A program made the position numbers and the translations under genes. A DNA stretch of 64,000 nt. Source: Eledone cirrhosa. Lineage: Eukaryota. Below, piece after piece: positions 1 through 64,000 of the stretch (position 1 is its first letter; each line of letters starts with the position of its first letter). The notes under the pieces are model-generated. The model searched no databases. It had not been told where the DNA came from and saw only the letters and a program-made list of their open reading frames with translations. The stretch is from contig OZ024742.1 of NCBI GenBank assembly GCA_964016885.1, positions 16,306,001-16,370,000 on the forward strand, in the 5' to 3' direction.

Positions 1-447
1 CACTAATCACCATTTATTTTGACATTCCTTTTAAATTCACTATACCAGATACATTCAACTATCAGTTTGACAACCCCCTTCCTCCTAATAGATTTTTATG
101 CCAATTCTACTATGAACACCCTTCAACAATTCTTTCAAAGGGTCATGACCTCAACTAAAGTGTATTACTTTTCATCTTAACACCATATGAAAAAAACAAT
201 TTGATTTGTTAGTTCTTCAACGACCCCCCAAATAAGGACATGATACTAACATACTACTAATTCTGAATAAAATTATTATTGCTTTTGAAAACAGCTCGTG
301 ATATGCATGTAAGTAAATATTCTCTTCATCTGATAGTTTGTAAACTTACATAGATCAATAACTGAGTATAGATACAATGTATTATCATCATCTAGAAACG
401 ATCGTAAAGCAGTGAAGTACATCTCTAATGACTTGATTTTTATTTTA

Positions 448-449
448 GC

Positions 450-490
<41 letters not shown>

Positions 491-611
491 CGACGACGAC
501 GACGATGACACCAATAACAACAGCAGCAACAACATTAACAATAACAACAACAATAACAACAACAGCTACAACAACAACAACAATAACAACAACAACAGCT
601 ACAACAGCAGC

Positions 612-647
<36 letters not shown>

Positions 648-900
648 AACAACAACAGCTACAACAGCAACAACAGCAACAACAACAACAACAACGACAA
701 CAATAACAACAACAACAGCTACAACAGTAGCAACAACAACAACGACAACAATAACAACAACAACAGCTACAACAGCAGCAACAACAACAACAACAATAAC
801 AACAACAGCAGCAGCAGCAACAACAACAACAAGAACAAAATCAATAATAACAACAATAATGACAACAACAACCACAACAATGACAAAAAAAACAACAACA
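448..900. repeat. (ACA/GCA/ATA)n trinucleotide microsatellite
   Basis: Degenerate ACA repeats; the poly-Thr and poly-Val ORFs are artefacts of this repeat. Confidence 0.95.
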
Positions 901-1289
901 AAGGTGTACTGTCAACACCAACAATTGAATCACTGTATTCTCGGGTCTCGAACCCCTCCGCCGTTATTAAATCCCCCCCCCCCTTCTTATTAAATTGTGT
1001 TAATGTATCTCCGGCGAAATATTATTTTAAGTGGTAGCGTTCCTGCGACAATTAATTTTTCTTATACATTAAATTTAAAAAAAACCCATACATGACAAAA
1101 AAGTACATTACTAGAAATACCATGTTATAAAATAAATAGAATGGGTTGGGGGGGGGGGTCTCAATATGTAAACTAAAAGACTAATTCTGGTTTTTCAATC
1201 ATCTCTTGACGCCGCATGTGAGAAGGAGCTATATAAGGCTAGGCAGCCACTGAGTAAGTGTAGATTTCAGTGTGCCAGATACGATTCTC

Positions 1290-1326
<37 letters not shown>
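1290..1326. repeat. (AGT)n microsatellite
   Basis: Perfect AGT run. Confidence 0.95.
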
Positions 1327-1327
<1 letters not shown>

Positions 1328-2269
1328 TCCTAGTCATTGCATGAAGGTGAATATTGTTTCAACAAATATTTTGACATTAATACTTCGTAAAGGAATTATT
1401 GCACCCAATCTATTCCACACATTTGAGATATTTGATTTAAATGATGGAAAGAAATTGTTTAATGAAGAGTAAAAGCCAAAATTCGAAAGAGAAATCCAAC
1501 AAAAAAATCATATAAAGAGAATCACCAACCATAATAATAGAGAATGTGTGTATATATATATTTGTCCGTCACGCACTGAAGGGAGATGACCGAGGAAGGA
1601 AAAACAGTGACCAGCGTTCTAAGATACGTTACACTTAGGTGACTATATGTGTAGCGAATTGGCTAGTATTATTGCGTGAGTGTTTGTGTGAGCGTATGTG
1701 CGTGAGTATATGTGTGTTTGTGTGTATAGATTTATATATGTGTGAGTGTATGTTTGTGTGTTTATATTTATATACTCATACATATGAATGTATACATAAG
1801 CACACAAAGATATCATCTTGGTTATCTAGTTAGTTGCGGATAGTTTTTTTCACAAAAGCTTTGTAATAAAAGAATTATTAAACTAAAAACTTGGTTTTGT
1901 ACCCTTTTTATATATAAAATACTACAATTAACCGTCACTTTTGAGGGCACGTGACCAGTTATTTTATATAATAAATAATCTGCTGTTTTTAACGATAAAT
2001 GTATTATTCATATATAGATTTCACTGGTAGAGACGTGTTCGAATCTTTAATAAACAGGAGTCGTACGCATTATAAAAAGTAAACGGCGCAGTGGATGAAA
2101 AGCGAGTGTATTGGATCGGAAACGAACTCAAGACCTTTTTTGGTATGTATTTGAACAATCAGTAAGAAGAACAAATCTATCAGAACAACGTGTAATCTAT
2201 ACAGAATCATGAATTGGGTAAACCAATCATGTGTGTTGTGTGAGTGCAAAAGCACAAGCCATTTAAATA

Positions 2270-2400
2270 TGGTTTCTGATTTAGGCTCAAGACCAGCAGA
2301 CTCAATCCAGCGGGATTTGAACTCAGAACGTAAACGGCCATAAGTCTATGCCGCGAAGCATGTTGTTCGACGCTCTACCGATACTGCCAATCCACCTCCC
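2270..2400 (-). mobile_element. Internally deleted tRNA-derived SINE (family A)
   Basis: GGGATTTGAACTCAG (reverse-complement B-box) and CTCTACCGATACTGCCAATCCACC are shared with seven other copies. Confidence 0.75.
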
Positions 2401-2817
2401 GAAACCATTTAAATAATATATACACAAGAATGACAGAATTTAAAACATTTTACTAGTCATTTGTTTCAAGGAAAGGTGATAAGAAATATGCTGGAAGCGA
2501 CATTATTGTATATACGAATAAATCCAGGTTCTAAAATCTGTGCTGAAAATCGTTTAATGTACACATAATTTTACGTCAATCTTCTATCTACGCAGACATT
2601 AAAAGTACAAATATTGTAGAAGATCTCCAGGAGATAAAAAAAAAATACATTCGAGTATCACAAAATTATGAAGGATTAAAAAAATAAAATAGTATTAAGT
2701 CATTAGACTAGTCGAAGATAGTCAAAAACCGTTGTGGTCTGTACACAGAGAGACTGTGATAGAGGTATATATATATATAGAAATTACATGAATCAAAGTT
2801 CAGTTTAAATCATTTAT

Positions 2818-2866
2818 TTGCTTACAATAGTTTCCTCCAAACCGAGGTTTGGATTCTTCGGAGCAA
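2818..2866 (-). ncRNA. Type I hammerhead ribozyme motif (U4C variant)
   Basis: Minus strand: TTGCT CCGAAGA aTCCAAACC tc GGTTTGGAg GAAAC TATT GTA AGCAA; stems I, II and III all pair. Confidence 0.7.
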
Positions 2867-3629
2867 TTATTCAGTGATTTTTTACATACTTGACCTCCTT
2901 TTCAACACAAGAGACATATAGAAACATATGTATATATTGACCCACAGTGGGTTGACATCCATCATAATAATATAGCATGGCAATTTACATACAAAGGTTA
3001 CAATCATATTAAAGGACAAAATTAAAATTGTCACGTATGCCAGAGAATGTTCCCTACTTTTCAGCACTTTATTCCCATTCCGTATTTCCCATCTTACATC
3101 TCTACGTATTGGTTTAAAGGAAGGAAAAAATATATACGATGCTGTGACATGTACCACTTTCCCCAAAAGTATTAACAGGTGAACTACAAATAGATTTAAT
3201 AGAATATATATCCACTGGGACGAAATTTGTTAGAGGTGAGAGGAATCTATCTATTTTATTTGAAAGTATTTTATTTATCACAGGTAGTAGTCTAAAATGT
3301 TGAATGCAAAACCAGATTCTTAACAAACCAACAACTATATATTTTCCACATATTTCATTCTGTGTGGGGTGAACTGGAGTTAAGAAACAATTTGTATTTT
3401 CTGTAGTTTATGTGAACTGAATGGATTCCCTCAATGAGTAGTAGTGATTAAAAAAAAACAACAAAAAAAACAGATTAAATTTCTCAAGATTGCCTTTTCT
3501 CTAGAGTCATTAGTGACGTAAAACATGGAGTTAGGTTTTATATTTCACTAAACAACTGATTTGACAATGAAGATATTACCCACAAATAAATGACTATAAG
3601 AATTCATATAGATATGTATTTAATCTCTT

Positions 3630-3795
3630 GTTAACTCGCGCGAAGAACGATGCGGTGGATGGGAAAGAACTTTGCCATAACTCAAGCACTCGCCCATCAC
3701 CGCCAGAGATGGAGGTAGTTGGTGCAGCATTCAACACAGCAGTGTTTCAACGACCACGAGAAGGGTTAAGGGACTGTTAGGATGATGACGAGGAT
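3630..3795 (+). mobile_element. 3' end fragment of an RTE-like LINE
   Basis: Translates to RWMGKNFAITQALAHHRQRWR*LV, resembling the LINE ORF C-terminal 'A.DR..WR.LV' motif, followed by a GATGATGAC tail. Confidence 0.5.
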
Positions 3796-3981
3796 TAATA
3801 AGCTACCAGTAACCACTGGCTCGAACTGGGAAGGGAAGTCTGCGCAGTGTAGGCCATGCTTTACGATCTCGTTCAACATAACATGGTACAGGATGTGGTC
3901 AGCACTGTAACATGATATAAGTCAAGTGAATTGTTGCTAGTTTAACATTTGGCCCCCGACACAACACCGGCCTTATCACAA

Positions 3982-4413
3982 GACATATGTCATAAGGCCG
4001 GCACATATGTTATAAGGCCGACACATATGTCATAAGGCCGGCACATAAGCCATAAGGCCGGCATATATGTCATAATGCCGGCACATATGTCATAAGGCCG
4101 GCACATATGTCATAAGGCCGGCACATATGTCATAAGGCCAGCTCATATTGTCATAAGGCCGGCACATATGTCATAAGGCCGGCACATATGTCATAAGACT
4201 GGCACATATGTCATAAGGCCGGCACATATGTCATAAGGCCGGCACATATCTCATAAGGCCGGCACATATTGTCATAAGGCCGGCACATATGTCATAAGAC
4301 CGGCACATATGTCATAAGGCCGGCACATATTTCATAAGGCCGGCACATATGTCATAAGGCCGGCACATATTGTCATAAGGCCGGCACATATGTCATAAGA
4401 CCGGCACATGTGT
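3982..4413. repeat. 20-bp minisatellite (CATAAGGCCGGCACATATGT)n, about 21 copies
   Basis: Head-to-tail units with no variable spacers. Confidence 0.95.
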
Positions 4414-4582
4414 CAGCTTGGATAAAAATTGGAACCTTTTCAATAAAATATTGAACATTTACAAGCTATTGATACACTATCTTTATGATTAGTTGGTAAG
4501 GACAGACTAACGTACATCTACATATATTATAAAATATGTCTACCTTTCTCTCATTACCCTGCTGTCACTTTCTTTATCCGCC

Positions 4583-4635
<53 letters not shown>

Positions 4636-4731
4636 CACACATATATACACATATATATAATAAAGTTAGATCTGAATATTTCCCCGAATAGTAGTAACTG
4701 AGAGTGTGTAAATATGTATATAAACTTACAC

Positions 4732-4769
<38 letters not shown>

Positions 4770-4939
4770 TTCCCCCTCGTTATTGAGTATGGCCATTACA
4801 TGATATACCATTATTAATAATTATTAATTAATTCTATCATGAAATGCCTATGCGTGAAGATATTTTTTAAAATGAGGAAAGACTGTGCACTGAGCCAATC
4901 CCACTCTCTGAGCGACAGTAGCTATAACCCGAAAAGAAG

Positions 4940-5297
4940 AAAAGATCAACATCATCAGTAACTACTGAGCCGCAGGTTTTATATCGGAGTTATCCCAGAT
5001 TCCTGAGTTGCCTTCTAGAAGAATGCCCTGACAAAGGCTATGGGTCCTTCATTCCCAGTGGTTTAACCGCGCGGTACATGTGTATATACATATTTACACA
5101 CTTATGGATGGCCGTGGACTCTTATGAGTTTCTTTCGCCCTTTATCAGGTTTTGTCTTTTGTCCTGCAGGGTGTCCAAAATCACCCTCTTCACCAAGTAA
5201 ACTTGGTAGGGTTGCCGGTTTAGTCGCCGACGATCCGACCATGCGACAGGTTGTACTGGGTTACATGTTACCAGTAGCACTCAAGAGTGCCACGACA
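4940..5297 (-). mobile_element. RTE-like 5'-UTR-derived repeat, copy 1
   Basis: Similar to 5880-6045 and 55680-55765; contains the GTCG..GGCGACTAAA motif on the minus strand. Confidence 0.5.
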
Positions 5298-5302
5298 TAT
5301 AT

Positions 5303-5369
<67 letters not shown>

Positions 5370-5454
5370 CATGCATATATATATATATATAATGGAAAAA
5401 TTTGAACAGGAACAAAACAAAGAGGCAGTACAACATATACATACATACATACAT

Positions 5455-6050
5455 ATGGTGGCTGCCAACTCGTTTTCGAGTACGGCCACTACTTTATATC
5501 CATGTAGGAGAACCCCTACCGATGCGCTGAACGAGTGTAACTTTTTAGTCCAGCCAGCGACTTGAAAACTCTGATACGAACACTACACTTGTGACTATTA
5601 TTGACACATAGGGCTGGGCCCATGGTACCATGTGACGACAAGTGCAGAGAGATCTCCAGATATAAAGCAATGCCTGCGCCGTGAAGCTTTTATAGTGAGC
5701 AAAGGCACAGAGCCAGTCCCACTCTCTTAACCAAGATGATATTTATCAAAAAGAAGAACAAGTCAACATCATTGGATACCATCAGGGTTGCAGGTGTTAT
5801 ATCAGAGTTTTCCTTCTAGAATTCTGCCTTGACAAAGGCTAAGCGGTCATCTCTCCCGGTGATTTTGGATGGCAATTGACTCTTAAGAGCTCCTTTGCCC
5901 TTTGACAGGTTTTGTTTTTAGTCCTGCAGGATGTCCAAAGTCACCCTCCTCACCAAGAAACCTTGGTGGGGTTGCCAGTTTAGTCGCCAACGAGCCGACC
6001 ACGAGACAGGTTGTACTGGGATACATGTTACCAGTAGCACCAACTGGTGA
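5455..6050 (-). mobile_element. RTE-like 5'-UTR-derived repeat, copy 2
   Basis: Near-identical to 55232-55765; minus strand has AGAAGGAAAACTCTGA, which I recall from RTE 5' regions. Confidence 0.6.
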
Positions 6051-6225
6051 CCTGACATACATACATACCTGACATACATACATACATAAATATATATATA
6101 TATACATACATATATACTGTATATATACTGTATATATTTTATCAAATGATTCTATGGACTTACTTTCATATATATATATCTATATATATATATGTATATA
6201 TATATTTATTAAAATAACAGATTAA

Positions 6226-6276
6226 AGTTTAAGCAAAGAATCGCTGCTTTCACTCTTAACGGGATCTTCTGAAACT
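6226..6276 (-). ncRNA. Non-canonical type I hammerhead-like motif (CAGAAGA core); second copy at 9456-9506
   Basis: Minus strand of the 9456 copy: AGTTT CAGAAGA TCCC GTTAA GGGT GAAA GCA..TGC TT AAACT; lies at the PLE 3' terminus. Confidence 0.5.
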
Positions 6277-7176
6277 AACAAAGTCAATCTGTAAACGCAG
6301 AAGTGGATATTTCAAAAAACGTTGCAACCGGAGGAAGACAGGAAGACGATACTTTGGTTCGTGGAAACGTTCGCTGGCAAAGAACGGGGAAAAACGAATA
6401 TAATACGTCAATAATAGGAGCGGTGAAAAACAATTACGCGCAAAGACAAAACCACGTTTATGGTATAAAAGAGGTCGTAGATTAATGTTCTCTTAGGTGG
6501 TTCATAGATACGTTCTCTGGCAAAGAACGAAAAAAAACGAAGATAATACGTCATATGTGGAGCGTGGAGAACAAAGCACGCAAAGACAAAACCACGTAAA
6601 TGGTATAGCAGAAGTCGTAGAGTAAAATTCTAACATGGAGACCGAATGAATCTCCGCAACAGAGTTAAGAACAAAGTAAATAAATACAATACAGGAGTAA
6701 TAGAAATAAATAAATACATACACGCAAACAAATACGTATATACACAATTATACGCAAAACACTTACCATAGGTATTCTAAACCACGCACATATAAATATG
6801 TGTGTGTGTGTGTATGCGTGTATACTAATAAATAAATAATTATATAAACGTATATAAATAAATAAATACGTATATAACAAGCGCACACACATACCTACAT
6901 GTAAAAACACGAACATTCGGAGACGTAAGTCAACCAAAACAAGAAGTACACATATACACACACCCTACATACTCACGAACCTGCATACTCCCACAGACGC
7001 AAAAATCCCGTATACACATAGCCAAACCATATGTACCAGAATATACGTACGAGAAGGATTACGTACCTTCACAAAACATACGGGTAAAATATACTTACCT
7101 ATGCAAATAAGTAATGGTAACAAAACATATACTTAGCTACCACATTAAGACGTAAAATATCCACGTATAGATCGTG

Positions 7177-7620
7177 CTATCCGTTAGGGTATAACGTGGG
7201 GCTGTAATACAGGAAAGTTTTGTACAATTTATGTTTACAAGCCGAAATTACCTCAGATTTTTTGTTTAAGATGTGGTCTGTGGCGTAGAGTATTTCCAGG
7301 GCCTCAGCGGCGCAGAGGTCACATGGTCCTTTATTTCCGTTATACGATCTAGCCCTAGCTAGGATCTCCCAGTGTAACTTATATTGGGTGTGGTTGTCTT
7401 TTAGACACCAGATATAAGCTGAAAGTGACGTCATATTCCTTCTTAGAGGGTAACGAAAAGAATGGGTATGCATGTAAAGACGCTGCTTGAATCTATTAGC
7501 GGTTAACCCTATGTAGACCCTACGGGACGTGGGTGTTACAACCTTACATTTGTAGACAATGTTACTAGAGAGGCATTTCCCGGATAGGGGGCAATCAATC
7601 CGATTCCTACAAATACACAT
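7177..7620 (-). pseudogene. GIY-YIG endonuclease domain of a PLE
   Basis: CICRNRIDCPLSGKCL-IVY..VYIG..FKQR..H..SF..CDLC..E..LNKKSE..CKH; the ORF N-terminus is only (TG)n. Confidence 0.85.
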
Positions 7621-7622
7621 AT

Positions 7623-7660
<38 letters not shown>

Positions 7661-8079
7661 ACACACACACACACACATATATATAATAACAAACCAATTG
7701 ATTTGCTAATACATCGAAGCAATCTATATATCTATATATTGGCGAGAAAGACATTTATTTTCCTCTAAGATCCACCTTAATTATAGTTGTATGAAACATA
7801 GGTTTGTTTCCGTATCAGCAATATCTAATATATCGACAGGGTATTATGAACGACACGGTGAAGTATATCAGGATTGTAGCCATTCAGACACTATAATTGT
7901 CAGCGAGGATGTTGCTAGTGAAAATGAGCACATATCGTTTTATTCGGTTTAATATCGGTCTAAGAGTCAACTAGTTTGGAACTGACAGTGCTGTTCTGGT
8001 CCATTATATTGCCAACTGAAATAGAATGACTTACAATAATAACACCAAGTTCAACAAAACTTACAAGAAGAAAATAACA

Positions 8080-8085
8080 TATATG

Positions 8086-8117
<32 letters not shown>

Positions 8118-8139
8118 TGTATGTATGTATGTATGTATG

Positions 8140-8170
<31 letters not shown>

Positions 8171-8249
8171 GTATGTATGTATGTATGTATGTATATGTAT
8201 GTATGTATATGTATGTATGTACACACATATGTATGTATGGACTCACCCC

Positions 8250-8296
<47 letters not shown>

Positions 8297-8486
8297 TATA
8301 TATATATATCTGTGTGTGTGTATATATATATATGTATATAAATATGTATACATATATATATATGCACATATATGTATAAATGTATATATATATATATATA
8401 TATGTATATGCATATATATCTATATGCATATATATATATGCATATATATATATATGTATATATGTATATATATATATATGTGTATG

Positions 8487-8537
<51 letters not shown>

Positions 8538-8733
8538 GTATATACACATATATATATATATGTATATATATACACATGTGTGTGAATGTGTGTGTACAGT
8601 AACTAATGAGATGGAGAAAAATACTAAGAATTATTAGGATTCTTGCGTTTGAGAGAGAGGGAGAGGGAGAGGTAGAGAGAGAGAGGTAGAGAGAGGGAAA
8701 GAGTGATATATATATATATAGAGAGAGAGAGAG

Positions 8734-8800
<67 letters not shown>

Positions 8801-8850
8801 GAGAGAGTGATAAAGATCAACGTGAATAGCTCTATATTGCTGTCTGATTA

Positions 8851-8880
<30 letters not shown>
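8080..8880. repeat. (TATG)n/(TA)n/(GA)n compound microsatellite
   Basis: Visible directly in the sequence. Confidence 0.95.
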
Positions 8881-8882
<2 letters not shown>

Positions 8883-8884
8883 GT

Positions 8885-9067
8885 AATTGTTTCTACTTTA
8901 GGCACAAGGCCAGCAATTACCCAGTGCATTACTGGTACTTTATTTTATCGACCCCGTAAGGATGAAAGGCAAAGTCAACCTCGGCGGGATTTGAACTCAG
9001 ATCGTAAAGGGACGAAACTATGCTGGAAAGCATGGCGTCCGACCCTCTACCGATACTGCCAATCCAC
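8885..9067 (-). mobile_element. tRNA-derived SINE (family A)
   Basis: Full match to the copies at 20466, 21376, 27754 and 44638. Confidence 0.9.
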
Positions 9068-9103
9068 GTATATGGTGTGTATATATATATATATATATAT
9101 AGT

Positions 9104-10073
<970 letters not shown>

Positions 10074-10158
10074 AAAGTTATATTTAAAATTGTTGGGTTA
10101 CAACTAGTAAATATTTATAACTGATATAAAAGCACTCGACAAATATTTGGAGTATATT

Positions 10159-10446
10159 TACAATATTAAATAAATGGAAACTATATTTATAAAACCATAT
10201 CTATTTCATTATATATATTTCGGGGATATCATATTAACAATATGCTATGCCTTCCTCAGACAAAATACAATATAAACAGTTTTATAGATAAATAGATTCG
10301 ACATACCGTTATAACACCGACTTCTATAAAACTGTTTATATTGTATTTTGTCTGAGGAAGGCATAGCATATTGTTAATATGATATCCCCGAAATATATAT
10401 AATGAAATAGATATGGTTTTATAAATATAGTTTCCATTTATTTAAT

Positions 10447-10452
<6 letters not shown>
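10159..10452. repeat. Inverted repeat with 130-bp arms, each carrying a hammerhead motif (family B)
   Basis: Arms 10159-10288 and 10323-10452 are reverse complements. Confidence 0.9.
10344..10409 (+). ncRNA. Type I hammerhead ribozyme motif, family B (mirror copy 10202-10267 on minus strand)
   Basis: TATTTTGT CTGAGGA AGGcATAgCATATT gtt AATATGaTATcCCC GAAA TATATA TA ATGAAATA. Confidence 0.75.
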
Positions 10453-10514
<62 letters not shown>

Positions 10515-10544
10515 TATATATACTTATATATGTATATGTATATA

Positions 10545-11405
10545 AGAGGTGTGTCAGAAAAGTTCCAGGACTGATGTCACAAAAGATTTATTTCAAACCC
10601 AAACTTCATACTAAGAGTTTTCTTCTTCAGAGTAATCCCCCTGGAGTCTAATACACTTTTCCATCCTTTTCTTCCACGCTTGCATGCACTCCTAGAAGGA
10701 TTCTTCCGGGATCCTGCGCAGTTCCTTCGTCACGACTCTTTTGATGTCATCTACGTCTTCAAAACGGGTCACATCCGGATCGTACTCGAAGATCCACGAC
10801 TCAGCACTGTCCCTAGCAAGTCTGGTTCGGTTTCAAGACGCTCGAGGATGTCCTGGCACACTTGCATGCGTCGACCATTCTGGTCATCGTTCAGCAGTTT
10901 TGGCACCATCTTCGCGCAGACTTTCCGTATGTCCAAATCTTCAGTGAGAATCTTCCAGACGCTGTCCCGATTCATGCCCAGCTCATTTGCCATCAGTCGA
11001 AGAGTCAGCCGACGATCTCTACGCACCATCTGCCTGATGCCCTCAACGTTGACCTCAGGCCTTCCGCTCCTGGGGTCATCTTGCACCACTCAAAAACATG
11101 TGAGCGTGACATCGTCTCATCTCCATACACTTGCTGCAGCAATCCCAGTGCTTCTGGCGGAGCTTTCCCCAACCGTACCAGAAACTTCAAGTTTGTTCGC
11201 TGGTCTGTGCTCATTGCTTGACGACCTGAAACAGAGGACATGTATATAAAATTATGAAGAAAAAGGTTTGATCGCTGCAGAGAGCTAAGATTACAGTTAC
11301 ATAATCCAAGGGGATTACTTTGAAGGAGAAAACTCTTAGTGTGAAGTTTGGGTTTGAAATAAACACTTTGTGACATCAGTCCTGGAACTTTTCTGGCCCA
11401 CCTCG
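10545..11405 (-). mobile_element. Internally deleted mariner (Tc1/mariner) transposon
   Basis: About 100-bp terminal inverted repeats (TIRs; AGAGGTGTGTCAGAAAAGTTCCAGGACTG), TA flanks, and transposase remnants MSTDQRTNLKFLVRLGK..VYGDETMSR and DDPRSGRP..KVCAKMVPKLL. Confidence 0.92.
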
Positions 11406-11411
11406 TATATA

Positions 11412-11457
<46 letters not shown>

Positions 11458-11459
<2 letters not shown>

Positions 11460-11610
11460 TAATAATAATAAATGTGAAGATTAAAATCCAAAGAGGGCTC
11501 GATAAGGATAAATATATATCAAATATATAAGAACCCTAGAGCAAATATTAAAGTAACAAATTAAAGTTTAAGCAATTCTTTGCTTAAACTTTAATCTGTT
11601 ATTTTAATAT
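11458..11610. mobile_element. Tiny PLE terminus of the 6205 family ending in a fold-back palindrome
   Basis: Matches 9104-9178 plus 9423-9465; palindrome TTAAAGTTTAAGCAA ttct TTGCTTAAACTTTAA. Confidence 0.7.
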
Positions 11611-11617
11611 ATATATA

Positions 11618-11940
11618 AGAGGTGTGTCAGAAAAGTTCCAGGACTGATGTCACAAAAGATTTATTTCAAACCCAAACTTCACACTAAAAGTTTTCTCCTT
11701 CAAAGTAATCCCCCTGGAGTATGTAACTGTAATCTTAGCTCTCTGCAGCGATCAAACCTTTTTCTTCATAATTTTATATACATGTCCTCTGTTTCAGGTC
11801 GTCAAGCAATGAGCACAGAGCAGCGAACAAACTTGAAGTTTCTGGTACGGTTGGGGAAAACTCCGTCAGAAGCACTGGGATTGCTGCGGCAAGTGTATGG
11901 AGATGAGACGATGTCACGCTCACGTGTTTTTGAGTGGTGT
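11618..11940 (+). mobile_element. Truncated mariner 5' end (TIR and transposase N-terminus)
   Basis: Same TIR as 10545; MSTEQRTNLKFLVRLGKTPSEALGLLRQVYGDETMSRSRVFEW. Confidence 0.9.
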
Positions 11941-12002
11941 GTATATATATATATATGGATAAGAAGTTTATGAAACGGAAATGCGGGTATAAAGAATTTA
12001 TT

Positions 12003-12119
12003 AGGTAACAATTGTTTCTATAGTGTATGGGTTACCTATACCTCGCTATTTGAATAATATAAAAATATTATCATAAACCGAAGGTACACTGCAAGCAAAC
12101 ACACCATGTCGTCAGACCT
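12003..12119 (-). ncRNA. Type I hammerhead ribozyme motif with long stem II
   Basis: Minus strand: AGGT CTGACGA cATGGTGT...ACACTATa GAAAC AATT GTT ACCT, then AATAAA. Confidence 0.72.
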
Positions 12120-12599
12120 TTGTATTGGAATGATATGAAAATATTTTATACACTAGATAAAAGAGAAAGGAGGTAGGAAGAGAAGGGGCAGAGGGAAGTG
12201 AGTAAGGGGGAGGGAGTCCTAGGATTTAAGACTGCCAGACTAGTAGAGATTGTAAGGAGAGAATGTTTTGGCAGCAGTTAGCTTAATGAGGCGTGTTAGG
12301 TTTGGAGGGGGAAGTAAATTCTTCTAGTGGTGTTGTTTGGACAAAATTTAGTTAAAGGGGTCAAAGTGGTACAGAGTTACAAACAAGTTATTGGGGCTAT
12401 TATAGTAGCAGGTCATTTCTAAAGGGATCCAGAAAACAGTGTTTAGTACTATTATTATAGAAAGCCATATCTTGTATATAAACATATAAAACAGAAATTT
12501 GCAAACGGTGGTGTAAAAAGGTAACATTACATGCATTTAAAAAAAGAAAAAGTCGTTTTCAAACGATGGTTACAGTACAGTGAACGTTCAATTTTGCTG

Positions 12600-12676
<77 letters not shown>

Positions 12677-12730
12677 TATATTTATATATATAAGTGTATA
12701 TATATATATATATATATTTGGTGGAGTTGT

Positions 12731-15691
12731 TGTCACCAATTTAGCGGAGAAGTATTTAGATAGTTGTAATGTTGCCACGAGGAACCACCAGTTTGGTAGA
12801 AAGATATGATAGGAATATCGACAACGACTTTAGCTTGTTTTTACATAATTTATTAACAAACGTTAAGAAGTGAATTAAGTTGGCATGCCAAGAATAATAA
12901 AATAATTCAATTAAGATTACAAGAGAAAATACGGTCGACTGGCTGAGGCGTTTGGCTAGGTCTGTATGTAATGTTTTGTCGTTACATATTGTTTGTGCTT
13001 ACGGGGCAAAAGAACAAGTGGTGTTTACCTTAGCATGGTCAAGCTGCGAGAGTGTGAGTTTCCTCAAATCTTCGCGGGCTATTTCTCCCTCAGAACGCGT
13101 AGGGATACATCCTCTTCTCCTGGCGCTGATTGGCTGAGCTGAGCCAAATCACGCACAGAGAATGTATGTGAGCCCGCGGAATGTAGGTCACTACATCACC
13201 TCCGAGAAGATTTTTAGCCGAAAATCGTTAACGATGAAGCCACGGACCCACAAGGTACAGTTTACACCCCCCTTCTAGACGGAAGTCGATACAGATTATT
13301 GAATCGGCAAGAACAAATGCTGAAAGAGCACATCAGTGAAAAAATAATTGAGCAGAAAGATGCATGCAAGTAAAGAAATGAGGCGCTACGGGCCGTGTTG
13401 AGCCGCTGTCAAATGATTAGCTGTTTTGTAGTTTATACGTGACCACCAAAGGTCTAACAGAAAACAGATAAAGTCTGAAATGGGCGAAGTTGCTGTTCTT
13501 GCATTAAATGTTAATGGTAAGTGTTGTACCAATAGCTGTGGACGAAGCTATTGTGGTAGTTTACCAGTGCTGGCAAGAAGATGATGGGTAGGCGAGAAAC
13601 TGTTGGCCTCCCAGATGTATTGCCGAATGTGCTAGGGAGCAGGAAAAAATGGCTGGCTGCTTTGAAAAGAAAAAAAAGCAAGTTGAATCTGTAGGTGGGT
13701 TGCAGTTCCATAATTCGGGCGAATCCACAGAAGTGGTGGAAAAACTGACAAGTCCAGTTCTATTTGTTGTTTTCCCGGTGAGTTGGGTAAGATAACAAGA
13801 TAGAGGTTGTTATGGACGATGAATGTGCAACGAGATGCGAAACTGGTTGAGTTCAGCTGCAATTAGCATTTTCGTGTTGCGGTGCAGGTGAACTAAGCTG
13901 CAAGTGTTGATAGCATGTTTTGGTACCTCCAGAAGGTGAAAAGGGATCTCGCAGAATATTACGACGCTTGAAGATCACATACCATAGACAACATGTTGGT
14001 GTGTGTATATATGCAGGCATGTAATACAGCAAAGAAAATGTGTGCGTGCGGTCACATATACAATGATAGAGAGAATTGAATTTTCATATAATACAGTTTT
14101 TAAAAAAATAAATGTCCAAAATAAATGCCTGAAAAAAAAAAGGAAGAAAGAAAGAATTGTTTCTTTTCTTTTAACAAAAAGTTCGCTTCTTTTTTCTGTG
14201 GGAACGCTCTTACTAGGGAGCTAGTAGAGTTGTTGTTGTTGTTAAAGCAAAGTCACCATGAATCTTCTGTAGAGTAGAAGTCGAGCGTTGCAGAACGCAG
14301 AGTCACCAATATGGCAGCCACGTCTGACGCCATAATGGTGAGAAAACTAATGTCTTAATTTCTCGAGTCCTTGTGGTAACGAGACAGAAGGTATGGTGGT
14401 TGCGTCGGTAAAGTTACAAGCCGTTCCCTGGTGTTGGTTAATAGTTAGCCATGTGTTGCTGCTGATGGCTGGTACTTGGTGGTAGCCATTTTGAAATATC
14501 CCCGTGGCGAAAACCTTTTGAAATATTGCTAATTTTTTTCTTTAAAAAATATTCCAAAGAAAAGTTGAACAGTAAAAAATATCATTTTCCATGAACATTA
14601 TTTGGTAAGAAAATCCAAGATGGCTGATTAAAAAATGTGCCTGTGATGAAGAAGCCGTCATGTGGCACGATGCAGCCAATCAGATGGCTGGGATTGAAGA
14701 AGACAAGCTGTACGAGGGAAAACAAAATTTTTAAGTCACCATTTGTAATTTTAACAGAAGGTTGAAAGCAAAATTCTATATCCAGAGAAATCCTTTTCTT
14801 TTTAATTTTTTTATTTTTTTGTTTTTAACAAACTATGCTTGCAAGGCAAGTTGTTCTTAGTCGGTGGTCACCGTACTCATTTTATCAACTAATTGAAATA
14901 TACCAAACCACCTCAACCGGATAGAAGACATCGCATAATTTTCAATCCAAAAGAGAAATCTTTTGTTAGTCGTCGAAAAAACTCTTTCTTTTGTGTTGTA
15001 TTTTGGTGTTCGTCTGTATGCGTGAGTTACTAGTGTTACCATGAAAGTTATGACAGAAATATTGTGCAGGCCGCGTGCTTTAAAGAATGGAATATTATGA
15101 ATTTTATGGACTTACGCTAAGTGAGTCTAGCTAACCGATTCGAATATTCCAAATGTTAAGCCACTCCACATAGCCATTAAAACGAATGGCGAATTCAAAT
15201 AGGCTGCGTTTTCATACTTAATCGTCGAGGGTCACCAATTTGGTGGAGAGTTATATTTAGAAGTTGGTAAGGTTGCCACGAGGAACCAGGTTTGGTAGAA
15301 AGATATGATAGGAATATCGACAACGACTTTAGCTTGTTTTTACATAATTTATTAACAAACGTTAAGAAGTGAATTAAGTTGGCATGCCAAGGATAATGAA
15401 ATAATTCAATTAAGATTACAAGAGAAAATACGGTCAACTGGCTGAGGCGTTTGGCCAGGTCCGTATGTAATGTTTTGTCGTTACATATTGTTTGTGCTTA
15501 CGGAGCAAAAGAACAAGTGGTGTTTACCTTAGCATGGTCAAGCTGCGAGAGTGTGAGTTTCCTCAAATCTTCGCGGGCTATTTCTCCCTCAGGACGCGTA
15601 GGGATACATCCTCTTCTCCTGGCGCTGATTGGCTGAGCTGAGCCAAATCACGCACAGAGAATGTATGTGAGCCCGCGGAATGTAGGTCACT

Positions 15692-15694
<3 letters not shown>
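12731..15694 (-). mobile_element. Non-autonomous LTR retroelement (two ~465-bp LTRs, ~2-kb internal region without recognisable gag-pol)
   Basis: Direct repeats 12731-13195 and 15230-15694 with minus-strand TGTAGTG...TGACA ends. Confidence 0.85.
15220..15237 (-). other. Primer-binding site complementary to the tRNA-Trp 3' end
   Basis: Minus strand TGGTGACCCTCGACGATT resembles the complement of ...GTCGGGGTCACCA. Confidence 0.65.
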
Positions 15695-15770
<76 letters not shown>

Positions 15771-15807
15771 TATAAGTATATATATATATATATAAGTATA
15801 TATATAA

Positions 15808-15863
<56 letters not shown>

Positions 15864-15957
15864 GCAAAAGTTCTATTTAAATTGTTGGGATACAACAAGC
15901 AAATATTTTTATAACTGATATGAAGCACTCAAGTATTTGGAGTAAACATACGATATT

Positions 15958-16157
15958 AACAAATGGAAACTATATTTATAAAACCATATTTATTTCAGTA
16001 TATATATTTTAAGGACACCAAGTTAAATTATGGTGTGCTTTCATCAGACAAAATATAATATATTTTGTCTGATGAAAGCACACCATAATTTAACTCTGTG
16101 TCCTTGAAATATATATAATGAAATAAATATGGTTTTATAAATACAGTTTCCATTGTT
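15958..16157. repeat. About 100-bp-arm palindrome carrying family-B-type hammerheads
   Basis: Axis near 16057 (AAATATAATATATTT). Confidence 0.9.
16061..16125 (+). ncRNA. Type I hammerhead ribozyme motif, family B variant
   Basis: TATTTTGT CTGATGA AAGcACAC...GTGTcCTT GAAA TATATA TA ATGAAATA. Confidence 0.8.
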
Positions 16158-16179
16158 ATTTTACTGAGGATCTGGAATC

Positions 16180-16532
<353 letters not shown>

Positions 16533-16554
16533 AGAACCAAAAAATTGCTTATTG

Positions 16555-16664
16555 CGATCCAGTTCTTGGTTAAGAAAGCCAATTTCATATAAGGTTGCAC
16601 TTACCAATGAAACGGTCGTAAATACCTGGATAAAATCCATCTCTTAATGCTTACCTGTGTTTTC

Positions 16665-16670
<6 letters not shown>
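16555..16670 (+). repeat. Dispersed ~115-bp unit (second copy 17458-17572) with GAAACGGTCGTA half-hammerhead
   Basis: Two near-identical copies inside a (TA)n array. Confidence 0.7.
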
Positions 16671-16715
<45 letters not shown>

Positions 16716-16722
16716 TATACTT

Positions 16723-16788
<66 letters not shown>

Positions 16789-16799
16789 TTTTATATGTA

Positions 16800-16830
<31 letters not shown>

Positions 16831-16942
16831 TTATATGTATATATATATATATATATATACTTTTATATATGTATATATATATATATATATATATACATAT
16901 ATATACTTATATATATATATATACTTATATATATATATATCA

Positions 16943-17060
<118 letters not shown>

Positions 17061-17083
17061 CTATATAAGTATATATATATATA

Positions 17084-17137
<54 letters not shown>

Positions 17138-17143
17138 AGTATA

Positions 17144-17225
<82 letters not shown>

Positions 17226-17389
17226 ATACATTAACAGAGAAAGCTTTAAGCAATACTCCGACCGGCTTCCGTCTCACTCAACAAACATTAGGATATACCT
17301 TAGTATAATCCCAATTAAACGTTTGGGGTGCTAACTATAAGTATTTTGCGGATAGCTAGTTGTATTATTTTATATGAGACATAATTAAA

Positions 17390-17435
<46 letters not shown>

Positions 17436-17576
17436 AAGCGAAGTTTTCACATTATTGTGATCCAGTTCTTGGTTAAGAAAGCCAGTTTCATATAAGGTTG
17501 CACTTACCAATGAAACGGTCGTAAATACCTGGATAAAATCCTTCTCTTAATGCTTACCTGTGTTTTCTCTTTTATA

Positions 17577-17607
<31 letters not shown>

Positions 17608-18330
17608 GTTGGTAAACGGAATAGAAAATGCTGACAAATTGTTCACAGTTGAAAAATGGTTTAATTAGGAATAAAAAAGTATTAGTGATTGTATGGGTTA
17701 GTATTCAGTTGTGGTTTTAAGTTTTTAAGTTTTTACCGGTTGCGCATTTCTAAATGCTTTTCAAAAATAATTTTGAGATAGAGTGTCCGTGCTGTTTGCT
17801 CTGATCTGATTAGTTTTGGGAATTCTACCTGTTTTTATGTTAAAAAAGTGGCTCCAATTTGCAAAAATTCTTGTGGTCAAAACAATTTTGATTGGTCGGT
17901 AGAGGTCATGTGAATGTAAAAAATTGATCTACCGACCAATCAAAATTGTTTTGACCACAATAATTTTTGCTGGAGCCACTTTTTTAACATAAAAATAGTT
18001 TTGGCGCAAAATCAATTTTTTATATTCACATGACCTCTACCGACCAATCAAAATTGTTTTCACCACAAGAATTTTTGCAAATTGGAGCCACTTTTTTAAC
18101 ATAAAAACAGGTAGAATTCCCAAAACTAATCAGATCAGAGCAAACAGCACGGACACTCTATCTCAAAATTATTTTTGAAAAGCATTTAGAAATGCGCAAC
18201 CGGTAAAAACGTAAAAACTTAAAACCACAACTGAATACTAACCCATACAATCACTAATACTCTTTTATTCCTAATTAAACCATTTTTCAACTGTGAACAA
18301 TTTGTCAGCATTTTCTATTCCGTTTACCAA
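17608..18330. repeat. About 310-bp-arm inverted repeat with a partial third copy in the spacer
   Basis: 17608-17920 is the reverse complement of about 18015-18330; each arm carries a degenerate HHR (18172-18209: TTT TTGAAAA GCATTT ag AAATGC GCAAC CG GTA AAA). Confidence 0.85.
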
Positions 18331-18398
18331 TATATAATAACTTGTGTGTTACACCTTTATTCTTTTAACTATATATATATGTATACATATATATACTT

Positions 18399-18481
<83 letters not shown>

Positions 18482-18509
18482 TATATAAGTATATATATAT
18501 AAGTATATA

Positions 18510-18553
<44 letters not shown>

Positions 18554-18565
18554 TAAATGTATATA

Positions 18566-18601
<36 letters not shown>

Positions 18602-18602
18602 A

Positions 18603-18639
<37 letters not shown>

Positions 18640-18673
18640 TATATATGTATATATATATATAAGTATATATATG

Positions 18674-18728
<55 letters not shown>

Positions 18729-18802
18729 AGATATATATATATATATATTTATATATATTTAAAACAAAGCGAAGTTTTTACACTCAGGTCTTTCTAGATT
18801 AT

Positions 18803-18895
18803 ACACAGTTACGACTGTTTCACAGATGGGTGGCTCAGGATCTATATAAACACTATAGACCCGACTCCAGCCCCGGATCTGCTCATCAGACTTGT
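18803..18895 (-). ncRNA. Type I hammerhead ribozyme motif with long stem II
   Basis: Minus strand: ACAAGT CTGATGA GCAGAT...ATCTGT GAAAC AGTC GTA ACTgTGT. Confidence 0.68.
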
Positions 18896-18939
18896 TAATC
18901 AGGCCGAAATTTCATCTGATATATCCTGTTCGAAACGAT

Positions 18940-18988
<49 letters not shown>

Positions 18989-19046
18989 CACACACACATA
19001 CACACACACACGTATATATATATATATATATATACATATATACATA

Positions 19047-19282
19047 TAGGAAAAGAGTTAGGATCCCGACGGCTGAGCTCCGGCCGTTTAGACAGCTAGA
19101 TCCGAACTAACGCAGCAGTAATGTGTCTCTAACCAATGCTGCTGGGTTGGTTCGGATCTAGCTGTCGAAACGGCCGGAGCTCAGCCGTCCGACCTTAACT
19201 CTTTTCCTATTCCCCGCTCTACTATCCATAGTATCGAGTACTCTGGTGCGTTATGGTCCACCTGGTTTCTTACCACACTTTA
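19047..19282. mobile_element. Fold-back PLE terminus related to family C (imperfect palindrome 19047-19210 plus tail)
   Basis: Contains GAAACGGCCGGAGCTCAGCCGTC; tail similar to 16328-16395; fragment also at 36555-36601. Confidence 0.75.
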
Positions 19283-19398
19283 TTTGTTATATATATATCC
19301 AAGGCGTGTTACTTGGAGTTTCTGTAGGTTCACTCGGGTGAGCACTCGATGTTTAGGTTCACTTCAGTGTCGAGGTGTAGAGTTCGACAGAGTGTATA

Positions 19399-19588
19399 TA
19401 ATTGTTTCTACTTTTGGCACAAGGCCAGCAATTATCCAGTGCATTACTGATACTTTATTTTATCGACCTCGTAAGGATGAAAAGCAAAGTTAACCTCGGC
19501 GGGATTTGAACTGAGATTGGAAAGGTCCGTAACTCTATGTGTCAAAGTATGGCGTCCGACCCTCTACCGATACTGCCAATCAACCGCC
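19399..19588 (-). mobile_element. tRNA-derived SINE (family A) with CAGAGTGTAT TSD
   Basis: TSD at 19388-19397 and 19589-19598. Confidence 0.9.
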
Positions 19589-19655
19589 CAGAGTGTATTA
19601 TAATGAAATAAAATAACAAGGACGATTGGTTACTCCTTCATTACGTTTATTGGTT

Positions 19656-19740
19656 GGTGACGCGCGTTTCGCCACTGATCAGCTCAAGGTTCGATCTGTA
19701 TTGATCTATCCCGACTCTGTAATCCGCGGCTCGTCAGACC
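19656..19740 (-). ncRNA. Type I hammerhead ribozyme motif, family D
   Basis: Minus strand: GGT CTGACGA GCCG...TGGC GAAAC GCGC GTC ACC, then AATAAA; palindromic mini stem III typical of PLE hammerheads. Confidence 0.8.
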
Positions 19741-20465
19741 CCTTATAATGGTAATGTAAAAAACAAACAAACATACATATCGATCTGTTTGTCTATCTCC
19801 CTCTCTTTATCTATATATCTATCAATCAATATATCTCTCTATCGCTTTCTTTCTCCCTCTCACCCACTTTAGTTGAAATAAGAACTGTGGAAGTCATTCA
19901 AATGTTTGTTGTATCTGGTGCATGTTTTAAACATTTTAAGAAAATATCAAATCTTCACATACGGATAACAGGGTTTAATAGATAAGAGGTAATTAACCTT
20001 TTAAACCAGTTTTTAATGTGGACAAATATAGGGTTATCTTGAAAAGCTTTACCTTCTAAAACGTTTATCTCAAAGGAGGAATAAAAGATACGAGGTTATA
20101 AAACAGCTAAAGATCAATTTTCATTGTTGTTAAGAACAAACTTGAAACTTAATCCATTGTTTGTCTCTTATTCTACGTTGGTGTCTAGCTAACCAACCTA
20201 CTCAATTTTTTTAATGACATAATATACAAAGCAACGAAACTCATCGACGAGTTGAAAGACTAAAAAGAGACTAAAAAGATAAGCTGATTGGAAGTCACTA
20301 CAACGATAAAAAAGAGAGATGTTTATATCAATAGGGGGGGGGGTGATTATATGGTTCAGTAAGCAAATGTTGAAACATAGGTAAGTATGTATTCAGAACA
20401 ATGACACATCAGAGCATTTGAAAATCTTTAATCAGTAATGGAAGAAAATTATTCATTAGTTTATG

Positions 20466-20653
20466 GGCGGTGGATTGGCAGTATCGGCAGAGGGTCGGAT
20501 GCCATGCTTTGCAGCAAAGAGTTACGGCCCTTTATGGTATGAGTTCAAATCCCGCCGAGGTTAACTTTGCTTTCATTCCTTACGGGGTCGATAAAATAAA
20601 GTACCAGTAATACACTGGGATAATTGCTGGCCTTATGCCTAAAGTAGAAACAA
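20466..20653 (+). mobile_element. tRNA-derived SINE (family A) with ~20-bp TSD
   Basis: A-box TGGCAGTATCGG and B-box GAGTTCAAATCC; AATTATTCATTAGTTTATGG on both sides. Confidence 0.9.
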
Positions 20654-20867
20654 TTATTCATTAGTTTATGGTTGGAAGGGTTTATGAACATAACTGTCTG
20701 TCACACTTATTTTCTCTCTATCTCTTCTTATTTCAAACCTCTCTCTCTGGCACATGTTTTCATATGGGAAAACTCTTAGCTTTGAGGAATAGTGCTTAAC
20801 TCACATCCATAAGGTCTTGAGTTCGATTCCCGACAGTGTTTTGTGTTCTTAAGCAAGATATATTTGT

Positions 20868-21012
20868 GAAGTCGCATGGCTTAGTGGTTAGAGCATTGGG
20901 CTTACAATCGAAAGGTCGTGAGTTCAATTCTCGGACCAGGTGATGTGTTGTTTCCTTGAGCAAGAAACTTTATTTCACGTTGCTCCAGTTTACTCAGCTG
21001 TAGAAATGAGAT
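20868..21012 (+). mobile_element. Second tRNA-derived SINE family (CORE-like), nested in an older copy (about 20790-21142)
   Basis: A-box TGGCTTAGTGG, B-box GAGTTCAATTC, then CCTTGAGCAAGAAACTTTATTTCACGTTG. Confidence 0.75.
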
Positions 21013-21375
21013 GATAGGACTGGGGACCCTATCATTAAATTACCGAAGACAACTCCAACGAGATATACCTTGGAGGAGGCCAGCTAAACCTGCATAGGTG
21101 TGAGCTGTCACACACATATTATATTTCACGTTGTTCTAGTCGATTATTTCGATACATGTATCTGTGAAATACTTAATGACTTGTCCATTAATTTCTAATA
21201 CAGACTGTTCCAAACATCAGCCCTTCAAACATCTGAATATTTTGACTGTTTGCAGCCGATGCAGATCACACAATGAACCATATTTTAGAATCACCATTTT
21301 AAATATGTATTTTTTTTATTTTAGAATTTTCAAATAGAATGGCCTTTATTTTATTTTGTTATTTGTTATACAAAG

Positions 21376-21565
21376 GGCGGTGGATTGGCGGTATCGGAAG
21401 AGGGTCAGACGCCATGCTTTGCAGCAAAAGAGTTACGTCCCTTTACGGTCTGAGTTCAAATTCCGCCGAGGTTAACTTTGCATTTCATCCTTACTGGGTC
21501 GATAAAATAAAGTACCAGTAATACACTGGGATAATTGCTGGCCTTGTGTCAAAACTAGAAACAGT
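21376..21565 (+). mobile_element. tRNA-derived SINE (family A) with TTATTTGTTATACA TSD
   Basis: Family match plus flanking duplication. Confidence 0.9.
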
Positions 21566-21865
21566 TATTTGTTATACATAAACATATGTCAACTATGTTT
21601 TACAAACAAAAGTTAAACAATAATGGAAATATTAAAAACAATTTTAATTAGGTTTGTTACGATACTTAATCTGTGGGGATGCAATCCTAGCTGGTTTTTT
21701 AGCTTTGTCATATACATATATTTTGAGGTGATGGAAACGCATGCTGCCAAATCAGAGAAAGTAGGTTTTGTCAACATCAATTTCTAACATCAATTTTTGT
21801 ACATATAAAGATCCTTTTTATGTATATACCAGTGCGCATTTCAAACCCTTTTTTAGCATTTTACG

Positions 21866-21911
<46 letters not shown>

Positions 21912-22988
21912 GGGGGCGGGGGTAGGGGGGGGGGGGGTAGGGGTATGTGTGCATGCGTGTGTAATTTTGCTTCCTGTGTTTTGTTTTGTTTCATTTATTA
22001 ACAATATATATATATATATATACCATTCTGTACTACAGATTATATCTACAGATTTAAGCCAATGTATATATAAACAATACAATAGAATGAAGAATGAAAT
22101 AGCTGTCGGGACATTGCATCCTTCAAAACTTCCATGTCTCACCAACACTACACCTAATATTCTCCTTTATACACATGCACACATGTGCTTGTGTGTGGCT
22201 GTGTGTATATCATGAGTCATGCACTGGTCACTTTCCTGACTTTTGTACATTATTCTTTGTACTATACATACACCTTTGATGAGTTGTTGTTCACCTGAGC
22301 ACTGTACACAATAGTTTTCATTATCATATTATCATAAGAAGTTAAAACATTAATGTGAAATCATTTACTTTTGCAAGCAATCTTCAGCCATAATCAAATT
22401 ACTGCGTTTCACAGTCGTCAATGGTCTTTATAACTGCAAAACATTTAGGGAACTTTACTTGGAATGTAGTACGCCATAACTATATTCGTATGGTTTTCTT
22501 TTTGTTAAATCGTTTAATCTTACGGGCGAGAGTGCATCATATTCAGATCTTGTTTTTGTTATGAACTAAATGTGAATTTATATATTTAGTTATTTAGTTA
22601 TATATAGATTTGATAATTTAATTATCTAGCTGTTTATTGACGGTAAATGTAATAAAGAAAGAACATCAGTTCCGATTCGTAACTTCGGTAAACTATCGTT
22701 TAAATTACGCAATATGAGGTACACACGGGTGCAACTTTCCCCTATATACACATATACTATTGTATATGTTTATGTAAAAAACACACACGTATATGCAAAC
22801 GTTTATGTATGTATATGTATATATGTAGACGTATATATATATATATATGCTAACGTACATGAATATATGTATATATGACTACACATGTATATACATACAT
22901 ACATAATATATATATATATGTATATATATAAGCTCACGTACATGAATATATATATGTATATATGACTACACACTACACACACACCCAA

Positions 22989-23021
<33 letters not shown>

Positions 23022-23733
23022 CACGGACATGCACGCCATGCACACACATATATATATGCATACATATTCATATAACTAATATATATATGTGTGTATTCCG
23101 ATGTGCCTACCTTTTCGTGTTGATTATCAAACATTGGCTCTTAACATGAATTTTAAAGATTTACGGTATTATAAAAAATATAAGGTTCCATTTGATGTCT
23201 GTAGAATTACGACCATTATCTTCAGCATCTCAGACTCTTTCAAGCTTCAGGTAGTTTGTCTAATTTCAGTCAAGTTCATTTGATCTTTTACTTTATTAGT
23301 TTTTACTCTTTGTGCTTTTATCTTAACAAATCTTCCGTGGCAATCTTTCAACGTATATCAATACATAGTCACACTCACATAGATACATACACCTCCTCAA
23401 TACATAGTCACACACACATACATACACGTTCTCATCTACGTATATAGTCACACTCACATACATACACCTCCTCATCTACGTACATAGTCACACATACATA
23501 CACATACATACACCTCCTCATCTACGTACATACACACATTCACGTATATATGAACTATCTATGTATATATGTATGTATGTGTACGTGTGTATGTGTACGT
23601 GTGTGTATATGTATGTATGTGTGTGAGAATGTATATATTCATGTATGTATGTATGTACATATATGTGGGTGCGTGTGTGTGTGGGTGTGTACATGTGTGT
23701 ACGTGTGTGTATATGTATGTGTGTGTGAGAATG

Positions 23734-23770
<37 letters not shown>

Positions 23771-23838
23771 GTATGTCACTCTTTTTCTTTGCTAGATAGA
23801 TTGATCGATAAAGAGAAAGAGAGATACTCTCGAAAACA

Positions 23839-23903
<65 letters not shown>

Positions 23904-24779
23904 ATATATATATATATTATATATATATATATAAATATATATGTATGTATGTGCATATACATTTTAGGACGATATAATGTGCACGCGTTATTCCAATATC
24001 GATTTGTAGGTGTTGAAAAAGTTATTTACTGAAAAATATGTAAATAAGAATCTCATAGAATAAATAATGTAATAATACATACATAAATTAATTTACACGC
24101 ATTCCCTTCTGCTGATTATGTCTTTAACAGCACATTATTCTTTCAACGTTTAAACATATAAGTTCCACATCACTAAAATAGCCAATATTCTGTTTAAATA
24201 CAACTAATTTGCTCTTGAAATAACGCTACATCACTTTCATAAATATTCTAAATAGCAATGAAGGTCATTTTCCCGTCTTATCTAGCAATAGATAGAATTA
24301 TTAGTAAATTCTTATAAAAAGATTCGTAATGATGATTGGGGATAATATGAATATATTTAGTAGCAAGTAACACATTTATCTATCGTAATTATTACGCTTC
24401 GTAACAATTGTCTATCCTCATGATTACAGATATCTCTACAACTCGTGTCCATTTTGTTGTCTACCATCATCGTTTCTTCACTAATGATGTAACTCTGATC
24501 AGGACAATTGTCACCTAAATGACTCAGCCTACTGAGCTCTAAGGGAGTATACCGCGATGATATAAATTCATATATTGGTATGGTATGGTCCCGTAACTCC
24601 TGATAGAGTCATAAGTACGAAGTATCGATATACGGCCTTTCTTGGCCATTTTAAGCCTGGCAGAGCCCATCCCTCTCCAGGCCTGAGTACAGCAGATTTC
24701 TTCCAGAGAAAGATAGAAAGTGAGAGAGAAGAAATGAGAAAGAGATATAGAGGAACAATCGATCCCAATACTAGACTGC

Positions 24780-24915
24780 TACTTTTTTATCGGCCACGAT
24801 AGGATGAAAGGCAAAGTTGACCTCAGCAGGATTTGAACTCAGAGAGTAGAGAGCCGGAACTAATACTATAAAGCGTTCTATCCGACGTTCCAATGACTTT
24901 GCCAATCCACCGCCT
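24780..24915 (-). mobile_element. tRNA-derived SINE, diverged family A subtype
   Basis: AGGATGAAAGGCAAAGTTGACCTC..GGATTTGAACTCAG..GCCAATCCACCGCC. Confidence 0.8.
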
Positions 24916-25773
24916 AAATTCATAAAATATATCCAGGATAAAAACAAAAAAAAAAAACAGTTGAAACAAATCAATTCAAGCAAAATTCCAGAATGAAAGG
25001 TTTCATGGTCACTGTTACATGATCTTTTGTTATGGCAACTGTAATTCATTGAAGAGCGAGAAAATATATAATTTGATTCGTACTGTTTTCTAAAATGTCA
25101 TGCATTAAATGAACGATTTCTTTTAACAGTGAAAAGAACGGGGTCACTCAAAACAACCGCCTTTGTCAGTATTTACGGTGACAATTGAATTAGTTTAGTC
25201 ATACGTTTAGGGTCCTATCTTGCATACTCCACAAACCAATTATTTATAGAATCTACATGAGATAATAAAAAGAAAAGACTGAAACTCTATTGCTAACTGT
25301 CCATTCTGTGGAATGTGTTTAGGATGAGCAATGATTGAAACGTGGCAGGGAACACTGACAGCAAATAAAACTGAGTAACACGCATTAACTGCAAAATAGC
25401 ATCTGATGATGTGGTGGTTATAGAAAGATATAGATCTACATTATAACCAATTGTGGGAGAGTATAATTGAAATCTTTAGTAGGGCACATGAGCACACACT
25501 TTATTCATTTATCTAAAATCTAATTTCCTGAAAAATAGCGTCGTTCACTGCATGTTTCTAACAGAGTAATCACTGCTTCACACCATTTCTGAGATTGTTT
25601 GTGAAACTCTCTCTCTCTCTCTCACACACACACGTGAACACACATTTTTAGAGGAAAGGACCATATCTTCGGTTTTTTCTAGCCGATGAGTATATCGGTT
25701 GTCGATAAAAACCAGGGAAAGCCCCCCTTCACACAAATATATATACACATACATTTGTTATATACATATATTT

Positions 25774-25829
<56 letters not shown>

Positions 25830-25894
25830 AAGGAAAACTTGAACCGTTAAGGTATCTTTTCTTGGTCATGTCAAAATTTATAAAACAAACTTTG

Positions 25895-25955
25895 TATTTT
25901 ATCTAATGAAAGCGTACCAAAGTTTTGGTACCCTTGAAATATATATAATAGAATA
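25895..25955 (+). ncRNA. Type I hammerhead motif, family B variant, with G5A (probably inactive)
   Basis: TATTTTAT CTAATGA AAGcGTACCAAA gt TTTGGTACcCTT GAAA TATATA TA ATAGAATA. Confidence 0.7.
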
Positions 25956-26009
25956 AATATGGTTTTATAAATATACTTTCCATTTATTTAATATCATTGT
26001 ATATATATA

Positions 26010-26410
26010 GTAAAATAAAAAAGGACGAGTGGTTACTCCTTCATTACGTTTATTGGTTGGTGACGCGCGTTTCGCCACTGATCAGCTCAAGGTTCGATCT
26101 GTATCGATCTAGCCCGATTCTGTAATTCACGGCTCGTCAGACCCCTTATAATGGTAATGAAAAAATGATTATACATGGCGTATGAGATTACAGAGTCGGG
26201 CTAGATCGATACAGATCGAACCTTGAGCTGATCAGTGGCGAAATGCGCGTCACCAACCAATAAACGTAATGAAGGAGTAACCACTCGTCCTTGTTATCTT
26301 ATTTCACTATAATACACTGTCTAGCTCTACACCTCGACACTGAAGTGAACCTAAACATCGAGTGCTCACCTCGGTCAACCTACAGTAACTCCAAGTTACA
26401 CTCCCTGGAT
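26010..26410. mobile_element. Family D PLE terminus with inversion; full hammerhead at 26059-26143 on the minus strand
   Basis: Arms about 26010-26127 and 26186-26305 are inverted, plus a 100-bp tail. Confidence 0.8.
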
Positions 26411-26423
26411 ATATATATATATA

Positions 26424-27510
26424 CAGAGAACCTATTTTACCACCTATTAGAGAACCTATTTTACCTCCTATTAGAGAACCTATTTTAGCTCCTATTAAAG
26501 TACCAATTTTACCACCTATTAGAGAACCTATTTTACCTCCTATTAAAGAACCTATTTTACCTCCTATTAGAGAACCTATCTTACCACGTATTAGAGAACC
26601 TATTTTACCACCTATTAAAGAACCTATTTTACCTCCTATTAGAGAACCTATTTTACCTCCTATTAGAGAGCCTATTTTACCTCCTATTAGAGAACCTATT
26701 TTACCTCCTATTAGAGAACCTATTTTACCACCTATTAGAGAACCTATTTTACCACCTATTAGAGAACCTATTTTACCTCCTATTAGAGAACCTATTTTAC
26801 CTCCTATTAAAGAACCTATTTTACCTCCTATTAAAGAACCTATTTTACCTCCTATTAGAGAACCTATCTTACCACCTATTAGAGAACCTATTTTACCTCC
26901 TATTAGAGAACCTATTTTACCACCTATTAGAGAAACTATTTTACCACCTATTAGAGAACCTATTTTACCACCTATTAGAGAACCTATTTTACCACCTATT
27001 AAAGAACCTATTTTACCTCCTATTTGAGAGCCTATCTTACCACCTATTAGAGAACCTATTTTACCACCTATTAGAGAACCTATTTTACCACCTATTAGAG
27101 AACCTATTTTACCTCCTATTAAAGAACCTATTTTACCTCCTATTTGAGAGCCTATCTTACCACCTATTAGAGAACCTATTTTACCTCCTATTAGAGAACC
27201 TATCTTACCACCTATTAGAGAACCTATTTTACCTCCTATTAGAGAACCTATTTTAGCACCTATTAGAGAACCTATTTTAGCACCTATTAGAAAACCTATT
27301 TTACCTCCTATTAGAGAACCTATTTTAGCACCTATTAGAGAACCTATTTTACCTCCTATTAGAGAACCTATTTTACCTCCTATTAGAGAACCAATTTTAC
27401 CACCTATTAGAGAACTTATTTTACCGCCTGTTAGAGAACCTATTTTACCACCTATTAGATAACTTATTTTACCTCCTATTAGAGAACCAATGTTACCACC
27501 TATTAGAGAA
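26424..27510. repeat. 24-bp minisatellite (AGAGAACCTATTTTACCWCCTATT)n, about 45 copies
   Basis: Head-to-tail units with no spacers. Confidence 0.95.
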
Positions 27511-27753
27511 CGGTCGATACTTTATTATTTGTTCAATGGCTCTCGCTATTTCTTCAAAATATATTCCATATATACTCACTACCAGTTACAGTCATTGAAT
27601 CAATGCATTAATGGTACTACTTGTTACTGTCATATTGAATGAATAGAAGTAAACATACACACACACGTGCACCAGGTCCAAATACAGTGGAGCTGAACTG
27701 TCATCGCCTCCATTTCTCTCGCTCTCCTCATCTCTGACCATTATTAGCAAATT

Positions 27754-27935
27754 GGCGGTGGATTGGCAGTATCGGTAGAGAGTCGGAGGTCATGCTTTGC
27801 AGCAAAGAGTTACGGCCCATTATGGTCTGAGTTCAAATCCCGCCGAGGTTAACTTTGCCTTTCATCCTTACGGGGTCGATAAAATAAAGTACCACTGGGA
27901 TAATTGCTGGCTTTGTGCCAAAAGTAGAAACAATT
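27754..27935 (+). mobile_element. tRNA-derived SINE (family A)
   Basis: Family match; imperfect TSD ATTATTA(G/A)CAAAT. Confidence 0.9.
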
Positions 27936-29276
27936 ATTAACAAATGGGGTCCCACATGCTGGCCGCCCCACGCCCCAGTTACACTTGTGGTTTCGGAATT
28001 ATCAAAGTACCTCTCCCATTAAACATCTTGTTTATAACTACCATAAAATGTTCTTTCTATTATATTTGGATGTTTATATATGATGTTATAACTTTTCCAT
28101 CAACCCAACATATGTAGTCGTTTTCATCTCTTTATCTACAATACCATTTATTATTTCCTAAGATGTTCTTATCCCTCTTCTACCTTCTGTAATGAATACT
28201 TTATGTATTTCATCAGCTTTCACTTTCAAAACTATTCGTTGATCTCGACTTTAACACTTTTTCACATCTCAGTTAAGACTCTAATAATTAACCCTTTCCA
28301 TATTAATGTCCAGTATTCCCCCTTCAACATTTTTTTTATTTCTATGCACCAGTAAAATCCCACGTTTCCCCTGAAATTCATTGCTTTATTTTTATCACCT
28401 TTGGCCATATTCTATTATATCTAATTTACATTCTTCCACACGTGTTATTGATTTTTAGATATTTTTCTTCTATAGCTTCAAGAACAACAAATCTGTTAAG
28501 ACATTTAATTACAAATTCATTTTTAATTCTATCATATTTCATCTTTTCTGTCTGAAATAAGGCAACATATTCTTTCTTTTCTTTAGCCATCAGCCTCAAA
28601 GGAATATTTCCCACTTCTGATATATACATCGATATATTCTTGCAGCGATATTTTACGTTATAGATTTATCAAAATATTATCTACTTGATTATGATGTTTT
28701 TCATGTTGGAATGCCCAAGTTTAAATATACTAATGTTTGTTCTTGTGTTGATTGATTCAAAGAAGCTGATTAATCATACAACCTTCTCGTTAGCATCTCT
28801 GATGCCATTATTTCATATCTTTACTGCTGTTGCCAATATTTCACTTCAATAATTATAATGTTTATAACTTTTGCTGGTTTATCATCTACTCATTCATGCA
28901 ACAGTCTGTAGAAAGTATCTTTTACTTCAGCGGTTGTATTATTTATAAATATGTAACAAATAATAAGACGGATGTTGCTTTGTTTAACTTTAAGTTTCAC
29001 CAAAAACATTTCGCCATTAGCTGCAGGTTACCTTTGAGATGGTATACTTGCAATTTTTATATTTATTATAGGTGTGTTGTGTTATTTATAATGTGTATAA
29101 GGTGTGTTGTGCTCTTGAGAAATATACTTTCTTTCTTCTTCTTCCTTTTGTTACCATGGTTGGATAACATCCATGAGCTTGGCTGGTAGGGGTGGGGGGG
29201 GGCTCAACCGGTTCAGTTGGAGACGTTTACCTGCTGGAAGGAGTGTTTGAGGTCTGTGGCCCCAGGACCCTCTCAA

Positions 29277-29351
<75 letters not shown>

Positions 29352-29612
29352 TTTCTTTATTAACCACAAGGGTTTACATAAAGTAGACATTAAGGACAGT
29401 GCAGGACAATGCAGGACGGTACAAATGGGCATTTCTGCGTGTAAAAAAACAAAAACAGAGGATGTAACAAAAATAACAATGAAAATAACAATGAAAAAAT
29501 TCCCCAATAGGGGGGAGACTTCGGAGGGACATTTGTGGAGAAAGCCCAGTAAAAAGCCACAATGACCCTGACCACCAAGGCAAGTGCCCTCTCCCAGTTT
29601 TCCACCTTTAGT

Positions 29613-32600
29613 TTACAGATATATACTCAGAGTCGGCCCATTCACTCGGGCCATTCTTGCTTCTCTCACCCATCTTTCAACAAAATGCTGGGAAGAGAGC
29701 ACTTCCTTCTCTACTCTGATTTTCCTTTTCAAATGAAATTTGAAAAAGTCAATCAGAGCATCACCGAAGAGGTAAGTGCTCGTCTTCAGCCCTTTCAAAC
29801 GTGTCCACCATACTATCTCTTTCGCCATGGCCACCAGACAGATAAAAACTGCCTGCCCTTCCCGGCTAAAGGAGGAGGGCGGGGCAATCCTCACGATAGA
29901 CTCAGATGATAGCTGGATCCGTCCTAAACGCGACAGCAGGTGTTCGACATAAACCCACAAGTCAGCAATTTTCGGACACTGGACGAGTGCGTGCAGGACG
30001 GTTTCGTCGCCCTGCGCGCATCTCGGACATTCCCGGCTGACGGCACCTCCATGCCTGTAGAGTTTATCCCGAACTGGCAAGGCTCCTCGGTAGCACTGCC
30101 AGGCCAGAGATTTCTGGAAGTTGTCCATAGGCCCTGGCCCGAAAGTTCTTCCGAAGAGATTGGCTAGTTGATTTTCGTCGACGCCTAGAGTTTCCCCAAG
30201 TACGTCGTCGCTCTTCCCCTCCACTAATCCTCTATAGAACGCCGAGGTGGAGTTTCCACCGATCACATTGCCCGATTGGTCGAGGGCTGTGAGCGCCTGA
30301 AGACATTCCAGTCTCCAGGCGCTCCCTCTCGGTCTTCGCTTGACCCAGGACTGCAGCTCCGTCAAGGAAACGAGCTGGGGAAATACGTGTCTAGCAAACG
30401 GCGACCACACCTGATCACCGTCGAGGAAGAGGTGGAGATGTCGTAGCCTGAGTGCGTGTCTGCGCATCATCAGCCACGGCATGCCCAGCCCTCCACGTAG
30501 CGAGTGTTGACAGCAGAAAGCGAAAGAACAAACGCTCCAGCGCAGTCAGGCGGGGCTTAGGACAAGGTACGGCGGTCAGGCGGTAGCAGATGACAGACGC
30601 GATGTACGCGTTAGCCACCTCCGCTCGACCTTTCAGGGATAGCTTCCTCTCCGCCCATTTCTGGGTGACAGAAGCCACCCTGCTCGTCACCTCATCCCAA
30701 TTTTTGTCCGTCTGGAGGTCCGGACCGAACCAGACCCCTAGCAATTTAACCGGACCGTCCGTCCAGCGTCCGACGACGATGTTGGACGGCATGGACCTGC
30801 CTCTCCATGTGCCGAGCTGCAGGCCCACTGACTTTTCCTGGTTGATCATTGCTCCTGTCACCGCTTCGTATTCTCTTAGTGTAGTGCCGATCGCCTCGAT
30901 GTGTTTGGCGTTCGACACAACTACTGTGACATCGTCCGTATATGCTGGCACGGACTTCCGCATCCTAGTTCGCGCGGGACGCCCCTCAACGTCTCCAGTT
31001 TGTGCAGTAATGGCTCGAGACTCAATACGTACAAGAGGGACGAGAGGGGACATCCTTGGCGGACCGAGCGCATGATATTGAACGGTTCCGAAAGGTGACC
31101 ATTCACTATTACCACAGAGCAGATGTCGCTGTGCATGGCAGCGATCCAGCCTCTGAAGACGGGCCCAAAGCCAGCCGACCTCAGGACTGCCGCTAGGTAA
31201 CGATGGTCGACCCTATCGAAAGCTTTCGACTGATCTAAATTGATCAAGGACGCACCCGTGCCAGGTTCCCTAGCTACCCTCTCTACGATGTATCGCATGA
31301 GGTGGAGGTTGTCGTGGATGGATCTGTCGAGAATAACGCATGTCTGCGCCTCTTTCACCAGTCCACCAACGACAAGCGCCAACCTCTTTGCTAGCACCTT
31401 GGCCAAAATCTTGAACTCTGTGTTTAGCAGAGTTATGGGCCTGAAATTATCTATGTTATTGCCCCTTGTTCGAATCCTTTCTCAGCAGTGCCACCGCTCC
31501 TCGGCTCACATAGCTGGGAATTCTCCCGTTCTGTTGCCAATTGCAGTAGACGTCCGCCAAGAGGCCTCCGAACAAGTCTGGCATCTGTACGTAAAGTTCA
31601 TAGGGCAGACCATCCAAACCAGGCGATTTACCCCTTGTGCAGCCAGTCATTGCCTCCCGTACTTCAGAGGCTGTTATCGGCTTTACGCAACACTCCGCCT
31701 CAGTGGCCGAGAGCCGCGGCAGTCCGTGGAGGTAGACACTAAAGTCCATCCCTCGACCCGGCCCACCGCTGCCCCCGAACAGCTGAGTGAAGTGTCGCTG
31801 AAAAGCTTCACACATTTGCCCGGGATCAAGTAGCATGTGCCCGTCGTGGTCCACCAAAGACCGGATCGTAGCTTTGTTGCCACGACGCGCCTCCGCCACT
31901 CGGGCCCATTGAACGGCTTTCGTCCCCTCGTGTCTGAGAGCACGCACCCTAGCTCTGACAACGCAGCCTTCGTGCTTTGCATTGAAGAATTGGTCAAATG
32001 CCAATTTCGCCGCAAGCACGTCGGTCGCGATGCCTTTGCTAAGCGCCTTATCTAATTTTCTATCTAGTTCTCCCTCTGCTCTATTTTTCTCTATTGTTAA
32101 ATCCTTACTAAATCTAATGGATTCTATTCTAATCGCTCTTTTCAGAGCAAACCACCACTTGCTGTTGACGATGGCTCCCGTCAACGCCCGCTTAACTAGT
32201 TCGCTAATCCGGTCTCTGTAGGCCTTGCGCGCTGGTAAGGACGCGTTTAGCTTCCTGTAGCCGGGTCCTCGTCTATGAAGCCTATCTAAATCAAGCACAC
32301 AGATCACGAATTTTTAGTCCGTGTAGCTGACTATCTTGAATTGTGGACAGCCTATGCTAGACCTATCTATTTCCCTACAAAATACTCTATCTAGATATGA
32401 TCTGGATGACCCTATGCGATTTGTCCAAGTCCACATTGGCACATTCGGGAAATCGAATCGGTACCTGTCAGACAGTTCAAAACGCCTGAGCAGGTTGGTG
32501 AGGCTCTTGTACCCTCCACCCCTATCCGCTAATCCCACACCTCGATCCAGTCGCCCACTAACATTAAAGAGCGGGACGTTCCAAGAAAGGTCTCCAGACG

Positions 32601-32971
32601 CCGGAAGAAATCAGGCCGCCCTGCTCCTGTCGGGGCATAGACGGCCACTAGCGTGAAAGCTTGCCCGTCTCCGCTGGTCACGTCCAGCACCACTAACTTA
32701 CCCTCTGGGTCCAGGAAGATGGCCCGTATGGCGAGATCCAAACTTCTCCGAAAAAGCACAACAACTCCTCCCCCCGATCCAGGACGGCTGGGAGATGCGT
32801 GCACATCGTAGCCGCCGAAGATCGGTGCGAAGGCCCGTGCTTCGGAAATCTGGTCTCGCTGATGGCCACTACATCTATGTTTAGTGACCTGAGGTCGTTG
32901 AGCAGGTGACTCTGCTTCCATGACGACCCCAAGCTACGCGCATTTATGCTGCCTAGTCTGAGTGATGTCAT
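29613..32971 (-). pseudogene. ORF2 (APE endonuclease, reverse transcriptase, C-terminal Cys/His region), frameshifted
   Basis: LGSINARSL, VAVYAP, VGDW, SYLDR, NLDQSKAFDRVDH, SVRQGCPLS, AYTDD, CPRC..ETVLHALVQC. Confidence 0.92.
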
Positions 32972-33006
32972 GTTTAAAATAGAGTGGAAAAGATGGGAAA
33001 GACCAC

Positions 33007-35133
33007 TTACCGTACTTTTCGTAGAGGAAGGATGGTTTCTCCATCCCTTTTCACTTGATCGTCTGGTGAAGGGACTGTTGAATCGTCCCTTCGGCTGGTC
33101 GTCGGCTCTTCTATGAGTATGTCCGAATATACTCTCCAATTGAGAGTCCCTACTAGCTCTCTGAAATCACCAACTCCGTTGGGGAATTTCGTTTTAATGT
33201 TTGTGTATTGTTTCTGTGCTATTTTTAGCAGTCTTATGTTCGTTGGCGTTTTGATAGGTGCTGGTATTCTGTAGTCGTGCTGTGAAATGTCTGTGTGTTC
33301 AATTATGTAAGTCATTAGTTTCTTGTTGTGTGTATTTATTGCCGTGCATTTGTTTATCTGGGGTGGGGTGTGGTTCTGCTATTTTCTTGTCGTTGTTGCT
33401 GGGTGTGTGTGTTTTGTTGTTGTGTTTGCGATGTTGGTGCTTGTGGTGGTGTTGTTGAAGGCGTTGTTGTTGTTGGCGGTAGGGTTGTCGCCGGTGGTGA
33501 TGGTGGTACTAGTGTGGGTGGTGATGGCGTTGGTGGTGTTGCTGCTGTGAGTCTCTTTGCAGTAGCCTTTACCCTTTTTTCATTTCTTTCCTCCCTTTTC
33601 GAAGGCGATGATGCGCTGCTTCTGCGTTTGTGCCTTCTTACGACCTTTTGCCATCCCTCTCCCACCTCACACTCCATGTCTGATTCTGTGAGGTCGGGGA
33701 GGGGTACCAGCTCCACTCTCTCACTTGTTGTTGTTGGTGATGTTTGCAGTGGAGTCTTTGTTGCAGCTGCATTTGGTATTGCTGTTGTAGTTGTTAATAC
33801 TTCCACTCCTGCTGCTGTTCTTGATTTCCGTGGCGTGGGTATGGGTGCCACGGACCTATCGTTCCTGGTTGCCGCTTGTCCTGTTGCTGGTAGCCGTGGA
33901 GCCGGTTTCGGAAGGAGGGGGGTTTTCTCCTTTCTCAGGGTCTTCTTTTTGCAGAAGGCCCTGAGGTGAGTCTTCGATCCACAGCGAAAGCATTTCGGGC
34001 GTTTGCCCTCAACACTTATGGGCAGTTGAGTGCCGTTATCGAAGTCTCTCACATCCGGGGTAGCTTCGATGCACTCCTGGTTGGTTTGGATTAACATCTC
34101 AATGGAGGTGCAGACCCAATTTTCTCTTACTTTTTTGTGTACTTGCAGTACAGTTGTTTTGTCCTCAATTCCGACGAGGACAGACGCGGCCAACCAAGAA
34201 GGTGCGATCCCGGGGGGGGGGGTCAGTTTGATCCTCACAATTTTTTGCCCGCAGTAGGAGGGCACCAATACCATTTCCTCGCTCCTTAGGGTCACTAAGG
34301 ATTGAGCCTTTGCCTCCTGGGTGTGGCAAAAAGCACGTCTACGGTGGAATATTTCTTGCCTCAGGTGATGTGCGTTTCCGCTGCCACACAGACCCTAAGG
34401 CTTTTTGTATTTGTGGCTCTTTCAACCCTACGGCCGTACAGTGCTGTTGGGTTTCGAAAAATTGTTCGGCTGCCTTGCAGATTGCTCGGTGTCCGGTTTT
34501 CGTCACCATCTTCTTCGATTCCTCTAATTCCTCATTTGTTATGAGGATGGTTTCCAGGTTCTTTGTGATACCTGCAAACGAGATTGGTTTTTCTTTGCTG
34601 CTGTTGTTGTTGTTGTTGTTGTCGTCAGAGCTGCTGTTACTTTTGTTGTTGCTGCAGGTACTACAACTACTGCCGCCGCCGCCGCTGCTGTGGTTGTTGT
34701 TGCTGCTGCTGCTGTTGTTGCTGTTGCTGCTAATGCTGTTGTTGTTTATGCTGCTGCTGATGCTGTTGCGGCTGCTATTGTTGTTTTCCTTGTCACTGTT
34801 GCTGCTGATGCTGTTATTACGGCTGCTACTGCTATTATTCCTGACGTCAGACGAATGAAATGGGTTTTCGTATTTCCCGCACACCTTTTTCGTCGTTGTC
34901 GTCGTCGTCGTGGAGAAATCTTGCACGCTTTGCACGTGATTTTTCTTTTCTGGCGTCGCTTGCGAAAGAGAAGGGAGGGAAAGAGATACATTTAGAGAAG
35001 GGAGGGAGAGAGACAATCTTCTCTCTGCTGTAGTGACGATTGAGGAAGAAGAAGACGGAATGAGTGGGAGTGACCTATGAACATTTTTTTCGTAGCCATG
35101 ATTTTTTTTTTGTTTAAAATAAATATTGGGCAC
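33007..35133 (-). pseudogene. ORF1 (gag-like CCHC knuckle, Ser/Asn and Pro/Thr low-complexity tracts), frameshifted
   Basis: VEGKRPKCFRCGSKTHLRAFC. Confidence 0.8.
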
Positions 35134-36313
35134 ACAACCCCAATAAGCGGTTATTTAACCCCGAAGGACCAAATAACGGGCAGAAAGACCCCTCTCACGA
35201 GGAGGAGGGTGTTTTTGTCTACAAGTTGGTTAAAGTTTTAAACAATTTACAATTGTTATAGCGGTCAAAATTTACAATATCTAACAGAGCCGAGCATCCG
35301 TCAACCATAGCATTCAATAATAATAATAATAGTAAGAAGAAGATAACACAAGAAATATAATCATGAATCACATCTTTAAAGGAGTTAAAATTATATATCA
35401 TTTTGAGAATCAATATAAACAACGCTCTCAAAAGAGATGTCTAACCGTTAGGGGGAACATAACAATTAGACTAGAGGATTAGATTTAATCTCATTTTATA
35501 AGACTTGAAAATAATCTCAATATTTTCTTATTATGAACTCTTTTAATATAGTTCATCATTTTTAAAGTAGAAACACATATTCATGATTTTGTCCTTTAGA
35601 AACAAATTCTAATGAATAATCTAAAAGAAAATGAATTATTTTCAATGTTCTCATGTACTACAAAGTCAGCACAAATAGTCTGCAACACTTAAATAGTCGT
35701 TGAATTATAAACAATTTAATATTTTAGTTAACCGTGGGACAGGACAGCCCAAGGGAGCATATCATTCAATCGGCTGTTGCAGAGACATAGAACGATAATA
35801 ACCTACAGAGATTCATAACTCTCAGTAAAACAAACATCTTGTGGGTCAAGAAAATGAACTCCTGAACATGGTTTATTATGCGAAACAGTAGATCATATCA
35901 TTATCTTTTGTTCGTTCTAAAGTCTTTTAAAGTACTGATATATTATGGAATAAACTGTCAAAATATTACGCTATTCCAAGCAACAAACTGAGGCACCTTG
36001 GAGCAAGATAAGCGAAATTAAATTTTCAAGAAAATTTCATTGGACAAATATCTCCATTAACAATTTATTATGAGCGATATGACATTTTTACTGTTAACAC
36101 TGTTTGCAAAATATCGATTTCTGAGTTTGGCATAGAATATGTGTGTGTATATATGGATATACATGTTATTTTATAATAATTAACTCCGTACTTGCACCAC
36201 CACAACACAAACGAAGACCGGTGAGTTGCATTACGGCGAGTGCACTCCCTAATATTTCATCAAGGTTGACTATACGGAATGACCAATTCTATCCAGTGGT
36301 GAACTAACAAACC

Positions 36314-36390
<77 letters not shown>

Positions 36391-36504
36391 AGAGGTATAT
36401 GATTTTTAAAGCGATGAAATACCAATGAAGGTTGGAAGATCACTGATGAAGGACTAATTTTATTCATATGTAACCCATGTGCAACCACGCATCACTCCAT
36501 TTTT

Positions 36505-36551
<47 letters not shown>

Positions 36552-36599
36552 GTGTAGGAAAAGAGTCCGGACCCCGACGGCTGAGCTACGGCCGTTTCG

Positions 36600-36664
<65 letters not shown>

Positions 36665-36713
36665 ATATATATACGTATGTGAGGAAAAGCACAAACCCTC
36701 CATCTAAATTCTA

Positions 36714-36749
36714 CTTTTGAAAAGCACAAGAACTGCGAAACCGGTAAAG
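36714..36749 (+). ncRNA. Minimal type I hammerhead with U3:A8 core, family E
   Basis: CTT TTGAAAA GCA caagaac TGC GAAAC CG GTA AAG. Confidence 0.68.
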
Positions 36750-36810
36750 GAACCGAATAAATATATTTAAAAAAAAGACTCCAGTTGCATTTTCGATTTC
36801 ATCTTTTTTT

Positions 36811-36860
<50 letters not shown>

Positions 36861-36945
36861 AAAGTTATTTACCAAATCAACCTCCCAAATGCAAGGTGAT
36901 TGAAAGGTATGTCGTATCTATTTATTTATAAGACTGTTTATATTG

Positions 36946-37011
36946 TATTTTGTCTGAAGATGGCATAACATATTGTTAATATGATATCCCTGAAATATAT
37001 ATAACGAAATA
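36946..37011 (+). ncRNA. Type I hammerhead motif, family B
   Basis: TATTTTGT CTGAAGA tGGcATAaCATATT gtt AATATGaTATcCCt GAAA TATATA TA ACGAAATA. Confidence 0.75.
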
Positions 37012-37048
37012 AATATGGTTTTATAAATATAGTTCCCATTTATTTAAT

Positions 37049-37097
<49 letters not shown>

Positions 37098-37111
37098 TTT
37101 TTCATACATAC

Positions 37112-37155
<44 letters not shown>

Positions 37156-37271
37156 ATATATATATATATTTATATATATATATATATGTGTGTGGTGTGT
37201 GTGTGTGGAGGGGTGCATTAACGTTCAAGTTAAGGCATTTGAAGTTCTTAGTTACATACATGTATATACAC

Positions 37272-37971
37272 ACCCGCTGTAGTTTATGAAGCTGTGGTCA
37301 CTTCCAACCGACTAAATCAACCCCAGGAGTTCAAATTCTATGTGGGTATGGTGGAGGGCCGATTTAAGGAACGCTTCCTGAACCACCAGTCGACCTTTAG
37401 GTACCCAGACAGACGTTCACCCACGAAACTCGCGAACCATGTATGGTCCCTCAAGGACTCAAGTATAGACTACTCCATTCAATAGAAAGCCATCACTAAG
37501 TCCAAGCCATACGCAAGGCGAAATCCGTCTTGTGGACTATGTATTGATGAACGAATAAATATTCTAAAGAGATTATGCAATAGCGATTGCCTAAACTCAA
37601 GATATTAATTCTTCACACGTTGTCCACACGTCTGGAAACACCTCTTACACAACTACAAAGATCCGGATTGAATTACAACAACATCCTAATTTTCTTATCA
37701 ACTAGAAACTTTCGGACTTCGCAGTTATCTCCCTTACACATCTCGCACGCAATTTAGTATTGTCTGAGTGAAGTGACCGTTTCTGCGCATGCGCGTTCAT
37801 ACCGGTGTCCTTCCTGTTCCGTATAACAATGTCAATTACGAGCTGAGGTTCCGCTAAGGTGAAACAATTGTTCTCGGTATGGTGAACTAACTGTTGTGTA
37901 ACCACTTCTACCTAATTCGTCCCATGGACTGAGTGCTCTACCACTACGGATATTACCTTCCAGTGGTCTAC

Positions 37972-37975
<4 letters not shown>
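37272..37975 (+). mobile_element. 5'-truncated PLE: GIY-YIG remnant (37272-37670), 3' UTR and hammerhead-like motif (37839-37876)
   Basis: VVYEAVV..FYVG..FKERFLNH..LANHVWSLKD..CGLCIDE..LNSR..CPH with stops; CGAG CTGAGGT TCC gctaa GGT GAAAC AATT GTT CTCG. Confidence 0.85.
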
Positions 37976-38025
<50 letters not shown>

Positions 38026-38401
38026 TCATTTTAGTAAGGTTGACTAGTGAGTCTTGTGTTGCCCTATTTATCTGATGGTCATCAGAGTACTCCTTTCTCT
38101 AAGCTCTCATCAACATATGGATATATATATATATACATGAATGTATGCATAGTATATTTGGCAATATACTGTATGTTTAATTAAAACATTTAGAAGACCA
38201 TACGCTATCAGTTTTAAAGTAGTGGCTATTTCACTTACTTCTTTTAGGCGAAAGAAGGGAGATAAGCTGACAATATGTTTCACGCTGGTTGGCGCACTCC
38301 TCTGCTTCCGCTGAAAATTATAGAAGGTGGATTCTTATAGAATTCTAGTAATAATCAGTAGCTGATTATACAGAGCGATTGCCGGTCCAGCAAAAATTAA
38401 G

Positions 38402-38520
38402 TATTAGGATTGGTGCTCTGAAATAGCGATGTATACATGAATGTATGTATAGTATATTTGCCAAATATACTATACATACATTCATGTATACATCGCTATT
38501 TCAGAGCACCAATCCTAATA
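38402..38520. repeat. Perfect ~59-bp-arm palindrome
   Basis: TATTAGGATTGGTGCTCTGAAATAGCG... is mirrored around 38461. Confidence 0.9.
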
Positions 38521-38545
38521 TATGTACACACACACACACGCACGG

Positions 38546-38604
<59 letters not shown>

Positions 38605-39176
38605 GATATATATATATTAGGGATTGTAACATCAAATTAATTTTGGTTCACCAAAGTGAGGACTTAATGAATAGTTTCCAGTATGTACTTAGCATAATGT
38701 AATACTAATAATAAGTATGGACAAGGTGTCAAATTTTCATTAGTTTATTCAGGTGTAACACGCGTTTTGCGATTGATCAGTTCAAGGTTCGATCTCTATC
38801 GATCGGGCTTGAATCTGGAACCAAAATTTGATACCTCGTTCATACTTATTATCAATATTGTGTCTGTGTGTATATATATATGTACGTAATATTGTACAAG
38901 CACACATACATATATATATATACACACTGCTAACATAACCACCACACACAAATGTGTGAATCCCTTCACCTATGAATATAACGAGGCTTAGTTAAGCTAT
39001 ATATATTATATATATATACACATATATACATACATACATATATATATATACATATACGTATGTAATATTGTACACTCACATAATATATATATATATATAT
39101 ACGTACGTAATATTATACACTCACATTATATATATATATATATATATATACGTACGTAATATTGTACACTCACATA

Positions 39177-39266
<90 letters not shown>

Positions 39267-39517
39267 GTACGTAATATTGTACACTCACATAATATATATA
39301 TATATAAAAATATATATATATTTTATTAATATATATATATATATATATAAAAATATATATATATTTTATTAATATATATATATATATATATAAAAGATAT
39401 ATATATTTTATTAATATATATATATATATTATAAATATATATATATATATATATTATAAATATATATATATATATTATAAATACATATATATATATTACA
39501 AGTATATATATATATAT

Positions 39518-39613
<96 letters not shown>

Positions 39614-39648
39614 ATATATATATATATATTTTAAATATATATATATAT

Positions 39649-39686
<38 letters not shown>

Positions 39687-39842
39687 ATATATATATATAT
39701 ATATTATAAATATATATATATATATTATAAATATATATATTATAAATATATATATATATATATATATATAAAGAAAAAGGGATGAAATCGAAAATGCAAC
39801 TGAAGTCTTATTTTTTTTTTAAATATATATATTTATTTGGTT

Positions 39843-39880
39843 CCTTTACCGGTTTCGCAGTTCTTCTGCTTTTCAAAAGG
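39843..39880 (-). ncRNA. Minimal type I hammerhead with U3:A8 core, family E
   Basis: Minus strand: CCTT TTGAAAA GCAG aagaa CTGC GAAAC CG GTA AAGG, then AATAAA; lies at the end of a ~1.1-kb insert (39771-40900). Confidence 0.78.
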
Positions 39881-40396
39881 TGAGTTGAGATGGAGGGTCT
39901 GTGGTTTTTCTCACATCTGGTTGGTCTCTAAATGTTACTTGTTTTATATGGAAAAAGTGGCTCGAAAACCAGGTTTTTCGAGAAGTAATTTGATTGGTTT
40001 GTCAATAATTATAATAAATTTCGCGCCAGTTCGCGTTACAATAGTTCTTCAAATAAGAGAGGGGGGGGGGGGTTGTCACAGGTTGTTTTTTCATATATGA
40101 GTGTTTGAATTTCTTTTTACTTGAAAAAATGAGGCTCACGAAGGCTTTTTTTTTGGTTGGTTATAAATGAAATTTGGCTGTCACGTGAACAAGTTTTCAT
40201 TACATTTTTGCGCCCTTATTTGGAAAACTATTCTGTAGTCTTTATAGTGAATGTTATGACAATGGAGAGATAGTGGTCAAGGGAAAAGGGATTGGGAGAA
40301 ATGTTCTGGTTCAGTGAATATGGCCAGCTGTCAGAGTTCAGGTGTCAGAGTTCAGATTTTCTATTGAGACTGAAGATATGTGTTTATTTGTGTGCT

Positions 40397-40429
<33 letters not shown>

Positions 40430-40898
40430 ATGTGTGTATTGGAAGATGATTCTATTAGTAGAGATGGGGGAGGGGGTTGTGTGTTATGTGTGTGTGTGCG
40501 AGTATGTTAGATAGAGAGAATATATATTTTGTGTGTGTGTATATATATATGTGTGTAGGAAAGTGGTTCTATTAGTAGAAATGGGGAGGGTGTTGTAGGT
40601 GTGGGGGTTGTTATGTGTGTGTATGGGTGTTATGTGTGTGGGAGTATGGTTAGCATGTTAAGATGAAGAGAATATATATATATATATATATATTGTGTGT
40701 GTGTGTATGTGTGTGTGTAGGAAAATGATTCCTTTAGTAGGAATATTTTTGAATGAACATATTTTCCTGACTTTTTCGTGTTTGCTATTGTATTGCCAGT
40801 GCAAACGTATGTTTAAGGTTTATTTAGTTCGGGTTTTTATTTTCTAAAGTAGAAGGTGTTATGTGTGTGTGTGTATGTCATATTGTGGTGTTGACATA

Positions 40899-40949
<51 letters not shown>

Positions 40950-40965
40950 ATATATATATATATAT

Positions 40966-41053
<88 letters not shown>

Positions 41054-41069
41054 ATATATATATATATAT

Positions 41070-41117
<48 letters not shown>

Positions 41118-41133
41118 ATATATATATATATAT

Positions 41134-41229
<96 letters not shown>

Positions 41230-41245
41230 ATATATATATATATAT

Positions 41246-41285
<40 letters not shown>

Positions 41286-41305
41286 ATATATATATATATA
41301 TATAT

Positions 41306-41387
<82 letters not shown>

Positions 41388-41483
41388 TATATATATAAAT
41401 TATAAATATCTATATATATATATATAAAAATATATATATATATATATATATATAAACATATAGAAAAATATATATATATATAT

Positions 41484-41558
<75 letters not shown>

Positions 41559-41572
41559 ATATATATATATAA

Positions 41573-41622
<50 letters not shown>

Positions 41623-41793
41623 GTATATATAAAAATATAAATATATATATATATATAAAAATATATATATATATATAAAAATATAAATATATATTATATA
41701 TATATATATATATTATATATATATATATATATAACAATATATATATATATATATATATAAAAATATATATATATATAAATATAAAAATATATA

Positions 41794-41835
<42 letters not shown>

Positions 41836-41838
<3 letters not shown>

Positions 41839-42069
41839 TCAAGATAAGCAGAACAAGTAAAATTCAACCAATTTTTCAAAATAAATGAAAATTAATTTAC
41901 AATTAAAATTAATCAAAATTAAAAAATATAATATAAATATTTACCTATTCATTTGAATAGGTAAATATTTATATTATATTTTTTAATTTTGATTAATTTT
42001 AATTGTAAATTAATTTTGATTTATTTTGAAAAATTGGTTGAATTTTACTTGTTATGCTTATCTTGATAT
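41836..42069. repeat. AT-rich ~115-bp-arm palindrome with a one-sided tail to about 42175
   Basis: ATATCAAGATAAGCA...CCTATTCA tt TGAATAGG...TGCTTATCTTGATAT. Confidence 0.9.
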
Positions 42070-42279
42070 TAAGTTCTGGTATATCAAATTATTACCATAG
42101 AACCACCTTAAATCATAGACACCCTATGTATTTCTGGGGCTACATTGTACCATCAGATATATTAACCTTATTCATTATATATATAAATATATATATATAT
42201 TATAAATATATATATATATAAAAATATATATATATATTATAAATATATATATATATAAAAATATATATATATATTATGA

Positions 42280-42312
<33 letters not shown>

Positions 42313-42642
42313 TATATATATATATATATATATAGTATTTACGTATCGAGAAAGAGAGAAAAAAAGGAGGGATAGGTGATACATATAGTTATTTGCCGAG
42401 TAGCGTATGCCAAAGGTGCTCGATACTAGTGCCGGCAGTATTAAATATTCGAAGTGTTAATATTTAGTGGGCTAGAGAGTTAGCAGAGCGTATATATATA
42501 TATAAAAATATATATATATATTATAAATATATATATATATATATATATAAAAAAATATATATATATTATAAATATATATATATATAAAAATATATATATA
42601 TATTATAAATATATATATATATATATAAAAATATATATATAT

Positions 42643-42696
<54 letters not shown>

Positions 42697-42758
42697 TATA
42701 TATAAAAATATATATATATTATAAATATATATATATATATATAAATATATATATATAT

Positions 42759-42798
<40 letters not shown>

Positions 42799-42842
42799 TA
42801 TATATATTATAAATATATATATATATATAAAAATATATATAT

Positions 42843-42941
<99 letters not shown>

Positions 42942-43073
42942 AATATATATATAAAAATATATATATATATTAAAATATATATATATATTATAAATATATA
43001 TATATATATATATATAAAAAAAATATATATATTATAAATATATATATATATATATAAAAATATATATATATAT

Positions 43074-43123
<50 letters not shown>

Positions 43124-43129
43124 ATATAT

Positions 43130-43162
<33 letters not shown>

Positions 43163-43176
43163 AATATATATATATA

Positions 43177-43209
<33 letters not shown>

Positions 43210-43547
43210 GCTTAACTAAACCTCGTTATATTCATAGGTGAAGGAACTCACACGTCTGTGTCCAGTCGTTATGCTAGCAGTAGGTTCCGATTACTAGAAT
43301 TTAAATCAGCTTAGAATAAATATCTCAAAGCTGACTCTATTCATAGCAGGATGAATTAGGATAGAACAGTAAATATGTGTTAACTTTTTCGCCTGATTCT
43401 CTCTCAAACATAGAAAGGAAATACAAGGTGTATCTCTAGGCTTTGTCACATATTTCTCTAAACATACACACAAAAAACTTCAAAAATATCTAAGGGATAT
43501 ATTAAATACAGGGGGGCATACATACACACACACACACAGTCACATAA

Positions 43548-43591
<44 letters not shown>

Positions 43592-43624
43592 ATGTGTGGG
43601 TGTGTGTGTGTGTGTGTTTATATG

Positions 43625-43694
43625 CAGGGTGTCCCCGAAATATATATACACACTAATTAAAATGCTGAAGTGTGTATATATTTTGGACACCCTG
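43625..43694. mobile_element. Minimal Tc1/mariner-type MITE
   Basis: TIRs CAGGGTGTCC...GGACACCCTG within TA-rich flanks. Confidence 0.65.
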
Positions 43695-43742
<48 letters not shown>

Positions 43743-43752
43743 TGTATGAATG

Positions 43753-43813
<61 letters not shown>

Positions 43814-43864
43814 TTATGTGACTGTGTGTGTGTGTGTATGTATGCCCCCCTGTATTTAATATAT

Positions 43865-44155
43865 CCCTTAGATATTTTTGAAGTTTTTTGTGCATATGGT
43901 GTGTATCGTTGTCATGAAGTGTTGAAATTGTGTGTTAGTGTCTTGTGTGGCGGTGTTTTCACTCCATGTTTGCTTCCGGATTTCACTCTTAATCTTTTTC
44001 CAGTTAGCCTTGTAGAAGTTAAGGTTGGATAGCGTCCCGGACCTTCTTGGTGGTTTTGTCTCTGTTGGTTCTCTTGGACCACATATCATTAGCTCTACTA
44101 AGTTATGATCCGAGAGAATTGTTGGTGTCACCTTTACATTGTGGATGAGCACTTC
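43865..44155 (-). mobile_element. LINE fragment (end of APE endonuclease)
   Basis: VKVTPTILSDHNLVE...LNFYKANWKKIK. Confidence 0.7.
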
Positions 44156-44162
44156 GTATATA

Positions 44163-44345
44163 AGGTATATATCAAAAGGTATATATATAAAGTATATATC
44201 AAAATATCAAAGGTATATATTGAGTTAAGAACTCAAAATAGTCTATTACAACAAAATAGCTCTAAGCGAATCCGGTACCTTACGATTTGAACACATATAT
44301 ATGTATATATTTGTGTTCGTTTTTCTTTTATATTCTATTCTATTA
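44163..44345 (+). repeat. About 160-bp unit repeated directly at 53533-53692 and 54638-54795
   Basis: AAAGTATATATCAAAATATCAAAGG...GAATCCGGTACCTTACG...GTGTTCG. Confidence 0.85.
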
Positions 44346-44423
44346 TATATATATATATATGTGCATATATATGTATATATATATATATATATGCATATTT
44401 ATATATATATATATATATATGCA

Positions 44424-44454
<31 letters not shown>

Positions 44455-44601
44455 GCATATATATATATATATATATATGCATATATATATATATATATAT
44501 ATGCATATATATATATATATATATGCATATATATATATGCATATATATATATATATATGCATATATATATATATATATATATGCATATATATATATATAT
44601 A

Positions 44602-44637
<36 letters not shown>

Positions 44638-44640
<3 letters not shown>

Positions 44641-44822
44641 GTTTCTACTTTTGGCACAAGGCCAGCAATTACCCAGTGCATTACTGGTACTTTATTTTAT
44701 CGACCCCGTAAGAATGAAAGGCAAAGTCATCCTCGGCGGGATTTGAACTCAGATCGTAAAAGGGACGTAACTATGCTGGAAAGCATGGCGTCCGACCCTC
44801 TACCGATACTGCCAATCCACCG
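44638..44822 (-). mobile_element. tRNA-derived SINE (family A)
   Basis: Near-identical to 8885-9067. Confidence 0.9.
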
Positions 44823-44878
44823 ATATATATAATAAAGTTAAATAAAAGTCAAATGATTATAATTTAGCTTCGTTTATT

Positions 44879-44933
44879 ACTGCTATATATATTTCAGTGA
44901 CAGCCATCTTTGGCTGTGACCTCTTCAGGCAGT
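44879..44933 (-). ncRNA. pLTR type I hammerhead ribozyme, copy 1
   Basis: Reverse complement of 52464-52518. Confidence 0.85.
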
Positions 44934-46139
44934 TTGAATTAGTATGATATAGACAAGTACATATGTTGTTTAGGTGTATGATATTGTCAATACTCTGATA
45001 TGCCCAGTTCCTTGTTGGGCTGTTAATTCACTGGGGAACTGGAGTCATATGAATTCAAACAAACGAATTTCAGTGTCACAGGTCCCCTTCTCCTCTCATT
45101 GGTCAGTTATTAGAGCATTCCTCATTCTAAGTGTTGTTATTGTTGGAGTTAGCTTAAAAATTGATAAAATGGTAGAAGGGACAAGGTGTTAAAGGAACAA
45201 AATAACAAAATAACAAAAAAAGTGTCAAACTTTCCATTGTTCAGTTCTGAGAGCATTCCTCAGTCAGAAGTCTATAGAATTCTTTCTGGGGTGAGGCTCC
45301 CTGTAGTGTTTTTGCCTGCTATTGTTCAGTACATTTGATCTCCACCATTATTTTGGTACTGTTGTTGTTGTAGTGGTCAGCTTATATCTTGCTGTTGCTA
45401 ACAATTTAGAAGTATCCAGTTTGTGTTTTTTCTTCATCCCTCCTGCCACCATCGTAGTGGTGGTGGTGGTGGTGGGGGTTCTTTCATGTATATGAAGAAA
45501 TATATGGCAATAAATGAAGAAAACAGAAAATAAATAAATAATATAATAAAGTAATTAATATAATTTGTGTAATTTGAAAATAAATAAATAAATAGAGAAT
45601 AAAGAATAAAGAGTAAATGAGAGATTGGTGAAAAAGTAATGATAATGTATATGGAGAGGTGAGAAATAATGTAGGATAAAGTGTGTGTGTGTGTGTGCTA
45701 TAACCAATCTCAAGGTCAGAATATGTTGGATAGATTGGTATGAGACAAGATGTTAAGATGAGATATTCAATGTGTTTGTGTTATAATCTATCTCAACTTA
45801 AAATAAATATAAGGTGATACAGTGATGAGGGCAGAAAACAAAAAAACAAATTAATAAAGAGAAATCAAGATTTAAGATTGGAACTTGAAAGTCAGAAATC
45901 TGGTAAATTAAAAGTGTTTGTGTTATAGATGTTGGCCAAATTATTATGGCTGTGTCCGATTCTATCTCTAGGCTATCATGGTGTCTGCTCTGCCTGGGTT
46001 GTTCCCTGTGGCTTGAGGGGAGTTCACAACCTAGGTGTTGTTATTGCCCATATAGCTTGAGGGAGGTCTGGCCGAGAGGTGTTTTCATGTTCTGTAGAAG
46101 TCCCTATAGCTTGAGGGGAGTTCACATCTTCTTGTGTTG

Positions 46140-48810
46140 CTACTGTCCATATATCTTGAGAAAGGTCCCGGCTCTAAGGTGTCTGCATGTCCCGAAGAAG
46201 TCGGTTCTGAGGTTTATCAGGCCGCTTCCACCTCTTAGTATCTCGAGGGTCTCGTTCAGGCATAGTTTGCATATGCAAGATCCCCCTTTATCGGGTGGTG
46301 CTTTCCTGATTATGTACCAGGCCAGAGAGTATGGGGTTCTGTCCAGCTTAAGCTTCCAGATCAGGTCGGAGAGAGCTGTGCTTTTCCTTTTGGCCTCCTT
46401 CTTGAATGAATTGCGATGGTTGTACCAGCGGTCCTTAAAGCTCGTTGATGTGGCTCCTATGTAGAGGTGTTCGGAGTTGGGGGTTTTAACCCTACAACCG
46501 TACACTAGGTTCTTCTTGAGACATTCATTACCAAGGGGGCATGATTCGGGGTTTCTGCAGTTGCAGAGGGTGGTCGGCCTCTGCGTGCCTATATTAGGGT
46601 TCTCATTATGTGTTACATGTTGGTCTTCCCCCATGCTCGGTGGGGGGTCCTTGGTTCTGTTTGTGTTTCTTGGGTGGGCTCTGAGTCCCCCCTTCCCTCC
46701 TTTCACATGGTTCTGCTGAGTGTTTGTATTGCCATCTTCTGGTTGTGTGTGGTTTTTAAGCCTACTTTTGTTGATGCTAGCTATGTGTTGGGCCAAATTT
46801 CTCGTGGTGGAATACGAAAGCTTCACTGTGTGTCTGTTGAAGATCCTGTGGTATCTGTGGTCCCTCGGGAAGCATTTGTCAAGTGCTCCAAAGAATAATC
46901 GGGCCAAGCTTTTCTTTAGGGCCGCTGAGTAGGGTGGGTTGTACCACGTGATTTGTCGGTGTTTTCTCCTATATGTGTGGGTTGGGGGCTTCGTGATTTG
47001 TTGGAGATTTGTTGGGTTGCTGGTGGTTTCCGCGCTGTTGCTTCCCTTTGGGCTCTATACTTTTTGTTATCTTCGCGGCCCGGATTTGTGGGGTGGTTGT
47101 TGTCCGCCTCGGGAGATCCATCGTGGGGTGGTCGCCCCCCCCACGTGTCCTGCGGTTGGGGTTGTCCGTCCTGGGGTAGTTAGCGTCACGCCTGAGACTG
47201 CTACTCATATTGTGCTCCATCTCGTGGTCAAGCGCACTAGTCCCCACCGCCCGTGTGGTGGTGTCTGGTACATGGTGCCTATTTGATTCTGCTCTGCCTG
47301 TATTGTTAGGGTTCGCCCTCCCCCCTCTGGCAACACGGTTGTGGGTGTCTGTTAGGCTATCCACCTCCCGGCTTTTCGGACTATATGTTATATTTTGTCC
47401 ATGTGCCGCCTTCTTTAGAGCTGCGTTGTAATATTCCGCGTGGTTGTTGAATATTTCCTTACTTGCGGACAGGCTGGAGATCCCGTCCGAGACACTCTTC
47501 ACCACTGCCTTGGTTATGGATCTAGGGTGGTTTGATTTGGCGTTAACATATACGAGTTTCTCGTTGGGCTTGTTGTAGGGGTAGTATTGCTCGGTGTTCA
47601 GGTTTAGGGTGGTGTCTAGGAAGTTAACTACCTTCCTATTTGGGTCTATTTCTATGCTGAGCCCCTGGTTCTTAAAGAAATGGCGAATACGCCTCCTCAT
47701 ACCCTCCAACATATTGGTGCTGTGGTCATGTACTGTGAATAGAGCATCGTCACGATATAATCCGCCGCCCAGGCAGGGGATTTCATCTTTTATCTGCTTC
47801 AGCAGGTAGAGCCCAACCAGGTCCGTTACCTGCGCTGAGTCGCTGGAGCCCATCGTGATGTCAAAGTTATTTGGCCAATCACTCCTGGTCCAAAGGTCTC
47901 CATCGAAGCGGATTAAGGTCTTTCTTGCGGCGTGGATGATGCTCACCTCCTCTCGGGTTAGGTCCGTATTGGACATCGGTAAAAATAGGGCCTTATTAAG
48001 TACTATGGGTGAGATTGAGGAGTAGTAGCTTGCGATGTCCAGTTGTATAAAGCTGGTCCTACTTTTCTCATGCAGTATTTTGAACCATTCTATTACTTAT
48101 CTCGTGCATGACCATTGCTGTAATTTGGTTTTCTTCCGAAGCTTGGGCAAAATCCTATCCAGTATTCTTTTACTGCGATCCCTAGGTCAGATCTGGAGGG
48201 GGCTATTAGTCTGACAGGGAGGTCGGACTCAAAGTTTGACTTGTGGTTTTTAAGGGTAATCCGCGGCTCCCTTGGTTGGTATGGGGCCGTCCTGTCCTCT
48301 ATGCCGATTCTGGATATAATCCTGTAAGCTGTGGCATTGATCTCATCCAGGGTAAATCCAGGTGTTTTTTTGTACCACTTCCTCGGTTCCCTGAGGATTA
48401 GCTTATTGTACAGTTCAGTGTTCATGTTGTAGAGGTTATTTGTTTTGTCAGCATGGACAAGTATTCCAGTTGTCCCTTTAAGTACTGTAATCCGATTACT
48501 CAGGTGTCTGAGGTACTCCTGACTTCTGGTTGGGTTTCCGGAGAATTTGAGGTTGGATATGATGTTAATCATCTCGTTTTCAAACTTCTCCATTAGTCTG
48601 TTGGGGGGGGGGGGGATTCCTCCTTGATCGAAAAAGGTACTCCATGTTTTCTGTGTTGGTCATTTTCTGCGTTCCTCTTTCGAAGTGGAACGCCTTCCAT
48701 CTCATCCTACGGATGAGGGAGTCCGTACTCTTGATGAGATCACTGGTGTATTCTCGTTTATCAGGTAGGGGGATGTCCTTCAGTGACGCTAAGGTTGCCA
48801 GTTTATCCAT
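46140..48810 (-). pseudogene. PLE polyprotein (RT plus C-terminal GIY-YIG), with frameshifts and a stop
   Basis: SLKDIP..RRMRWKA, ADKT, PVRLI, FIQLDIASYY, MGS, LYRDD, FLD, CNCRNPESCPL, LVY..LYIG, CKLCLNE, CRH. Confidence 0.92.
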
Positions 48811-49012
48811 AGTGACTTAGGTCCGCTACTGTTTGAAGCGCTCAACCCGTGTGGGAGCTAGATTGATTTTGAGTTTATGTTGGTTGTATACCAATACCTC
48901 AGTATGCAGGCTGGAGCACTCGACGAAGTGCGCAGGTTGGTTTGGTTACTCCGGAGTAGTGTAAAATAAAGTTAAATAAAAGTCAAATGATTAAAATTTA
49001 GCTTCGTTTATT

Positions 49013-49067
49013 ACTGCTATATATATTTCAGTGACAGCCATCTTTGGCTGTGACCTCTTCAGGCAGT
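49013..49067 (-). ncRNA. pLTR type I hammerhead ribozyme, copy 2
   Basis: Reverse complement of 52464-52518; about 200 nt upstream of the ORF ATG. Confidence 0.85.
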
Positions 49068-49804
49068 TTGAATTAGTATGGTATAGACAAGTACATGTGT
49101 TGTTTAGGTGTATGATATTGTCAATACTCTGATATGCCCAGTTCCTTGTTGGGTTGTTAATTCACTGGGGAACTGGAGTCATATGAATTCAAACAAACGA
49201 ATTTCAGTGTCACCGGTCCCCTTCTCCTCTCATTGGTCAGTTATTAGAACATTCCTCATTCTAAGTGTTGTTATTGTTGGAGTTAGCTTAAAAATTGATA
49301 AAATGGTAGAAGGGACAAGGTGTTAAAGGAACAAAATAACAAAATAACAAAAAAAGTGTCAAACTTCCCATTGTTCAGTTCTAAGAGCATTCCTCAGTCA
49401 GAAGTCTATAGAATTCTTTCTGGGGTGAGGCTCCCTGTGTTGTTTTTGCCTGCTATTGTTCAGTACATTTGACCTCCACCATTATTTTGGTACTGTTGTT
49501 GTTGTAGTGGTCAGCTTATATCTTGCTGCTGCTAACAATTTAGAAGTATCCAGTTTGTGTTTTTTCTTCATCTCTCCCGCCACCATCGTAGTGGTGGTGG
49601 TGGTGGTGGGGGTTATTTCATGTATATGAAGAAATATATGGCAATAAATGAAGAAAACAGAAAATAAATAAATAATATAATAAAGTAATTAATATAATTT
49701 GTGTAATTTGAAAATAAATAAATAAATAGAGAATAAAGAATAAAGAGTAAATGAGAGATTGGTGAAAAAGTAATGATAATGTATATGGAGAGCACAGCAC
49801 CAAT

Positions 49805-51256
49805 ATGTTGGAGGGTATGAGGTGGCGTATTCGCCATTTCTTTAAGAACCAGGGGCTCAGCATAGAAATAGACCCAAATAGGAAGGTAGTTAACTTCTTA
49901 GACACCACCCTAAACCTGAACACCGAGCAATACTACCCCTACCACAAGCCCAACGAGAAACTCGTATATGTTAACGCCAAATCAAACCACCCTAGATCCA
50001 TAACCAAGGCAGTGGTGAAGAGTGTCTCGGACAGGATCTCCAGCCTGTCCGCAAGTAAGGAAATATTCAACAACCACGCAGAATATTACAACGCAGCTCT
50101 AAAGAAGGCGGCACATGGAAAAAATATAACATATAGTCCGAAAAGCCGGGAGGTGGATAGCCCAACAGACACCCACAACCGCGTTGCCAGAGGGGGGAGG
50201 GCGAACCCTAACAATACAGGCAGAGCAGAATCAAATAGGCACCATGTACCAGACACCACCACACGGGCGGTGGGGACTAGTGCGCTTGACCACGAGATGG
50301 AGCACAATATGAGTAGCAGTCTCAGGCGTGACGCTAACTACCCCAGGACGGACAACCCCAACCGCAGGACACGTGGGGGGGGGGAACAGGCGACCACCCC
50401 ACGATGGATCTCCCGGGGCGGACAACAACCACCCCACAAATCCGGGCCGCGAAGATAACAAAAAGTATAGAGCCCAAAAGGGAAGCAACAGTGCGGAAAC
50501 CACCAGCAACCCAACAAATCTCCAACAAATCACGAAGCCCCCAACCCACACATATAGGAGAAAACACCGACAAAGCTTTCGTATTCCACCACGAGAAATT
50601 TGGCCCAACACATAGCTAGCATCAACAGAAGTAGGCTTAAAAACCACACACAACCAGAAGATGGCAATACAAACACTCAGCAGAACCATGTGAAAGGAGG
50701 AAAGGGGGAACCCAGAGCCCACCCAAGAAACACAAACAGACCCAAGGACCCCCCACCGAGCATGGGGGAAGACCAACATGTAACACATAATGAGAACCCT
50801 AATATAGGCACGCAGAGGCCGACCACCCTCTGCAACTGCAGAAACCCCGAATCATGCCCCCTTGGTAATGAATGTCTCAAGAAGAACCTAGTGTACGGTT
50901 GTAGGGTTAAAACCCCCAACTCCGAACACCTCTACATAGGAGCCACATCAACGAGCTTTAAGGACCGCTGGTACAACCATCGCAATTCATTCAAGAAGGA
51001 GGCCAAAAGGAAAAGCACAGCTCTCTCCGACCTGATCTGGAAGCTTAAGCTGGACAGGACCCCATACTCTCTGGCCTGGTACATAATCAGGAAAGCACCA
51101 CCCGATAAAGGGGGATCTTGCATATGCAAACTATGCCTGAACGAGACCCTCGAGATACTAAGAGGTGGAAGCGGCCTGATAAACCTCAGAACCGACTTCT
51201 TCGGGACATGCAGACACCTTAGAGCCGGGACCTTTCTCAAGATATATGGACAGTAG
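49805..51256 (+). pseudogene. Inverted duplicate of the RT thumb and GIY-YIG, with a ~130-bp deletion at about 50572
   Basis: ORFs 49805-50458 and 50600-51256 are nearly identical to the minus-strand copy. Confidence 0.9.
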
Positions 51257-52463
51257 CAACACAAGAAGATGTGAACTCCCCTCAAGCTATAGGGACTTCT
51301 ACAGAACATGAAAACACCTCTCGGCCAGACCTCCCTCAAGCTATATGGGCAATAACAACACCTAGGTTGTGAACTCCCCTCAAGCCACAGGGAACAACCC
51401 AGGCAGAGCAGACACCATGATAGCCTAGAGATAGAATCGGACACAGCCATAATAATTTGGCCAACATCTATAACACAAACACTTTTAATTTACCAGATTT
51501 CTGACTTTCAAGTTCCAATCTTAAATCTTGATTTCTCTTTATTAATTTGTTTTTTTGTTTTCTGCCCTCATCACTGTATCACCTTATATTTATTTTAAGT
51601 TGAGATAGATTATAACACAAACACATTGAATATCTCATCTTAACATCTTGTCTCATACCAATCTATCCAACATATTCTGACCTTGAGATTGGTTATAGCA
51701 CACACACACACACACTTTATCCTACATTATTTCTCACCTCTCCATATACATTATCATTACTTTTTCACCAATCTCTCATTTACTCTTTATTCTTTATTCT
51801 CTATTTATTTATTTATTTTCAAATTACACAAATTATATTAATTACTTTATTATATTATTTATTTATTTTCTGTTTTCTTCATTTATTGCCATATATTTCT
51901 TCATATACATGAAAGAAGCCCCCCCCCCCACCACCACCACTACGATGGTGGCGGGAGGGATGAAGAAAAAACACAAACTGGATACTTCTAAATTGTTAGC
52001 AGCAGCAAGATATAAGCTGACCACAACAACAACAACAGTACCAAAATAATGGTGGAGGTCAAATGTACTGAACAATAGCAGGCAAAAACACTACAGGGAG
52101 CCTCACCCCAGAAAGAATTCTATAGACTTCTGACTGAGGAAAGCTCTCAAAACTGAACAATGGGAAGTTTGACACTTTTTTTGTTATTTTGTTATTTTGT
52201 TCCTTTAACACTTTGTCCCTTCTACCATTTTATCAATTTTTAAGTTAACTCCAACAATAACAACACTTAGAATGAGGAATGTTCTAATAACTGACCAATG
52301 AGAGGAGAAGGGGACCTGTGACACTGAAATTCGTTTGTTTGAATTCATATGACTCCAGTTCCCCAGTGAATTAACAACCCAACAAGGAACTGGGCATATC
52401 AGAGTATTGACAATATCATACACCTAAACAACATATGTACTTGTCTATACCATACTAATTCAA

Positions 52464-52518
52464 ACTGCCTGAAGAGGTCACAGCCAAAGATGGCTGTCAC
52501 TGAAATATATATAGCAGT
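52464..52518 (+). ncRNA. pLTR type I hammerhead ribozyme, copy 3
   Basis: ACTGC CTGAAGA GGTcACAGCCA aaga TGGCTGTcACT GAAA TATATA TA GCAGT, then AATAAA. Confidence 0.85.
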
Positions 52519-52659
52519 AATAAACGAAGCTAAATTTTAATCATTTGACTTTTATTTAACTTTATTTTACACTACTCCGGAGTAACCAAACCAACCTGCG
52601 CACTTCGTCGAGTGCTCCAGCCTGCATACTCAGGTGTTGGTATACAACCAACATAAACT

Positions 52660-55231
<2,572 letters not shown>

Positions 55232-55765
55232 ATGGTGGCTGCCAACTCGTTTTCGAGCACGGCCACTACTTTACATCCATGTAGGATAACCCCTAACGAA
55301 GCGCTGAACGAGTGTGACTTTTTAGTCCAGCCAGCGACTTGAAACCTCTGGTACAAACACTACACCTGTGACAATCATTGACACATAGTGCTAGGCCCAT
55401 GGTAGGACAATTATTGACACATAGTGCTGGGCCCATGTGAGGACAAGTGCAGAGAGATCTCCAGATATAAAGCAATGCTGTGCCGTGAAGCTTTTATAGT
55501 GAGCAAAGGCACTGCACAAAGCCAGTCCCACTCTCTTAACCAAGATGCTATTTACCAAAAAGAAGAACAAGTCAACATCATTGGATACCATCAGGGTTGC
55601 AGGTGTTATATCAGAGTTTTCCTTCTCCTAGAATTCTGCCTGACTAAGGCTAAAGGGTCATCTCTCCGGTGATTTTGGATGGCCATTGACTCTTAAGAGC
55701 TCCTTTGCCCTTTGACAGGTTTTGTTTTTAGTCCTGCAGGATGTCCAAGTCACGCTCCTCACCAA
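55232..55765 (-). mobile_element. RTE-like 5'-UTR-derived repeat, copy 3
   Basis: Matches 5455-5957 and shares the same left endpoint. Confidence 0.65.
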
Positions 55766-55842
55766 GATATATATGCATATGCATATATATGCATATATAT
55801 ACATATGCATATATATGCATATATAATATATATATATATATA

Positions 55843-55914
<72 letters not shown>

Positions 55915-55924
55915 ATATATATAT

Positions 55925-57487
55925 AGGAACCAGTAAGACCCCGACAGCTGAGCTCAAGCCGTTTCGACGGCTAATTTCTGGACTAAATGAAATTTATCCT
56001 GGTATTTAAATAGCCGATCTTCTCAAGGGGTAATTCCATATATGGTCAAAGTGATTGTCAAAAATCAGGTAGTAATTCTGTGGTTGCAAATTAGTAGGGG
56101 AGATGGTGGCTAAACTGCCAGTAGGAGAAAGAGGGGAGGGGGTGGAGTAGACCCAATCAAGCGTTGGTAGTGCCAGCTACAGCTGGCATGAGGTCAAAGA
56201 AGATACAGGGGAGGGGGAGGGGGAGGGGGAGGAAGTCGGAACGGTAGGTAGAACAATGGGGGGTAGAAATAGGAAAGAAAAAATACTGAGAGTGAAGAAA
56301 AGCAAATAAGTGTAAAGGAAAAAGGTAAAGTAAATTAAATTCTACGACCTAGGTGTCAGGCTATTGTTAGGCGAGAATAAATAAAGAAAGAAAGAAAGAA
56401 GTAAATAAATAAATAAATAAATAAGGAAATAAGTAAGAGAACTAGGTGGGACGGATAAGGCAAGGACCCTTTTAAGAGGTATAAGTACGTAAATGATACG
56501 GTGACGGGTCAACAAAAGGGGCCAAAATACTAAAGAGACTACCACGAAATAAACAATAAGGTTTCCATCCCGGGCCAGCAACGACCCAGTGCAGCAAAGT
56601 GAACTTGTACGAGATAATAATTCTGAGTCCCGAGAAAAATATATACTAATGCTAACTCTAAAAGATCTAAAACAAGCTACATGAAAGTTCGTACGAAATA
56701 AAGGTAGAATACGGAGAAATAAATTCAGAATCCACCCCGCCCAGAAGAAAAGCGAAGCAAGAAATACTGAAACGAAAAATAAGGCATGTGCCACTAAGAA
56801 ATATAGAGGGCACAGAGATAGTGGGAGCGGTCGGAAAAAAGGGGGAAAGTATCCGGGATCTAAGCCAACTGCTATAAAGGGCGGAGTCCGCAAATCTATC
56901 AAAGACTAGGGGGGGGGGGGTACTAAGGCTACATGGGGGCCAAAGGGCAGCCTCGGGTGGGCGAGAAAAGACGCCGACAAAGGAGAAGAGCTGGGGTAGA
57001 AGGACAAAGGAGAGAGGGGGGAAGGAAATAAAGGAAGCGATAAAAGAATACAAAGAAGATCTTACGTCTTCCTTGGCAAGCAGGGTTACCCATTGCAAAA
57101 TCGGGCAACTGGGGTGTTATAGCCCTAGTCTACCCCCCCGGGTCATTATGGGGTTTGAGGGCGAGGTAAGTCCTACGCAATCTATGTTTACATGCGGTAA
57201 CCAGTTCATCTTCTTGTTTAGGAGTTGGTCCGTCGAAAACAGCATTTGTAAAGTTTCCTCCGAGCATAAATTGCACGGACGGCGTCTCCCGTGTAAGAAT
57301 TGGCTCTGGACAGTAATCTCCAAGTGAGATCATAGGTGATGTTGTTGTCCTTGAGGTCCCATATGTGGCCCGAAAGTGTAGTGGCGTGACGCCGGGCCGG
57401 GTTTCGGAAGGTATGTCTATGTTGGTATAGCCGGGTCTTGAAGTCACATGCGGTAAGTCCTATATAGGCTTTGTTGGAGGTATCCGT
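55925..57487 (-). mobile_element. PLE 3' portion: GIY-YIG end (57130-57487), ~1.1-kb 3' UTR and terminal hammerhead; runs into an assembly gap
   Basis: AYIGLTACDFKTRLYQH..LSGHIWDLKD..CNLCSEE..ACKH. Confidence 0.85.
55938..56031 (-). ncRNA. Type I hammerhead with U3:A8 core, family C
   Basis: Minus strand: ACCCC TTGAGAA GAtCGGCTA...TAGCCGTC GAAAC GGCtTGAGCTCAGCT GTC GGGGT. Confidence 0.8.
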
Positions 57488-57687
57488 NNNNNNNNNNNNN
57501 NNNNNNNNNNNNNNNNNNNNNNNNNNNNNNNNNNNNNNNNNNNNNNNNNNNNNNNNNNNNNNNNNNNNNNNNNNNNNNNNNNNNNNNNNNNNNNNNNNNN
57601 NNNNNNNNNNNNNNNNNNNNNNNNNNNNNNNNNNNNNNNNNNNNNNNNNNNNNNNNNNNNNNNNNNNNNNNNNNNNNNNNNNNNNNN
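57488..57687. other. Assembly gap (200 N)
   Basis: Run of N. Confidence 1.
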
Positions 57688-59020
57688 ATATTGCATGGCA
57701 TACACATACACACAATATACACGTAGACACGCACACAGACACAAATATACACACAATATACATGTAGATACACATACAGACACAAACATACACACATACT
57801 TACACACACACACACAATATATATATATATATATACACACACATACCCCCCCCCCCACACACACATACACTATACCTGTTGACACACACACAAATACACT
57901 ACATGAAATAGACACGCACACATACATTTATACACACAAATACACACACAAATACACAGACAAAACACACACAGATACACACAAAAATACAAACGCACAA
58001 ACGGACACACACATATACACGACATGGAATAGAGTCCCCCCCCCCCCCCAACAAAAAAAATAGAAAACGCACACAGACGCCAACACACACATACACACAC
58101 ACACACACACATACGCCAACACACACAGACACACGCAAAAATATAGACACAGAGAAATATAGAGAGATTTTCTAGGAAATGCTCTCAAGATGAATATTGA
58201 AGTAAATAGATAGTTGTAAAGATAATAAAAGGAGATGAGCAGCGATGGAATGTGTCGTCTGCGAATAAAGACCAGAGAAAATACGAGACAAATATGGCGT
58301 ACAGTAAAACTGAAATATATTGTTATGGAAGTTGAACTAGGAGTAGCGGAGTTCAAATACTAGATGTGATAGAGATCGTATATATATATATATATATTTG
58401 TTATTAACATACACACACACATACACACACTTACACACATACACACACTTACACACACACACTTACTCACACATACACGCACTTATACACACCCACTTAC
58501 ACACACACACATACACACATACACACACATATACACACACATACACACACTTACACACACTTACACACACATACACACTTACACAAATACATACACACAT
58601 TTACACACACATACACACAATTACCCACACATACACACACATACATACACTTACACACACATACACACACTTACAGACACTTACCCACACGCTCACACAT
58701 ACACAATCAGAGACGCATTTCCCTCCACCACCTTGTGTACTTATGTGAACTTGTAACAGTATATTTTAAATTGATTGATGGGTGTATATAATATACATAC
58801 ATACATATCTATCTATCTTGATAGAGTAAGACACGCTTCACATCGGCTCCGCTATTCCATCGGGATTTACCCTTACTATTGTAAGTACCGGATACATTTT
58901 TCAGTGCAACACATTTGGAACACTAACCCCTGTTATTTAGGGAAACATTTTTGCATTTACCCCCTTTTTAGGGGGTAAAATAAATATCTAATTTTGCCGA
59001 AAAATTTCGTTCTTGGCAGC

Positions 59021-60819
59021 ATGGCGGAAAAGATGGCAGACATGTCTGCCATTAGCTCTGCCACGCCCCCCAAGTCTGAAGAACAAAAAATAATTACAAC
59101 AAAATTAGACAACGAAACAAACAAAGAAAATGAAAAAACAAATGTTAAGGAAAATGAGCAAACGGAAAACAAACAAACAGAAAATAATACAAATAACAAC
59201 AGGGCAACTTTCGCCCAGAAAACAAAACAATCCATTACATACACACCAATTGACCTAACGGCTGCCAGAGAAAAACTGGCCGAAGCAAAGAAACACATTG
59301 TTTTGGGGGAAAACGGAATGTTTTCCATTAACTCCCCCCCATAATTCAAGAAAGCGAGAACAGAGAACACAGTTCTCTTCAGAACAATCCTAAACCAAAC
59401 AAGAAAGCCAGCACAGCCCAGCCAAATGGAGATAGAGTTGGTCCTAAAAGACTATTTGAAGAATATTCTCTTCATACGAAAGGACCGACTCCATGGCAGC
59501 ATTTCGGTCCTAACAAAAGACAAGGAAACGGCGGAGAAGCTTTCCATAAGCCCACTCTCATCGACAACATACAGCTTCTATCCCTCCTACATGGGTAGAA
59601 GAACACAGAGAGTAAAAATACAAACAATGCTGCCCACAATGGACTTCTGGTGGGCTATTGCTGGCTTCATAGACATGGGCGAGGACACAGTGCTGTCAAT
59701 GGGGAAGGCATCCGGAGATGCGTTCCTGGGAATGGGCCTCGACCTACTAGTCCAAATGAGGCCCGAAAGAATAGCACAAATCCCGGATCGCATCTGGCTG
59801 GATGAGATCACCCCAATAGATATAATTGTAGAGGGGAGAAGACCAGCATGCTATTTATGCACGGAAAGGGGACACATTAAGGCTAACTGCCCGAAACGTA
59901 TCCCCCCAAAAGGACTATTGCCCACACCCATCACAAACAGTACACCAACACCACCCACCTCCAAAAATACACTAATACCACACACAGCAAACAAAATACA
60001 AACACCACCAAGCACAACACAAACATCACCACCACAATCAGCACCACCATCACCAACACAAACACCACCACCACCATTACCAACCACAAGCACGACACAA
60101 ACAGCACCACCACCACCACAAAACGCATTCCAAACAAATAATAAAAAAAACAGCAACAAATCTACCCCTCCCGCAAAAAAAAAACAACCAGACACGACGT
60201 CCCTCCCACCTAGCGCTGAAGAGTTTCCCCCAACTTCTGAAGAAGAAGGAGGAGAAGCCTTCAGACAAGTTAAAAGAGAAAAAAGAAAGCACACACCCAG
60301 CACACCACAAATAACCCACACACAAACACCAACTCCAATAAAAAACACCCCACCCTCAACAAACAAAAATAAATCTGCGCCTCCCCTCTCCGAAATATTG
60401 ACAGCATCACAAAAAAGACATTGCAATACACATATATAAATAAAGAAAACAAAAAACTGTTTAAATTAATAAACAATAGCCCTTTGGTGCAAACCGAAGA
60501 GCCAAACTTTATCTCAACAGAGAACTTCACCCATTTAAAAATGATAAAGGTCCCTCTGGACCTGTATCGTTCCTTAAAAGAACAATTTAGACAGGACGTG
60601 AGCCCCCCCTGTTTAAAACCGTTAAATCGCGTCCTCTTGAAAGATTTCCCCATAACCGCCCCTCTCCCTGACACAACTCCAAACACCCCAACCCCACCAC
60701 ACTCGGGCGCCCCCACACCACCACAAAACATCCCTCTACCCAACACACCTGACGCCATGGAAATTACACAGCCCGGAGAGGTAGTTGCTTTTCTTTCTTC
60801 ACTTTCAACACCAAAATAA
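59021..60819 (+). pseudogene. LINE ORF1 (CCHC knuckle, Pro/Thr-rich), interrupted
   Basis: Three consecutive ORF pieces. Confidence 0.75.
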
Positions 60820-60824
60820 ATCAA

Positions 60825-62030
60825 TTGAGAGTTGGCTGTTTGAACGCGCGTGGCCTGGGCTCAGCTTGGAAGCAAGCAAAGCTACTAAGTGACCTCAGGT
60901 CACGAAGTATAGATGTGATGGTTGTTTGCGAGAGTCGGATCAGCAGCGTGCGACAGCTGGCTCCCGCCTTCGATGACTTTGAGATGCACGCATCTCTCTG
61001 TCAACCCGGAGGCGGGGGGGGGGGGGGGGGTTGCCGTACTGCTGGATAAACGTCTGGCTCTCGACGTACAGATTGTTCACTCGGACCCGGGGGGGTCGAT
61101 TACTGGTGCTGGACGTCGGAGGCGGTGAAGGCGGGGCTTTCAGACTGGTCGGTCTTTATGCCCCCTTCGGGGCTGAAAGAGCCGACATCTTCCAGCGACT
61201 GGAGACTTTTCTAGGAACGTCGCGTTCCCTGCTTTTAGTGGGAGACTGGAATGGAATCCTAGATGCGCGTTGGAACTATGCAGGGGCATGTCCCGATAGA
61301 GAGGGGTGTAGCAGCCTTAAGGGGTTACTCGATCGATTCGACCTGGTCGATAGATTTCGACTAGATTGTCCAACTGCGCCAACCTGGACCTGGGCAAACC
61401 GCAGTGGACAATCTAGATCGTACCTAGATAGGTTTTTGCTTAGGAGTAAGGATAGGGACGTATTTAGTTGTCCAGAATTGATCATGGTTGGCTATACAGA
61501 TCAAAAATTAGTGACCTGCGTGGTCAACCTTGATAGAAGGCATAGACAGGGTCCCGGTTACTGGAAGATGAACTTGTCCTTGCCGGCAAAGAAAGATTAC
61601 AGGAACCGGATTAGTAGCTTAGTTAAGATGCGGTTGACGGGAGCGATCGTCAACAGTAGGTGGTGGGTATCTCTAAAGAGAGAGATTAGAGTAAGTTCGA
61701 TAGGTTACAGTAAGGAACTAGCGGCGAATAAAAATAGAAGGGAAAGGGAGTTGACAGATAAACTAGAAGAGGCGATTAGGAGCGGAGACGTAGCCAGAGT
61801 GTTAGCGGCGAGAACGGCGTTGAGCCAGTTCTTTGACGCGAAGCACGAAGGCTGCGTTGTCCGAAGTAAAATACGTGCTTTAGGAAACGAGAGGACCAAA
61901 GCTGTTAGCTGGGCCCGCGTGACAGAAGCCAAGAGTGGGATTAAATCCACCATTCGGTCTTTGCGAGACCAGGTTGGACGGGTGATCCTTGAACCTGAGC
62001 GGATGTGCGAGGCCTTTCAAAACTTTCAAA
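60825..62030 (+). pseudogene. LINE ORF2 APE endonuclease and linker, with frameshifts near a poly-G run
   Basis: APE endonuclease motifs. Confidence 0.88.
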
Positions 62031-62227
62031 ACTTTCAAAACTTTTTTGTTGTTACCCTGGCGTCCCCTTTGTTTACGTGTCCCAACGACTTTTTTTAGCC
62101 GTTGTTCGCACCAACCTGAGGCATATGGCCCTTAAAGCGATGAAATGCCCAGGACGGTTGGAGGGTCACTGATGAAGGACTCACTTTTTCATATGTATCC
62201 CATTTGCAACGCCGCAGCTCCATTATT

Positions 62228-62359
<132 letters not shown>

Positions 62360-62378
62360 ATTATATTGTGTATATATA

Positions 62379-62431
<53 letters not shown>

Positions 62432-62619
62432 ATATTTGGGGAGGGTCATATTTGCGTAATATTGCCAGAATTAATAACAGAACACACTCACTGTTTGGTT
62501 GGTTTTCGCTTCTCGCTGTCTTTTATATATATATATCTGCGATCTAACTTACTCGGTCCTCAATGTTGCCATTGACTGACCGGCGGTCAAAAATAATACA
62601 GATACAATATAGACAAACA

Positions 62620-63750
62620 CATATATATATAGTTTACATAATTTACATAAATCTTTCGTTGGACATCTGCAACATCGTCAGTGGTGTTATATTCATTGTT
62701 CCTCCTGTTGTGTTGTATGTCTACGCCATTTTTTTTTGTTCAGTCTGTCTATATATTTATTTATTTATTTGCTTGTTTGTTTATCTTATTTTATTTTGTC
62801 TTCTTTGCGCATGCGTTTGCGTGTGTGTATAGTGTTATGTGTGATGTGTGACTAGTGTGTATAGTGTTGTGTCTGCTGGGTGACTAGTGTGTGTTTATGT
62901 GCTTGTGTATGTATTTATTTATCTTATTTTATTTTATTTAATTTACTTATTTATTTATACTTCTCTTAGGTCAGTGTTGTTTGTTTGGGTGTTGTTGTTG
63001 TTCCACTCATTCTTTCTGTTTAGCTTTGGTCTTCTAATTTCTATGTCACTGGCCTCTCTGATTTGCCTATCTGCTGGGTCATTCCTATGTTTAGATATTA
63101 TTCTAATTTCTATGTTGTCTATGTTACCGTCATGTTGTTGTCTAGCATGTTCGTATAGTACTGACCCGTTTTTTCGTCCTTTTAGTTCCCCCCAGTGTTG
63201 GTCTATCCTTTCACCTATGCTACGAGCTGTCTCACCTATGTATGTTGTTGTCGTGTTTCTGCAAGTACCCTCTGTACATCTTATACTATAGACTACGTTT
63301 CTAGTTTTACAGTTTATCCGGGGGTTCACCTTACATATGATACATTTCCTATTGGTACAGTGGGTTTTCTTAAAAGGGTAGGTTTTGCTGATCAGGGATT
63401 TTATGGTGGTTCCTGGCTTTTCTACCACCTTTATTTTTAAGTGGGTCTTTCTCAGGGCCTTTCTACACTGGTTAGCTAATTTCCCTCCAGGGGTGGCGTC
63501 CACAAACATGACACTCTGATATCTCTGGTTGTCGTACCATGATGTGGCCTTCCCTATCTTATGTCTAGCCCTATCTAAGCTATTCCATGATTTGCTCCTG
63601 TATAGTGGGCAAATTCCTTTCATGTCCAGTTCTATGAGGGTCTTATACTTTTCCATGGCTCCTTCGTATACTCTGACTCTGTCTCTTTGGTTGTAGCCAG
63701 AGAACTGCATGCGGTTGATGAAGTGTTGGATGTGTCCTTCCATTTCTGTT
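62620..63750 (-). mobile_element. 5'-truncated PLE of a different clade (CxxC-type linker) with a hammerhead-like motif at 62645-62684
   Basis: ORF 62955-63743: SGY..CTNRKCIIC..NVVYSIRC..C..YIGETARSIGERIDQH..H..REA..LNRKNEW; minus strand CA CTGACGA tGTTGcA gatg TcCAAC GAAA GATT TA TG. Confidence 0.85.
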
Positions 63751-63840
63751 AATATCGTATATATCGTTTCATTTAATATCGTATATATATATATATATAC
63801 GATATTAAATAAATGGAAACTATATTTATAAAACCATATT

Positions 63841-63906
63841 TATTTCATTATATATATTTCAGGGATATCATATTAAAAATATGTTATGCCTTCTTCAGAC
63901 AAAATA
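63841..63906 (-). ncRNA. Type I hammerhead motif, family B
   Basis: Minus strand: TATTTTGT CTGAAGA AGGcATAaCATATT ttt AATATGaTATcCCT GAAA TATATA TA ATGAAATA. Confidence 0.78.
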
Positions 63907-64000
63907 CAATATAAACAGTCTTATAAATAGATAGATTCGACATACCTTTCAACTTCGACTTCTATTTGAAAAGTTGATTTGGCAGTGAAAAAATATTAGG

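Follow-up and report, generated by a model that had tools for sequence, protein, structure and literature searches.

Four motifs in a 64,000-nt stretch of the Eledone cirrhosa genome (contig OZ024742.1, positions 16,306,001 to 16,370,000; hereafter the window) resemble hammerhead ribozymes whose catalytic core carries U3 and A8 in place of C3 and G8. This raises the question of whether such a paired change reflects repeated selection for catalysis or is inherited with the sequence that surrounds it. An initial annotation had favoured the former, reading the motifs as three unrelated families in which the swap arose independently under selection for catalysis, to give an under-counted class of ribozymes.

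Hammerhead folds in the window

The window was scanned on both strands with a descriptor that left positions 3, 7, 8 and 13 free. This recovered all four motifs, in a type I hammerhead layout, together with a fifth U3:A8 hammerhead (17734-17764, minus strand) and six C3:G8 hammerheads that had been missed. The 3:8 pair is a Watson-Crick U:A in 5/5 window copies of the U3:A8 type, which are assigned to families A, B and C (Table 1).

Table 1. Family A, B and C features of the window (positions counted from the first nucleotide of the window)
Feature	Position	Strand	Basis or content
3′ part of family A Penelope-like element	55923..57487	-	GIY-YIG end, long 3′ region, pLTR
C-terminal GIY-YIG endonuclease piece of family A ORF	57218..57487	-	Translation matches end of L093 ORF
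Family A type I hammerhead motif	55938..56031	-	Descriptor, fold, dimer prediction; 3,999 genome copies of 5′ half
Family B minimal hammerhead, U3:A8, palindromic stem III, GUA site	39843..39880	-	Descriptor; 13,618 genome copies
Second family B copy, short 5′-truncated insertion	36714..36749	+	Descriptor, comparison with other copies
Family C motif, U3:A8 plus A13C	18172..18209	+	Descriptor, genome copies, sister to family B
Inverted partner of family C motif (motif 17734-17764)	17730..17767	-	Descriptor, comparison with other copies

The family A motif has the core UUGAGAA (U3 at 56026, A8 at 56021 and A9 at 56020), a GUC site, a 5-bp stem I, a long loop II and a palindromic loop III. Its predicted centroid fold is the three-helix hammerhead, and from the sequence cleavage is predicted between 55943 and 55942. 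Both family B copies have the core UUGAAAA and a GUA site, and a palindromic ACCGGU replaces stem III; stems I and II are present, while stem III arises in the predicted dimer. The family C motif at 18172-18209 shares the UUGAAAA core, with GCAA where GAAA is expected, and its stem I consists of three A-U pairs that do not form in the prediction. The invariant G12-A13-A14, A15.1-U16.1 and H17 are present in families A and B. Family C lacks the invariant A13 and, judged by its sequence, is hammerhead-derived and is not classed as a consensus hammerhead. Changes at A13 are harmful in classical hammerhead mutagenesis, which fits the consensus.

The folding energies of all four motifs are ordinary in relation to shuffled sequences (z-scores -0.94 to +0.73). 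Two focused Rfam scans, of 55925-56100 and 39790-39930, found no hammerhead family at E values up to 10, the best 150 of 449 Rfam matches over the full window contained microsatellite-driven noise, and a repeat search of the window was dominated by TA runs.

Several other elements were noted in the window. C3:G8 hammerheads of family F5 lie at 44884-44928 (-), 49018-49062 (-) and 52469-52513 (+), and three further C3:G8 type I motifs, with a long loop II, at 26062-26140 (-), 19659-19737 (-) and 18810-18889 (-). A near-perfect 113-nt hairpin (38405-38517), which scores below the Rfam threshold of a microRNA family, is probably a small inverted-repeat element, and a minisatellite with a 24-bp period occupies 26307-27521.

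Association with Penelope-like elements

The 55923-57487 element is bounded by an N gap, its other end lies at a TA run, and it is 76-97% shared with other copies. In the 3.0-Gb genome that was searched, whole family A ORFs of 689-786 codons with reverse transcriptase (RT) and GIY-YIG motifs were found at three loci (L087, L089 and L093), where they sit between or ahead of family A hammerheads. The L093 copy is arranged as a tandem unit of 3,118 nt, flanked on both sides by hammerheads, and its cleavage site (3389) is followed ~190 nt downstream by the first Met (3580). Family A thus displays, in this tandem unit, the repeats flanking an RT and GIY-YIG ORF that define a pLTR hammerhead. The motifs read in the single L093 ORF, RT followed by a C-terminal GIY-YIG, are those of an EN+ Penelope-like element (PLE), and the other hallmarks of such elements are seen as well: copies truncated at the 5′ end, partial copies in inverted orientation, insertion at TA and an optional tail. 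The PLE architecture described in PMC8557442 agrees with that seen here. Pfam failed to detect the RT, matched GIY-YIG weakly and for a single relative, and returned no match at E 0.01 for the 57218-57487 translation, and the 767 homologues include none that is informatively named.

A shared 3′ region extends ~1 kb beyond the 39843-39880 motif, to about 40905. Families B and C are preceded, at a distance of ~1 kb, by a GIY-YIG domain distinct from that of family A (L031, L327, L344 and L347), which serves to place them in pLTRs; at the loci examined, no whole ORF was found for either family and no RT was recovered. Taken with the predicted folds, the coding associations identify the motifs as real hammerhead folds situated in pLTRs, the 3′ repeats of Penelope-like retroelements. 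Non-LTR retrozymes were considered and rejected as the identity of families A, B and C, which are dispersed and tied to coding sequence and are not short non-coding tandem repeats.

The 3′ half of the family A hammerhead has 51,079 matches in the genome, many of them short inverted pairs within TA runs, and most seem to be truncated 3′ halves like those in the window. There, 3′ halves of family A-like hammerheads form an inverted pair at about 16225-16320, with diverged relatives at 36569-36600 (-) and near 19167 (+), all truncated within or before loop II.

The window also holds PLE RT and GIY-YIG pieces of family F5 in an inverted arrangement (46140-48659, minus strand; 49766-51256, plus strand), and GIY-YIG-type PLE 3′ coding pieces at 7177-7731 (-) and 62955-63839 (-), for neither of which the descriptor found a hammerhead. 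Judged by eye from their translations, two LINE-like fragments, 29613-33166 (-) and 60983-62098 (+), both contain endonuclease-like pieces, the former also RT-like pieces, and inverted fragments at 10575-11973 resemble the N-terminus of a mariner-type transposase.

Two lineages of U3:A8 elements

Families B and C share 74-80% DNA identity over 50-127 nt and their endonucleases are 50-52% identical, while families A and B share only 27% identity over 55 residues. On this sequence comparison, families B (39843, 36714) and C (18172, 17764) are sisters. The window therefore holds two lineages, not the three unrelated families initially proposed. In a protein tree of the families (9 sequences, 478 columns), which is too weak for counting U3:A8 origins, the C3:G8 families F3-F5 fall on the A side with supports of 40-58, so even the two lineages cannot be proven independent. 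Independent U3:A8 origins for these two are plausible from the sequences, whereas the claim of three is abandoned. Outside the window, single U3:A8 hammerheads from other families were seen in L226 (+) and L264 (-), the former preceding, by ~250 nt, a PLE ORF with 42% identity to family A.

U3:A8 as an inherited consensus

Exact-pattern searches of the genome gave 3,999 matches for family A, 13,618 for family B and 7,567 for family C, with 0 in reversed controls. The proposal that U3:A8 is a family consensus was borne out in family B, where about 13,429 of the 13,618 copies carry this pair and none carries C3:G8. A8 is kept in all 100 listed among the 124 copies that lack U3, and the 65 copies with a pyrimidine at position 3 but without A8 all have U3; by this distribution, family B inherits U3:A8 as its consensus, and the copies that depart from it do so by single changes.

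Among 100 listed of the 7,567 family C matches, C13 (GCAA) is present in 97, U3 in 100 and A8 in 99, which places the total of A13C copies at about 7,300. The 18172 motif had been described as more degenerate, but its GCAA is the family C consensus. Contigs of a second organism (run X5) span the family C site with no change listed, and carry GCAA too.

Covariation between families was measured in a 1-Mb sample of 100 evenly spaced 10-kb stretches, with a descriptor that demands GAAA and hence misses family C. The 52 matches comprised 32 C:G, 10 U:A, 0 C:A, 0 U:G and 10 others, while shuffled controls gave 8 and 12 matches per Mb with 0 and 2 paired cores. As no C:A or U:G appeared in a random 1 Mb, mismatched cores are exceptional. 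Matches from the same family are not independent and the family count is therefore the fair measure; the 12 multi-locus families in all DNA examined divide into 9 C:G and 3 U:A. With U:A in 10 of the 42 paired-core matches, about a quarter of the hammerheads here would escape a search restricted to CUGANGA. To this extent the class is indeed under-counted, although it was already in print (2011, 2014).

An amplified C3·A8 phase in family A

The covariation that holds across families does not hold inside family A, where 1,206 of the 3,999 copies lack U3. C3·A8 is found in 98 of 100 listed among these, contrary to the prediction that few C-A combinations would exist. A looser pattern gave 83 family A copies without A8, comprising 9 C:G, 42 U:G, 1 A:G and 31 with C or U at position 8. 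By comparison, 1,381 copies lack G7, and A, U and C have all been amplified there. That position 7 is free and position 8 fixed confirms the register of the core and shows constraint on the source elements, but position 3 switched back and forth. C3 is accompanied by a base other than G7 in 45 copies, versus 1,206 with G7. In run X1, which may be the sample behind the assembly, U3C has a depth of 52,602/197,530 and position 8 has no listed variant; U3C was not seen in run X5.

Two trees were constructed, one from pLTRs with position 3 masked (117/129 copies, the 12 truncated copies being left out) and one from coding DNA alone (35 copies). In both, the C3·A8 copies form a grade across two subfamilies, between older and youngest U3:A8 copies, and the 55938 copy of the window falls in the youngest U3:A8 subfamily. 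In the coding tree, where supports around the grade are 44-87 and the root depends on a distant outgroup, U3:A8 sister branches adjoin the grade. Like the U3 group, the C3 group retains A8, all three stems, GUC and, in 41/43 copies, GAAA, and this equal conservation suggests that the fold still mattered. Among the C3·A8 copies, a first set of five that have long coding pieces and a further set of three show ORFs that are broken or partial, fitting their age. A search within family A revealed no C3:G8 ancestor; the 9 of 83 non-A8 copies that carry C3:G8 fit single mutations, and C3·A8 is therefore not established as an intermediate from C3:G8.

At the level of its genomic copies, family A is shown to have gone through an amplified C3·A8 phase, and for some period its trunk looks to have been C3·A8. 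Two subfamilies multiplied to thousands of copies with cores that are predicted to cut poorly. The fixed position 8 beside a free position 7 upholds selection of some kind, but the ~1,200 C3·A8 and ~7,300 A13C copies contradict strict selection for catalysis. Covariation judged from few genomic copies can exaggerate selection.

Dimers, insertions and the role of cleavage

Palindromes in loop III or stem III would permit dimers, both from the sequences and from structure prediction. Homodimers predicted for the family A and 39843 copies take a double-hammerhead form through these palindromes (-61.3 versus 2 x -22.9 kcal/mol for the family A monomers, and -20.3 versus 2 x -6.4 kcal/mol for 39843), and exchange stems I and III between the molecules.

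The insertions themselves carry a record of the cleavage site. Using a family B pattern that ended at the site, 75/76 copies were found to extend past it. In family A, 184/226 copies match the sequence downstream of the site and the 12 listed of the other 42 continue in diverged form, in a set partly biased by the search patterns. A clean start at the cleavage site was found in 0/87 copies. The insertions therefore span the site, and their RNA template was either uncut at this point or re-ligated, in line with the in vitro insertion reported for cleavage-dead PLE mutants (PMC11167929).

We consider it probable that the known U3:A8 core is inherited with each copy and likely cuts weakly, in dimers or with the help of protein, at a step that is not strictly needed. 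Two lineages of Penelope-like elements carry hammerhead folds, each copy receiving the U3:A8 core of its source element. Since the L093 site lies ~190 nt before the first Met, a tandem transcript would be cut at that distance ahead of the first AUG and trimmed to unit length, freeing a 3.1-kb unit. The palindromic loops III may allow two copies to form an active dimer, and cutting would be weak, in such dimers or aided by the element's protein, with copying not strictly dependent on it. Pairing of positions 3 and 8 would be favoured in the long term, while lineages with a broken pair or an altered A13 could still succeed. Efficient self-cutting is then likely not needed for the spread of these elements. 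Against this reading, the C3 group keeps its fold, mismatched cores are exceptional in the 1-Mb sample, and cleavage followed by circularisation would likewise give read-through.

A stronger proposal, which we regard as possible but clearly the less probable, is that lineages kept spreading after their core broke, as a C3·A8 trunk (~1,200 copies, then back to U3:A8) and an A13C family (~7,300 copies), with the hammerhead dispensable, or cut in trans by competent relatives, or active outside the accepted consensus. If true, this would supply a ready series of natural alleles with which to ask what PLE hammerheads are for.

Two of these mechanisms can be weighed on their own. As the core of each RNA in a double hammerhead acts on its partner's site, C3·A8 RNAs might be cut in trans by U3:A8 relatives, so that keeping the stems would suffice. 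The exchange of stems I and III in the predicted dimer would allow this, 43 C3 and 76 U3 copies have the same stem I, stem III and palindromic loop, and U3:A8 sister branches stand beside the C3·A8 grade. However, the C3 group retains the enzyme half (stem II, and GAAA in 41/43), which would be superfluous in a pure substrate, C3·A8 looks like the family trunk for a time, and family C would form just two stem I pairs with family B. On balance we find cutting in trans unlikely as the explanation. The odd cores might instead be active by other means, such as a protonated C·A pair, a slipped C3-G7 register or rescue by protein, with A13C tolerated beside A8. The near-constant company of C3 and G7, the conservation of the remainder of the fold, the recurrence of GCAA in the run X5 contigs and the protein assistance reported for one PLE hammerhead (PMC11167929) all point this way, but a single ancestral C3 lineage explains the C3-G7 linkage equally well and position 7 is free in the U3 subfamilies; activity of this kind seems to us no likelier than cutting in trans.

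Still harder to sustain is the original view of three independent compensatory swaps under strict selection for efficient catalysis, in a class that had been overlooked. It draws on the covariation between families, on the fixed A8 beside the free N7 of family A, on the citation of U3:A8 as active in vitro (PMC3088659) and on the failure of Rfam to detect the motifs at the two sites scanned. Against it, B and C are sisters, C3·A8 and A13C were amplified, the variant had already been published, and U3:A8 was not a rescuing swap in a scan of one type III hammerhead (PMC9901934). Random decay of CUGANGA, or chance matches in AT-rich DNA, might be argued from folding energies within those of shuffles and from the descriptor matches in shuffled DNA, but is refuted by the absence of C3:G8 among the family B copies, the empty reversed controls and the linkage of the motifs to PLE coding sequence. 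The reading that we prefer thus remains an inherited U3:A8 core of probably weak activity.

Comparison with known systems

Natural U3-A8 covariation was described by Perreault et al. 2011 (PMC3088659) in several rare examples, cited as active in vitro. The swap is the same here, but occurs in thousands of copies per family and alongside an unpaired state. Cervera and De la Pena 2014 (PMC4209133) reported U3-A8 minimal hammerheads in the pLTRs of Cercyon elements of Schistosoma mansoni, about 1,300 motifs, and found that PLE minimal hammerheads cut weakly even when dimeric. In their Fig. S3, a U3/A8 motif of S. mansoni is shown next to a similar one from S. japonicum with C3/G8, and one example has U3/G8. 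The swap itself is therefore already published and adds little; the remaining interest lies in two natural core mutants, C3·A8 and A13C, that still retrotransposed, for which copy number serves as an in vivo record of cores that still did so. Amplification of a natural PLE core with C3·A8 or A13C was not reported in the literature listings searched, although Przybilski and Hammann 2007, Nelson and Uhlenbeck 2008, Martick and Scott 2006 and, above all, Lunse et al. 2016 may contain such data. When all double mutants of a type III hammerhead were scanned, G3:C8 was the only active swap at this pair (PMC9901934), which predicts that C3·A8 is weak and that the activity of U3:A8 may depend on context.

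Animal non-LTR retrozymes have type I hammerheads related to those of PLE pLTRs (PMC7229834; bioRxiv 10.64898/2026.07.22.740005), but are short non-coding tandem repeats, whereas families A, B and C are the dispersed ends of protein-coding elements. A further U3:A8 family outside the window, F7 (L043:599-1190, L186, L246 and L261; 6,015 matches), fits the retrozyme pattern better: many of its matches are arrayed head to tail at about 591 bp, the unit contains no long ORF, and 99/100 listed matches are U3:A8. F7 resembles a non-LTR retrozyme, with a unit longer than the cited 150-450 bp and a merely possible tie to a coding region.

The likeness to Cercyon is close, comprising type I motifs in pLTRs, a U3-A8 core, a palindromic or short stem III, thousands of copies per genome, and copies that are mostly 5′-truncated and inverted. 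The Cercyon motifs carry an extra base between A9 and stem II that is absent from families A, B and C, and family A differs further in its 5-bp stem III and its loop II of about 40 nt. The representative motifs examined from PMC4209133 include neither a C3·A8 nor an A13C core, positions that the descriptors used there fix. The PAc (Poseidon) PLE of Anolis also has a hammerhead close to its ORF start, insertions that continue beyond the cleavage site, whether tailed or not, and AT-rich targets (PMC11167929), but is C3:G8 with an ORF that begins within the ribozyme, whereas the first Met of family A is ~190 nt past the site. Mutants of a PLE hammerhead lose cleavage, which requires protein, and insert normally in vitro (PMC11167929), and the function of PLE hammerheads is described as unclear, possibly parasitic on the element (PMC8557442). 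Next to these mutants, the C3·A8 phase and the fixed A13C family offer natural alleles in otherwise near-identical backgrounds that bear on the role of PLE hammerheads.
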